From a virus, in IMG/VR virus record IMGVR_UViG_3300045988_147626, positions 1 through 45,319 of that record: DNA of 45,319 bases. One strand, written 5' to 3'. Shown here in pieces: positions 1-45,319 of this stretch. The notes below the pieces were generated by a model that saw only the letters and a list, made by a program, of their open reading frames with translations, had not been told where the DNA came from and did not search any database. The position numbers and the translations under genes were made by a program. How positions within the stretch are numbered: position 1 is the first letter of the stretch; each line of letters begins with the position of its first letter.

Positions 1-89
1 CTTTTTTTGTTACTGGAAAGGAGAAAACATGTGAGGTAGAGGCGGAAGCAGCGGAATGGGAGCAAAAGAAACTGTATTTTCGTATAAGA
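1..89 (+). repeat. Terminal direct repeat copy 1 (assembly closure overlap)
   Basis: Bases 1..89 are identical to 45231..45319 by direct reading. Confidence 0.95.
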
Positions 90-102
90 TGGGGGCAAAA
101 CC

Positions 103-369
103 ATGACGGTTCAGCGAACACGGACAGGAGTTGTCCTTGTGAATGGAAGCCCAAGAAAGGTTGATTATGATACACTGCGCAAAAATATGAGTCAAAAAGA
201 AGGGTTTAAAAATTTGACAGCTAAGGATTTGCAAGAAAAACGAGAAAGACGATTCGAAGACCATAAAGGACGCGATTATGAACTAGGTCTCGGGATTGGA
301 AATAACCGGGAATACAGAAAGACTGCAAGAAGCAACAGGCTTATAAACAGAATTATGAGTAAGAGGTAG
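103..369 (+). CDS. Hypothetical small basic protein (88 aa)
   Basis: ATG-initiated ORF. It ends 3 nt before the next gene start. Lys/Arg-rich, no recognisable family. Confidence 0.5.
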   Translation: MTVQRTRTGVVLVNGSPRKVDYDTLRKNMSQKEGFKNLTAKDLQEKRERRFEDHKGRDYELGLGIGNNREYRKTARSNRLINRIMSKR

Positions 370-372
370 TAT

Positions 373-1017
373 ATGGCAGATAAATCAACCAGTATTGCCT
401 ACGAAAATTTGAATCGTCGCATCTTTCCTGGCATTGGAGAATACGGTATACCACAGATAGAGCCTGAGGTATTCGAGGGAAACTGTGAATTTATCGGTTT
501 CAATTACGCTAGGGGCAAATGTAACAATCCAGAAGAGAAAGCTGTTCATTTCTTCTTAGATGATTATCAGTTTGACGCACTATGGAGAAATCCAGACAGG
601 TATGTGGACAAGCTGAGTAGATTCCAGTATATCTTGACACCAGATTTTAGCACCTACACCGATTTCCCTAAAGCTATCCAGATATACAATCATTACCGAA
701 AGCATTGGATTGGTGCATATCTGCAAGAATATGGTTGTCACGTGATTCCAACAATATCGTGGAGTACGCCGGATTCTTACGACTGGTGTTTTGATGGAGA
801 ACCAGAGGGCGGAACGGTGGCGGTTTCTTCGGTCGGATGTATGAACAGTGCAGAAAAAAGAAGTCTGTTTTTATCTGGGTATGCGGCGATGGTTGAGCGG
901 TTACATCCGGAGACAATCATCTTTTACGGCAGTGTACCGGAGGAGTGCAAAGGAAATATTGTCCGGGTGCTGGCATTTAGCGATAAATTCAAGGAGGCGG
1001 TATGTGATGGGTGGTAA
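373..1017 (+). CDS. DUF4417-like protein (214 aa)
   Basis: Motif pattern VHFFLDDYQFD, TPDFSTY, IQIYNHYR and VIPTISW matches my recollection of Pfam DUF4417. The family call needs HMM confirmation. Confidence 0.65.
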   Translation: MADKSTSIAYENLNRRIFPGIGEYGIPQIEPEVFEGNCEFIGFNYARGKCNNPEEKAVHFFLDDYQFDALWRNPDRYVDKLSRFQYILTPDFSTYTDFPKAIQIYNHYRKHWIGAYLQEYGCHVIPTISWSTPDSYDWCFDGEPEGGTVAVSSVGCMNSAEKRSLFLSGYAAMVERLHPETIIFYGSVPEECKGNIVRVLAFSDKFKEAVCDGW

Positions 1018-1019
1018 TT

Positions 1020-1475
1020 ATGTATAGTGATACGGTTACAGTATTTTGTTATTACGAGTCATCAGGCGAAGCCATCTGGTACCCATATGTCTTGTCGGGT
1101 GTAGATTTGAATATGGATCGAGGTGCAATCTTGAAAAAATATGGTCCAGGCAGTACGGACAACGCACAGCTTCATATCGAATATCAGGAGCTGGATGGTA
1201 GCAAGCTGATTCGGACGGCAGCAGGACTATTACTTCCGTGGCTTCCGCCAAAGAGTTGGAAAAGGCAGGAGGCGGAAGAAAGGGCAGCCAGTATCACGTT
1301 TGGCAGTGATGATTTTTTCATAGCTGGAGAATGGGAGGCAGGTGCCGTGAATGATGCTGATTACCCGGATGGTTTTTATCAGTATCTGAATGCGGAACGG
1401 GATTACTGCTTTAAGATATCCAGTGTGGGCGGACCGTACAGCCTGATCCCGCACTTTGAAATTCTAGGAAAGTAG
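1020..1475 (+). CDS. Putative head-tail joining (neck) protein
   Basis: ORF in the neck gene block. ATG at 1020 is preferred over the track GTG at 1011, which overlaps the upstream stop. The call rests on position only. Confidence 0.5.
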   Translation: MYSDTVTVFCYYESSGEAIWYPYVLSGVDLNMDRGAILKKYGPGSTDNAQLHIEYQELDGSKLIRTAAGLLLPWLPPKSWKRQEAEERAASITFGSDDFFIAGEWEAGAVNDADYPDGFYQYLNAERDYCFKISSVGGPYSLIPHFEILGK

Positions 1476-1982
1476 GTGGACGACATCGCCAGAAGGAGTA
1501 AAAGAGGTGCTATGAAAAGCTTCTCTACCGTTAAGGGAAATGTTCACATAACATTGGATATGTCGCGGTTTAAGCGACAGTTTCAGAGGGCACAATATCA
1601 GCTTGATGGGGCTGTTATGGAAAGTATGGTTCCATTTATGCCGATGATTACCGGAAGTTTTATAAATACAACCCGCGCGGCTAGTGCGGCGGTGCAAGGC
1701 AGCGGTGTTGTATATGCTGCCTATGGTCCGCAGGGGCGATTCTTGTATGAAGGAAAAGGCATGGTAGATGAGCAAACCGGCAGCCCCTGGGCGCGTAGGG
1801 GAGCGAAGAAGGTTTTGGTCAGCCAATATGGCGGAAAGACACGGGCAAAGGAACGGCTGGAATATACGAAGCAGGCGCATCCGAAAGCGCAAGCGAAGTG
1901 GTTTGAAGCAGCCAAGAAGGCAGATGAAAAGGCATGGATTCGCCTGGTAAAAGAAACAGCGGGAGGTGGTAAACGTGGCTAA
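1476..1982 (+). CDS. Putative minor capsid / head-tail joining protein
   Basis: 168-aa ORF contiguous with the neck genes. Its basic C-terminus resembles Firmicutes phage minor capsid family proteins. An internal ATG start is also possible. Confidence 0.5.
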   Translation: MDDIARRSKRGAMKSFSTVKGNVHITLDMSRFKRQFQRAQYQLDGAVMESMVPFMPMITGSFINTTRAASAAVQGSGVVYAAYGPQGRFLYEGKGMVDEQTGSPWARRGAKKVLVSQYGGKTRAKERLEYTKQAHPKAQAKWFEAAKKADEKAWIRLVKETAGGGKRG

Positions 1983-2487
1983 TGTATTGCAACCGATAGG
2001 AACAGATGCGAGTGGTTATGAGGTACTGACGGCGGCGATCCGGGAGCTTTTGAATCAGTATCCGGGTCTGCCACAGGGAGAACGGATTAAGTTTGAAGAG
2101 CTGGAAAAAGACAAAGGAATTGCTTTTTCAGCGGACAGCGGTGCCTTGATTTATGAGGAGAATGAGGATGTGATAGGGAACATCTTTCAAACCTGTCAGT
2201 TTCCGTTCTATGTTGTATACCGGACGGCATCCGATCGGGAACGACGTAAACTATCGGCTCAGAGCTTTCTAGACGGGCTTGGAAAATGGCTCTGCCGGGA
2301 AAAGGTTGTGTTAAATGATAAAGAATATCGTTTGACTGAATATCCAAAGCTCTCCCAAGAGAGAAAGATAACAAGAATTGTGCGGGAAAATGCATATGGC
2401 TTGGAACCGCAGGAAAATGGTGTACAGGATTGGGTTCTTCCGGTATCTGTACGATACAGTAATGAAATATTAGAGCCAGACGCATGA
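1966..2487 (+). CDS. Putative neck / tail-completion protein
   Basis: 173-aa ORF, last gene before the tail tube. GGGAGGTGG lies upstream of a possible GTG start at 1975. A strong terminator follows. Confidence 0.5.
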   Translation: MVNVANVLQPIGTDASGYEVLTAAIRELLNQYPGLPQGERIKFEELEKDKGIAFSADSGALIYEENEDVIGNIFQTCQFPFYVVYRTASDRERRKLSAQSFLDGLGKWLCREKVVLNDKEYRLTEYPKLSQERKITRIVRENAYGLEPQENGVQDWVLPVSVRYSNEILEPDA

Positions 2488-2489
2488 CG

Positions 2490-2528
2490 CAGAGCCAGGA
2501 TCAATTTGATTTGAGGCTCTGTTTTTTT
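2490..2528 (+). terminator. Rho-independent terminator between neck and tail genes
   Basis: Stem CAGAGCC (2490..2496) pairs with GGCTCTG (2515..2521), followed by a T7 run. Confidence 0.7.
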
Positions 2529-2547
2529 ATTCAAGAAGGAGGACGTT

Positions 2548-3045
2548 ATGAGCAAATTAACAAGAGGTGCTTACAGAACATTTCTGGATGCGGCATTTGG
2601 TGGTACTGGAACGCCTAAATGGTGGAGACTGGGAAAGTACACCGATGATTTAAGCGTTAATCTGAATCCGGATGTTTCATCCAATAAGAATGTCTGGGAC
2701 GAATCGTATGTTGAGGACAACGGTTATGAACCGTCGATCGAATCGACCACCTACTATGCGGATCCGACCGATCCGATTTATCCGAAACTGCGAGATATGG
2801 CAATGAACCGGTTAAAGGGTGATGATTGCAGAACAACGATTCTGGAAGTGATTGTAGAGGATACCGCAGCGGCAAAACACAGGGCATGGAAAGAGGATGT
2901 TGTGGTGAAGCCGGAAGAGTACGGCGGCAATACATCGGGCTTTCAGATCCCGTTCAGTATTCATTTTGATGGAAACCGGAAGGAAGGTTCTGTCACGATC
3001 GCGGATGGCGCTCTCACGTGGGATGATGCCAAGGTAGGAGAATAA
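2548..3045 (+). CDS. Major tail (tube) protein
   Basis: 165 aa with AAGGAGG RBS. First gene of the tail block, upstream of the chaperones and tape measure. Size and position are typical. Confidence 0.65.
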   Translation: MSKLTRGAYRTFLDAAFGGTGTPKWWRLGKYTDDLSVNLNPDVSSNKNVWDESYVEDNGYEPSIESTTYYADPTDPIYPKLRDMAMNRLKGDDCRTTILEVIVEDTAAAKHRAWKEDVVVKPEEYGGNTSGFQIPFSIHFDGNRKEGSVTIADGALTWDDAKVGE

Positions 3046-3060
3046 GGGAAGGTGTAACAG

Positions 3061-3513
3061 ATGGGAAATGTAATTCAGATTGATGATGGCAGTAAGGTAT
3101 ACGATATTACGAATATGCGTGGGGAACTTTTGGGACAGTTCAAATTTATTCCATCTGATTTCGATCTTATCCGGCGTTATGATGAGACGGTTTCTGCTTT
3201 TGAGCGGATGTCCGAGGAGATCAAGGAGAAAAAAGATGCACCGATTTCCTATGTAATGGAATTGGATAAGCGTATCGGAGAACAGGTGGATTATCTGTTT
3301 AATGCGCCGGTGGCGAAAAGCTTCTTTTCGATTACCTCCCCGTTCACGATGCTGGACAGCGGGCAGTTCTTTGTTGAGAATGTGCTGAACGCCGTGAAGG
3401 GGATCATTGAGCAGGAGAGAAATGTAAAGCTGGAAGCGGTGCAGGCTCATGTTCAGAAATACACGCAGAAATACAAAACGGGTCCGGGCGGCTATATTGC
3501 CCCGGTAAAATAG
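3061..3513 (+). CDS. Tail assembly chaperone
   Basis: 150-aa acidic ORF between the tube gene and the tape measure. The downstream gene is in the -1 frame. Confidence 0.55.
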   Translation: MGNVIQIDDGSKVYDITNMRGELLGQFKFIPSDFDLIRRYDETVSAFERMSEEIKEKKDAPISYVMELDKRIGEQVDYLFNAPVAKSFFSITSPFTMLDSGQFFVENVLNAVKGIIEQERNVKLEAVQAHVQKYTQKYKTGPGGYIAPVK

Positions 3514-4091
3514 TGTTTACCTGGGATCTTCCGCAGGCGCTGGAAGTTGGCGGGAGAATGTATGAAATTCGGACAGATTTCCGCCCGGCTCTGGATATTT
3601 TGGTGGCATTCAATGATCCAGAGCTGCCGGAGGAAAACAAAATCCAGGTAATGATGGAGATTCTGTTTGTAGAGCTTCCACCGGAGGAGTACCTGAATGA
3701 AGCCGTAGAACGGGCGTACTGGTATCTGGATTGCGGGAAACGAAGTGATGGAAAGACTGGCCCCAGAGTCATGGATTGGGAGCAGGATGCATCCATGATT
3801 TTTTCGGCGATTAATAAGGTGGCAGGATATGAGCTGAGAAATCCCCAACGCTATACGCATTGGTGGACGTTTGCGGGGTATTTTGACGAAATAGATGAAG
3901 GGACCTTTTCGCAGGTTCTTGCCATACGCCAGAAGCGTGCAAAAGGGAAGAAGCTAGAAAAATGGGAAGAAGAGTTTCTTCATGAACATCGTTCACTTGT
4001 AATTTTGGAAAATAAGACATCGGAGGAAGAACAGAAACGGATTGCGGCAGAAGAGGCAGCGGTCGATGCGTTATTTAAGGGGGTGTACTGA
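3513..4091 (+). CDS. Phage Gp15-family protein (tail assembly chaperone-like)
   Basis: The N-terminus FTWDLPQALEVGGRMYEIRTDFR resembles the bacteriophage Gp15 family. It lies directly upstream of the tape measure. Confidence 0.6.
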   Translation: MFTWDLPQALEVGGRMYEIRTDFRPALDILVAFNDPELPEENKIQVMMEILFVELPPEEYLNEAVERAYWYLDCGKRSDGKTGPRVMDWEQDASMIFSAINKVAGYELRNPQRYTHWWTFAGYFDEIDEGTFSQVLAIRQKRAKGKKLEKWEEEFLHEHRSLVILENKTSEEEQKRIAAEEAAVDALFKGVY

Positions 4092-4094
4092 TAG

Positions 4095-6992
4095 ATGGCG
4101 GACGGAACCATAGTAATTGATACGGCGATCCGGAAAGATGGGCTTGATGCCGGAATTAATGAGATAGAACAGGCACTGGACGGCGCATCGGCGCAGTTTC
4201 ATGATTATGGGGATTCTGTTCAGAAGTTCATCGATGACTATATGAACGGAGCCGGACAGGCATCTCGGTACACGAACGAATTAAAGCAGCAGGTTGAATC
4301 TTTAAAAAAACAGTTAAAGGATCTGGAAGATAATGGAAAATGGTTTGGCGATGAAGATTACAATAGTACATTCCTAAAATATCAGCAGCTCATGCAGGAA
4401 GTTAAGGAATGGAAAAGGGCTATTGTCAATCCAGAGTCAGATGTCAAACTGTTTGACTCGAGCACCCTGGAAGGTCAGATCGGGAAGCTGACCGGCGATT
4501 TGATGAAATTACGCAACAGCGGAAAGGGCTTCGGAGATGAGACGTTTGATGCGACGGCGATCGCGCTGAAACGAGCCCAGCACTCACTTGCAGATTATCA
4601 AAAAGAACTGTTTAAGACAGATGAGCAGCGGCAGAAAGAGGCAGAAACAGCCAGGAAGCAGGAAGAAGCGCAGCGGCGCGTGAATGAGAGGCTGGAGGAA
4701 GCGCGGCAAAAGGAAGCCGCCGCCGCTCAGGAAGCTGCCCGGCTTTCGGCGATCGGTGAGAATGCTAAAATTTCGAATCGACGCATCGTGTCCCTCAATA
4801 AGGAACTGGCTGCCCTGGAGGCACGACAAAAGGAACTGTCAAAAGCGGGCGTAGGGCCGGGAAACAAAGAATATGACAGCAACGCCCGGAAAATAAGGAA
4901 GCTTAGGGAAGAACTGAGCCGTTACCAGAGCGGCGCAAAGGCATCTGAAAAGCAGACTAAGAAACTGAATAAATCCTTGGATAATACCAAGAAATCGGCG
5001 GGTGGCGCCCGGATGAGCATGAAACGGATGTTGATGATGTCTCTGATGTTTTCAACGGTGTTCCGTGCACTATCTGCAGTTGCTTCGGGGTTAAAGTCCG
5101 GTACGGATAACCTGGCGCAGTATTCGGATGATACAAATCGGGCGCTCTCTATGCTGGTGTCTGCCCTGACCCAGTTGAAAAACAGTTTTGCAACTGCATT
5201 TTCTCCGGCGATCGAGTATGCGGCACCGGCACTGACAAAAATGATTTCACTTTTGTCGGAAGCGGTTACGTGGACGGCACAGTTGGCGGCTGCTTTGACG
5301 GGCAAGGACACATATACGCGGGCAACTAAGGTAGAAGAGGATTACGGCGCCGCCCTGAAGGAGAGCAACCAACAGTTAAAGGATAAGGAGAAACTGAATA
5401 AAAAGCTGCTGTTTAGCTTTGATGAACTGATACAAGCGCAGAAGAACAGCAGTGATACAAAAGATTATGTCGGACCAACACCGGATCAGATGTTTAAAAC
5501 GGAGGAAGTTCCGAATGAAATGAAGGATCTGGCTGCGGATATAAAAAAGACATTCTCTGATTTGTTTGACCCGCTGAAAGAGTCGTGGAAAGAAAATGGT
5601 CCGGAAGTGACGGAGGCTGTTAAAGCGGCTTTTACGGCGATGAAGCAGCTGGCGGGGGATGTCGGGGCTTCCTTTATGCAGGTCTGGAATATGGAAGGAT
5701 ATGGGAAACGTATCACGGATGATCTGCTGATTACGGTTGCCAACCTGGCATGGACGGTCGCTAATCTGGCTACACAGTTGGATGCAGCATGGGTGGCAGG
5801 CGATACCGGCACAAACATCATGCGGCATTTGGGAGATATCATTTTAGAAATCACAGGCTTTTTCCGTGATGCATCGCAGAGTATGAAAGACTGGTCGGCA
5901 GATTTGGACTTTTCTCCGTTACTTACCAGTTTTGATGCAGTTTTTGCGGCACTGGGACCGGTGGTAGGAGACATTGGCGACGCGTTGCTGTGGTTATTGA
6001 ATAAATGCCTTCTCCCGTTGGCAAAATGGGGGCTTGAATCAGGGCTTCCGGCGGTATTTGACCTGATAGCGGCGGCGCTGACGGCATTACATAGTGTGCT
6101 CATGGCAGCAGAACCGACATTCGACTGGATGTGGAATGATTTCTTCCAGCCGATTGGGCAATGGACAGGTGAGTTAATCATCGGAGCACTCCAGAAGCTT
6201 ACGCAGGCGCTTTTGAGGTTTTCAGACTGGGCATCTCAGCATAAGAGTACGATTCAAGCGCTTACGGAGGTTGTAATCATGTTCTTTGCGGCATGGGCGG
6301 TCACAACGCTGGTTTCTCATGTTGGATTGATGATCGCGAATCTTGGGAAGCTGATTGGCGTTCTGGCAACGACCAATATCAAATTCTTGGCGATTGTGAC
6401 GGTTCTGACAGCAGTTGCAGGGCTGGCAATGAAAGTGGCTCAGGCGTGGACAAAAATGACACCAGGAGAGCGGCTGGCGACGAAGATCATCGCGGTAGCT
6501 GGTGCGATTGCATTGGTGGTAGCGGCGATCGGAGCGTTGACCTCCAATTATGTGATGCTTGGTGTGGCGATGGCGGTTGCGGGAATCGCAGGATTGGGAA
6601 TTTCCAGTATTGTGAGCAGTGCAAATTCCAGAAGCGGAAACAGCCGACCGAATACAGCATCTGCATATCAGAATGCGAACCGGGCAGTTTCTTACGCGAG
6701 CGCACCGTTCAGGATGCCTCGTCTGGCAACTGGTACGGTGGTACCGCCGAGAGCGGGTGAGTTCGCTGCTATCTTAGGAGACAATAAACGGGAAACTGAG
6801 GTGGTATCTCCGCTTAGCACGATGAAACAGGCTTTGAAAGAGGCACTGGAGGAATCTGGGGCAATCGGCGGCGGAAGAGATATTCATATAGATTTGATAC
6901 TGAACGGGCAGAGATTTGCCAGTGCAGTATATAAGGCGAACAATCAGGAAAGACAGCGTGTAGGAGTAAGGATGGTGCAACAGAATGCCTAA
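4095..6992 (+). CDS. Tail tape measure protein (965 aa)
   Basis: Longest ORF. N-terminal coiled coil, multiple hydrophobic segments in the C-terminal part, canonical position. Confidence 0.9.
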   Translation: MADGTIVIDTAIRKDGLDAGINEIEQALDGASAQFHDYGDSVQKFIDDYMNGAGQASRYTNELKQQVESLKKQLKDLEDNGKWFGDEDYNSTFLKYQQLMQEVKEWKRAIVNPESDVKLFDSSTLEGQIGKLTGDLMKLRNSGKGFGDETFDATAIALKRAQHSLADYQKELFKTDEQRQKEAETARKQEEAQRRVNERLEEARQKEAAAAQEAARLSAIGENAKISNRRIVSLNKELAALEARQKELSKAGVGPGNKEYDSNARKIRKLREELSRYQSGAKASEKQTKKLNKSLDNTKKSAGGARMSMKRMLMMSLMFSTVFRALSAVASGLKSGTDNLAQYSDDTNRALSMLVSALTQLKNSFATAFSPAIEYAAPALTKMISLLSEAVTWTAQLAAALTGKDTYTRATKVEEDYGAALKESNQQLKDKEKLNKKLLFSFDELIQAQKNSSDTKDYVGPTPDQMFKTEEVPNEMKDLAADIKKTFSDLFDPLKESWKENGPEVTEAVKAAFTAMKQLAGDVGASFMQVWNMEGYGKRITDDLLITVANLAWTVANLATQLDAAWVAGDTGTNIMRHLGDIILEITGFFRDASQSMKDWSADLDFSPLLTSFDAVFAALGPVVGDIGDALLWLLNKCLLPLAKWGLESGLPAVFDLIAAALTALHSVLMAAEPTFDWMWNDFFQPIGQWTGELIIGALQKLTQALLRFSDWASQHKSTIQALTEVVIMFFAAWAVTTLVSHVGLMIANLGKLIGVLATTNIKFLAIVTVLTAVAGLAMKVAQAWTKMTPGERLATKIIAVAGAIALVVAAIGALTSNYVMLGVAMAVAGIAGLGISSIVSSANSRSGNSRPNTASAYQNANRAVSYASAPFRMPRLATGTVVPPRAGEFAAILGDNKRETEVVSPLSTMKQALKEALEESGAIGGGRDIHIDLILNGQRFASAVYKANNQERQRVGVRMVQQNA

Positions 6993-7392
6993 GATTGGAA
7001 ATGGAGTATTTGAGATTGACGGAATGACGTTTCGGTTATGGGTTAAAGAGCTGAAACGCTCTTTCAAAGTAACCGATACGGATAATTCTGGGCGGTTGAA
7101 AGATTACAGTATGTATCGGGACATTGCAGGTACCTTTTACAATTACACGCTGACGCTGGATCCGGATCGGAGCAATCGGGCTGATTACGATAGTTTTTAT
7201 GAGATCGTGTCAGCGCCGAAAGCCTCTCATCATATGGTGTTTCCATATGGCCAGGGGACCTTGGAGTTCGAAGCGTATGTAACCAGCGGAGATGATAGTT
7301 TGAAGATGCAGGAGACGGATAACGGACATATCAATAAATGGTCGGGTCTGTCGCTGAATTTTATAGCCATGAAACCGAAAAGGAGACCGTGA
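6985..7392 (+). CDS. Putative distal tail protein (small, Dit-like)
   Basis: 135-aa ORF overlapping the tape-measure stop. Its stop overlaps the next start as TGATG. Confidence 0.5.
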   Translation: MPKIGNGVFEIDGMTFRLWVKELKRSFKVTDTDNSGRLKDYSMYRDIAGTFYNYTLTLDPDRSNRADYDSFYEIVSAPKASHHMVFPYGQGTLEFEAYVTSGDDSLKMQETDNGHINKWSGLSLNFIAMKPKRRP

Positions 7393-9146
7393 TGGGAGAA
7401 GGACTGAAGATTGTATATGACGATGTGGCGCCATATGCGAAAGAAAATAGCACTCCGCAAATTGTAAAAGCAGGATTGCGCCCTCATAAAGGACTTTTCC
7501 CGCAAGCGGGGTTGACGCCGGCAGCGACAACCGTAGAACGAGAGTTCTTGGATCTACGCCGGGATGATTTGACCTACCCCGGTTATGCGCTTTGTTATCC
7601 TGGCTTTTCTCTGCTGGATGGAAACTATATCAATATGCCAGCTCTGGCGGATGATTACGGATATATTTCGGATGAGTGGTCGGATGCGGACGGTAATTTT
7701 GGATGGAGATATAGCAGAAAAGGGCTCACACCTCAAAAAGGGCTGTACCCGCGAACATTTCTATACCCAGCACCTGGCGGAAGTACCTGGATGGATATGC
7801 CAGCACTGACGATCAGTTTCAACGGGAAGTTTTCAAGTGTAGGTCTTCTTCTTACGTTCAATTTGCTGTCGGGAGATTATGCGCGGAAGCTCAATATTAA
7901 ATGGTATGCAGATGATACTCTGCTTTCAAATAAGGATTTTGAGCCGGACAGTGCGAGATATTTCTGTAGCAATTATGTGCTACGGTACAACAAGATTGTA
8001 CTGACATTCCAAAGTACATCAAAACCATACCGCCCGGTATTCCTTATCCGCATTGATTACGGAATCTATCGTGATTTCCTTTCAGATGAGTTGCTTGAAA
8101 CGGATTGCTTGCAGGAGATCAATGCGATATCGGAGAGCATCAGCATTAATACGTTGTCGTTTACTGTTCGGGCAAAGAATAATATTCCGTTCGACCTACA
8201 GAAGAAGCAGAGATTGGGATTGTACTTCGACGGGCGTTTGCTGGGAAATTTTTACTTAAAGAGCGGCGCCAGAAAGAATCGAGTAGATTATTATATGGAC
8301 ACGCACGATGCATTGGGAATCTTGGATGGCAATGAATATCATGGAGGGATTTACTCGGCTGTGAAAGTAGATACGGTACTGCATGAAATATTTGCCGGGG
8401 AAGATTTTGGATATACATTGGATGAGTCCTATAAGGATGTTACGCTGACCGGGTATATTCCGTATACGAGCAAGCGAAATGCGCTGGTGCAGGTGGCGTT
8501 TGCCATCGGGGCGATCGTAGATACATCTTACGGAGATTGTGTGCGGATTTATCCGCAGTCGCAGGAAATAACGGGAACTTTTGATAATTCGAACACGTTT
8601 GATGGATTGACCCTGGAGCATAGCGACATAGTAACCGGAATCCGGCTGACCGTTCACAGCTATGCGGAGACGGATGAGGAGGAAGAGCTATACAAGGAAG
8701 CGCTGAATGGAACCGCGGAGATTGTATTTTCGGAACCGCATCATAGCCTCTCAATCCTCGGCGGCGCTCTGGAAGAGAGTGGAGCCAATTATGCGATCAT
8801 AACAGGAACAGGAGCCGTTATTACACTGACTGGAAAAAAATACGGTCATTCGACATCCCAGTTATCGAAAGATAATCCGGATATTATTTACAACAAAAAT
8901 ATTAAAGAGGTAACGGATGCGACTCTCATAAATCCAGAAAATGGACCGGCGGCACTGGAACGCATTTATGAATATTACCAGCGGGCAGAGAGCGTTGTTG
9001 GCGATGTGCTTCTGGAAGAGGACAAGCAGTTGGGACAGAAAGTGCAGATTGACACCGGCTACGACGGCATCCGCACAGGAGTAATAGAAAGCATTGATCC
9101 GAGTTTTGCAACAGGAATAAGAGCGAGGATAAGCATACATGAGTGA
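7392..9146 (+). CDS. Tail-associated / baseplate structural protein (584 aa)
   Basis: ATG at 7392 follows AAAAGGAGA and overlaps the upstream stop. Large ORF after the Dit-like gene. Repeated KGL(F/Y)P motifs near the N-terminus. Confidence 0.6.
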   Translation: MGEGLKIVYDDVAPYAKENSTPQIVKAGLRPHKGLFPQAGLTPAATTVEREFLDLRRDDLTYPGYALCYPGFSLLDGNYINMPALADDYGYISDEWSDADGNFGWRYSRKGLTPQKGLYPRTFLYPAPGGSTWMDMPALTISFNGKFSSVGLLLTFNLLSGDYARKLNIKWYADDTLLSNKDFEPDSARYFCSNYVLRYNKIVLTFQSTSKPYRPVFLIRIDYGIYRDFLSDELLETDCLQEINAISESISINTLSFTVRAKNNIPFDLQKKQRLGLYFDGRLLGNFYLKSGARKNRVDYYMDTHDALGILDGNEYHGGIYSAVKVDTVLHEIFAGEDFGYTLDESYKDVTLTGYIPYTSKRNALVQVAFAIGAIVDTSYGDCVRIYPQSQEITGTFDNSNTFDGLTLEHSDIVTGIRLTVHSYAETDEEEELYKEALNGTAEIVFSEPHHSLSILGGALEESGANYAIITGTGAVITLTGKKYGHSTSQLSKDNPDIIYNKNIKEVTDATLINPENGPAALERIYEYYQRAESVVGDVLLEEDKQLGQKVQIDTGYDGIRTGVIESIDPSFATGIRARISIHE

Positions 9147-9582
9147 GATTCTTGACAGTTTGATATTTGACCGGGTACAGGAAGATTTAGATAACCTGAC
9201 GCAGAAAGCATACATTGATTATGCAGATTTGAACCGCATTGAGGGGGCTGTAAAATGGGTTTCTTATGTGCTGAATCGATACGGCTATAAAAATACGACA
9301 CACAATAAGCTGAATTGGAAAATGAATGACTTTCGGACAGAGAAAGAGATGGAGCGCCTGCGGGATAATATAGCAGCTATCCGGGCGGCTTATTATACCC
9401 CAGACAGTACACCGCTTACGCCGGAAAGAATTACATACACATCCATTTATCAGGCAAACGCGATCGAGAAGATCATTTATGATATTGGCACATTGATTGA
9501 GACGTCTTCGCCAGGAATGCAGCATTTAAGTTTCAGGCTGGGAGCTGGCAGGGCACTAGGGAACAGGAGTATAGCAATATGA
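9139..9582 (+). CDS. Hypothetical tail/baseplate protein
   Basis: 147-aa ORF translationally coupled on both sides within the fibre block. Confidence 0.5.
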   Translation: MSEILDSLIFDRVQEDLDNLTQKAYIDYADLNRIEGAVKWVSYVLNRYGYKNTTHNKLNWKMNDFRTEKEMERLRDNIAAIRAAYYTPDSTPLTPERITYTSIYQANAIEKIIYDIGTLIETSSPGMQHLSFRLGAGRALGNRSIAI

Positions 9583-10106
9583 GCTTAAAGACAGATTATA
9601 AAAACGATATCTTTACTGGCAAGCGGAAATATCAGATAACCAATAATGCGGATGGAACGGTTTCTCTGGATGATGTAACGGACTATGTGCAGGAGGGGGA
9701 TATTCTTTCGGCGGATGATGTGAATGCGATCAATAAAGCGGTAAATGAGCTGCAGACAGGAAGCGATTCGTTCCAGGAAGAAATTACAGGCCGGGTCGAT
9801 GATATATCTGGAACTGCGGAGGCCCTGACCGGAGAAGTGCTTCTGACACTTCGAGCATCCAGGTGGAGCGATACAGCACCGTATACGCAGAAGGTTGCAT
9901 TTGTTGGAATAAAGGAAACGGACATTCCTATATACGGGTTACGTTTGACGGGAACGCTGTCCAACGTGACGGTAGAAGCGCAGAAACTTGCGTGGGGCTA
10001 CGTGGATCGGATCGCATCGGGTGATGACGTTGTGACGGCATATTGTTACAGCAAAAAGCCTGTGACGGACATCGTTGTATCGGCGAAAGGGGTAAAACAT
10101 GGCTGA
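9579..10106 (+). CDS. Tail fibre-like protein
   Basis: The N-terminus KTDYKNDIFTGKRKYQITNNADGTVSLDDVT is a motif I associate with Firmicutes phage fibre proteins. Confidence 0.55.
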   Translation: MSLKTDYKNDIFTGKRKYQITNNADGTVSLDDVTDYVQEGDILSADDVNAINKAVNELQTGSDSFQEEITGRVDDISGTAEALTGEVLLTLRASRWSDTAPYTQKVAFVGIKETDIPIYGLRLTGTLSNVTVEAQKLAWGYVDRIASGDDVVTAYCYSKKPVTDIVVSAKGVKHG

Positions 10107-10521
10107 TGGAATTTTGTTAAAGCATGGTGCCGGTGTGGATAATACGGATTTGACCGCGGTATCGGGGGATGTCCTGGAAGGAGAGAAATTCTTGGGAGCT
10201 GACAGCAAGGAAGCGCAGATGGGAGCGATGAAACGGATAACGGCGGTTGATAAGTCAATGACCGTCAATGAGACTTACAACATCCCTGCTGGATATCATG
10301 ATGGTACGGATTCTTTCCATCAGTCAGGGATTCCAGTTGAGGATGGTCCGCAGATTGATCCAGGCAGCGGTGGAATTACTGTAAATGTAAAAGGAAAATA
10401 CCTGCAGAGTAATGCAGTTCTTATGTCGGTGGAGAACCTACGACCAGAAGTGATAAAGTACGGGGTTCAAATCGGAGATATTACGGGAAATTATCAAGGA
10501 TTTCCAGATGAGGAGGGGTAA
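10099..10521 (+). CDS. Tail fibre-associated protein, paralogous to the N-terminus of the next gene
   Basis: Shares LTA..VLEG.KF.G, IPAG.Y.GG and NL.PE.IK.G....G...GF motifs with residues 1-135 of ORF 10524..11456. Confidence 0.5.
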   Translation: MADGILLKHGAGVDNTDLTAVSGDVLEGEKFLGADSKEAQMGAMKRITAVDKSMTVNETYNIPAGYHDGTDSFHQSGIPVEDGPQIDPGSGGITVNVKGKYLQSNAVLMSVENLRPEVIKYGVQIGDITGNYQGFPDEEG

Positions 10522-10523
10522 CG

Positions 10524-11456
10524 GTGGATGGATTGCTGGATATGGTGGTGCAGAGCGCAGATTTTGATGCGCTGACAGCGACACCGGAAATGGTATTGGA
10601 AAAGAAAAAATTCATTGGTCCAGATGGCGCCATCAGTGTAGGTACAATGCCTGATAGGGGTTCCCCTACGATTTCCCTTCCTTTGAATGGAACAGCGTCA
10701 ATACCGGCAGGAAAATACAGTGGAGGAAAGGTTACGCAGAATATCCCGGCAATGGGAGATTATACAATCTATCCGACCAGTAAGGAACAGCAGATTCCAA
10801 CAAAAGGGGTCTATATGGGTGGAAACATCATCGTTCCCAAGCTGAGCAATCTGGTGCCGGAGAATATCAAAGAAGGGGAATACGTCGGCGGCGTCGGGCC
10901 GGGAACCTGGAAAGGGTTTGTGGTGAATGATCCGTATACGCTGTATTATCGGGGAACGTTTGACCCGGGGCAGAGTATAAAAATACTTAAATCATACAGC
11001 AATTCACATACGGTGAATCCTACATATGAAGAAAAGTATATTTACTTAGCGCCTGATGGACGTTTGACGGAACAGTTTTGCAGATTTAATCCTATTGATA
11101 TAACGGGAAAGAAAACATTAATAATTGAATATACGGTTTATTTGAAAGCGATAGCATACAATACTTGCTATATGAAGCCGTTTTTAACTACGTTTGATCC
11201 AGATGATGGAAGTGGGGGGCGATTGGATGTTCTCGGAGATAAAAATTTGTTGGGAATAACGACGTTGGGAAGAGATACTAAATATACGGCGCCAACCGCT
11301 GTAAGTGGTGATGGAGCTCATGATGGTGATCAAATAGAAAGTCTTCGGGTGGATGTATCATCTTTTTCACGAACGGTATATCTTTCCTTGTATGTATCTA
11401 TGACAAAATATGAGAAGTATGCTTGGTTTAAAATTCATAGCATAAAATTCGAATAA
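10524..11456 (+). CDS. Tail fibre / receptor-binding-like protein (310 aa)
   Basis: GTG start. The N-terminal domain is paralogous to the upstream gene. The C-terminal half is AT-rich and beta-rich. Confidence 0.55.
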   Translation: MDGLLDMVVQSADFDALTATPEMVLEKKKFIGPDGAISVGTMPDRGSPTISLPLNGTASIPAGKYSGGKVTQNIPAMGDYTIYPTSKEQQIPTKGVYMGGNIIVPKLSNLVPENIKEGEYVGGVGPGTWKGFVVNDPYTLYYRGTFDPGQSIKILKSYSNSHTVNPTYEEKYIYLAPDGRLTEQFCRFNPIDITGKKTLIIEYTVYLKAIAYNTCYMKPFLTTFDPDDGSGGRLDVLGDKNLLGITTLGRDTKYTAPTAVSGDGAHDGDQIESLRVDVSSFSRTVYLSLYVSMTKYEKYAWFKIHSIKFE

Positions 11457-11469
11457 AGGAGAAATCAAT

Positions 11470-12084
11470 ATGGGAATGAATGATAAACACAATTACGATC
11501 CAACAAAATGGGTAGACAATAGCGAACCGGATATTGATGCAGAACATTTGAATAAAATTGAATCAGCGCTACAAGAATACGGTGTCAGCATTGATGAGCT
11601 GGCGGCGGCAGGGGGTACCGCCGCGAAAGTCAAGACTACCGATACATACGGTTTGGTAGTGAGTGCCTTGGGGGAGAGTACAGCGCAAGTGCTGATCGAT
11701 GCGATCGCCAATAAGGTTGTGAATGAGCTTATCAATAAAAATAAGATTGTAAACAACCTTCTGGCGACGGATGCCTCCACCGTTCTGGCGGGAACGCAGG
11801 GCACGGCGCTGGATAAAAGGTTGGTGGCGGCGGAGAAAGCGGTTACTCAGTTAAATAGTGATATTAAAATTAAATTTTATGGCAAAGTTACAGATTTATC
11901 AGTAATAAAAACACTTTGTCAACAAGAATATGAATGTTGGGTTGGCTATATTGATTGGAAGAATACTGAAATCTTGCCCTCTACTGGTGGTACTATGCTT
12001 TGGTTTGCATTTGATTGGATAGTATGTGGGTTATGTTATGGAAAGATGTTTTATTTAAATATGGATACTCTTACATGGTCTTAA
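11470..12084 (+). CDS. Tail fibre protein: constant N-terminal part plus the currently expressed variable C-terminal cassette
   Basis: GGAGA RBS. The N-terminal W..NSEPDIDAEHLNKIE motif is fibre-like. The recombination core TTAAATAGTGA lies at codons 128-131, and composition turns AT-rich after 11861. Confidence 0.75.
   Translation: MGMNDKHNYDPTKWVDNSEPDIDAEHLNKIESALQEYGVSIDELAAAGGTAAKVKTTDTYGLVVSALGESTAQVLIDAIANKVVNELINKNKIVNNLLATDASTVLAGTQGTALDKRLVAAEKAVTQLNSDIKIKFYGKVTDLSVIKTLCQQEYECWVGYIDWKNTEILPSTGGTMLWFAFDWIVCGLCYGKMFYLNMDTLTWS
11851..11861 (+). repeat. Inversion core site S0 (TTAAATAGTGA) inside the fibre gene
   Basis: Direct reading. Its reverse complement occurs four times at 13.6-14.7 kb. 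Confidence 0.8.
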
Positions 12085-12189
12085 GTTTAAATATTCTCAT
12101 CTATTATTAAATAACAATTTCATAAAGAAAATTTTACAGAATCTCTCCGTTTTGGTACCTTAAAAGTGTCAGAAAGGAGAAATTTTTAT

Positions 12190-13212
12190 ATGGTAGAAGA
12201 GTTATTGATGAATGTGGTAAATGCAATGAGTAATTGCTTGGATGAAGAGCAGTTGGACAAGCTGCAGAATGTCCTGTACATCAATTTCCACGATGTGAGA
12301 GTAGTAGAAGAGAAGAATGAGCTCCAGGCGACCGGCACCGACAGCGACACCGCAAAGATGCGGTTATTTGTGGCATCTAAAAAAGTGTCAGGTAGGCAAG
12401 ACAATACATTGGCTCAGTACATCAGGGAGATCACTAATTGCCGTAACGCGCTGCGAAAGAATATTGAGGATATCACTACGATGGATCTACGCTGGTACTT
12501 TGGAATGCTCCGGGAGCGGAACAAAATCAGTATGGTTACGCTGCAGGGGCGGATGCGATATCTAAACAGCTTCTGGACCTTTCTACAAAAAGAAAATCTT
12601 GTAAAGGACAACCCAGTGGCGCGAATCGAGTCACTCCGGATCGAAAGCACCATCAAAAAAGCGTTTTCGGCACAGGAACTGGAAGCCCTCCGGATCGCCT
12701 GTGAGCGTCCGCGGGATAGAGCACTGATAGAGTTTTTGTATGCGACGGGAGTGCGTGTGTCCGAGCTATGCAGCTTAAGTGTAGGAGATATAGATTTATA
12801 CAAACAGGAGTTCAAAGTTATGGGTAAGGGCCGCAAGGAGAGGAGATTATACGTCTCAGACGTAGCTTGCTTTCATCTCTACCGATATCTGAGGTGGAGA
12901 ATGGCAAAAGAGGGGCTGACGATGGAAGAATTGGCACAGAAACCGCTTTTTGTATCTGCGAAGAAGCCATATAGCCGCATGACAGTGGCGGGAGTGCAGT
13001 ATCTAGTGAAAACTTTAGGAAAGAAAGCGGGAGTTGGAAATGTGCATCCGCATCGATTCCGCCGAACCTTTGCGACGGATCTGCTCAACCGAGGAATGCG
13101 GATCGAGGAGGTCATGGTGCTGATGGGGCATACAAAGATAGAGACCACATTAATTTACTGCAATATCAAGCAGGATAACGTGAGAGAGTCTTATCGTAAA
13201 TATGCAGCGTAG
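12190..13212 (+). CDS. Tyrosine site-specific recombinase (XerC/XerD/Rci-like), candidate shufflon invertase
   Basis: Catalytic signature ATGVRVSEL (R), HPHRFRRTF (H-x-x-R) and MGHTKIETTLIY (H...Y). ATG at 12190 follows AAAGGAGA, whereas the track start 12166 is a GTG upstream of the RBS. Confidence 0.9.
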   Translation: MVEELLMNVVNAMSNCLDEEQLDKLQNVLYINFHDVRVVEEKNELQATGTDSDTAKMRLFVASKKVSGRQDNTLAQYIREITNCRNALRKNIEDITTMDLRWYFGMLRERNKISMVTLQGRMRYLNSFWTFLQKENLVKDNPVARIESLRIESTIKKAFSAQELEALRIACERPRDRALIEFLYATGVRVSELCSLSVGDIDLYKQEFKVMGKGRKERRLYVSDVACFHLYRYLRWRMAKEGLTMEELAQKPLFVSAKKPYSRMTVAGVQYLVKTLGKKAGVGNVHPHRFRRTFATDLLNRGMRIEEVMVLMGHTKIETTLIYCNIKQDNVRESYRKYAA

Positions 13213-13355
13213 ATAGGAGAGAAGAGCACCTTTTTAGGTCGGCAGAAATGGCGGCTTTTTTGTTGTACGCAAAAATAGGAGATAGGAGAGGGTAGGGGAA
13301 TAAGTGATGGACGGTGGCAAAAATAGAGTAAGTTTTTCGCTATTAAATTGTTATT

Positions 13356-13623
13356 TCAAGATGCCGTATATATGTCAGTTAAAACGGTTCCATTGTGTCG
13401 GTAAACTTTGATTGAGCCCCAGGAGTTGATCAGCAAAATACTTCCTTTGGCATTATCGTATTTATTGATAAGCCCGATCCATGCCTCGGCAGAATTTCGG
13501 TACAGAAGTGCAGCTACACCAGTTTTAAAAGTATTCCAATTAGCATACATGTCATTTTTTATGCCGTTACTGTCGTTGGCACTGACAGTATGAAGAGCAT
13601 TGGTAAATAAGGCCTCACTATTT
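13356..13623 (-). other. Silent fibre C-terminal cassette 1 with site S1 (core 13615..13623)
   Basis: The minus strand reads AAT AGT GAG and stays open for 88 codons to TGA at 13356..13358. There is no RBS or start at the site. Confidence 0.7.
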
Positions 13624-13998
13624 CACTTAATTTTAATCGCCCATATTTCGTATTGAATCGTGATAGGCGAATCAGCCCAGCAGAAAAAATATAAAGTGGT
13701 TTCCTTGGAAAACCCCATAGCAAAGGTATTATTACATGAACGATATTCAGTCACATCATTACGTGCTGTGGTTGTGGGAATGTTTAAGGCTTTTTCATAT
13801 AAAGGTAGATCTTGTTTGAAGGTATCTATTCTCGTATCAAGATATATGCTGTTTGAGCAGTTTACATCAGAGCGCTGCCCTATGATGTATGTGCCAGCAG
13901 GAAGCGTTATTGATTTTGTTCCTCGAGTCCATGAATTTATGACAGAAACATTATATGTTTCCAATGAGCTCCAATACTGTTTTCCCAGGTCACTATTT
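13623..13998 (-). other. Silent fibre C-terminal cassette 2 with site S2 (core 13990..13998)
   Basis: The minus strand reads TTA AAT AGT GAC and stays open for 124 codons. Its TGA stop (13623..13625) abuts site S1. Confidence 0.7.
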
Positions 13999-14021
13999 AA
14001 TGGGGACAACCCTTTGGCATA

Positions 14022-14382
14022 TTATCCTATTTTTAAATACGTAACTGCTTTTAAAGCCAAATTATTAAATATCTGTGAACTACCTTTGAACAAGATACGA
14101 AACGTTACGGTTCCGGTATTCGAATCGAACGAAGCCTGAATTGTGCTTTTCCAATAAGGATCATCCGTAAATGTGTTTGCCACTGTCGTTCCATATGTGC
14201 GACCATTGCCTGTTAAGATAAGTATGTCGTATACTGCAGATTCAAAAGCCAAACTTACCATATTTGCGCCGATTAAACTATTGTGCTGATATTTATAGTC
14301 CGTATTTATTGCGCTTGGAATTACATTTATCCATAGTGTTTTAGGTGTGGCATTGTTCCAGCGGGCAGAGGTCTCACTATTT
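14022..14382 (-). other. Silent fibre C-terminal cassette 3 with site S3 (core 14374..14382)
   Basis: The minus strand reads TTA AAT AGT GAG and stays open for 119 codons. This frame runs into track ORF 14022..14261. Confidence 0.7.
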
Positions 14383-14714
14383 AACTTGCTACAAGTCTAT
14401 TCCAGGATTCCCAAGTGGTCGGGGTGTAGTTTATGTTTCTTCGAAAATAAATAGCTTTATCACTCGAATCAGTTGAAATGGCAAATTGCGTGATCCAAGC
14501 GGTCGAACTATTTCCAAAGTCGTTGGATGTGTTAAAGGTTATTATGATCCAATAGCCCTCAAACGGAAGATTTAAACCTGTTTTGCCTGTTTTGTAGATT
14601 CCACTCGCCAACATGTAATTAGCATTAGTGTAATATTGATATCTCGATTGAAAAGCAGCGCAAAAGCTATTTTCGCTACCACTTGCTATAAGGTGACTGG
14701 AGGCTTCACTATTT
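14381..14714 (-). other. Silent fibre C-terminal cassette 4 with site S4 (core 14706..14714)
   Basis: The minus strand reads CAA AAT AGT GAA and stays open for 110 codons. Its TAA stop (14381..14383) lies inside site S3. Confidence 0.7.
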
Positions 14715-14789
14715 TGTGGAGAGAACCAGAAATGATACATCATGCTAATATAAAATAAGTAAATCCTATTAATAAGGAGGAAAAATATT

Positions 14790-15167
14790 ATGGATAAAAT
14801 GATTCTCAAAGACAACACAACAGTCGAACTGCAGACAGGAGCATCCCTGTCAGCGGTAACAGCCAAGTTTGACAGCAAGGATGCTATGCTGGAAACTTGG
14901 AAAACACTGACTCTGGAAAATCTGGCAGAAGTAAAATTCCAGAATAATGCTGGAATGACTGTCGGGACATATACGGACTTGATTCTTGAATCTGAAACCT
15001 CGCAGGAAGTATCTGATGGCGTACAGACCACGTTTTCTTTCCGTGAGAAAACCGATACGGAAAAACGTTTGGATGCCCTGGAAGAGGGACAGGCGGTGCA
15101 AGATGAGGCGATCAATGATCTTGGAACAGCGACAAGCGAACTGGCAGAGAAAGAAGGTGTAGAGTAA
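14790..15167 (+). CDS. Hypothetical protein upstream of the lysis cassette (125 aa)
   Basis: AAGGAGG RBS. Acidic protein in the position commonly occupied by small conserved pre-holin genes in Firmicutes phages. Confidence 0.6.
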   Translation: MDKMILKDNTTVELQTGASLSAVTAKFDSKDAMLETWKTLTLENLAEVKFQNNAGMTVGTYTDLILESETSQEVSDGVQTTFSFREKTDTEKRLDALEEGQAVQDEAINDLGTATSELAEKEGVE

Positions 15168-15289
15168 TGGGTGCGTTTTATGGGAAAAGAATCAGAAGCG
15201 GGAAAATGACACTGGAAGAGGTGCCGACTTACTGGAAAAAAGCGACTGAAAAATGGCTGAAAGAACATCCGGAGGAGGCGGAAAGATGA
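15167..15289 (+). CDS. Small XkdX/CD1375-like protein (40 aa)
   Basis: Not in the track because it is under 60 aa. Its ATG overlaps the upstream TAA. The sequence MGAFYGKRIRSGKMTLEEVPTYWKKATEKWL resembles small pre-holin proteins. Its stop overlaps the holin ATG. Confidence 0.45.
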   Translation: MGAFYGKRIRSGKMTLEEVPTYWKKATEKWLKEHPEEAER

Positions 15290-15774
15290 GTAGAAATGCG
15301 TGCGTAACAATGCAGATGCTGGCGACCGGATTGGTGGCCTACCTCAGCGACAAGCTGGGAGTTACTTTTTATTTGCTGGGGTTGCTTCTGGCTCTCATGG
15401 TGATTGATTATCTGTCCGGTATGGCAGCAAGCAGGGTAGAGGCGTTGGAGCATCCAAACGATAAGACTTATGGGTGGAGTAGCCGCAAGGGGGCGATCGG
15501 GATCGCCAAAAAAGTGGCTTATCTGTTTGTGATCGCGGTGGCGATGGTAATTGATTACGTTATTATCCAGACATCAAGTGTGCTGGGAGCATCGCTGCCT
15601 AATACGATGCTGTCATTACTGGTAACGGTCTGGTATTTACTCAATGAGGCATTGTCGATTACTGAAAATGCCGGGCGCATGGGAGCACCAGTGCCGGAAT
15701 GGCTTGCAAAATACATAGCCGTCCTTAAAAACAAGATTGACAGCAAAGGCGAAAACGGAGACAACCATGCATAG
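15286..15774 (+). CDS. Holin (phage_holin_4 / TcdE-like family)
   Basis: ATG at 15286 in an ATGA overlap. Three hydrophobic segments. The LLNEALSITENAGRMGAPVPEWL motif is typical of this holin family. Confidence 0.8.
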   Translation: MSRNACVTMQMLATGLVAYLSDKLGVTFYLLGLLLALMVIDYLSGMAASRVEALEHPNDKTYGWSSRKGAIGIAKKVAYLFVIAVAMVIDYVIIQTSSVLGASLPNTMLSLLVTVWYLLNEALSITENAGRMGAPVPEWLAKYIAVLKNKIDSKGENGDNHA

Positions 15775-15891
15775 AAGGAGGTGATCCGGATATCTCCCGC
15801 GGCAGCCTGGGTCATGGCTGCCATTGCGATATCGCAACAGGGCGGACCTAGTTCCGCTCCTTACATATTATAAAGAAAAGAGGACAAATCA

Positions 15892-16215
15892 ATGATGAAA
15901 GCAATGTTATCTCAGCCGATGGCTGGAAAAACGGATGAGGAAATTATCGCAACCAGAGAAAAGGCGATCAAGGCGCTGGAGGCGCGGGGATACGAGATCG
16001 TGAATACCCTGTTTACAGATGAGTGGTACAACCGTGAAAACATGGAGAAACGCGGCGTGGTGCAGATCCCGCTTTGCTTCCTTGCAAAGTCACTGGAAAA
16101 TATGTCTCTGTGTCATGCGGCGTATTTTTGTAAAGGATGGGAACAAGCGCGGGGCTGCCGGTTAGAGCACGAGGCGGCTGTAGCTTACGGTCTGACTGTT
16201 ATTTATGAGGAGTGA
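15892..16215 (+). CDS. DUF4406-like (nucleoside 2-deoxyribosyltransferase-fold) protein
   Basis: 107 aa. N-terminal LSQPMAGKTDEE and C-terminal GWEQARGCRLEHEAAVAYGLTV resemble DUF4406. The family call needs HMM confirmation. Confidence 0.55.
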   Translation: MMKAMLSQPMAGKTDEEIIATREKAIKALEARGYEIVNTLFTDEWYNRENMEKRGVVQIPLCFLAKSLENMSLCHAAYFCKGWEQARGCRLEHEAAVAYGLTVIYEE

Positions 16216-16219
16216 GATT

Positions 16220-17062
16220 ATGAGAGATATTACATTATGCCATCCGCGTCTCCAGACCCTGACTGCGCAGCTCGTCGATAAGTGTGCCGGTGCAGGTTTG
16301 CCGATTAAAATCGGGGAATCTTTCCGGAGCGTCGCCGAACAGGACGCTCTGTATGCACAAGGACGCACGCAGCCGGGCAGTATTGTCACGAATGCAAAAG
16401 GCAGCAGCTACAGCAGTCAGCACCAGTGGGGCATCGCAGCGGATTTTTACCGCGCTGACGGAAAAGGTGCATACAACGAAGCAGGAGATTATTTCAATCG
16501 GGTTGGAGCGATCGCCAAGCAGCTGGGGCTTGCATGGGGAGGCGATTGGAAAAGCATCGTAGACAAGCCACACGTATATTTGCCGGATTGGGGCAGCGGT
16601 ACTGGGATTTTGAAACAGAAATATGGGACATTTGAGGCGTTTAAAAAGACCTGGGCGGTGGAGAACAGCACGGTACCAGAACAGTCAAAAATGGTGATCG
16701 CCGATCTTAAAGAAATTAAGAGCGGCATACGCGGGTTGAGAGTCACTGCGTCCTCACTTATCATACGAACAACTCCAAACGGTACAGACACAGGCAAGCG
16801 CTACACCAAGGATCAGCGTGTGCAACCAATTAATAAATGCTTTGCCGACGGCGATCCGTGGATCCAGACCGCAGACGGCTGGATATCCGGTAAATACCTT
16901 GAGGGCTGGCTTTTACAGGATGGGAGCTGGTGGTATCTACTGAGTGGTTACACCTACCACCATGATACGGTCTACTTGATTGACGGACAGGCGTATGCGT
17001 TTGATTCGGATGGCTGGATGATTACCGCAGATCGGATAGCAGAGGACGGACACATACGATAA
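16220..17062 (+). CDS. Endolysin: M15 (VanY-like) peptidase with SH3b-like and cell-wall-binding repeat C-terminus
   Basis: Motifs ESFRSVAEQDALYAQGRT, SQHQWGIAADF and WGGDW. C-terminal GSWWYL...DGQAYAFDSDGWM repeats. ATG at 16220 follows AGGAG. Confidence 0.85.
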   Translation: MRDITLCHPRLQTLTAQLVDKCAGAGLPIKIGESFRSVAEQDALYAQGRTQPGSIVTNAKGSSYSSQHQWGIAADFYRADGKGAYNEAGDYFNRVGAIAKQLGLAWGGDWKSIVDKPHVYLPDWGSGTGILKQKYGTFEAFKKTWAVENSTVPEQSKMVIADLKEIKSGIRGLRVTASSLIIRTTPNGTDTGKRYTKDQRVQPINKCFADGDPWIQTADGWISGKYLEGWLLQDGSWWYLLSGYTYHHDTVYLIDGQAYAFDSDGWMITADRIAEDGHIR

Positions 17063-17095
17063 AATATGATGAAAAACACAATATAAGCGCATAAT

Positions 17096-17142
17096 AAGGG
17101 GCTGTCATTCCTTGAAAATAAAGGAAAAACAGCCCCTTTTTT
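17096..17142 (+). terminator. Rho-independent terminator after the endolysin gene
   Basis: AAGGGGCTGT (17096..17105) pairs with ACAGCCCCTT (17129..17138), followed by a T run. Confidence 0.8.
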
Positions 17143-17361
17143 CGTGTGATATTTCGTGTGATATTTACCCCGAAAAAGGGGTTCAAAATGCCGAAAATGG
17201 CATTCGCAAAGAAGTTCCTTAAAACACCGAGAACCCTTGTAAATAAAGGAAAAATCCAATATTTACAAGGGCTCCTGCGAGTGGACCAGACGGGAGTTGA
17301 ACCCGCCCAAAACCCTTGATTTTAAAGGTTCTTTAAGCATCGTGTGATATTTCGTGTGATA
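17142..17361. other. Candidate attP: tRNA 3-prime-like core flanked by arm-type repeats
   Basis: On the minus strand, 17282..17306 reads GCGGGTTCAACTCCCGTCTGGTCCA (T-arm plus acceptor 3-prime strand). The 10-mer TCGTGTGATA occurs four times (17142, 17154, 17340, 17352). A 12-bp inverted repeat lies at 17234..17245 / 17260..17271. Confidence 0.55.
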
Positions 17362-18382
17362 CTTGCTCAAAATGCTTATTGATAAGGTCATTTTGTTTTA
17401 CAGACTCATTTGAGATAGCATTTCGGTAAACAGTTTTCATCACACCGTCAGTGCTCCAGCCGCCGCGTTGCAGAATATACTGATCCGGAACACCAATGGC
17501 GTGCATGATACTTGCCGAGTAGTGCCGCAGATCATGAAAGCGGAAATCTGGAAGCCCGGCTTTCGCCAACGCCCGCTTGAAACGGTGTGAGATGGTATCA
17601 GGGGTGGACGAAAACAAATGCCCTTTGATACCGGATAGTTTTGCGATTACCGGATCCGGAAGCGGTATAGTGCGATAGGAGGCATAGGTTTTAGGAACCT
17701 TTGTGTACCATACGTTATCCTTGCCCCGGACATAACTCTTTGTAATGGAGACCATGTTGCCTGTAATGTCTTTGTCAGTAAGAGCGCAGAGCTCGCTGCG
17801 GCGTAATGGCCCGAAAGCTCCCAACAGTACAGCACGCTCCAATTCTGGATCATCTTGAATGCTATCCAGCAATTTTTTTATGTCAGCATCAGAAGGACAA
17901 TACAGTTCAGCCTTCTTTTTGGCTGGCAGCTGGATCTTAAAATGTTGATCCGGAGCAAACATTTCCAGGGTCGGCTTCAACAGTCCGATGATGTTATGGA
18001 CTGATTTTGGAGATAGGTCTCGGCTCATGTCGGAGATCCAGATCTGCAGCTGCTGGCTGGTTAAGTCATTGATTTTAGTTTTCCCGAATGGTCCGGAAAA
18101 ACGGGTTTTATAAATGGATTCGTATCCGCGTATGGTGGCAGGAGAAAGGACGCCGTCCTTTGCGTCGATATACCTCCGGGCAGCACTCTGGACCGTTAGA
18201 TTGGAGGCGGCCTCTTGCTCGTATTTGCGATGTAGCTGCCATTCGCTTCGCAGTGCTTTAGCTTCTGCCAGCGTCGGAGCCGTAAAACTGCGGTAGTGCT
18301 TTTTGCCAGCATCGTCTGTGTAATCATATGCCTGGATCCGGACAGAGCCGGACGGCAGCAAGTGCTTTTGTTTTTTTGCCAT
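17333..18382 (-). CDS. int: Tyrosine integrase (phage integrase family with N-terminal arm-binding domain)
   Basis: 349 aa. C-terminal RFHDLRHYSAS and GGW...MKTVY catalytic motifs. Located next to the attP-like region. Confidence 0.92.
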   Translation of the reverse strand: MAKKQKHLLPSGSVRIQAYDYTDDAGKKHYRSFTAPTLAEAKALRSEWQLHRKYEQEAASNLTVQSAARRYIDAKDGVLSPATIRGYESIYKTRFSGPFGKTKINDLTSQQLQIWISDMSRDLSPKSVHNIIGLLKPTLEMFAPDQHFKIQLPAKKKAELYCPSDADIKKLLDSIQDDPELERAVLLGAFGPLRRSELCALTDKDITGNMVSITKSYVRGKDNVWYTKVPKTYASYRTIPLPDPVIAKLSGIKGHLFSSTPDTISHRFKRALAKAGLPDFRFHDLRHYSASIMHAIGVPDQYILQRGGWSTDGVMKTVYRNAISNESVKQNDLINKHFEQVSHEISHDA

Positions 18383-18520
18383 ATATCATTCTCCTCTCTG
18401 GTTGCGATGCCGCAACTCTTTAAATCTATACACACGGTGATAGACTCTGTGTGGATTTTATAAATGGGTATAAGAATAACAGCCCTTGCCAGAGTGCTCT
18501 GGAAATGATATAATTCAGGT

Positions 18521-18614
18521 GTTCAAGCTGGATTAATCATAACCGGAGCAATCCGGTAAGAGAAATCTATGTAAAGCCGTTCGGTGTTGGTAGCACCGGG
18601 CGGTTTTGCGTTTT
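18521..18614 (+). ncRNA. Candidate small RNA (promoter to terminator unit, about 94 nt)
   Basis: TTGCCA (18486..18491), 17-nt spacer, TATAAT (18509..18514). An internal hairpin lies at 18542..18557. The terminator stem 18577..18586 / 18594..18603 is followed by TTTTGCGTTTT. No ORF. Confidence 0.3.
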
Positions 18615-18642
18615 ATAAAGTAGAAAATAAATAGGATTTAAT

Positions 18643-19311
18643 TTATTTGGAAGTTGTATTTGGCAGCTTTCTAGCTTTTGTCCGAATCCCGTCGATATGT
18701 TCAAATAAATCATCCTTGATAGGAGAACGCATAGGATCCAGAATAAAATCAATTCCTTCACGTCGAGCTTGCTTGGCAGCCGGAACGAAGTCACTGTCTC
18801 CAGAAATTAAAATAATACGATCAACCTGCTTTTTAAAAGCTAAAGAGGAGATATCAACACCAATACGCATATCCACGCCCTTTTGGGAAATGGACAGAGA
18901 AAAATCTTTTTCAGTTAAATCAGAAATGGAAATTTTCCCAGATAGCAACTTTTTAGTAATATCCGGTTTAATATTAAATAAAGCTTGTTCTTCAGCTAAA
19001 CGTCCAAGTCGAAGAGCAAATTTTCGTTGATGCTTCAGTTCATTGAAAAAATCAGTTGCCCAAGAAAAATCTGGAGTCTGAGATAAATTAATAGCACGTT
19101 TTAATAGTGGATGGTAAATGTTTTTTGCACTTGGCGGGCAATCGTAGTAGAAAACTCTATACAAAGAAGCCCCCTCTTTTTCCTCTGAGATGTGGCGATG
19201 GCAGTAGAATGAAAGCTCTTTTGCACGTTCGGCTGGCGTTTTGTCACCATATATATTAAAAGCACGTTTTCTATAAAAAGCTCCGTCTACAAGAATTGCT
19301 GTTTTTATCAT
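18643..19311 (-). CDS. NYN-domain (LabA/PIN-like) putative RNase, lysogeny-module moron
   Basis: Starts IKTAILVDGAFY and contains ILISGDSDFVPA, both typical of NYN/LabA-like domains. AAGGAG RBS. AT-rich island between int and the repressor operon. Confidence 0.75.
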   Translation of the reverse strand: MIKTAILVDGAFYRKRAFNIYGDKTPAERAKELSFYCHRHISEEKEGASLYRVFYYDCPPSAKNIYHPLLKRAINLSQTPDFSWATDFFNELKHQRKFALRLGRLAEEQALFNIKPDITKKLLSGKISISDLTEKDFSLSISQKGVDMRIGVDISSLAFKKQVDRIILISGDSDFVPAAKQARREGIDFILDPMRSPIKDDLFEHIDGIRTKARKLPNTTSK

Positions 19312-19330
19312 AATGTAATACTCCTTATCT

Positions 19331-19392
19331 AAATAAAAAATACCCCTAGCGTCATCACATCCCTTATGGTGGGAGGATTACTGCTAGGGGTA
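19331..19392 (-). terminator. Intrinsic terminator / attenuator hairpin in the leader of the NYN gene
   Basis: On the minus strand, TACCCCTAGC...GCTAGGGGTA (19383..19392 / 19341..19350) is followed by TTTTTTATTT, and the AAGGAG RBS comes immediately after. Confidence 0.55.
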
Positions 19393-19460
19393 TACTCTCA
19401 AGCTAGCGCATTGCAAAAAGCAATGATTAAATTCTTTTGTACCACATATGTGGTATCATT

Positions 19461-19489
19461 AATTTACCCCAAAACAGTAAAAATGTCAA
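19461..19489 (-). promoter_or_regulatory. Candidate SigA-type promoter for the NYN gene
   Basis: The minus strand reads TTGACA, 17-nt spacer, TAAATT. A 16-bp perfect palindrome TACCACATATGTGGTA (19440..19455) lies just downstream. Confidence 0.4.
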
Positions 19490-19826
19490 TAGTGTATAAA
19501 AAAATATTAAAAAAATTTGTTTTAGTCCTGTTTTTTATGCACAATATCAATAGGATGTTGTGGAACATAAAAAGCGCCTAAATCTCAATTCAATCAGTTC
19601 CATCGGATATCCCGTGCAATCACAGAACTGGCTCTGCGTGCATCCGGAATAAGCTTGCAACAAATCCTCCGATATAAGCAGTTGAGCCGCAAATAAAAAT
19701 TTACATTCATGTCGGATCTCGTCGGCAGTTAATAAAGAGATATTTTTTAATAAAACCCCTGCTTTTTTATCAAATGTAATTTGAGCATTTATGACATCAT
19801 GTATATTCTCCTTAGATTCTAATTTA

Positions 19827-20285
19827 CTATATTTTCTCGATTACCGCCAGATACGGTTCAAATATAATCAGATATCCATCCAGCTCCGTATAGCATCCAT
19901 ACTTTTCGCGGTAACACTCCAGCGCCTCTTTCAGAAAATCCTCTGACACTTCCAGGCACTCTGCCAGTTCGTGTAGGTTGCGGCAATGCTTTCGGTAGCC
20001 CTGAATGATGCCAGAAAGTCCGATGCGCTTATTGTAAGCCCACAGACGCGCCAAGCGTTCCTGCTTTCTATCCATCACGGAATCCTGTTCGATAATACGG
20101 CCTACTGTTGTATGATGGTGTCCAAGCTCCTCGGCCAGGACACAGGACTTTTGCCTGTATGTCGGTATATCCTGTCTGATAGCAATTCTTTTCCCTTTAA
20201 TTCGTCCATCGCTGACTTTCAGAGGCTTTTCCTTAACTATTAGCCCTTCTGCTTCAGCTTCCATCAGTAAATCCTCATAATTCAC
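19827..20285 (-). CDS. ImmA/IrrE-family metalloprotease (anti-repressor protease)
   Basis: HEXXH motif in LAEELGHHHTT. 152 aa. Directly downstream of the XRE repressor, as in ImmR/ImmA pairs. Confidence 0.85.
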   Translation of the reverse strand: MNYEDLLMEAEAEGLIVKEKPLKVSDGRIKGKRIAIRQDIPTYRQKSCVLAEELGHHHTTVGRIIEQDSVMDRKQERLARLWAYNKRIGLSGIIQGYRKHCRNLHELAECLEVSEDFLKEALECYREKYGCYTELDGYLIIFEPYLAVIEKI

Positions 20286-20305
20286 TATAAATCGCCTCGC
20301 TTATA

Positions 20306-20857
20306 TTAAAAGTTCGGATCATCCATAATATCATCATCGTGTTTAGCCGAGAGTTCTTCGGTGTCGATGTCGGTTCGCTCATGCGCTGCATCCGGCATGA
20401 GGTGGTATTGTTCTTCCTCCATCTTCTGGATGGCTAGGAGGTTATCGGAGTAATTAACCACTTTTTTCTTGTTTGTGTCGGAAAGCTGGTTGTAATTATC
20501 TATCAGGCGTTTCTGATTGCCGTGAAACTTCTCGACATTTTGAGCTATTTTAGCAAGCGTATCATCGGAGGCTTCTTTACCGATGCAATTTTCGTCATAT
20601 TGTGTCCAGTCTGTTGCATTCATAGGAACGTCATAACCCATTAGCCATGTTTCCGATACATTTAACGCTTGGGAAAGAGCGGTTAGTTTTTCTTGACCTG
20701 GCAAAACTTTTCCAGATACATATTGGGACAAATCATTTCGTCCCATTTTTATTCCGAGTTCTTTACAGTATGGTTCTGCTTTTTTTAAGATATCAATTTG
20801 CCTGAGATTATAAAGTCGCATTACTTCTTTTAATCGGGCAGAGGTTGTAGTTTTCAT
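20306..20857 (-). CDS. XRE-family (CI-like) repressor
   Basis: The HTH region LRQIDILKKAEPYCKELGIKMGRNDLSQYVSGKVLPGQEKLTALSQALNVSETWLMG is XRE-like. ATG at 20857 follows AGGAGG. Divergent from the Cro-like gene. Confidence 0.85.
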   Translation of the reverse strand: MKTTTSARLKEVMRLYNLRQIDILKKAEPYCKELGIKMGRNDLSQYVSGKVLPGQEKLTALSQALNVSETWLMGYDVPMNATDWTQYDENCIGKEASDDTLAKIAQNVEKFHGNQKRLIDNYNQLSDTNKKKVVNYSDNLLAIQKMEEEQYHLMPDAAHERTDIDTEELSAKHDDDIMDDPNF

Positions 20858-20899
20858 GCTGTTTTTCCTCCTATATTGATACATTGATAATAACATGGC

Positions 20900-20997
20900 T
20901 TGAACAAAAGTTCAATACTTAAATTCAAAAAAATCGAACAAAACCATTGACAAGAAACTGATACATTGCTATTATAAAGATGTCAATGATATTGAAC
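20900..20997. promoter_or_regulatory. Lysis-lysogeny switch: rightward promoter and operator repeats
   Basis: TTGACA (20947..20952), 17-nt spacer, TATTAT (20970..20975). Palindrome TTGAACAAAAGTTCAA at 20900..20915. Further TTGAAC/GTTCAA-like half sites lie at 20924..20939 and 20992..20997. Confidence 0.6.
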
Positions 20998-21015
20998 GAA
21001 AGGCGGTGATATAAA

Positions 21016-21240
21016 TTGGCGTATGATTATAGGAAATTAAAGGGACGGATAGTTGAGATTTATGGGAAACAGCAACTTTTTGCCTTGGCAATGGGGTGGT
21101 CTGAACGAACATGCTCTCTTAAATTAAGCAATCGTGTGTTTTGGAAGCAGCCAGAAATAACACAAGCAGCTAAATTGCTTAAAATTAAAGAAAGCGAAAT
21201 TCAGCAATATTTTTTTACCACAAAAGTTCAACAATATTGA
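21016..21240 (+). CDS. DUF739-like Cro-type early regulator
   Basis: TTG start. YDYRKLKGRIVEIYGKQQLFALAMGWSERTCSLKLSNRV matches my recollection of DUF739 HTH proteins. Divergent from the repressor. Confidence 0.65.
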   Translation: MAYDYRKLKGRIVEIYGKQQLFALAMGWSERTCSLKLSNRVFWKQPEITQAAKLLKIKESEIQQYFFTTKVQQY

Positions 21241-21297
21241 ACTTCAAAAAAGAGGTGCATGACATTGTAGGTTGTGGAGCAGGGGAGGTGAGAAAAG

Positions 21298-21531
21298 GTG
21301 CCACATTTTAGTGAACCGATATTTACTGAAGCGAATAAAACCAAGATAGAGGCAGTTCTATATCAAGCTATGTTTGACGAAACAATAAGACTTCGAAAGT
21401 GTCACAGCCGATTGGAGCGCCGAGAAATAAGAGAATTTCTCATTTCAGCATATCGTGTATGTATGGAAAGAAATCTTGAAAATAAAGATCCAGATATTTT
21501 TCAAGACAATATGCAGCAATTACACCAATAA
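21298..21531 (+). CDS. Hypothetical protein (77 aa)
   Basis: GTG start after GGGGAGGTGAGA RBS. Its 3-prime end overlaps the convergent minus-strand ORF by about 90 nt. Confidence 0.45.
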   Translation: MPHFSEPIFTEANKTKIEAVLYQAMFDETIRLRKCHSRLERREIREFLISAYRVCMERNLENKDPDIFQDNMQQLHQ

Positions 21532-21955
21532 GCCAATAAAGCAGGTTAATGATGGCTTTGGCAATATCTGGAATTTCGATTTCAAAATGTTCAAGAATGT
21601 TTTTTGGTAAAAAAATCCAATAAAAAGGATTTATGCTTTGTAACATTCGAAACATATAGACACCTATGGTTTTCTGAAAAATGATTTCTAAAGCATGATA
21701 AGAATCTTTTCGATGCAAGGAATTTGAGATGTAATCTTTGGTAGCTTGAGTAATTCCATTGGTTCTTATGGTAGAAATAATAATCTTCTGGGTTCCAGCT
21801 GAATTAAATAATGATGTTGCAAACGGGCAGTACAAAGAAAGATTGCTAGGTTGCTTTTTAAAAATGTGAAAAATAAAGAGAGTGCCGATAAGCCTAAAAA
21901 AATTTAAGGTGAATTTAAGTACAGAAATTCCGGCGATAGCAAATATCAAATACAT
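21440..21955 (-). CDS. Hypothetical membrane protein (171 aa), reverse-strand moron
   Basis: AAAGGAGG RBS before ATG 21955. AT-rich. Hydrophobic N-terminal and C-terminal segments. Opposite to the early operon. Confidence 0.5.
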   Translation of the reverse strand: MYLIFAIAGISVLKFTLNFFRLIGTLFIFHIFKKQPSNLSLYCPFATSLFNSAGTQKIIISTIRTNGITQATKDYISNSLHRKDSYHALEIIFQKTIGVYMFRMLQSINPFYWIFLPKNILEHFEIEIPDIAKAIINLLYWLIGVIAAYCLEKYLDLYFQDFFPYIHDMLK

Positions 21956-22111
21956 AATAAAGTCCTCCTTTTATTATAGAAGTATAACACTGGGGAGCTG
22001 TAGAAGACAAGAAAGTGGTGAAAAAGATGAGAGAGAATCCTGCGAATGCTCAGATGTCATTAGCTGAGTAGTGGGAATTCTGTTCGCAACAACTGAAAGG
22101 AGAGTGAAATA

Positions 22112-22858
22112 GTGATGACTGATTTAATGAAGGTTACATACGAAACAGGACAGCCAACCGTATCAGCGAGAGAACTGCATGAGGGCTTAGGAATTGAAAC
22201 GCCATTTAAGAAATGGATTGACCGTATGTGTGAGTACGGATTTGAAAACAGGAAAGACTTTTGGACAAAAATGTCCGAAAGTACAGGTGGTCGCCCAGCA
22301 ACAGATTATGACATTACCATAGATATGGCAAAGCAGATCTGCATGATCCAGCGTAGCGAAAAGGGCAGACAGTACCGTGAGTATTTCCTGGAACTGGAAA
22401 AAGCCTGGAATTCACCGGAACAGGTATTTGCTAGAGCATTGCAGATGGCGGATCGGACAATCAATAGTCTGAAAGATCGTTGCCGTTTCCTTGGCGGTCA
22501 GATTACAGAACAGCAGAAAGTAATCGAGGAGTTACAGCCGAAAGCCTCTTACTATGACATGATTCTCCAGTGTAAGGAGCTGATTGCGACAACCGTGATT
22601 GCGAAAGATTATGGTATGTCTGCAAAAAAGTTCAATAAGATGCTCCATGATTTTGGGGTTCAGTTCAACCAGAGTGGTGTCTGGATGCTGTATGCGAAGT
22701 ATCAGGGAAGCGGCTATCTGAAAACTAAAACACATAATTATCCAGATGCGGAAGGTGTTCAGCATTCAAAAGAGCATTCCTATTGGACGCAAAAAGGGCG
22801 TCTGTTTTTATATGACCTGTTGAAGCGGAATGGGGTGTTGCCCTTGGTTGAGGCGTAA
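22112..22858 (+). CDS. Phage antirepressor (AntA-like N-terminus, KilAC-like C-terminus)
   Basis: N-terminal SARELHEGLGIETPFKKWI...QICMIQRSEKGRQYREYFLELEK and C-terminal TVIAKDYGMSAKKFNKMLHDFGVQ are typical Ant/KilAC motifs. Confidence 0.85.
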   Translation: MMTDLMKVTYETGQPTVSARELHEGLGIETPFKKWIDRMCEYGFENRKDFWTKMSESTGGRPATDYDITIDMAKQICMIQRSEKGRQYREYFLELEKAWNSPEQVFARALQMADRTINSLKDRCRFLGGQITEQQKVIEELQPKASYYDMILQCKELIATTVIAKDYGMSAKKFNKMLHDFGVQFNQSGVWMLYAKYQGSGYLKTKTHNYPDAEGVQHSKEHSYWTQKGRLFLYDLLKRNGVLPLVEA

Positions 22859-22936
22859 ATCTTTTGTAGCAGAGGGCGTATTCCGATGGAGGGAGGTGAG
22901 AGGGATGAACCAAGCAGACAGAAGGGAGGCGGAAAA

Positions 22937-23062
22937 GTGAAAAAGGGCGTGATATTTTTCTTGCTTGCGCTCTCCGTATTAATGATTCGTTCGGAATACG
23001 GAGATTTGCCAGCAAGTTTGTATGGAATTTTTATGGGATGGACTTTGGGAAGAGCTGATTAA
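22937..23062 (+). CDS. Possible small hydrophobic protein (41 aa)
   Basis: GTG start 7 nt after GGGAGG. One predicted TM segment. Below the track length cutoff. Confidence 0.3.
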   Translation: MKKGVIFFLLALSVLMIRSEYGDLPASLYGIFMGWTLGRAD

Positions 23063-23703
23063 AAACTTTTAGATCCAAGTTGTACACCAATATAAGAAAT
23101 AATACAAAATCCAATACAATAGAACAAGAGAGACGACCAAGTCACGGGAGAGAATGCGGCGCTAAGAAACGCGCCTGGAAATAAATACAGAAGAAACAAA
23201 TACCCCCAAATAGTACGAATCTTATCAATGAGTGTTTTTCGCCTAAACAATTCGAAAGCATTAATATGTGGATATCCAAGTTTCCTTTTTAGAGATTCAT
23301 AATCTACATAAACTTGATATTTGATTTGGCGAAGTATTTCTTGATGATTTTGCTTTAATAGTAGTGCTTGATGAAAGTCTTCGGTAAGCTGATGCAGTTG
23401 AGGAAAGACCAGTTCATAGTGTTTGCGCAAAATAATCTGCATTCGGTTTGAAAGTTTTATTAAGCTTTGGCAGTCAAGTTTTGAGATGTCTTGAACAAAA
23501 AGAAGTTTATACAATGGTAAATATACCTTTTCAAGTTGCTCTTGATTGATTGCCTTGTGTCGGGGATTATTTGAAGCATATCGCCCCATTACATAGGAAA
23601 TGGCGGTTGAAAGAATAAGTTTGACCCATATAATCAGAGATTCGAAGGATATAGGGTATTCAGCGATGATATGTTGAAAAAATTGTTTCATGAAATTCTC
23701 CAT
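23059..23703 (-). CDS. Hypothetical membrane protein (214 aa), reverse-strand moron
   Basis: AT-rich minus-strand ORF. One N-terminal and two C-terminal hydrophobic segments around a helical core. Flanked by a 20-bp direct repeat. Confidence 0.6.
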   Translation of the reverse strand: MENFMKQFFQHIIAEYPISFESLIIWVKLILSTAISYVMGRYASNNPRHKAINQEQLEKVYLPLYKLLFVQDISKLDCQSLIKLSNRMQIILRKHYELVFPQLHQLTEDFHQALLLKQNHQEILRQIKYQVYVDYESLKRKLGYPHINAFELFRRKTLIDKIRTIWGYLFLLYLFPGAFLSAAFSPVTWSSLLFYCIGFCIISYIGVQLGSKSF

Positions 23704-23833
23704 TCTAGTGTAATTAGACTTTGATGGAAGCCTATGAATTCAGTATAGGGCAAGTAGAGAGAAAAGACAATGGGGGAGTTCCTGTGAGTGAACTGTTGGG
23801 GTAAAGCTGGCAAGTAGAAGGGAGGTGAGAGGG

Positions 23834-24112
23834 ATGAAGAAAGAACAGGACGCCGGCAAGAAGAAGAATCCACATCCGTGGAGAACGTGGATCCTTTTAT
23901 TAGCAATTATTCAGATTCTGACAGTGTTTCAGATGTGGCAGATGAACCAGAAGATTTGGAAGGCTTTGGTTCAGCAGAGCCGGGATGTGATTCAGCTTGG
24001 GGATCGTTTGAGCGATCATCTGAGGAATGAGAATCGTCACGTTGAAGCAATGAATCAGCTGCTTGAAAGGGAGAAGCATCTGCTGGAGAGGTATTTGAAT
24101 CAGAATAGATAG
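23834..24112 (+). CDS. Hypothetical membrane-anchored coiled-coil protein (92 aa)
   Basis: ATG after GGGAGGTGAGAGGG RBS, with a TM segment WILLLAIIQILTVF. Overlaps minus ORF 23907..24284, so only one of the two is likely real. Confidence 0.4.
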   Translation: MKKEQDAGKKKNPHPWRTWILLLAIIQILTVFQMWQMNQKIWKALVQQSRDVIQLGDRLSDHLRNENRHVEAMNQLLEREKHLLERYLNQNR

Positions 24113-24284
24113 CCTCTAAAAGCTCGATGATTTTTAAACTCGCCTCGTATTGTTTGCGCTGGTTTTCGATCACTTCATCATTTTGCTGAATGAGTTTAGC
24201 GGTGTCTTCCATTTTCTCTTGGTGGTGTTGCTCTTGCCAGGTGGAGGGCGATTGGTTTTGGAAATATGAGGCAAACCAAAGCAT
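23907..24284 (-). CDS. Alternative hypothetical ORF (125 aa) antisense to 23834..24112
   Basis: Its N-terminal 55 aa cover otherwise non-coding DNA and look helical. There is no SD, and the C-terminus is low-complexity, consistent with an antisense artefact. Confidence 0.3.
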   Translation of the reverse strand: MLWFASYFQNQSPSTWQEQHHQEKMEDTAKLIQQNDEVIENQRKQYEASLKIIELLEAIYSDSNTSPADASPFQAADSLLQRDDSHSSDDRSNDPQAESHPGSAEPKPSKSSGSSATSETLSESE

Positions 24285-24357
24285 TAGAGGTATTAGAATG
24301 CTACCGATTAAAAACTGCTACCCAAATTTGGGTAGCGATAATCACGGAGGTTAGGAT

Positions 24358-24501
24358 ATGGTTGATTACCAAATTTCTATAGATATGGCGAGAACAATGA
24401 GTATAGCTGTGATAAACATAGCCGCAGTAACGTTGGCGGTCAGAGAACATTATTTGGCTGCATGGATGATGTGGGGAGTAGCGGCGTGGCTCTGCGTGTA
24501 A
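24358..24501 (+). CDS. Possible small membrane protein (47 aa)
   Basis: ATG 24358 follows GGAGG. Hydrophobic. Below the track cutoff. Confidence 0.35.
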   Translation: MVDYQISIDMARTMSIAVINIAAVTLAVREHYLAAWMMWGVAAWLCV

Positions 24502-24560
24502 CCATGCATTTTGTCTTTAAGATAAATTGAGACGAGACAGAGAAAGTGAGGTGGATTTGA

Positions 24561-24806
24561 ATGAGTAAATCAATCGTAAAACGACCGGAATATTGGTTCT
24601 GGATCAAGGATTGGGTATCTGCCATTAAAAACCGTACCGGATGGACGGATGAGGAGCTGGCAAAGCGAATCGGCACAGGAAGCCGGAACCTGCAGTATAT
24701 TGTCGGCAGACCGCCATCAGGGCGTGTTCTGCTGGTGTTCCGCCTGATGGCATTGTACATAGAGAAAACCGGGCGGAATCCGATGGATAAGGATTCGGTG
24801 GCATGA
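24561..24806 (+). CDS. Hypothetical early protein, possible HTH (81 aa)
   Basis: ORF with the GWTDEELAKRIGTGSRNLQYIV helix-turn-helix-like stretch. Confidence 0.55.
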   Translation: MSKSIVKRPEYWFWIKDWVSAIKNRTGWTDEELAKRIGTGSRNLQYIVGRPPSGRVLLVFRLMALYIEKTGRNPMDKDSVA

Positions 24807-24958
24807 GAAAGTCGTGTAGTACCTGCCGGAGTTGCTGGCGGTGTATGGAATCAGATCGGGAATACCCGTGCAAAGATTATAAGAAGAAAGTGAGGAAGCG
24901 TGATGAGAAGAGAACTGAAATGCATGGAACTGAGAAGTCAGAACCAGCGGATCATTGA
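24803..24958 (+). CDS. Possible Cys-rich small protein (51 aa)
   Basis: ATGA overlap with the upstream stop. CSTCRSCWRC...YPC pattern. Overlaps the start of the next track ORF. Confidence 0.35.
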   Translation: MRKSCSTCRSCWRCMESDREYPCKDYKKKVRKRDEKRTEMHGTEKSEPADH

Positions 24959-25094
24959 GGTGCTGGGCGAGGAACTGAGTAGAGCACAGGCAGATCTGCA
25001 GTTTGCTTGGCGATTAGCCTTTACCGGTCTGGCGATTGCAGCGGTGGCGACCGGGGCGATGGTGGCGATCGCGCAGGCGGCGGGGATGTTCTAA
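24900..25094 (+). CDS. Hypothetical small membrane protein (64 aa)
   Basis: Track ORF with the C-terminal hydrophobic segment LAFTGLAIAAVATGAMVAIAQAAG. The start is uncertain (24903 or 24924). Confidence 0.4.
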   Translation: MMRRELKCMELRSQNQRIIEVLGEELSRAQADLQFAWRLAFTGLAIAAVATGAMVAIAQAAGMF

Positions 25095-25107
25095 AGGAGG
25101 GATAGAC

Positions 25108-25368
25108 ATGGAGACGGCAGTAGTTTGTATTCCGATTTCGGAAGGTCAGATAGAAAGATTAAAAGCGTTGTATCCGGTACTCAAGGAAGAAATTTTAAAA
25201 AGATATCCAGATTTTGATGGGACGATTTTTGTTGATTGGATAGAGGCCTTCGAATTCATTTTGAATCGAGAGCAGAACGAAGGTGCTGTTCGTATCCTGA
25301 TTAACACACTTCTTACGTATGAAGAAGCGCGGCAGAAATCGGCGGATGAGCTGGGACACACGGAGTAG
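25108..25368 (+). CDS. Hypothetical early protein (86 aa)
   Basis: ATG 25108 follows AAAGGAGGG. The longer track start at 25036 lacks an RBS. Confidence 0.6.
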   Translation: METAVVCIPISEGQIERLKALYPVLKEEILKRYPDFDGTIFVDWIEAFEFILNREQNEGAVRILINTLLTYEEARQKSADELGHTE

Positions 25369-25378
25369 GGAGCGAACG

Positions 25379-25567
25379 ATGAGCAGGAGAACCAACGGAA
25401 CCAACCGCGCCGGGGCGATGGTAAACGCCAGCCGGTACACTGGTTATGGGAAGCCAAGAAAAACGACCGCCAGCTTGGCAGAGCTGAACGGTCGAATCAA
25501 TAAAAATATTAACAACTTGATTATATCAAGAGATTCGGGAGGATGCAATGGTAAAAGCAACAATTAA
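25379..25567 (+). CDS. Possible hypothetical protein (62 aa)
   Basis: ATG after GGGAG. Low-complexity. Weak support. Confidence 0.3.
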   Translation: MSRRTNGTNRAGAMVNASRYTGYGKPRKTTASLAELNGRINKNINNLIISRDSGGCNGKSNN

Positions 25568-25847
25568 AGGTAAAAGGGCGTCGATGGAGCTGGAGTGGGA
25601 TATGATCCTTGGTACCACGATCCAGTATGATGCAATCGGTAATTCAGAGGCGTTTATCATCGGTGATGTTAAACGTTCAATTCTTCCGGGAGCCCTGGCA
25701 GGAATGGCAGTGGCGTTTCTGAAAGCGTATTTTTCGGGAGAAGAGCTGGAGAAAGCGTATGCAGATTTCCATACAGCATTTCACACAGCTGCGGAAGTAG
25801 CACGGGAGGAGGATTCTGATGAAGAAGAGACTGGCAAAGAAAATTGA
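25548..25847 (+). CDS. Hypothetical early protein (99 aa)
   Basis: GGGAGG RBS. Acidic C-terminus. Confidence 0.6.
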   Translation: MVKATIKGKRASMELEWDMILGTTIQYDAIGNSEAFIIGDVKRSILPGALAGMAVAFLKAYFSGEELEKAYADFHTAFHTAAEVAREEDSDEEETGKEN

Positions 25848-26139
25848 GAAGATGCGCCGGAAGAAGATTCATGAGGCGCTGGAGATGGTGTTGGAGATCA
25901 ATACCACACAGGTAAGAAGTCAGGAGCTTACTGGACGCAAGCCTACGGCATTCTTTACATTCTTCGGAAATATTCCTGATGTTGATATTACCGTATATCA
26001 GAATGGATGGCGGTATGGAGCTGGACTTAGCGGACGGTACAGTAGACATTCCCACTCCGACAGTGCTGGAGGTATGGATCGGCTGCTGAAAGAGCTTGCG
26101 AACAAGAAAAAGGAGTTACAGGATGCTGGAAAGATGTGA
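25819..26139 (+). CDS. Hypothetical early protein (106 aa)
   Basis: Track ORF in the co-directional early operon. No family recognised. Confidence 0.55.
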   Translation: MKKRLAKKIEKMRRKKIHEALEMVLEINTTQVRSQELTGRKPTAFFTFFGNIPDVDITVYQNGWRYGAGLSGRYSRHSHSDSAGGMDRLLKELANKKKELQDAGKM

Positions 26140-26287
26140 CTGCTGCGGGGCATATCTGGAAGACGGCGGTTTGGCTTGTGAGGAGTGCCGGAAAGATATG
26201 AAGAACAGGATCAACCATAGAAACCATAAAAATCAGAGAAATGAAAATAGAGCAAATGAACCGGAGGTAGCTTATGAATTTGTATGA
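26123..26287 (+). CDS. Cys-rich small protein (54 aa)
   Basis: ATG 26123 follows AAGGAG. CDCCGAYLEDGGLACEEC zinc-ribbon-like pattern. Confidence 0.5.
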   Translation: MLERCDCCGAYLEDGGLACEECRKDMKNRINHRNHKNQRNENRANEPEVAYEFV

Positions 26288-26759
26288 GATTGATGCCCGC
26301 ATCATGGAAGCGTTTGAGGCGGCGGTCGATGAAGAGACGGGGGAGATTGTAAATGAGGAGGCTTATGCGGCGCTGGATGCGCTGCAGGAAGCCAGAGACG
26401 AGAAGATCGAGAATGTCCTGCTTTGGATTAAGGATCTGAAAAGTGATGCGGAGCAGCTGAAAAATGAAAAGAAGGTGCTGGAAACACGCCAGAGAGAAGC
26501 CGAGAGAAAGGCGGAATCGCTGCAGGAGTATGTTAAAAGAGTGTTGGATGGTCAGAAGTTTAAGACAAGCAGAGTGGCGGTGTCGTACCGTGCCAGCAAA
26601 GCGATTGAATACGCCGGGGATATCAATGCACTTCCGGAAGCGTTCATCCGGCGCAAGGATCCAGAGCTGAATAAGACAGCGCTGAAAGAGGCGCTGGACA
26701 ATGGCGTTGAGATTCCTGGCGTATCGATTGTAACCCGTAGCAACATGATCATTAGATAG
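26274..26759 (+). CDS. Siphovirus Gp157-family protein
   Basis: N-terminal MNLYEI...EETGEI and a central coiled coil, positioned immediately upstream of ERF. Typical Gp157. Confidence 0.7.
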   Translation: MNLYEIDARIMEAFEAAVDEETGEIVNEEAYAALDALQEARDEKIENVLLWIKDLKSDAEQLKNEKKVLETRQREAERKAESLQEYVKRVLDGQKFKTSRVAVSYRASKAIEYAGDINALPEAFIRRKDPELNKTALKEALDNGVEIPGVSIVTRSNMIIR

Positions 26760-26770
26760 GTGGCAGAGAT

Positions 26771-27451
26771 ATGGGAGAGACAAAAAAGAATATTTTCCAG
26801 ACGATAGCGGCCGTCATGGAAGATGTGGGAGTAGTCGGGAAAGATTCGTTAAATAAGCAGCAGAACTTCAAGTATCGCGGCATTGACGCAGTCATAAATG
26901 CGCTGAATCCGGCATTTATTAAGCATCACCTGTTCGTTGTCCCGGAGGTTATGGATCAGACGCGGGAGGAACGCAGGACTGCAAAGGGCGGGATGCTTTT
27001 ATATTCGGTCTGCCGTATGAAATATACATTCTATGCCGAGGATGGCAGCCACATCGAGGCGGTGGTAGTTGGCGAAGGGATGGATAGCGGCGACAAAGCA
27101 ACCAATAAAGCGATGTCGGCTGCATTCAAATATGCCTGCTTCCAGGTGTTCTGCATTCCAACCGAGGAAATGAAGGATCCGGATGCGGAGACGCCGCCAG
27201 CTTCCGAGAAAGCCCCAGAGCTGGCAACCGAAGCGATGAGGAATGTATTCCTGAAAGAGTGCGACAGAATCGGAAAGAGTCCGAAATGCATTTTGAAAGC
27301 AATCGGTGTAGATTCGTTGGAACACCTGACGGTGGAACGCTTCCAGAGCGCGATGAAGAGTTTTAAGAACACGCCGGATAAATCCAAAGGGAAAGTAGAT
27401 CCAGCCACGGTGCCGCCGGAGGATGAAACGAGCGGTCTTCCGTTCAATTAG
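26771..27451 (+). CDS. erf: ERF-family single-strand annealing protein
   Basis: NFKYRGIDAV..., MKYTFYAEDGSHIEAVVVGEGMDSGDKATNKAMSAAFKYA is characteristic of the ERF superfamily. Confidence 0.8.
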   Translation: MGETKKNIFQTIAAVMEDVGVVGKDSLNKQQNFKYRGIDAVINALNPAFIKHHLFVVPEVMDQTREERRTAKGGMLLYSVCRMKYTFYAEDGSHIEAVVVGEGMDSGDKATNKAMSAAFKYACFQVFCIPTEEMKDPDAETPPASEKAPELATEAMRNVFLKECDRIGKSPKCILKAIGVDSLEHLTVERFQSAMKSFKNTPDKSKGKVDPATVPPEDETSGLPFN

Positions 27452-27454
27452 CCT

Positions 27455-28048
27455 ATGGAGAGTAAGGGAACTTTAAAAGATGTGTCGATGGACTGGAAAA
27501 CCGGTCGGATGCGGCTGACGTTTGAGCTGGAATCGGATGTATCGTCGTCGATTGACAAGATGAAGGACAAGCCCCTGCGGATCATTGCAAAGCAATGGCG
27601 GGAGAAGCGGAGCCTGGACGCGAATGCGTATTACTGGGTGCTTCTCTCGCGTTTGGCAGAGATGGCGGGCATATCCAAGCCGCGGGCGCACAATCTCATG
27701 CTTCGGAGGTACGGTCAGAATCTCATGATTGCCGGTCAGATGGCGTATTTGGTTGTGCCGGACACGACCGAAGCGGAAGAGACGGCGCTGGAGGCGGAAA
27801 CCTTCCACATCCGTCCAACTTCGCAGGTTAAGCAGGGCAAGGATGGGAAAGCATACCGTACATATACGGTGCTTGCTGGATCCAGTACCTACGATACAAA
27901 GGAAATGAGCGAGTTGATAAATGGGCTGGTAGCGGAATGCAAGGAGCAGGGGATTGAAACTCTGCCGCCGGAGGAGTTGGCTCGGATGATGGCAGAGTAT
28001 GAAGAAAACCACAGGAAGAAAGAAACTGTACAGCGTACTGACGGATGA
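27455..28048 (+). CDS. NinB/Orf-like recombination mediator (tentative)
   Basis: The KRSLDANAYYWVLLSRLAE motif resembles NinB. Located after ERF. Confidence 0.45.
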   Translation: MESKGTLKDVSMDWKTGRMRLTFELESDVSSSIDKMKDKPLRIIAKQWREKRSLDANAYYWVLLSRLAEMAGISKPRAHNLMLRRYGQNLMIAGQMAYLVVPDTTEAEETALEAETFHIRPTSQVKQGKDGKAYRTYTVLAGSSTYDTKEMSELINGLVAECKEQGIETLPPEELARMMAEYEENHRKKETVQRTDG

Positions 28049-28304
28049 TTTAAAACATTGTATCATTACCGGCAGCCAGGAGGTGGCAATCCATCATGTA
28101 TTTAATGGAGCCAACCGGAGCAGATCGGAGGCATATGGCTTTATCGTTCCGCTCCGCCCGGACTGGCATAACATGACGCCGTACAGCGTCCATATGAATC
28201 AAGAGTTCGACGAGAGCCTGAAACGTCAGGCACAGGAGTATTATGAGGCTCACATCGGCAGCAGACAGCAGTTTATTGCCGAGTTTGGCAAGAGTTATTT
28301 ATAA
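27999..28304 (+). CDS. Hypothetical protein with HNH/NinG-like Cys-His pattern (101 aa)
   Basis: CIITGSQEVAIHHVFNGANRSRSE...PLRPDWH. The function call is weak. Confidence 0.45.
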   Translation: MKKTTGRKKLYSVLTDDLKHCIITGSQEVAIHHVFNGANRSRSEAYGFIVPLRPDWHNMTPYSVHMNQEFDESLKRQAQEYYEAHIGSRQQFIAEFGKSYL

Positions 28305-28452
28305 CGGTACAACAGCCGCAGGGCTTGTACATAGCAACCCGTAGACAGCATCCTGGCACGCCTTACCGTGTTATATATTACCAACCTTTACAGGATGCCA
28401 TTGGTTTACCGGGAGGGAGACCGACCCTCCCGCTCCGGAAGGGGGAAGAGAT

Positions 28453-28875
28453 TTGTCGGAAAAGAAATTGACAGAAATGGAAATCTTTACCAGTGCTTTA
28501 TACAATGCGCTGGGTGTAGGACATAAGAACGCGCAGACCCGCAGGGAGCTGTGCAAGCGCCTCGGATGCAGCGATCGGATGCTCCGCAAGGGAATAGAGA
28601 TTCTGCGGCTTGATTACGCGATTCTGAGCCGTGACGATGGCAAGGGCTATTACCTGCCGGAGACAACGGATGCGGGGCGGGCAGATGCCAAGCGCTGGTC
28701 TAAGCGGCAAGATCGCCGCGTGCAGGCAATCCGCGCAGCACAGGCGGGAGCACTTAAATTTGCGACGGGATGGAAAGAGCCGAAAGGCATATATGGACAA
28801 ATTAGCATGTTCAGGGATGGAGGACAGCGGGATGGGGAAGGCACAGAGGGAAAAAGGAAAGCGCGGCGAGCGTGA
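28453..28875 (+). CDS. Hypothetical winged-helix DNA-binding protein (140 aa)
   Basis: TTG start after GGGGGAAGAG. The RRELCKRLGCSDRMLRKGIEILR stretch is wHTH-like. Confidence 0.5.
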   Translation: MSEKKLTEMEIFTSALYNALGVGHKNAQTRRELCKRLGCSDRMLRKGIEILRLDYAILSRDDGKGYYLPETTDAGRADAKRWSKRQDRRVQAIRAAQAGALKFATGWKEPKGIYGQISMFRDGGQRDGEGTEGKRKARRA

Positions 28876-29260
28876 ACTTGCTGGCATCCTGCGGGACTAT
28901 GGATATAATTGCCGCCGGGGTCAGCAGTATTGCGGGACTTCCGGCGATGCGGACGTGATTGGGCTGCCGGATGTACATATCGAAGTAAAACGAGTGGAAG
29001 ACCTGAGACTTCGGAAAGCGCTGCAGCGGTCCTCAAGGGACGCCAGGGCGGGCGAGATTCCGGTGGTAATGCACCGGCGCAACCGTGAGCCGTGGCGGGT
29101 GTCCATGTACCTGCAGAACTTCCAACGGATGTATTCGGACGACATTTTCGACGAACTGAAAGCACGGATCCGCGGTGGAATCATTACTCTGCTGTTGGAT
29201 ACATGGATCTGCTATTACCGGGACTGGCAGGCGGGAAAGGAGATGGGCTTGGATGAGTGA
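28832..29260 (+). CDS. Putative PD-(D/E)XK Holliday-junction resolvase-like nuclease
   Basis: ATG 28832 follows GGAGGA. GKRGERELAGILR...GDADVIGLPDVHIEVKR pattern. The longer track N-terminus is Arg-rich and implausible. Confidence 0.55.
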   Translation: MGKAQREKGKRGERELAGILRDYGYNCRRGQQYCGTSGDADVIGLPDVHIEVKRVEDLRLRKALQRSSRDARAGEIPVVMHRRNREPWRVSMYLQNFQRMYSDDIFDELKARIRGGIITLLLDTWICYYRDWQAGKEMGLDE

Positions 29261-29975
29261 TAAGAAGTCTTTTGTCATGTATGAGAGCTGGGGCACTGCC
29301 ATCGAAAAGATGAGCAACGAGCAGGCGGGCGAACTCATCAAGGCGATCTATGCCTACCAGAAAGACCCGGATGCCGCTCCGAAAGACCCTGCATTGGCGT
29401 TCGTGTTTGAACTTATCAAGCAGCAGCTGGACGCAGACAGTCAGCGCTACAAAGAAGCATGTGCCGCCAGATCGGAAGCAGGGAAGAAAGGCGGAAGACC
29501 AAAAGCAAATGCTTCTGATAAAAAGCAAATGGTTTCTGAGGAAAGCAAAAAAAGCAAATGCTTTTCTGAAAAAGCAAAAAAAGCTGATAATGAGTATGAT
29601 AATGATTTAAAAGAAAACACCCTAGAGGGTGTAAAAGAAAAGCGCTTCGCGCCTCCCACACTCCAAGAAGTAAAAGATTACTGCCTGAAAATGGGATACA
29701 CGCACGTGGATGCAGAGCGTTTTATTGACTACTACACCAGTAACGGCTGGATGGTCGGCAAGAATCGCATGAAGGACTGGAAAGCAGCGGTTAGAAATTG
29801 GGACAGGAGAGAAAAGAATCCGCAGAGGCAGGATGGGGCCGCCGAAGTCGCCAAGAAGAACCGCTTTCACAACCTGGAAGAACATGGCTACGACTACGAT
29901 GCGATGGTGTGGGGCATGGTGGGCGCAGCGGCGCAGGGCGAGGCTGGAAGCGCTGTGGAACCCGGTACGGGATGA
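29253..29975 (+). CDS. DUF6291-like / replisome-organiser-like protein
   Basis: ATG 29253 overlaps the upstream stop. N-terminal FVMYESWGTAIEKMSNEQAGELIKAIYAY, a Lys-rich linker, and C-terminal FIDYYTSNGWMVGKNRMKDWKAAVRNW. Confidence 0.5.
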   Translation: MSDKKSFVMYESWGTAIEKMSNEQAGELIKAIYAYQKDPDAAPKDPALAFVFELIKQQLDADSQRYKEACAARSEAGKKGGRPKANASDKKQMVSEESKKSKCFSEKAKKADNEYDNDLKENTLEGVKEKRFAPPTLQEVKDYCLKMGYTHVDAERFIDYYTSNGWMVGKNRMKDWKAAVRNWDRREKNPQRQDGAAEVAKKNRFHNLEEHGYDYDAMVWGMVGAAAQGEAGSAVEPGTG

Positions 29976-29989
29976 AAGGATGATGAACA

Positions 29990-30778
29990 ATGCAATCAGT
30001 GATTCGCTATCCAGGCAGTAAGGCGCGCTTGGCGGACTGGATCATCGGTCACTTCCCGGCTCATCGCAGCTATTTAGAGCCATTTTTAGGTTCTGGAGCG
30101 GTTCTCTTCCGGAAAACGCGGAGCCCGATTGAAACGATCAACGATCTGGATGGAGATGTAATCAACCTGTTTGAATGCATCCGGAAAGATCCGGAACGTC
30201 TCGCATGGATGATTTACTACACCCCATATGCGCGTATGCTGTACGAAGAAGAGGGAAAATTCACGGAAGCCTATGACCGGGCTGTAAGACTGTGTATAAG
30301 AGCCAATCAAGGATATGGATTCCGAACGGTCGGATCTCCGCCTGGTTGGAAGCGGGATGTTTGTGGCAGAGAAAAAGCGTATACGGCGCGTGATTGGAGC
30401 CGACTTCCGGATGTGATCATACAAGCGGCGGAACGACTGCGGGGAGTGCAGATAGAGTGTATGGATGCGGTTAAGCTGATCGAGCAATATAATCACAAAA
30501 ACGTGCTGATTTACTGCGATCCGCCGTACATCCTTGGCAGCAGGACAGGCAAGCAGTACAAGCATGAGATGAGCGATACGGACCACGAGAACCTTCTGAG
30601 GGCGCTTTTGCAACACCAGGGACCGGCGATAATAAGCGGATATGATAATGAGCTGTATTCGGATATGCTGCAGAACTGGCACAGGGAAGAAAAGATAGAA
30701 TATTGCCGTGCAAACAAGCAGCGGACGGAATGCCTCTGGATGAATTTTGAGCTGGAGGGGCAGATGAGGATGTTTTAG
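29990..30778 (+). CDS. dam: DNA adenine methyltransferase (Dam / D12 class)
   Basis: N-terminal RYPGSKARLADWI, EPFLGSGAV (SAM binding) and the DPPY catalytic motif (YCDPPYI). Confidence 0.9.
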   Translation: MQSVIRYPGSKARLADWIIGHFPAHRSYLEPFLGSGAVLFRKTRSPIETINDLDGDVINLFECIRKDPERLAWMIYYTPYARMLYEEEGKFTEAYDRAVRLCIRANQGYGFRTVGSPPGWKRDVCGREKAYTARDWSRLPDVIIQAAERLRGVQIECMDAVKLIEQYNHKNVLIYCDPPYILGSRTGKQYKHEMSDTDHENLLRALLQHQGPAIISGYDNELYSDMLQNWHREEKIEYCRANKQRTECLWMNFELEGQMRMF

Positions 30779-30805
30779 GCAGGGGTGAGAAAGGAGTAAC
30801 GAACG

Positions 30806-31300
30806 ATGATGAGCATGGAGGAACGCCGGGTAGCCATCAAGAAGCAGCTTCGGGGCGGCAAGAGAAATACCCTTCGGGAGCTTTCGGAAGCGATTGGCGA
30901 GGAACGGGAGAGAACCAGAGCTGCGGTAAAGAAAATGTGTGCTCTGGGCGAACTGATTCAGGAGGGCGATGGTGTGCGCGGTCAGAAAGCGGTCTACCTG
31001 CTGACGCGTGTAGGCGAGGAGGAAAACGACGAGGAACTGGACAAGCCAGATGATCGCCGGATGGTAGACGGCATCTGGGCGGATGAGCTGGAAAAGACCA
31101 GAAACCGGGTGCAGGTCGGGGATTCGCTCAAAGTGATGCTGCTTGCCGATGCGCGTACCAAAGGCGAGGTGCGAACCGTGCGCCGGACGGTTCGGGTAAT
31201 CAGTAAGCACCGGTATCTGGTGCGGACATCCGACGGAAGCAGCAGTACATACGCGGAATTGGCGATGTATTACCGCGGGAAGATTCTGGATCGGCGGTAG
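30806..31300 (+). CDS. Hypothetical protein with N-terminal wHTH-like region (164 aa)
   Basis: Track ORF in the operon. No family recognised. Confidence 0.55.
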   Translation: MMSMEERRVAIKKQLRGGKRNTLRELSEAIGEERERTRAAVKKMCALGELIQEGDGVRGQKAVYLLTRVGEEENDEELDKPDDRRMVDGIWADELEKTRNRVQVGDSLKVMLLADARTKGEVRTVRRTVRVISKHRYLVRTSDGSSSTYAELAMYYRGKILDRR

Positions 31301-31338
31301 TAATGCCGGTGTAGGCGAAGGAGGGAACGGAGGACTGT

Positions 31339-31644
31339 ATGAGAACACGTTATAAAACCTATGCGGATTATGGGATGCTGAAAAGCGATGAAGAGAAAAC
31401 GCGGGAGCGCTGCCTGAAAGCATCTGCGGAGGAAAGGCTTATTATTCTCCAGTGTGCGATCTCTGCGGCTCCGGGACTGGAAATAGCGATATACGATTCG
31501 ATTACCGGCGGCGCCGGATACCGGACGCTTCTGCGGATGGGACGGCAGATAGCGGCAGGCGAGGACGATTTCTACGCTTACCGCCGCAAAACGTTGGCAG
31601 AGATAAGCAGATATATGAGGCTGCTGGGAAGGTGGAAGGAATGA
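31339..31644 (+). CDS. Hypothetical protein (101 aa), possible late regulator
   Basis: Last sizeable early ORF before the accessory island. The function is a guess from position only. Confidence 0.45.
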   Translation: MRTRYKTYADYGMLKSDEEKTRERCLKASAEERLIILQCAISAAPGLEIAIYDSITGGAGYRTLLRMGRQIAAGEDDFYAYRRKTLAEISRYMRLLGRWKE

Positions 31645-31790
31645 AGAAAGATGCGGAGGACAGCATTCCCAAAGCGGCAGTGCTGGAGCTGATAAAAGAG
31701 ATGGGCGGCTGCGATGCGGGCGATGAATATGCCAGAGGATGGGACGCTGCCTGTGACGCGATATACAGAGAGGTGCAACAGATAAAATAA
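31641..31790 (+). CDS. Hypothetical small protein (49 aa)
   Basis: ATGA overlap with the upstream stop, after GGTGGAAGGA. Confidence 0.45.
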   Translation: MKKDAEDSIPKAAVLELIKEMGGCDAGDEYARGWDAACDAIYREVQQIK

Positions 31791-31794
31791 AAGA

Positions 31795-31812
31795 CCCCGG
31801 AAGAATCCGGGG
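31795..31812. terminator. Hairpin terminator between convergent transcription units
   Basis: CCCCGGA, AGAA loop, TCCGGGG. The A-run upstream gives a T-run on the minus strand (hicB side). Confidence 0.7.
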
Positions 31813-31822
31813 CGTAAGGAGA

Positions 31823-32224
31823 TTAGGCCTGTGTCTGTAATTTTGCAATGAGAGCATCTTTCAAGACCTTGGAATAATTAATGCCATAGTTCTCGCAGGC
31901 GGTATTCAGCCACGCAGGGATGCTCAAGGTTTTCTTGACCGCCTTATCATCATATGCGCGGGCGTACTCGTTGAGGTTGACGCCTACCAGGTTGACGAAA
32001 GCAGCGGGATCATCCTTTTCGACAGACTCAAGCGGTGTAGGCGTTGGAAGCGCTTCACCGTCACGCAAGGAGGTAAACAGGTATTGTCCGCACGCATCCT
32101 GTGCCATAGAAAAAGCGTCAGCGAGGTTATCGCCGTATGTGGCAAGATCGTTAAGGTCTGGGAATATAACCGAAAAGCGACCGTCTGGTTCTGGATAAAA
32201 TACAGCTGGATAGATATAGTTCAT
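31823..32224 (-). CDS. hicB: HicB-family antitoxin
   Basis: MNYIYPAVFYPEPDGRFSVIFPDLNDLATYGDNLADAF is a typical HicB N-terminus. ATG 32224 follows AAAGGAGA. Downstream of hicA. Confidence 0.85.
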   Translation of the reverse strand: MNYIYPAVFYPEPDGRFSVIFPDLNDLATYGDNLADAFSMAQDACGQYLFTSLRDGEALPTPTPLESVEKDDPAAFVNLVGVNLNEYARAYDDKAVKKTLSIPAWLNTACENYGINYSKVLKDALIAKLQTQA

Positions 32225-32261
32225 AAACAATCTCCTTTCAGATGATTTAAGGAGACAGGTC

Positions 32262-32444
32262 TCATTTGAGACCCGCCTGTTTAAGTATGGAGTTGGCAAC
32301 TCGCAGCGGAAGATCGCCGCGATGGTTTGGGATTGTAACCCTTCCGGGTTTGATTGGATGCTTGTATTGGTAGTACGAACCACTTACATTAACCAGCGTC
32401 CAACCATCATCGAGAATTATTTTTTCGATTTCACGAAATCTCAT
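32262..32444 (-). CDS. hicA: HicA-family mRNA interferase toxin
   Basis: 60 aa. The pattern ...GW..V...GSYYQYKHP.KPGRVTIPNH.GDL is typical HicA. Confidence 0.88.
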   Translation of the reverse strand: MRFREIEKIILDDGWTLVNVSGSYYQYKHPIKPGRVTIPNHRGDLPLRVANSILKQAGLK

Positions 32445-32469
32445 TAAGCTGTTTCCTCCTTACAATGAT

Positions 32470-32519
32470 ATTATAGCACGTATTATACGTGTAGTCAATA
32501 TAAAATACGTATAATACGT
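32470..32519 (-). promoter_or_regulatory. hicAB promoter with two palindromic operators
   Basis: The minus strand reads TTGACT (32493..32498), 17-nt spacer, TATAAT (32470..32475). Palindromes ACGTATTATACGT (32478..32490) and ACGTATAATACGT (32507..32519). Confidence 0.7.
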
Positions 32520-32574
32520 AAAAATAAAGCGGCATAACACAGGAAATTTAAGAGAATGATAGGAGGGAGATATC

Positions 32575-32733
32575 ATGAATTGTTTGAGCGAATTGTCAGG
32601 AAATAGAAAATGCTGGAACTGCTGGTATGATGAATTTTGCGACTGGCATCCGGCGGGCGATGAGGGGGCGTGCGAGAATTGGAAGCCGGAGAAAGGCCAA
32701 ACATCGGAAAAACGGATTGTAAGAAAAATGTAA
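32575..32733 (+). CDS. Cys-rich small protein (52 aa)
   Basis: ATG follows AGGAGGGAG. KCWNCWYDEFCDW...GACENW pattern. Below the track cutoff. Confidence 0.5.
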   Translation: MNCLSELSGNRKCWNCWYDEFCDWHPAGDEGACENWKPEKGQTSEKRIVRKM

Positions 32734-32738
32734 GAAAT

Positions 32739-32764
32739 AGGGGGCGGGTACTCCCTGTTTTTTT
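32739..32764 (+). terminator. Weak rho-independent terminator
   Basis: AGGGGG pairs with CTCCCT (one G-T pair), followed by a T7 run. Confidence 0.5.
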
Positions 32765-32940
32765 AATCGTCTATCTTTGCAGACATTATAATCAAATAAA
32801 AAATTCTGCGGGAAACGGCAATAAGGGTAAGAAAATGCTGATTGAAAACAAAAAATCGATTTATGGGCATTTTAGAGTGTTTAGAATGGGTCGGGGCTGA
32901 TAGAAGCGGATTTTACAAAAGAAATTGAGTGTGCTATAAA

Positions 32941-32972
32941 ATAAAAAGCCGCCTATTTGTTGGTAGGCGGCT
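32941..32972 (-). terminator. Rho-independent terminator of the second XRE gene
   Basis: On the minus strand, AGCCGCCTA...TAGGCGGCT is followed by TTTTTAT. The hairpin overlaps the stop codon. Confidence 0.75.
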
Positions 32973-33495
32973 GATGAGTATATAATTTGAGCATTTCCGT
33001 AAAAAGTTGGTATGTTTGAAAATTTAAGGTTATAGAGGATGTCATCTGTCCTGCTTGCTCTGCTAATTCTTCTAAGGATTCAGCTTCTGCCGGGGCAATT
33101 TCTTCGTAAGCTTTTGCAATAACATTTAAGTTAGTCAGCATTTGTGCAGGTATATCATGAGAAGTAAATGATATGTTACACTTTTTGTATTGTTCTACCA
33201 ACCTAGAATAGTTTTTTAAGATGGATTGGAATAGATCGTAGAGAACCTTGTTTCTTGGCAATGATAAAGATTGACTGAACCCGTATTCTTCGGCTGCATT
33301 TTTATAATTGCTACAACCGAGAAGGTAGTCAGTAGATACTCCAAAAAACTTTGCAATTTTTATGAGGGTGTCAAAAGATGGTTGCTGCTCAGCACGCTCA
33401 TATTTTCCGAGTGATGAATATGAGATATTAAGCTTTTCAGATAGTTGGCGTAATGTTAAATTATGTTCTTCACGCAAGCTTTTTAATCGTTGCAT
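32953..33495 (-). CDS. Second XRE-family HTH regulator (180 aa)
   Basis: LREEHNLTLRQLSEKLNISYSSLGKYERAEQQPSFDTLIKIAKFFGVSTDYLLG is a canonical HTH_3 region. Divergent from a second antirepressor. Confidence 0.8.
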   Translation of the reverse strand: MQRLKSLREEHNLTLRQLSEKLNISYSSLGKYERAEQQPSFDTLIKIAKFFGVSTDYLLGCSNYKNAAEEYGFSQSLSLPRNKVLYDLFQSILKNYSRLVEQYKKCNISFTSHDIPAQMLTNLNVIAKAYEEIAPAEAESLEELAEQAGQMTSSITLNFQTYQLFTEMLKLYTHQPPTNK

Positions 33496-33510
33496 ATAAA
33501 CACCTCCTAA

Positions 33511-33581
33511 GACACATTATAGTATATTGTGTCCAAAAAGTAAACTTCCATATTGACATTTCCTTTTTAATACACTATAAT
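33511..33581. promoter_or_regulatory. Divergent promoters and operator of the second XRE/Ant switch
   Basis: Rightward: TTGACA (33553..33558), 17-nt spacer, TATAAT (33576..33581). Leftward: TTTACT (33539..33544), 17-nt spacer, TATAAT (33516..33521). The inverted repeat GACACA-N11-TGTGTC (33511..33533) overlaps the leftward -10. Confidence 0.65.
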
Positions 33582-33796
33582 GAGGATGTTCCCTTAAAGT
33601 ACACAAAGGAGGTGAGAACATAAAAAGGGGATAATAGAAAATGGGTATTAAAAAGGTCTATGAAGATTTAAAAAAATAGAAGTTGCGCCCCGACCAAAGT
33701 TTGCAACTTCTATAAGCCACAAATCACAAAGGATTTGATAAATATGACTATATCATCTCCTTTGTGAAATTTCAAGAAAAAGGAGAATGAATTAAG

Positions 33797-34546
33797 ATGA
33801 AAAATTTAACAGTAATTGAAAATGAATTAGTACCAGTATACGAAACAAGCATTGGGGAGAAAGTAGTGTACGGTTCAGAACTTCATGAAGTTTTAGGTGT
33901 TAAAAGTAATTACCGCGAATGGGTAAAACGAAGATTTTCTGATATTGATGCAATAGAAAATGAGGATTTTGACAGTGTCGAAATTTCGACAGTGGCTGGT
34001 GGAACACCTAAGAAAGACCATATCATCAAACTCGATACTGCTAAAGAGATGGCAATGCTTGAACGTAACGAGAAGGGAAAGCAGATCCGCAGATACTTTA
34101 TTGAGGTAGAGAAAAAGTATAAAAAAGAACAATTTGAAGGACTCTCAACAGAATTACAGGCTATCATCATGCATGACAAGAAGATCCAGAAGATAGAGAC
34201 ACGCATGGATAAACTAGAATATGATATTCCCTTATATGGAGCGGAAGCAGATGAATTATGTAATCACGTAAAGAGAAAAGGCGTGGCAGTGATGGGCGGA
34301 AAGGAATCCAATGCATATAAGGATACGAAAATTCGTTCGGCGGTGTACACTGATATTTATAATCAGTTGAAACGTGAGTTTGGTTTATACGATGAAAAGG
34401 GACGGTTTAAATCATATAAAGCCCTGAAACGTCGGTACATTTATGAAGCACATGAATTAATTGATGTATATGAACTTCCGGTATTCTTGAAGGAACAGGT
34501 TAATGATTGCAATTCTCAGTTAAACCTTTCCAAGGAGGTGGCGTGA
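33797..34546 (+). CDS. Phage antirepressor (ORF6N/AntA-like N-terminus, ORF6C-like C-terminus)
   Basis: GSELHEVLGVKSNYREWVKRR...KLDTAKEMAMLERNEKGKQIRRYFIEVEKKY is typical of Ant-family proteins. Confidence 0.85.
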   Translation: MKNLTVIENELVPVYETSIGEKVVYGSELHEVLGVKSNYREWVKRRFSDIDAIENEDFDSVEISTVAGGTPKKDHIIKLDTAKEMAMLERNEKGKQIRRYFIEVEKKYKKEQFEGLSTELQAIIMHDKKIQKIETRMDKLEYDIPLYGAEADELCNHVKRKGVAVMGGKESNAYKDTKIRSAVYTDIYNQLKREFGLYDEKGRFKSYKALKRRYIYEAHELIDVYELPVFLKEQVNDCNSQLNLSKEVA

Positions 34547-34767
34547 TGAGTTATCATGATTTTTGTATACAGGTTGCGCCGTCGGTTGCGGAGCTGCAGA
34601 GGGAGTGCAGTAAAATGAATATAGAGGAATTTGGTGAATTTCGCAAAGAAGTAATACAGGAAGTAAAACCTTTGAAATTGAGTGAAAAATTCATGAATAT
34701 AGTGTTGGATATGATATATAATAATCTGTTTAAAAAGGGCGAGGCACTTCGGGAGGTGCAGGAATGA
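34546..34767 (+). CDS. Hypothetical protein (73 aa)
   Basis: ATG 34546 in a GTGATGA overlap, after GGAGGTGG. Confidence 0.5.
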   Translation: MSYHDFCIQVAPSVAELQRECSKMNIEEFGEFRKEVIQEVKPLKLSEKFMNIVLDMIYNNLFKKGEALREVQE

Positions 34768-34964
34768 ACATACAGAAAGAATTGCAGATAAATATGCATC
34801 AGGCAGTAGTATGTTTTGATGGAACGGATGAAGTGGGGAATTTTTTGCAGGCTGCGGCGGATAGGTGCGGGTACCTGCCATTAATAATTTCTGAAGCCTA
34901 TACATATGGAGTAATTCAAGGAAAACGAGAAGAACGTGCCAGAAGACGGGGCAAAAGGAAGTAA
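34764..34964 (+). CDS. Hypothetical protein (66 aa)
   Basis: ATGA overlap with the upstream stop. Basic C-terminus. Confidence 0.5.
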   Translation: MNIQKELQINMHQAVVCFDGTDEVGNFLQAAADRCGYLPLIISEAYTYGVIQGKREERARRRGKRK

Positions 34965-34977
34965 TATTTCAATTATT

Positions 34978-35009
34978 AAGAAGCACTTGCCGAGCGGTAA
35001 GTGCTTCTT
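34978..35009. terminator. 11-bp stem hairpin (possible terminator)
   Basis: AAGAAGCACTT pairs with AAGTGCTTCTT across a 10-nt loop. No clear T run on the plus strand. Confidence 0.45.
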
Positions 35010-35266
35010 GCGTTGCTGGGGCGAATCTGAAAGAATTATGTGTGGCGAAGCGGCTGCCGAACTGCCGGGCGGATCGCCTGGGAGAAGATGCAGGAGGGCA
35101 GTTGAGGTTCGCGTAGAAAAATAGAGGGAGGTGGTATCTGGGGGAAGAATTTAGAGGTGAGCGGTTGAAGTGTGTCCGATACGTCAATAATTTCGGGATT
35201 CCGCCTAAACAGTGATTTATAATGTTTTTGTGAAGAAGCTTTTGATTTTTGAATTGTACTTTTATG

Positions 35267-35295
35267 TTGCAAAAAGGCATGCTCTGAAGTATGAT
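35267..35295 (+). promoter_or_regulatory. Candidate SigA-type promoter of the GNAT-methyltransferase gene
   Basis: TTGCAA (35267..35272), 17-nt spacer, TATGAT (35290..35295). Confidence 0.5.
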
Positions 35296-35324
35296 AATAA
35301 TGATCATTTTTGGGAGGTGAAGAA

Positions 35325-36872
35325 GTGTTGTTTTATAAAAAGAGGAGCAATGATATACGGTACAAAACTATTCCCTGTCAAAAGTTGACTGATAAAGAAC
35401 TTGCGCAATGCAAAGAATTATTTGACAATCATTATGGTACTTGGGGAGAAGGAAGCAATAGAGAGGGCAAAAGAATAAAGTTCCCTAGTAGTCGCTACGA
35501 AGAATACAGAGAGTTAAATAATACCTATGTAGCACTGGCAATATTAGATGGAGTTATTATAGGCCAGGCATTTTACCTTAAGGACATATTTGGAAAAAAT
35601 GATAATATATCCTGGGTTTTACAACTGGTTGTGCATAAAGATTATCGAAAGCAAGGAATTGCAAAAACATTGCTTCATTCGATTTGGGGATTTTCTGATG
35701 ATTATGCCTGGGGATTAGCAACATCAAATGCATTGACGGTAAAAACATTGGAAAAGGCTACCTTTAGAAAAGTGGATCCGAAAGAGATGTTAAAACACAG
35801 CGCAAAAATAGTAATGATAAAGAGCAAGATACCTTTTGCTTCTAATGCAAAAATGTACCTGGACGATGAATCATCTATTTTAAATTCTGGATTTCCTGTT
35901 GATAGGAAGGTAGTTAGTCAAAATTTGAAATTATATAATGATAAGTGGAATTTAGGAGATTTGCCGATAGGTCATGAGTGGCTTGCATTTACATTTAAAG
36001 ATCAAAAATATAATATTTCAAAGAAAGATTATGATGAAATCTTTAAAAATTCAGAGCGTATTGTGAATGATGCTTATAATCGTATGAATTTAACTGTTCA
36101 AGCGTGGAATAAACATCATGAAAATGAAGTGGATTTTATTATGAAATATTTTCAAGATTTCAAAATTGAAAGAGTATTTGATTTTGGATGTGGAAATGGA
36201 AGGCACGCCTTAGAATTTGCTCGTAGAGGTTACAAAGTAACAGGAATTGATTATTCTAAAAGAAATATAGAACAAATCTTAAGTGAAAAGGAGCTATATG
36301 ATGCTACTTTTTTGAAAGATGATTGCCGTTACGCCCACCTTGAGGGAAAGGCCGATTTGGTGTTATGCTTATATGATGTAATAGGATCATTTGTTAATGA
36401 AAAAGATAATCGAAAAATTCTCAAGAACATTCGAAAGCATTTACGCACAAACGGGCGATTAGTATTAAGTGTTATGAATTTGGAATTAACACAGCATATT
36501 GCCCAGAATGTTGTTCCTGAAGTTAGAGATAACCCAAGAGCCTTAGTAAAGTTACCGCCAAGTAAAATTATGCAAACGAGTGGTAATGTTTTTGATCCGA
36601 GTCATTTTTTATTGGAGTCTGAAACAGGGGTTGTTTATAGAAAAGAACAATTTGAAAATGATGGTGATCTGTCTGCTGAGTATGTTATCAGAGATAAAAG
36701 ATATACAAAAGAAGAGATTTGTTCTTTACTAATAAAAACAGGATTTGATATTTTAGAAGTAAGATATGTAAGAGCTGGAAGATGGGATACTCCGCTAGAT
36801 GCTAGACATAAAAATGCAAAAGAAATTTTGGTATTTGCAAAGAAAAGACGATTCTTGGATTTTCATAATTGA
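35325..36872 (+). CDS. GNAT acetyltransferase fused to a class I SAM-dependent methyltransferase (about 515 aa)
   Basis: GNAT acetyl-CoA motif LVVHKDYRKQGIAKTLL near residue 110. MTase motif I VFDFGCGNGRHALEFARRGYKVTGIDYS, then DLVLCLYDVIG. GTG 35325 lies 7 nt after GGAGG. Confidence 0.8.
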   Translation: MLFYKKRSNDIRYKTIPCQKLTDKELAQCKELFDNHYGTWGEGSNREGKRIKFPSSRYEEYRELNNTYVALAILDGVIIGQAFYLKDIFGKNDNISWVLQLVVHKDYRKQGIAKTLLHSIWGFSDDYAWGLATSNALTVKTLEKATFRKVDPKEMLKHSAKIVMIKSKIPFASNAKMYLDDESSILNSGFPVDRKVVSQNLKLYNDKWNLGDLPIGHEWLAFTFKDQKYNISKKDYDEIFKNSERIVNDAYNRMNLTVQAWNKHHENEVDFIMKYFQDFKIERVFDFGCGNGRHALEFARRGYKVTGIDYSKRNIEQILSEKELYDATFLKDDCRYAHLEGKADLVLCLYDVIGSFVNEKDNRKILKNIRKHLRTNGRLVLSVMNLELTQHIAQNVVPEVRDNPRALVKLPPSKIMQTSGNVFDPSHFLLESETGVVYRKEQFENDGDLSAEYVIRDKRYTKEEICSLLIKTGFDILEVRYVRAGRWDTPLDARHKNAKEILVFAKKRRFLDFHN

Positions 36873-36933
36873 CCATTTTGGCGGAGAGGGAAGATTGATA
36901 GCTAGTTTTGTATAGAATAAATGTATATGGTCA

Positions 36934-36976
36934 AAAAAGGGATTTTCGCATTGATGTGCGGTGATCCCTTTTTTTA
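36934..36976 (+). terminator. Rho-independent terminator after the GNAT-MTase gene
   Basis: AAGGGAT (36937..36943) pairs with ATCCCTT (36964..36970), followed by a T run. Confidence 0.7.
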
Positions 36977-37065
36977 TCCCCTAAAATCCAAACGTGCAGA
37001 GAACCCCTCCCACCTCACCATGATAAAATAATGGCAGAATGCCAGAAATAAGGGAAGTGATAGAC

Positions 37066-37329
37066 ATGAATCTGAATGCAGCGATGCGGAAGCTCCAGAG
37101 GGCTATTCTCGTCCGGACTGGTTTAGTGGTGAAGATTGGGACAAGTCAGTTTCACAGCAAGGACCAGAACCGTATGATTACGATGTATTCACTGACAACA
37201 CCAGTGCTGCAGGAGAACCGGAGGGGACAATGGAGGATGAAGGACTATGAGATTATCCGGACGGCATCGCAGATTGATATTGTCATGACGCTTCGGGAAA
37301 TCTGGACGCAGTTAGAGGGTTGGGCTTGA
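37066..37329 (+). CDS. Hypothetical protein upstream of terminase (87 aa)
   Basis: ATG 37066 follows AAGGGAAG. No terminase small subunit motifs. Confidence 0.5.
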   Translation: MNLNAAMRKLQRAILVRTGLVVKIGTSQFHSKDQNRMITMYSLTTPVLQENRRGQWRMKDYEIIRTASQIDIVMTLREIWTQLEGWA

Positions 37330-37367
37330 GCTGGAGAAGGGAATGTACGATGGAAGAGGGTGGATAG

Positions 37368-38990
37368 ATGAAGCTGACGCCGAAGCAGAAAGCTTTTGCG
37401 GATAATTACATAGAGAATGGAGGGAATGCTTCTGCAGCGGCGCGGGACGCAGGGTATAGGGAACGGGCGGCGGGGTCGATGGGAGCGGAGAACCTGAAAA
37501 AGCCGCAGATAGCCGCCTATATAGCCGAGCGACAGGAGAAAATAGATTCCGACCGCATCTGTACGCTGAAAGAGATCCAGGAGCTTCGGAGTAGAGTGGT
37601 GCGTGGAGAGGAGAAGGATCAGTTCGGTCTGGATCTCTCCGTAGCGGATCGGTTAAAGGCTGCGAACGATTTGGAAAAGGCGTTATCCATCAAGGAGCAG
37701 CAGGAAGCGCTTCGCAAGGCAAAAGAGGAAGCCAGGACAGCGGGGGAATACCACATTGATTTGGATGTGATTGCGGATGTATTCCATCCGTTGATTCGCG
37801 ATGTGAGACGTGGAAAGCATACAGAATATATTCTTCCCGGTGGGCGTGGTTCGACCAAGTCCTCGGGAATTTCGTGTATAATTCCGGAGCTGATAAAGAA
37901 TCATCCAAGTATGCACGCGCTGATTCTCCGCAAGGTGGGGAATACGATAAAAGATTCTGTGTTCGCTCAAATGAAATGGGCGATCGCGAAGCTGGGATTG
38001 GAAGAGGAGTTTCGGTTTAAGACATCCCCGTTTGAAATCACGTATATGCCAACCGGCCAGAAGATATATTTCCGCGGGGCGGATGATCCGCTGAAAATTA
38101 AATCGATTAAGCCGGAGTTCGGATATATCGGTATTCTCTGGCTGGAGGAGCTGGATCAGTTTGCGGGACCGGAAGAGGTCAGAAGTATTCAGCAGTCCGC
38201 CATCCGAGGCGGTGATGAGGCATACCGCTTTAAATCCTTTAACCCGCCGCGCAGTAAAATAAACTGGGCGAATCAGTATGTGGAGGAGGCGGAGTTTAAG
38301 GATCCGGAGGCGTTGGTCTGCCGGAGCACTTACAAAGATGTCCCGGCGGAATGGCTGGGCGAACAGTTTGTGAACGACGCCGAGCATCTGAAAGAAGTTA
38401 ATCCGGATGCATATGAGAATGAGTATATGGGTCATGCGAACGGAAATGGAGGCAACGTGTTCGAATTTGTAGAGGTGCGGGCAATCGCAGATGAAGAAAT
38501 CAGTCATATGGATCGGCTCTACTGCGGTGTAGACTTCGGATGGTACCCGGATTCGTTTTGCTATCTGCGAACGTACTACGATGCCGCCAGGGAAACAATC
38601 TACCTTTTGGACGAACTCTATGTGACGAAGTGGAGCAATGCCAAAACGGCGGGATGGATCAAGAAAAAAGGGTACGATGACTACGTTATGATATGTGATT
38701 CTGCCGAGCCGAAGTCAATCAATGATTTCCGGGACGCGGGTCTTCCTGCCCGCGGGGCGGAGAAGGGGCCTGGCAGTGTTGAATACGGATTTAAGTTTTT
38801 ACAGACAAAGAAAATTGTCATTGACCCGAACCGGACACCGAACGCACATAGAGAGATTATCCGCTATGAGTATGACCGGGATAAGGAAGGAAATATAATA
38901 AGCGGCTATCCGGACAGGGACGATCATGCGATTTCAGCGCTGCGTTACGCATATGAACCTCTGTTCAACCGGAGAGGAAACAGTGCATAG
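37368..38990 (+). CDS. Terminase: small-subunit-like N-terminal domain fused to PBSX-type large subunit (540 aa)
   Basis: Residues 1-60 (LTPKQKAFADNYIENGGNASAAARDAGY) look like a TerS HTH of the Terminase_2 type. From about residue 130 the protein has a TerL ATPase with Walker A LPGGRGSTKSSG and a nuclease half. Confidence 0.88.
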   Translation: MKLTPKQKAFADNYIENGGNASAAARDAGYRERAAGSMGAENLKKPQIAAYIAERQEKIDSDRICTLKEIQELRSRVVRGEEKDQFGLDLSVADRLKAANDLEKALSIKEQQEALRKAKEEARTAGEYHIDLDVIADVFHPLIRDVRRGKHTEYILPGGRGSTKSSGISCIIPELIKNHPSMHALILRKVGNTIKDSVFAQMKWAIAKLGLEEEFRFKTSPFEITYMPTGQKIYFRGADDPLKIKSIKPEFGYIGILWLEELDQFAGPEEVRSIQQSAIRGGDEAYRFKSFNPPRSKINWANQYVEEAEFKDPEALVCRSTYKDVPAEWLGEQFVNDAEHLKEVNPDAYENEYMGHANGNGGNVFEFVEVRAIADEEISHMDRLYCGVDFGWYPDSFCYLRTYYDAARETIYLLDELYVTKWSNAKTAGWIKKKGYDDYVMICDSAEPKSINDFRDAGLPARGAEKGPGSVEYGFKFLQTKKIVIDPNRTPNAHREIIRYEYDRDKEGNIISGYPDRDDHAISALRYAYEPLFNRRGNSA

Positions 38991-39008
38991 TTGTATGGGT
39001 GAAAATAG

Positions 39009-40454
39009 ATGGGATTAATAGAGACAATAAAAAGGTGGATAGGGATGATTTTCAAGAAACAGGCAGAGGATGAGTTTAAGATTAAGTCCGTAGTATCTCC
39101 GGAGATGGATCGAGAGCTGAAATGCTGCGCGGGTATTTATGCTGGAAAACCTCCGTGGCTTAGTAAAGATAACAGAATCCGGACTGTGAACTTTGCTAAG
39201 TCAATTTGTTCAGAGACTGCCAGATTGACAACCTTGGCAATCGGGATCCAGATTGAGGGTAGCGCGCGGGCGAATTGGCTGCAAGAGCAGATTGATAAGG
39301 TGTATTTCCAGGTTCGTCACTGGGTTGAATTTGGCTGTGCCTACGGAACCTTGTTTGTAAAGCCGAACGGGGAAGGACTGGACATATTTACACCAGAGGA
39401 TGTTATTCTGGTAGATTATGATAACCAGGGCATTAAGGGGATGGTTTTCCGGGATACATACACGAAGGGAGATAAGTTTTACACACGGCTCGAATATCAT
39501 CGTTTTGCAGAAATGCAGCAGGGTGGAGAAAAGGTATATCCATATTATATCAGCAATCGAGCATACGTTTCTCAATCGGCAGATGACATCGGAAAAAGGA
39601 TTGCACTGGAAAAAACAAAGTGGGCGGATATGATGGAGGATACACCCCCAATATTGAAAGCGAACGGGGAGCGGCTGGATGGCCCGATGTTTGGCGTGTT
39701 CCGTACACCGCAGGCAAACAATATTGATTTGTCTTCTCCAATGGGATTGCCAATGTATGCGGAAGCAATCGAGGAGCTACGGGATCTGGATGTAGCGTAC
39801 AGCCGGAATGCTGGGGAGATATTTGACAGTGAAAAGATTGTGCTGGCAGATGACCGCCTCATGATGATGGATGGGACAAACATCAAGAACAGAACGGCTC
39901 GGAACCTGGAAGAACAAAGGGAGAAGATGAAGTTGCCTCATTACGTAAGAAATGTGTTCGGTTCAGATTCGAAGGATTTCTACCAGGAAATAAATCCGCA
40001 GCTTAATACAGAGACGCGTCTTTCTGGCATTAATGCGCTGTTGTCCCAGATAGGTTATAAAGCTGGGTATAGCAACGGATATTTCGTGTTCAATGAAAAA
40101 ACTGGAATGGTAACGGCAACACAGGTTGAGGCGGATGACCGGAAGACGATCCAGCTGATAAAAGATATGCGGGATAAGCTTCAGGATTGTTTGAACGGTG
40201 CAATTTATGCATTGAGTGTGTATGCGGATCTGAACGCTTTAGCACCGACTGGATTGTATGAAGTGACGTATGACTTCGGAGACATAACCTACAATCGTGA
40301 AGAGGACCGGGCGCGCTGGTGGCAGTATGTTATGCAAGGAAAAGTGCCGGCATGGGTCTACTTCCAGAAATTTGAAGGAATGTCCGAAGAGGATGCGAAA
40401 GCAATGGTAGAGGAAGCACAGCCAAAAGAACCAACGCTGTTTGGGGAAGAGTAA
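39009..40454 (+). CDS. Portal protein (SPP1 Gp6-like)
   Basis: 481 aa, directly after the terminase. Size and sequence character are typical of portals. Confidence 0.85.
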   Translation: MGLIETIKRWIGMIFKKQAEDEFKIKSVVSPEMDRELKCCAGIYAGKPPWLSKDNRIRTVNFAKSICSETARLTTLAIGIQIEGSARANWLQEQIDKVYFQVRHWVEFGCAYGTLFVKPNGEGLDIFTPEDVILVDYDNQGIKGMVFRDTYTKGDKFYTRLEYHRFAEMQQGGEKVYPYYISNRAYVSQSADDIGKRIALEKTKWADMMEDTPPILKANGERLDGPMFGVFRTPQANNIDLSSPMGLPMYAEAIEELRDLDVAYSRNAGEIFDSEKIVLADDRLMMMDGTNIKNRTARNLEEQREKMKLPHYVRNVFGSDSKDFYQEINPQLNTETRLSGINALLSQIGYKAGYSNGYFVFNEKTGMVTATQVEADDRKTIQLIKDMRDKLQDCLNGAIYALSVYADLNALAPTGLYEVTYDFGDITYNREEDRARWWQYVMQGKVPAWVYFQKFEGMSEEDAKAMVEEAQPKEPTLFGEE

Positions 40455-40472
40455 AAGGATGCAATAGAGGAA

Positions 40473-41702
40473 GTGAGGGCGGCAATGCTTAGACCGGCAT
40501 ATTTGGCGGCGATTGCGGAAGGAAGCGAGCAGATCGCTTCGGAGCTGCATGATTATATTGTACAAGCCATTGTGGGGCGGATGATGGAGCGCATCGGCAG
40601 AGGAGAAAAATATCTGCTGACTTCGGCGGACCGCTGGCGGATCCAGATCTTGCAGGATGCTGGGGAGTTGCTGGAGAATATAACGGCGGAGCTTTCTCTG
40701 TACACAGGGAAGCAAATACAAGAGATTCGTTCGGCAATGGAAGAAGCGGGAGTGAAAGCGCTGGAAGCGGATGATTTGATATACAGTGCTGCCGGTCTGT
40801 CTACGGTACCACTGTGGGAGTCTCCAGCGTTGGTTCGGCTGATGGAGCGGAATATGAACGCATCGTTGGGTGAATGGAGAAACTACACCCGCACGACGGC
40901 AGAAGAAGCACAACGGCTCTATATAACAGAATGTGATAAAGCATATAACCATGTTATGAGCGGTGCAGTTGCGTATACTCAGGCAGTGAAAGAAGCGGTT
41001 GAAACGATATCTTCTGCGGGAGTGGCAGTGAAATATCCAAGCGGGCATACGGATACGCTGGAAACTGCGACAGCGCGGGCAGTTCGCACCGGGATCGCGC
41101 AGGCAACAGGAGATATATCGCTGAAACGCATGGAAGAAATGAATTGGGATATCATTCTGGTATCTGCGCATATTGGAGCCAGAACCGGAGATGGAGGGCA
41201 GAATCCTGGAAATCATTTATGGTGGCAGGGGCAGTTTTATAGCAGGAGTGGAACAGACAAACGCTTTCCTCCGTTTTCGCAAACGGGGTACGGAACAGGA
41301 GAAGGGCTGTGCGGTTGGAACTGCCGTCATAGCTTTGGCTGCGGCGACGGTGTCCATAATCCATATAAAGACATTCAAACCGAAGATAATGTCCGGATGG
41401 AGAAGCTGGAGAAGCGCCAGAGGGAGCTGGAACGCCGTGTTCGGAAGACCAAACGTGCGGTGATGGGGATGCAGACGGCAGTTGAGCAGTGTCAGGACGA
41501 GGCTGCAAAGTTCGCCCTGCAGCAGGAACTGGATCGGAAGTCGTATCTTCTGCAAAGGCAGAACCAGGCATATCAGGATTTTTGCAAGTACAATAGCCTA
41601 CGTCCTCTTTCGGAACGCTTGAAGATAGCCAGATGGAGCAGGGAACAGGCGGCAAAAGCCAGAGGAGCGGCAAGACGGTATCAGAATGCGAAAAGAATAT
41701 GA
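40473..41702 (+). CDS. Head morphogenesis / minor capsid protein (MuF, SPP1 gp7-like)
   Basis: The LCGWNCRHSF motif is typical of the Mu F family. Follows the portal. Coiled-coil basic C-terminus. Confidence 0.8.
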   Translation: MRAAMLRPAYLAAIAEGSEQIASELHDYIVQAIVGRMMERIGRGEKYLLTSADRWRIQILQDAGELLENITAELSLYTGKQIQEIRSAMEEAGVKALEADDLIYSAAGLSTVPLWESPALVRLMERNMNASLGEWRNYTRTTAEEAQRLYITECDKAYNHVMSGAVAYTQAVKEAVETISSAGVAVKYPSGHTDTLETATARAVRTGIAQATGDISLKRMEEMNWDIILVSAHIGARTGDGGQNPGNHLWWQGQFYSRSGTDKRFPPFSQTGYGTGEGLCGWNCRHSFGCGDGVHNPYKDIQTEDNVRMEKLEKRQRELERRVRKTKRAVMGMQTAVEQCQDEAAKFALQQELDRKSYLLQRQNQAYQDFCKYNSLRPLSERLKIARWSREQAAKARGAARRYQNAKRI

Positions 41703-41802
41703 TGACAGAAATCAATAAAAAGTAATTGTAGAGATGTGAAACGTGGGGGGAATGGATTGGGGAAAAACATGATAAAATGGCAGTATGTTGGAGGGGAGAA
41801 GA

Positions 41803-41994
41803 ATGATAAAGAATGGATGGGTATGCTGCAGAATATGCGGCAACAAGACCCGGACAAAAATTCGGCCAGATACGGAAGCGGTAAATCTTCCAGTATTTTG
41901 CCCGGTATGTAAAAACCAGAGCATTGTAGATATTGTAAAAGGGAATGTTGTTTATATGCAGAGCCAGACGCATGACGCAGAGCCGAACGAGTAA
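41803..41994 (+). CDS. Cysteine-rich KTR-domain protein (63 aa)
   Basis: MIKNGWVCCRICGNKTRTKIRPDTEAVNLPVFCPVCKNQ matches the cysteine-rich KTR pattern. ATG 41803 follows GGAGGGGAG. Confidence 0.6.
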   Translation: MIKNGWVCCRICGNKTRTKIRPDTEAVNLPVFCPVCKNQSIVDIVKGNVVYMQSQTHDAEPNE

Positions 41995-42026
41995 GAAATT
42001 CTTACAAGTTTAGACTCTGCGTTTTC
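41977..42026 (+). terminator. Hairpin terminator after the KTR gene
   Basis: GCAGAG (41977..41982) pairs with CTCTGC (42015..42020). An inner GTAAG/CTTAC stem is present, followed by GTTTTCT. Confidence 0.5.
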
Positions 42027-42220
42027 TATATGTTGGGTAGACTCCTTTCATGTTTGTGTGCGCCCTTAAAAGAAATCCCCAGCTAGGGGAGAGGTTGAAA
42101 AGCGGATGCAATTTCCGGCGCACACTTGCAACGCAAGTTGCACATACGTTATCATTTGTACCCCCTGTTGTGCCAAGCATAGCACATGAAAGAAAATGCT
42201 AACCGGCCTGTGCCGGTTTA

Positions 42221-42294
42221 GGACCGTTAGCTCAGTGGGTTAGAGCACCCGGCTCATAACCGGATGGCCCGGGGTTCAAGTCCCTGACGGTCCA
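42221..42294 (+). tRNA. tRNA with CAT anticodon (elongator Met or lysidine-modified Ile2)
   Basis: Manual cloverleaf: acceptor GGACCGT/ACGGTCC, D arm GCTC/GAGC, anticodon loop CTCATAA, T arm CGGGG-TTCAAGT-CCCTG, discriminator A. No encoded CCA. Confidence 0.85.
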
Positions 42295-42327
42295 GTACCA
42301 TATGTTTCAGCGTTAAGGAGGATGAGA

Positions 42328-42969
42328 ATGGAGAATTATGAGCAGATCCTTAAGGACTTGGGAGTCGAGATTCCTGAGGACAAAAAAGCCGATCTGAAAA
42401 AGAAGATGGAAGAAAATTACAGCACCAAGGAAGATTATGACAAGGCGGTAGAAAAAAGAGATGAGTATAAAACGTCTCTTGAGCAGGTACAGGAAAAGCT
42501 GGATGGTTTTAAGGATGTCGATGTGGACGATTTGAAAGGACAGATTCAGACCCTTACCTCAGAGCTGGCGGATGAGAAGAAAGCCAGAGCAGAAGACGCC
42601 TGCAAAGTGGAAGTGGAAAAGACAGTCAATGCGTTTCTTTCTTCTACGGATGAAAAGGGCGAGAGACAGTATCATTTCCTGAATGATATCACTGAAAATC
42701 ATTTCAGGGATGCACTGATGGCGGAGCTGGATAAGGATTCGGCGAAGGGAAAGTCCATCGGCGATATTTTCAAGGGTATGGTAACGGATGCCGATGGAAA
42801 GCAGAAGCCAGGAATCTTTGTAGATAAGGCGCAGGCAAACAGCGCCAGATTTACGGCTCCGGCCGGCAAAAGCAAACCGGAGGGCGGACATAAATACACG
42901 ATGGCAGAGGTCATGCGGATGAAAAATGAGAATCCAGACCTTGATATCGATTCTTTTATGAACGCCTGA
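42328..42969 (+). CDS. Scaffolding protein (phage GP20-like)
   Basis: Highly charged coiled-coil protein directly upstream of the capsid gene. ATG 42328 is better spaced from AAGGAGG than the track start 42322. Confidence 0.7.
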   Translation: MENYEQILKDLGVEIPEDKKADLKKKMEENYSTKEDYDKAVEKRDEYKTSLEQVQEKLDGFKDVDVDDLKGQIQTLTSELADEKKARAEDACKVEVEKTVNAFLSSTDEKGERQYHFLNDITENHFRDALMAELDKDSAKGKSIGDIFKGMVTDADGKQKPGIFVDKAQANSARFTAPAGKSKPEGGHKYTMAEVMRMKNENPDLDIDSFMNA

Positions 42970-43017
42970 TAGTACGTAAACCAAACAAAACCAAGATGAA
43001 GGTAGAAAGGATAAACA

Positions 43018-44193
43018 ATGGCATTATTTGATTTAAAAAATTTCAATGGCGAAGTGTTTGGGCGGTATGTAGATACGGTTCCGAACCTCAACAGAAACCA
43101 GCTGCTGAAATCCGGTGCAGTTATTGAGAAAAGCCAGTATGCGGCAATGCTCCCGGATCAGACAGGAGGAAACTATATTACCGTACCGATTAAGGCACGC
43201 ATCGGTGGTACAGCGGATAACTACGATGGTTCGACGGATATCAAGTCGGATTCCCGTGATACGTACACGCAGGGGCGTATCGTAGTGGGTCGTGCTCACG
43301 GATGGACCGAGAAAGATTTTTCATCGGATATTACCGGAGAAGATTTCCTTCCAGCAGCGGGAGAGGTTGCGGAATACTGGGATGACGTGGATCAGGCTAC
43401 ATTGTTAGCAACGCTGAAAGGTGTGTTTGGTATGACTGGAACCGAGAATGTGAAGTTTGTTACCGCTCATACCTATGACGTATCGGAGAATGCAACGGAG
43501 TGCGGATTTAAGGAGATCACTCTGAATAATGCAATTCAGAAGGCACTGGGAGACAATAAAGCGAAATTCAGTTTGGCAATTATGCATTCCAAAATCGCGA
43601 CGGATCTGGAGAACTTAAAGCTTCTGGCGTATATGAAGTATACCGACAAAGATGGCGTTGAAAGAGATCTTACGATGGCTACACTGAACGGAAGAACCGT
43701 ACTGGTTGATGATAATATGCCGACAGAGGCAGTCAAAGCGAAGTATGTTAAGGCAGTACAGACGGATCCAGGCGCACTGAAAGTAACCACAGACGGAACA
43801 GGAACGGGTGAAATCAAGAAAGCAACGGTTTCGACTGATATTCCGGATGTTGCAGAGGGGGATTATGTAAAGCTCCTCCCGGCGGGAACAGTATATACAA
43901 CGTATGTTCTGGGTGCAGGCGCGATTGAATATACAAACTGCGGTGTAAAGTATCCGTATGAGATGGATCGTAATCCAAAAACAAATGGTGGAGAGGATAC
44001 ATTGTATGCCCGCCAGAGAAAGATTTTTTCTCCGTATGGAATCAGTTTTAAACGTCCTTCGTTTGTTTCCCCAACGGATGAACAGCTGTCAACCGGTTCA
44101 AACTGGGAGCTGGCTAATAATAATGCAAGTGCTGGAGCAAAGTATTTTCCGGCAAAAGCGATTCCGATCGCACGGATTAAAACCAGAGGATAA
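43018..44193 (+). CDS. Major capsid protein
   Basis: 391 aa after the scaffold. Abundant-protein codon look. Position and size are typical for HK97-fold capsids. Confidence 0.8.
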   Translation: MALFDLKNFNGEVFGRYVDTVPNLNRNQLLKSGAVIEKSQYAAMLPDQTGGNYITVPIKARIGGTADNYDGSTDIKSDSRDTYTQGRIVVGRAHGWTEKDFSSDITGEDFLPAAGEVAEYWDDVDQATLLATLKGVFGMTGTENVKFVTAHTYDVSENATECGFKEITLNNAIQKALGDNKAKFSLAIMHSKIATDLENLKLLAYMKYTDKDGVERDLTMATLNGRTVLVDDNMPTEAVKAKYVKAVQTDPGALKVTTDGTGTGEIKKATVSTDIPDVAEGDYVKLLPAGTVYTTYVLGAGAIEYTNCGVKYPYEMDRNPKTNGGEDTLYARQRKIFSPYGISFKRPSFVSPTDEQLSTGSNWELANNNASAGAKYFPAKAIPIARIKTRG

Positions 44194-44205
44194 GGAGGTT
44201 TCGGC

Positions 44206-44703
44206 ATGGCATATGCAGATTATGAATTTTATGAAAAAAATTATTTCGGCAATGTCGTGCCGGAAACGGATTTTGCTAGGTTTTCGGAACGGGCATCAGA
44301 TTGGTTGGATATGGTGACCTATGATTGCCTTGCTACCGGATTGCCGAGCGACGAGAGAGCCCAGAAACGCATTAAGAAAGTGATTTGTGTTCTTTCAGAG
44401 ACACTGTATCAAATAGAGCTGGCAGAGAAACAGGCTATGCGTGTAATCGCTTTGGAAAGTTCGGCACAGGAAAGCGGCGCAAATAGTGAAGAGGGTGTAG
44501 TAACATCTCGTTCCTCTGGAACAGAATCAATTTCATATGCAACTCCCCAGCAGCTTGGAAGTGCTGCAAAGGAATGGAATGCTCTTTATGCGGTGGCAGG
44601 AGATCCCCAAAAAACGAATGATTTGCTTCTCAAGACAGCCCTTCCATTGCTGATGGGGATAAGAACAGATGATGGGATGCCGATTCTGTATGCGGGAGTA
44701 TGA
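44206..44703 (+). CDS. Head-tail connector (gp6/gp15-like) protein
   Basis: The N-terminus YADYEFYEKNYFGNVVPETDFARFSERASDWLD is typical of head-tail connector / DNA packaging proteins. Confidence 0.65.
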   Translation: MAYADYEFYEKNYFGNVVPETDFARFSERASDWLDMVTYDCLATGLPSDERAQKRIKKVICVLSETLYQIELAEKQAMRVIALESSAQESGANSEEGVVTSRSSGTESISYATPQQLGSAAKEWNALYAVAGDPQKTNDLLLKTALPLLMGIRTDDGMPILYAGV

Positions 44704-44756
44704 CACAGCGAAGAAATTGGCAGTAACAGGTATGAACCATATGAAAGAGTGATTTT

Positions 44757-45134
44757 ATGGGCGGTCGCGGAGCGGCAAGCGGCATAGGTAAAAACCCTTA
44801 CGGGAGCCAATACCATACGCTGTACAAGTACGAAAACATAAGGTTTGTTTCTAATAGTGTAAAAAACTATGAACCTCTTATGGAAAGCAAAACGGACGGA
44901 AGAGTATATGTGCAAATTGGCGGAAAAGATATAGTTCGGATTGTGTTTATTGGAGAGGGACATAAAAGGAACAAAGTCATAGAGCAGGATAAACGGTCGA
45001 AAGGATGGCATGTCCATCATGGATTTTTGCACACGGAAAATTCTGAAAAGGAGCATGAAGCATTATCGAACCGTGATAAGCAGTATCTTGAAAAAGTGAA
45101 GATGATATGGCATAATCATATCAAGCAAACATAG
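44757..45134 (+). CDS. Hypothetical protein with Gly-rich N-terminus (125 aa)
   Basis: Starts MGGRGAASGIGKNPYG. His-rich C-terminal half (GWHVHHGFLH). Followed by a terminator. No family recognised. Confidence 0.5.
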   Translation: MGGRGAASGIGKNPYGSQYHTLYKYENIRFVSNSVKNYEPLMESKTDGRVYVQIGGKDIVRIVFIGEGHKRNKVIEQDKRSKGWHVHHGFLHTENSEKEHEALSNRDKQYLEKVKMIWHNHIKQT

Positions 45135-45203
45135 TTTAAGTCGGGGAGAATACTCAGAAATGAGAGGTCTGCGTTCAAATCGTCGGTGTTTGCATAATCG
45201 AGA

Positions 45204-45238
45204 GATACCATATCAGAAATGATTTGGTGTCTTTTTTT
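45204..45238 (+). terminator. Rho-independent terminator
   Basis: GATACCA pairs with TGGTGTC (one G-T pair) across a 14-nt loop, followed by a T7 run. It extends into the terminal repeat. Confidence 0.6.
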
Positions 45239-45319
45239 GTTACTGGAAAGGAGAAAACATGTGAGGTAGAGGCGGAAGCAGCGGAATGGGAGCAAAAGAA
45301 ACTGTATTTTCGTATAAGA
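45231..45319 (+). repeat. Terminal direct repeat copy 2 (assembly closure overlap)
   Basis: Identical to 1..89. Confidence 0.95.

Follow-up and report, generated by a model that had tools for sequence, protein, structure and literature searches.

A gut Clostridium prophage carries a site-specific inversion shufflon that places any one of five different C-terminal tips, presumed to be receptor-binding, onto one constant tail-fibre shaft, and public data contain this phage lineage in all five expression states. Switches of this kind have already been described in Bifidobacterium and Bacteroides phages, whereas we found no description of one for Clostridia-class gut phages. The analysed window is the complete stretch of 45,319 nucleotides of the IMG/VR record IMGVR_UViG_3300045988_147626. 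The preliminary description of this sequence, which reported one expressed and four silent, start-less tail-fibre cassettes joined through a short inverted core, proved accurate at every coordinate. Its interpretation, that inversion between the (+) site and any (-) site splices a new tip in frame onto the constant part, is supported by our analysis. The description did not recognize that the recombinase gene is itself flanked by a second pair of inverted sites and flips on its own. The reconstructed locus includes the following features:

11470..12084 (+), expressed tail-fibre gene (204 aa), with a constant shaft (residues 1-128) and the tip T0
11851..11861 (+), class-1 site S0 (TT-AAAT-AGTG-A), the only (+) site in this arrangement, read as codons L-N-S-D
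11862..12084 (+), tip T0, currently expressed (74 codons after N-S, then the stop)
12109..12137 (+), class-2 site, left arm of the recombinase module (TT-AAAT-AACA-ATTT-CA, then an imperfect repeat)
12190..13212 (+), Xer-like tyrosine recombinase (340 aa), the presumed invertase
13328..13356 (-), class-2 site, right arm of the recombinase module, with the 12-mer AAATAACAATTT at 13345-13356
13356..13623 (-), silent cassette C1 (88 codons from N-S, stop 13356-13358) with its site S1 at 13615-13623
13623..13998 (-), silent cassette C2 (124 codons, stop 13623-13625, abutting S1) with its site S2 at 13990-13998
14022..14382 (-), silent cassette C3 (119 codons, stop 14022-14024, 23 nt from S2) with its site S3 at 14374-14382
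14381..14714 (-), silent cassette C4 (110 codons, stop 14381-14383, inside S3) with its site S4 at 14706-14714

The core AAATAGTGA is found once in the (+) orientation within the fibre gene (11853-11861, preceded by TT at 11851-11852) and four times in the (-) orientation downstream; two further (+) copies, at 22107 and 44481, are unrelated. Absence of core enrichment under a composition model had been named in advance as grounds for rejecting the shufflon; however, the 7 copies in the window compare with 0.63 expected from dinucleotide shuffles, and 0 of 100 shuffles reached 7. The earlier expectation of 0.35 copies was a uniform-composition estimate. On the minus strand, each downstream copy reads AAT AGT GA(N) and heads an intact frame, the codon counts above including the N and S codons and thus equalling the 86, 122, 117 and 108 further codons reported previously. 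None of these frames has a usable start: C1 has a stop directly upstream, C2 has only a TTG 9 codons upstream with AAAGG abutting it, and the frame of C4 is open upstream only as the antisense of the next gene. The GC content falls from about 0.53 to 0.27-0.38 after position 11861. Among related loci, the left flank of the core is characterized by T at position -2 (30 of 31 unique left flanks).

The fibre gene has a ribosome-binding site and is the last gene of the tail module, which includes a tape measure protein (4095-6992), and it precedes the holin and endolysin genes. It has 412 homologues; the 25 that were examined in full are 90-98% identical up to L128-N-S and then diverge, and an alignment of 21 homologues is invariant up to this point and unalignable after it. 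The fibre and its tips have no match in Pfam or NCBIfam, and PHROGs gave the fibre only two weak matches to families of unknown function (best E = 1.4e-05). The terms 'tail fibre' and 'receptor binding' rest on synteny and on one modelled fold. Structure prediction of the tips and comparison with receptor-binding domains had been proposed as a test, and the C2 tip was modelled as a TNF/C1q-like jelly roll (pLDDT 70-89), a fold matching trimeric lectins and phage tail-fibre heads, with the predicted shaft helix ending exactly at the junction. The model of the window's own fibre with tip T0 was unsuccessful (pLDDT 37.7), and nothing is claimed for T0. The tips are only 16-29% identical to each other.

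The recombinase gene lies between S0 and S1, that is, inside the segment that inverts. Its product matches PF00589 (E = 2.6e-35) and SAM-like core-binding domains, and a roughly 60-aa N-terminal extension has no assignment. The best family matches are XerA, XerC and XerD, all below the curated NCBIfam cut-offs (NF040815, 207.5 against 220; XerC, 176 against 335; XerD, 175 against 330), and the XerD structure 1a0p matches at 5.7e-25 with all six catalytic residues (R-K-H-R-H-Y) aligned. The protein is Xer-like in fold and catalytic residues but is not an equivalog. It is distinct from the prophage integrase encoded at 17333-18382. Gin and Hin probes, which were not drawn from database records, gave no hit better than E = 0.43 in the window, and no serine invertase was found there. 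A promoter and terminator scan of 11300-15300 detected no more than was detected in shuffled sequences; a possible TTTACA-17-TGgTACCTT promoter upstream of the recombinase gene was noted by eye only.

The inversion model made a sharp prediction that we examined directly. We joined window residues 1-128 to each silent cassette in silico and searched public data for the resulting chimeric proteins. All four fusions exist as exact full-length proteins, each on 2-5 contigs: N+C1 (216 aa) on 5 contigs by the cluster table, N+C2 (252 aa), N+C3 (247 aa) on 4 contigs, and N+C4 (238 aa) on 4 contigs by the cluster table. The contigs encoding them are 100% identical to window 11000-11861 and carry the predicted inverted blocks with breakpoints at the cores. 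In the related locus L156 (L numbers denote the related loci and contigs collected here), window 11849-14000 is inverted whole at 100% identity over 2,152 nt, and in L162 the segment 13328-14386 is inverted as one block. C1 is expressed in L078, L080, L087, L091 and L151-L155, whereas T0 is silent (-) in L061, L072, L087, L093, L151, L152 and L156 and silent (+) in L002 and L166. Homology to rearranged relatives ends exactly at 11861.

Comparison of the related loci revealed several characteristic features of the element: (i) near-identical phages (99.5-100% identity) show at least 13 different arrangements, with all breakpoints at cores or at the recombinase arms; (ii) in 65 related loci with 169 sites, no site breaks the rule that (+) sites lie on the fibre side of the recombinase gene and (-) sites beyond it, which holds in all 38 loci that include this gene; (iii) the same cassette occurs expressed, silent (+) and silent (-); (iv) as the inversion model requires, the two cassettes next to the recombinase, T0 and C1 in this lineage, stay next to it in every arrangement; and (v) the core varies in concert, since of 41 loci with two or more sites 34 are all AGCG, 7 are all AGTG and none is mixed. 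Interrupted minus-strand frames in related phages, or independently expressed genes with their own starts, had been listed beforehand as evidence against the model; instead, the silent cassettes keep their full length, have no starts and are found fused in frame, and the alternative of independent small genes was rejected. In the five families with enough divergence, C1, C3 and C4 among them, dN/dS is 0.15-0.33 (0.15 among alleles of C4), indicating purifying selection, whereas C2, with too little divergence, gave 0.84. At least 33 tip families circulate, with 2-6 cassettes per phage.

The recombinase gene occupies its own 1,248-bp invertible module. The module is bounded by a 29-nt inverted repeat, 83% complementary between 12109-12137 and 13328-13356, whose exact 12-mer occurs only at these two places in the window. 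The left arm is a breakpoint of the in-situ module inversion in L141, L142 and L145, and the recombinase gene appears in both orientations, 29 (+) and 9 (-), in the 38 loci. The centre of the arms is the same on both sides in 23 of 26 loci. Contigs also end exactly at site boundaries: L065 and L074 at the junction core, L158 at S1, and L143, L144 (both at 12120), L153, L157 (both at 13345) and L080 at the 12-mer of the arms. Contigs from SRR19487831, SRR17194678 and SRR6840915 are among those that stop exactly at site boundaries. Since no reads were analysed, switching within one population is inferred from these contig ends and from differences between samples and was not measured, and no two contigs from the same sample with different junctions were found among the loci fetched. 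Such contig ends are what coexisting variants in a sample would produce.

Other searches provided limited information. A megablast search of 9000-15300 against 50,697 phage records gave no match, the fibre protein searched against the same records gave only a 28-residue N-terminal match, and a scan of species-representative genomes gave only distant relatives. A scan of IMG/VR for AGTG-type junctions with a tip other than T0 returned only one contig, already in our set. Clostridium phage phiCp-D and Terrisporobacter phage TPELB_ph1 both carry a 28-31% identical recombinase between the last tail gene and the holin, but inverted-repeat searches in these phages gave only AT-rich noise. A diversity-generating retroelement was considered and rejected, because the tips are unrelated sequences and not point-mutated copies of a template.

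We conclude with high confidence that the locus is a recently active inversion shufflon that changes the presumed receptor-binding tip of a prophage tail fibre. In this model, the constant, mostly helical shaft ends in L-N-S-D/E, encoded by the recombination site T-N-AAAT-AG(T/C)G-A, and four oppositely oriented copies each head a promoter-less, start-less cassette for a different C-terminal head domain. The Xer-like recombinase would recombine a (+) site with a (-) site and invert everything between them, the recombinase gene included, so that another cassette becomes fused in frame to the shaft; repeated inversions would also permute the silent cassettes. The private module, bounded by the palindrome T-N-AAAT-N4-ATTT-N-A, flips independently of the cassettes. 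The rearrangements with their exact breakpoints, the five expression states in one lineage and the independent flipping of the module are directly demonstrated by the sequences compared, whereas we infer that this recombinase is the catalyst, that the 4-nt centre of a site is the crossover region and keeps the two site classes from recombining with each other, and that the tips set host range. The outcome is not always inversion, since C3 is precisely absent between direct cores in L141, and the locus can persist in a frozen state, since some relatives (L006, L070, L081) lack the recombinase.

Other explanations appear unlikely. A static mosaic, in which the cassettes are relics and contigs came to differ slowly through ordinary homologous or illegitimate recombination between phages, might be suggested by the notorious mosaicism of tail-fibre genes, by the variable cassette content of lineages and by the loci without a recombinase. 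However, the rearrangements separate genomes that are 99.5-100% identical, the breakpoints sit in 9-12 bp of identity, too short for RecA-type exchange, and the orientation rule, the concerted cores and the selection on silent frames also contradict this view, which we consider very unlikely. Even less likely is an assembly artefact at the short repeats. Most of the evidence does come from metagenome assemblies, and a few contigs look aberrant (the foldback in L006, L054 and L055; L067; L149), but a 9-12 bp repeat is far below assembler k-mer sizes, every junction is in frame and obeys the orientation rule, and the same junctions recur in independent samples, assemblers and sources (ENA, JGI, Logan) and in genomes of the cultured isolates Clostridium sp. 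OM04-7, AM27-28 and AM48-13.

It is also unlikely, although not formally excluded, that the shufflon is driven in trans by the prophage integrase or a host recombinase, the embedded Xer-like gene having another role. Trans-acting invertases exist, such as Mpi of Bacteroides, the second bifidophage locus has no adjacent recombinase (PMC6109161), recombinase-less relatives keep intact cassettes, and no experiment links this recombinase to the sites. On the other hand, the Xer-like gene lies between the (+) and (-) sites in all 38 loci that include it, it is bounded by sites of the same half-site design as the cassette sites, and homologues at 53-59% identity in other phages (L114 and L147) are flanked by related sites that share ATAGTGA or the 12-mer AAATAACAATTT.

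A more far-reaching but tentative possibility is that one Xer-like recombinase runs two independent inversion circuits that are told apart only by the 4-nt centre of a shared site design, T-N-AAAT | N4 | A(TTT). In this view, the centre AGCG or AGTG shuffles the fibre tips, whereas AACA, CGTA or GAAG flips the recombinase gene alone, and the private flip would let the gene regain its orientation, or toggle its own expression, after every tip switch. This would be a natural counterpart of engineered lox/FRT spacer variants. Homologous recombinases that assemble as stand-alone contigs of about 1.25 kb suggest that the design is widespread in gut Clostridia phages.

These findings extend tyrosine-recombinase fibre shufflons to phages of a third bacterial phylum, here of Clostridium fessum-like gut bacteria, and show from public data alone that one phage lineage occupies all of its predicted states. 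At least 33 interchangeable tips on one shaft form a natural catalogue of receptor-binding modules for hosts whose phages are hard to culture. In host-range prediction or clustering of gut phage genomes, this locus should be expected to break assemblies, and a single contig shows only one of several fibre proteins. The short sites, the compact recombinase and the two apparently non-cross-reacting site classes could, if confirmed, become tools for genome engineering.

The suggestion in the preliminary description that such a multi-cassette system was uncharacterized is only partly right, since tyrosine-recombinase tail-fibre/RBP shufflons on Gram-positive siphophages were described in 2018 as the Rin shufflon of Bifidobacterium breve/longum prophages (Mavrich et al. 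2018, PMC6109161) and later reported in Eggerthella lenta prophages (PMC8778435). The Rin system and the present locus share a temperate Gram-positive siphophage context, an RBP gene split into a constant N-terminal part and several start-less C-terminal cassettes, a short asymmetric repeat (11 bp in Rin) upstream of each cassette and inside the expressed gene, and an armless, XerD-like tyrosine invertase distinct from the prophage integrase; the Rin tips are 6-30% identical to each other. The present locus works like Rin, but descent from it is not shown, as homology between the two recombinases was not examined. The site is T-N-AAATAG(T/C)GA here and the unrelated TTCCCTAACCC (rix) in Rin, the hosts are Bacillota and Actinomycetota, respectively, and the head fold is TP901-1-like in Rin and a predicted TNF/C1q-like jelly roll for the one tip modelled here. 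Rin lies at the far end of the cassettes, outside the segment, whereas here the recombinase is central, with cassettes stacking on both sides, and has its own invertible module with a second site class.

In the BV01-like Phocaeicola vulgatus phages (2026 preprint, PMC13596623), a multi-cassette shufflon likewise overlaps the distal end of a tail-fibre gene and has directional motifs of about 10 bp, and all configurations were seen in read data. The host there belongs to Bacteroidota, three cassettes give six isoforms through different stop positions, the motif is TGGGAGAACT with 14-18 bp extensions, and the recombinase flanks the locus rather than sitting inside it. A recombinase gene inside the DNA that it inverts is a feature of the Hin/H-segment of Salmonella and of type I restriction hsdS inversion loci with an embedded tyrosine recombinase; we are not aware, without an exhaustive survey, of a case in which the gene has a private pair of sites, distinct from those of the cassettes, that flips it alone.

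The R64 pilV shufflon also employs a tyrosine recombinase (Rci) and many inverted short sites (sfx), each with one conserved arm, a core and one non-conserved arm, an analogous site design, and multiple inversions select the C-terminus of an adhesin. Its target is a conjugative pilus tip protein on a plasmid, rci lies outside the shufflon, the segments carry paired back-to-back ORFs, and the site sequence is unrelated. No Rci-specific family appeared among the NCBIfam hits, although it was not ascertained that the library includes such a model, so this result does not settle membership in the R64 type. In the Gin (Mu), Cin (P1), Min (p15B) and Pin (e14) host-range inversions (PMC6109161), DNA inversion also swaps the C-terminal part of a phage tail fibre and so changes host range, and Min is a multi-segment shufflon. 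These systems are found in Gram-negative myophages and use serine invertases with 26-bp sites and a Fis-dependent enhancer, whereas the enzyme of the present locus is a tyrosine recombinase.

Analysis of the window sequence confirmed the arrangement given in the preliminary description, namely a single core motif within a tail-fibre gene and four inverted copies downstream, each heading a silent, start-less cassette. The relevant features are as follows.
11470-12084, plus strand: fibre ORF
11853-11861, plus strand: AAATAGTGA within this ORF (site S0), read as L-N-S-D
12109-12137 and 13328-13356: arms of a 29-nt imperfect inverted repeat
12190-13212: gene for a 340-aa tyrosine recombinase (PF00589, E = 2.6e-35), between S0 and S1
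13615, minus strand: the same motif (S1), opening a frame of 88 codons (cassette C1)
13990, minus strand: the same motif (S2), opening a frame of 124 codons (C2)
14374, minus strand: the same motif (S3), opening a frame of 119 codons (C3)
14706, minus strand: the same motif (S4), opening a frame of 110 codons (C4)
15253-15774: holin
16205-17062: endolysin
17333-18382: separate prophage integrase
22107 and 44481, plus strand: two further copies of the motif, unrelated
Each minus-strand copy reads AAT AGT GA(N) and has no usable start, the cassette stops abut or overlap the next site, and the GC content drops from about 0.53 to 0.27-0.38 right after 11861. Enrichment of the motif over background composition had been named in advance as a point on which the model could fail; the seven copies compare with 0.63 expected from dinucleotide-preserving shuffles, and none of 100 shuffles reached seven.

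The window is a temperate phage with a long non-contractile-type tail module, which includes a tail completion protein, a 965-aa tape measure protein, and several baseplate-like proteins of unknown function; no sheath protein was recognised in it. The fibre ORF is the last gene of this module and is followed by the holin, endolysin, and integrase genes. Identical or near-identical fibre proteins are recorded in Clostridium sp. OM04-7, Clostridium fessum, and related human-gut isolates.

The fibre protein has 412 homologs in the protein collection. The 25 homologs inspected in full are 90-98% identical over residues 1-130 and then change abruptly to unrelated sequences of different lengths, some of which are close copies of the silent cassettes C2, C3, and C4 of the window. 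The five tips of the window (the currently expressed tip T0 and the four silent cassettes) are 16-29% identical to each other, with no significant BLASTP match. Pooling of the protein hits with the fetched loci gave at least 33 tip families. The same shaft segment (from about residue 49) and the same tips also occur on a second, longer N-terminus (283 aa with T0; 331 aa with C2, on 86 contigs), as seen in protein P0034, in the related contig L094 (548-1399), and in cluster members of 317-331 aa; so the tip shufflon is shared by phages with two different fibre attachment domains.

To test the inversion model, we built the four proteins that inversion would produce in this very phage by joining window residues 1-128 to the translation of C1, C2, C3, or C4. 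All four proteins (216, 252, 247, and 238 aa) are present as exact full-length sequences in a collection of 15 billion proteins, each on two to five contigs, and the contigs that encode them are 100% identical to window 11000-11861. Among these contigs, L156 carries window 11849-14000 as one inverted block of 2,152 nt at 100% identity, exactly the S0 x S2 product; L162 carries 13328-14386 inverted as one block, the cassettes between S1 and S3; and L163 and L164 encode the same N+C4 protein but differ in the orientation of the recombinase gene. Together with ten contigs that encode the identical T0 fibre, this lineage shows at least 13 arrangements, and every breakpoint is at a core or at the recombinase arms. 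The silent cassettes are permuted (C1-C4-C3-C2 in contig L136, C1-C3-C2 in L140), and C3 is precisely missing between cores in L141. Other small structural variants are a T0 tip with a 29-residue internal deletion (P0033, 175 aa) and a sub-lineage (L159, L161, L162, and L165) in which only the last 133 nt of T0 remain next to the recombinase, followed in L159 by a large serine recombinase gene instead of the lysis genes.

Comparison of 65 annotated loci with a close N-terminus, carrying 169 sites, revealed several common rules. In all 38 loci that include the recombinase gene, every (+) site lies on the fibre side of it and every (-) site beyond it, without exception, which is the invariant expected if every event is an inversion between one (+) and one (-) site. 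The same cassette is found in all three states; for example, C1 is expressed 4 times, silent (+) 11 times, and silent (-) 15 times. The recombinase gene is co-oriented with the fibre gene in 29 loci and opposed in 9. The model also predicts that the two cassettes next to the recombinase can never leave it; in the window's lineage these are T0 and C1, and the prediction holds in every arrangement seen. Some relatives (L006, L054, L055, L070, and L081) lack the recombinase gene: L006, L054, and L055 have a foldback of the first 56 nt of C1 where the recombinase module should be, whereas L070 has T0 followed directly by minus-strand cassettes. These loci look like frozen shufflons. Another contig, the 21.5-kb Logan contig L149 (6380-7128), joins the constant fibre part, at the core, to the inverted copy of window 15835-15096, which is antisense of the holin gene. 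The join uses a pseudo-site, CTGTTGCGATATCGCA (window about 15825-15840, minus strand), that shares only GCGATAT with the true site; it is either an off-target inversion, which would wreck both the fibre tip and the holin, or a chimera.

Beyond the 9-mer, only T at position -2 is conserved (30 of 31 unique left flanks), and the site is therefore T-N-AAAT-AG(T/C)G-A followed by free coding sequence. The T/C difference is synonymous (AGT or AGC, Ser). Among 41 loci with two or more sites, 34 carry only AGCG, 7 carry only AGTG, and none is mixed. Such concerted change is expected if this position lies in the region that must match between partner sites, although this reading is an inference.

A second switch, which flips independently of the cassettes, surrounds the recombinase gene. 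The outer 12-mer of the flanking inverted repeat, AAATAACAATTT, occurs exactly twice in the window, once on each strand. In L141, L142, and L145, the 1,248-bp segment 12109-13356 is inverted in place at 100% identity while both flanks stay collinear, which cannot be produced by core-site inversions. Across 26 loci, each arm has the form T-N-AAAT | N4 | ATTT-(A/C)-A, a 16-bp palindrome with a 4-nt centre of CGTA, AACA, or GAAG (AACA in the window); the centre is the same in both arms in 23 of the 26 loci. The outer half, T-N-AAAT, is the same as the conserved half of the cassette sites. We infer that one enzyme recognises T-N-AAAT half-sites, that the centre is the crossover region, and that different centres keep the two circuits apart. 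The private flip may let the gene regain its orientation after each tip switch or toggle its expression; the 29:9 orientation bias fits the first possibility.

Contig ends provide indirect evidence for coexisting variants within samples. Of the 64 related contigs annotated for the comparison of loci, 52 end within 6 kb after the junction, most of them inside the locus; sequencing reads were not examined. Several contigs stop exactly at a site boundary: L065 and L074 at the last base of the junction core (0 and +1), L158 at S1, L143 and L144 at 12120, L153 and L157 at 13345, and L080 at the outer end of the far arm. Among the best 120 of 1,592 recombinase homologs (E <= 1e-30), 42 have a longest contig of 1.1-1.5 kb, about the size of the module. 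L146 (1,283 nt), a contig with a recombinase homolog, starts exactly at its 12-mer and carries the inverted copy near its other end. Recombinase homologs are thus very common by number, and many of them assemble as stand-alone contigs of about 1.2-1.3 kb bounded by inverted sites, which suggests self-flipping recombinase modules in many gut phages.

Interruption of the silent frames in related phages had been specified beforehand as an outcome that would count against the model. Cassette lengths were found to be constant within families, apart from a few truncated copies in aberrant or cut contigs. The dN/dS between alleles is 0.15-0.33 for the five families with enough divergence, which include C1, C3, and C4, and is similar when both copies of a pair are silent; C2 and two small families have too little divergence to judge. 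Structure prediction for the tips, likewise suggested in advance for comparison with receptor-binding domains, gave a usable tip model for N+C2, whereas the model of the window's own T0 fibre failed. The N+C2 model has a low-confidence helical shaft, as would be expected for a monomer of a probable trimeric coiled coil, and an all-beta C-terminal domain at pLDDT 70-89; the last shaft helix ends at residue 131, the junction. The modelled domain matches TNF-like trimeric lectins (PLTL and BC2L-C, target TM 0.65, rmsd about 3.3 A) and a cyanophage short-tail-fibre binding domain, as well as many phage tail-fibre and C1q-like heads.

The recombinase matches the XerA, XerC, and XerD models below their curated cut-offs and aligns to XerD (1a0p) with R, K, H, R, H, and Y in place; no serine invertase was found in the window. 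Homologs at 53-59% identity in other phages are flanked by related sites. In contig L114 (5896-7897), a different fibre (junction peptide L-Y-S-D-L) is accompanied by a 53% identical recombinase that lies outside the segment. L114 has CAATTGTATAGTGATTT in its fibre gene and, inverted, at the head of a cassette, as well as a perfect inverted AAATAACAATTTGAGT. The two inverted-repeat pairs are in staggered order (A+ B+ ... A- B-, where B is CAATTGTATAGTGATTT and A is AAATAACAATTTGAGT), and A shares the 12-mer of the window's recombinase arms. This layout, of unknown meaning, recalls an engineered flip-excision switch. Contig L147 is bounded by inverted CTAAATCACTATAT. Homologs at 28-31% identity, annotated as integrase, sit between the last tail gene and the holin in two cultured Clostridia phages, Clostridium phage phiCp-D (L134) and Terrisporobacter phage TPELB_ph1 (L135), the latter of which also has a separate integrase; no cassettes or clear sites were found in either.

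Overall, the observation in the preliminary description is real, and the mechanism it proposed, splicing of alternative tips onto a constant fibre part by inversion at the core, is right. The predicted fusion proteins, the inverted blocks with their breakpoints, and the in-place flip of the recombinase module are all seen directly in sequences, and we have high confidence that the locus is a site-specific inversion shufflon that swaps fibre tips; in contrast, the identity of the catalyst, the role of the site centres, and the effect on host range are deduced.

Shufflons of this kind have been previously described in other phages. A systematic screen for gene-altering inversions found phage tail-fibre targets (PMC9881135). 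Cores as short as those described here would be expected to escape a repeat-based screen, although this was not checked. Our full-text searches found no description of such a locus for Clostridia-class phages and none of a recombinase with a private flip, although this absence from a single body of literature is not proof. The Rin shufflon of Bifidobacterium prophages (PMC6109161) has the same logic: a constant part, variable cassettes, 11-bp sites, and an armless XerD-like tyrosine invertase, which was called the first phage-encoded tyrosine invertase. A Rin shufflon was reported in Eggerthella prophages (PMC8778435), and a tail-fibre shufflon was reported in BV01-like Phocaeicola phages (PMC13596623). 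Relative to these systems, the locus described here is a variant with a central and self-flipping recombinase, two site classes built on one design, a large tip repertoire, and a host in a third phylum.

Follow-up and report, generated by a model that had tools for sequence, protein, structure and literature searches.

Why should a tyrosine recombinase gene lie among inverted repeats beside a phage tail-fibre gene, inside the DNA that these repeats would invert? The question is raised by the virus record IMGVR_UViG_3300045988_147626, analyzed here over its full length of 45,319 nt (the window), in which the gene occupies positions 12190–13212 on the + strand. The locus is very probably a multiple-inversion switch (shufflon) for the C-terminus of the tail fibre of a temperate gut-Lachnospiraceae phage, with the gene of a Xer-like recombinase at its pivot and two nested classes of recombination sites.

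The reading frame of this presumed invertase opens with ATG at 12190, ends with a stop codon at 13212 and encodes 340 residues. Homologues in a large protein collection are almost all 340 residues long, which identifies this ATG, and not the GTG at 12166, as the start. The product matches the Pfam profile Phage_integrase (PF00589) at 2.7e-35. A weak SAM-like core-binding domain and the catalytic domain are the only domains that Pfam detects in it, and no serine-recombinase/resolvase domain was found. The closest solved structure is that of XerD (1a0p, 5.7e-25), and in the alignment with it Arg189, Lys213, His288, Arg291, His314 and Tyr323 fall on the XerD catalytic residues. All six of these columns are invariant in 18 homologues, down to 55% identity. 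The catalytic hexad is thus intact, in agreement with an earlier sequence-only reading of this DNA, which had recognized the signature of a tyrosine recombinase and not of a Gin/Hin-type serine invertase.

Profile comparisons place the protein close to the Xer recombinases. The top NCBIfam profiles are XerA (207.5 bits against a cut-off of 220), XerC (176 against 335) and XerD (175 against 330), all of them under their cut-offs, and FimB/FimE-type invertase profiles rank far lower (6e-8). On these comparisons, we describe the protein as Xer-like by fold and profile, without the status of a XerC, XerD or XerA equivalog. The setting of the gene, amid seven inverted sites in a phage fibre locus, is not that of a chromosome-dimer resolvase with a single dif-type site per replicon. 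The sequence-only reading had also proposed a comparison with Rci and the phage integrases; BLASTP detects no significant similarity to the Rci of R64 (E 0.11) or to the integrase of the same phage (E 0.09).

That integrase is encoded at 17333–18382 on the – strand, outside the shufflon, and its assignment by Pfam confirms that the gene under study is a second tyrosine recombinase of this phage. Within the 17062–17333 region of the window, homology to integrated prophages ends at about 17305, 28 nt from the integrase gene and inside a sequence that resembles a tRNA 3′ end (GGGAGTTGAACCCG). The integrated prophages (L018, L020 and L027) adjoin thrS, DUF1540 and infC, and direct repeats (TCGTGTGATATTTCGTGTGATA) are found at 17142 and 17340. 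Since the prophage homology ends beside the integrase, the window represents an excised or circular form with attP next to this gene, and 17333–18382 is the true integrase. A location at the att boundary is found for this gene and not for 12190–13212.

The core of the fibre sites is the 9-mer AAATAGTGA. It occurs seven times in the window, compared to 0.63 copies expected, a number reached by no shuffle. Five of the copies cluster at the recombinase gene, and the other two lie elsewhere in the window. Within the cluster, one core is on the + strand (S0, at 11853) and four are on the – strand (S1 to S4, at 13615, 13990, 14374 and 14706). The gene is located between the lone + site and the four – sites, as the sequence-only reading had placed it.

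To the left of the gene, the fibre frame (11470–12084, + strand) is divided by S0. The constant N-terminal part (11470–11852) terminates in AVTQL immediately 5′ of the core, and S0 itself (11853–11861) supplies the codons N-S-D. It is followed by cassette c0 (11862–12084), the C-terminus expressed in the window, which completes a fibre of 204 residues. To the right of the gene, four silent cassettes lie on the – strand. Cassette c1 (13356–13614) precedes the core of S1 (13615–13623), and c2 (13623–13989), whose stop codon overlaps S1, precedes that of S2 (13990–13998). Cassette c3 (14022–14373) is followed by the core of S3 (14374–14382), and c4 (14381–14705), whose stop codon overlaps S3, by that of S4 (14706–14714), the outer boundary of the shufflon. 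When the constant part is joined in silico to the minus-strand DNA below each inverted core, in-frame open fibres of 216, 252, 247 and 238 residues result for c1 to c4, respectively. The predicted lengths agree with those observed, as sister contigs have called fibre genes of 216, 252 and 247 residues; for c4, a similar cassette is expressed in a relative (L008).

Ten contigs that encode the identical 340-residue protein were compared with the window. Sister contigs are 99–100% identical to the window DNA and differ from it in arrangement; the arrangement of the window itself recurs in L018, L019 and L026. In L022, the constant part is joined to c2 (252 residues), and positions 11849–14000 of the window are inverted as a single block at 100% identity, with the recombinase gene included. 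Inversion between S0 and the S1–S4 sites therefore does turn the gene over, as had been suggested. The constant part is joined to c3 in L023 (247 residues) and to c1 in L024 and L025 (216 residues), and the silent cassettes of L020 stand in the order c1, c4, c3, c2. The 9-nt core, S0 in the case of the constant part, is the location of every breakpoint of the fibre rearrangements. Homologous recombination was considered as the cause of the inversions and rejected, because the shared cores are merely 9–12 nt long and the exchanges are exact. With five fibre sites, where at least three are expected of a shufflon, four expressed variants (c0, c1, c2 and c3) and permuted cassette orders in nearly identical DNA, the locus has the properties of a shufflon. 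We also modeled it as two cassette stacks flanking the gene, in which each inversion swaps the inner i cassettes on the left with the inner j cassettes on the right. Left-by-right inversions, together with the flip of the gene described below, reach 96 of the 960 conceivable arrangements in this model, and the three fully resolved arrangements that were observed are all reachable, in three to four steps.

Some sister contigs have features of their own. L021 is without c3 and has in its place, at position 2611, a hybrid site that joins the end of c4 to c2. Deletion between directly oriented sites thus seems to occur, unless the other contigs have gained c3, and inversion may not be the only reaction of the system. 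Two metagenome contigs, L024 and, at its right end, L027, look like mosaics of population states. On the far side of the module, L024 (9139–10865) carries a second fibre-type constant end (GGTTACTCAGTTAAATAGCGA) with collagen-repeat proteins, and here the QLNSD junction is also used by collagen-like fibres. A real two-fibre locus was set aside for this contig, which is probably an assembly mosaic of two phages sharing the module. In L023 (8164–9672), a large serine recombinase gene and a sigma-70 region-4 gene replace the lysis genes after a truncated c0, indicating either a different backbone or a misjoin.

A second pair of sites, unmentioned in the sequence-only reading, brackets the recombinase gene more closely. 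It is a 29-nt imperfect inverted repeat (12109–12137 and 13328–13356). The left inner site, on the + strand, consists of the 12-nt core AAATAACAATTT (12109–12120) followed by a conserved inner arm that extends to 12137; in the right inner site, the core lies on the – strand at 13345–13356 and the inner arm at 13328–13344. The 12-mer is present in two copies in the window, compared to 0.01 expected. The 1.25-kb module between the outer ends of the pair (12109–13356) is inverted relative to both neighbouring cassettes in L021, L023, L024, L025 and L027, with 99.9–100% identity. Read base by base, the junctions of L021, L023, L025 and L027 reveal an exact reciprocal exchange inside AAATAACAATTT.

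Relatives have the inner pair at the same positions, and its general form, TGAAAT-NNNN-ATTTMA, is a dyad with a conserved arm of ∼21 nt on the gene side. In a lineage with 60% identity, L035 and L032 are one fibre-site inversion and one inner inversion apart. Logan contigs of ∼1.27 kb begin or stop exactly at the inner core, one of them (L124) at both ends. The exact window protein is present in 107 collection blocks, 65 of which have it on no contig of 2 kb or longer. Such contigs would be expected from samples in which both orientations are mixed. The inner switch is not universal, as the inner centres of L006 are mismatched and five loci (L009, L011, L012, L049 and L050) are without a recognisable left inner arm.

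The two classes of sites have the AAAT half-site in common and are distinguished by the 4-nt centre. The fibre sites conform to R-T-W-AAAT-NNNN-A, with an unconserved second half (90 distinct sites), and this asymmetry recalls the sfx sites of R64. Their centres are uniform within each phage (AGTG, AGCG, GGTG, GGCG or AGTA) and variable between phages, as they would be if recombination required a match between partner sites in the exchanged region. The inner centre varies in the same manner. It is identical in both arms and differs between phages in 14 matched loci, which represent five types (AACA, CGTA, GAAG, CATA and CACA); a sixth type, CCGC, is found in the 60%-identity lineage, in a myovirus-type prophage. 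Within every phage examined, the inner centre differs from the centre of the fibre sites, and no hybrids between the two classes were seen.

The position of the gene was compared across 26 loci (the window, 17 IMG/VR relatives, four genomes and four further loci), with the recombinase set to the + strand in each. Sites to the left of the gene are + and sites to the right are –; 106 sites obey this rule and four do not. The constant part of the fibre is found on either side of the gene, and both orientations of the latter relative to the late operon are frequent. As a consequence of the rule, every left-by-right inversion must flip the gene, and no such inversion, of whatever kind, disturbs the rule. 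The enclosure of the gene by inverted sites in relatives, which the sequence-only reading had put forward for survey, thus proves to be a general property of these loci, with the gene in the pivot position. The rule is obeyed in genomes of Otoolea, Clostridium transplantifaecale, Clostridium sp. UMGS1015 (16 sites) and Blautia, all hosts belonging to the Lachnospiraceae. The module also occurs in a different phage backbone, where it adjoins Baseplate_J and Mu gp48; in the 60%-identity lineage, the junction motif ITQLNSD likewise follows the Baseplate_J and Mu gp48 genes. The Clostridium sp. UMGS1015 prophage (L030, NZ_URHZ01000008.1, 4644–9951) contains one left and 15 right AAATGGCGA sites, with ∼16 cassettes. 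The relative in Clostridium transplantifaecale Marseille-P8228 (L029), at 86% identity, is flanked by three and two sites. In a de novo survey of exact 9-mers in 77 loci, nothing rose above chance below ∼60% identity. One candidate from this range, L087 (39% identity, with one and nine repeats), was rejected as a shufflon, as its repeats form a CRISPR-like array with a period of 66–67 nt. The array comprises eight repeats (8370–8836) on a viral contig, 2.4 kb from the relative of the recombinase.

The inversions and their exact breakpoints, the rule of site orientation and the covariation of the centres are observed directly, in silico. The mechanism that we propose for them would operate as follows. 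The fibre sites, of the form R-T-W-AAAT-AGTG-A in the window, point inward, such that recombination of a left with a right site would invert the intervening DNA. Each such event would exchange the cassette on the constant part and turn the recombinase gene over. The innermost pair, TGAAAT-AACA-ATTTMA with its ∼21-nt inner arm, would invert the 1.25-kb gene module alone. Provided that the strands are exchanged within the centre, by analogy with other tyrosine recombinases, the two classes cannot cross-react, and the fibre frame would never be joined to the module. The 12190–13212 protein is in all likelihood the catalyst of the inversions. A single protein presumably acts on both classes of sites, and the 4-nt centre probably enforces their orthogonality.

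What the inner pair does for the phage is a more tentative matter. It is conceivable, although we would not favour it strongly, that the pair forms a second-tier switch: by means of two orthogonal site classes that differ solely in the 4-nt centre, the recombinase would turn its own gene toward or away from late-operon transcription and thereby set the rate of fibre shuffling independently of the fibre expressed. A related proposal begins from the sequence-only reading, which noted that in the present state the gene is co-directional with the late tail operon and could be read through from the fibre gene, and held that it becomes antisense after any inversion between S0 and S1–S4. The recombinase would then have no promoter of its own, and the fibre state would set its expression. 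A like coupling of recombinase transcription to the inversion state has already been proposed for the BREX pglX locus (PMC9881135).

The first part of this argument holds in so far as a strict scan detects no terminator-like site between the fibre stop codon and the recombinase gene, so that read-through is possible in the present state. It need not be the sole route of expression, however, since a promoter-like element lies inside the module on the + strand (12133–12179). The element, which was read by eye, consists of TTTACA (12133–12138), a 17-nt spacer, an extended –10 sequence, TG-n-TACCTT (12153–12161), and the ribosome-binding site AAAGGAG (12173–12179). It overlaps the inner arm, and the pattern TTTACA-N17-TGnTACyyT with the ribosome-binding site is conserved in relatives, which suggests a promoter that belongs to the module and is overlapped by the arm. 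A strict consensus promoter scan reported nothing upstream of the gene, the by-eye element included. The hairpin 3′ of the gene is weak (z = –1.39), and we therefore claim no terminator after the stop codon.

The second part, by which the fibre state dictates the orientation of the gene, is contradicted by the contigs. The module flips independently: c0 is combined with a co-directional gene in the window and with an antisense gene in L021, and c1 with a co-directional gene in L025. As both orientations accompany the same fibre state, any coupling is not to the fibre state, and strict coupling of recombinase expression to it finds no support. Co-directional contigs do predominate in a hand tally (∼34 against 13 overall, and 15 against 4 among those with the identical protein), and in contigs that express c1 the gene has mostly returned to the co-directional orientation (L025 and five similar places). 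Among the IMG/VR relatives, however, the two orientations are about even (9 against 8). In the form first proposed, the coupling idea thus loses strength, and it is left solely as a possible role of the inner switch, as an on/off control of shuffling; even in this refined form, we regard it as unlikely to be correct.

Considerably less probable is that the module represents a mobile element, nested by insertion in a fibre shufflon and ending in inverted repeats, and that the fibre sites are inverted by another enzyme, either the phage integrase or a host Xer protein. The inverted repeats that bound the 1.25-kb module, its far better conservation relative to the surrounding cassettes and its presence in two different phage backbones would fit such an element. 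However, among relatives with at least 60% identity, the module is never found away from fibre-type sites, and it is always at their pivot. The AAAT half-site format is common to both classes of sites and recurs at the hsdS locus of a relative with 37% identity (see below), and the module flips in place and reciprocally, leaving neither an empty site nor a duplicated target. As for the integrase, it has no sequence relationship to the recombinase and is located at the att boundary. Least probable of all, and barely credible, is that no switching takes place and the arrangements are fixed strain differences or assembly artefacts: although the evidence comes wholly from assembled contigs, some of them evident mosaics (L024 and L027), the arrangements differ by conservative exchanges at the 9–12-nt cores alone, with 99–100% identity over kilobases, repeats of this length are far below assembler k-mers and cannot cause misjoins, and both the confinement of the exact protein to short contigs in many collection blocks and their ends exactly at the inner core are those of a mixed population.

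The multiple-inversion switch with the recombinase gene at its pivot, which we favour, has counterparts among known systems. One of the closest is Rin of Bifidobacterium prophages, the first reported phage tyrosine invertase (PMC6109161), which was compared here by description. Both are phage-encoded Xer-like tyrosine recombinases that lack an arm-binding domain and are separate from the integrase of the phage, and both systems switch the C-terminus of a receptor-binding or fibre protein among several cassettes at short asymmetric crossover sites, of ∼11 bp in the Rin system (PMC6109161). The combination that typifies Rin, an arm-less tyrosine invertase with tandem C-terminal cassettes and short sites, is thus found here as well. 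The rin gene is at the far end, outside the Rv cassettes (PMC6109161), whereas the present gene is at the pivot of opposed sites. A second pair of sites around the gene is undescribed for Rin, and the host phylum and the site sequence also differ.

By sequence, the closest annotated relative to come from the plasmid collection is a recombinase encoded amid hsdS genes, in a restriction-modification locus of Type I in Ligilactobacillus salivarius. The two proteins share 37% identity over residues 5–340, with the N-terminal 60 residues included (E 3e-72), and the neighbours of the plasmid gene are hsdS, hsdM and hsdR. The gene is bracketed by AAATACTAATTT repeats in both orientations, which have the AAAT-N4-ATTT format seen here. 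On the plasmid (L040, NZ_CP020859.1), four such repeats, at 4340, 4926, 6463 and 7034, alternate in orientation around the recombinase and hsdS. Tyrosine invertases of hsdS invertons are found inside or outside the invertons, and are internal in S. pneumoniae, E. faecalis, S. agalactiae and T. denticola (PMC7672463). The PsrA/CreX-type systems, with PsrA compared by description, therefore resemble the present locus in having a tyrosine invertase whose gene is often inside the inverton (PMC7672463). Homology to the L. salivarius recombinase extends over the full length of the protein, but the targets here are fibre C-termini, a virion protein in place of a restriction specificity subunit, and a pair of sites that flips the gene alone is undescribed in hsdS invertons.

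The R64 shufflon, compared from NC_005014, likewise undergoes multiple inversions at more than three short sites, each with one conserved and one variable side, and a tyrosine recombinase switches the C-terminus of an adhesin (PilV). Its rci gene lies beside the shufflon and outside it (NC_005014), in contrast to the pivot position in the 26 loci, and its cassettes face both ways within segments, compared to two inward-facing stacks here. The proteins are unrelated by the BLASTP comparison given above. A recombinase of an IncC plasmid (H18), taken up as a candidate Rci, turned out to be otherwise. In a BV01-like phage, the recombinase flanks the fibre shufflon (PMC13596623).

The Gin, Cin and Min systems also switch the C-termini of phage tail fibres. 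Together with Hin, these serine invertases require an enhancer and Fis. All four belong to the serine recombinase superfamily, whose resolvase domain is absent here. The hin gene does resemble the present one in its location, inside its own invertible segment (PMC5903667). The sequence-only reading had contrasted the internal gene with known systems in which the recombinase is outside the invertible DNA. This is accurate for rci of R64, but hin and the hsdS invertons cited above are internal precedents. What is known, therefore, comprises phage fibre shufflons with Xer-like tyrosine invertases, and recombinase genes inside invertible DNA; what is new is that two stacks of sites face inward on the gene, as their pivot, and that a separate pair flips the gene alone. 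We found no description in the literature of this Lachnospiraceae system or of an inner switch for the recombinase only, and a megablast search with the locus gave no match among GenBank phages.

For phage fibre shufflons with tyrosine recombinases, previous descriptions are limited to putative systems in Bifidobacterium prophages. The present family extends such shufflons to abundant phages of human-gut Lachnospiraceae, with inversion states documented by natural contigs, and provides a sequence rule for finding such systems, with all sites to the left of the gene + and all sites to the right –. In this family, nature also provides a case of a small recombinase with two classes of sites, apparently orthogonal and told apart by four bases, which may serve in tools for multiplex inversion. 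Flipping of the module accounts for the breaking of assemblies of these phages into contigs of 1.2–1.3 kb at the recombinase gene, and raises the question of whether a recombinase, by inverting the gene that encodes it, can regulate its own dose.

More distant relatives lie in other settings. In a lineage with 55% identity (P0112, L036 to L039), the recombinase gene is located amid anti-repressor-like genes (AntA, P22_AR_N and ORF6N) and a CHAP lysin, with no fibre gene adjacent. The 9-mer ACTATTTTG occurs there in two + copies to the left and two – copies to the right, and the lineage may have a different invertible target. Two cultured phages, Clostridium phage phiCp-D (L041, 4986–5963) and Terrisporobacter phage TPELB_ph1 (L042, 4878–5873), encode an annotated “integrase” with 29–31% identity between the last tail gene and the holin. 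This gene is followed in TPELB_ph1 by a small reverse reading frame, with a separate integrase encoded elsewhere. Both loci may represent the same switch in a simple form that has gone unrecognised.
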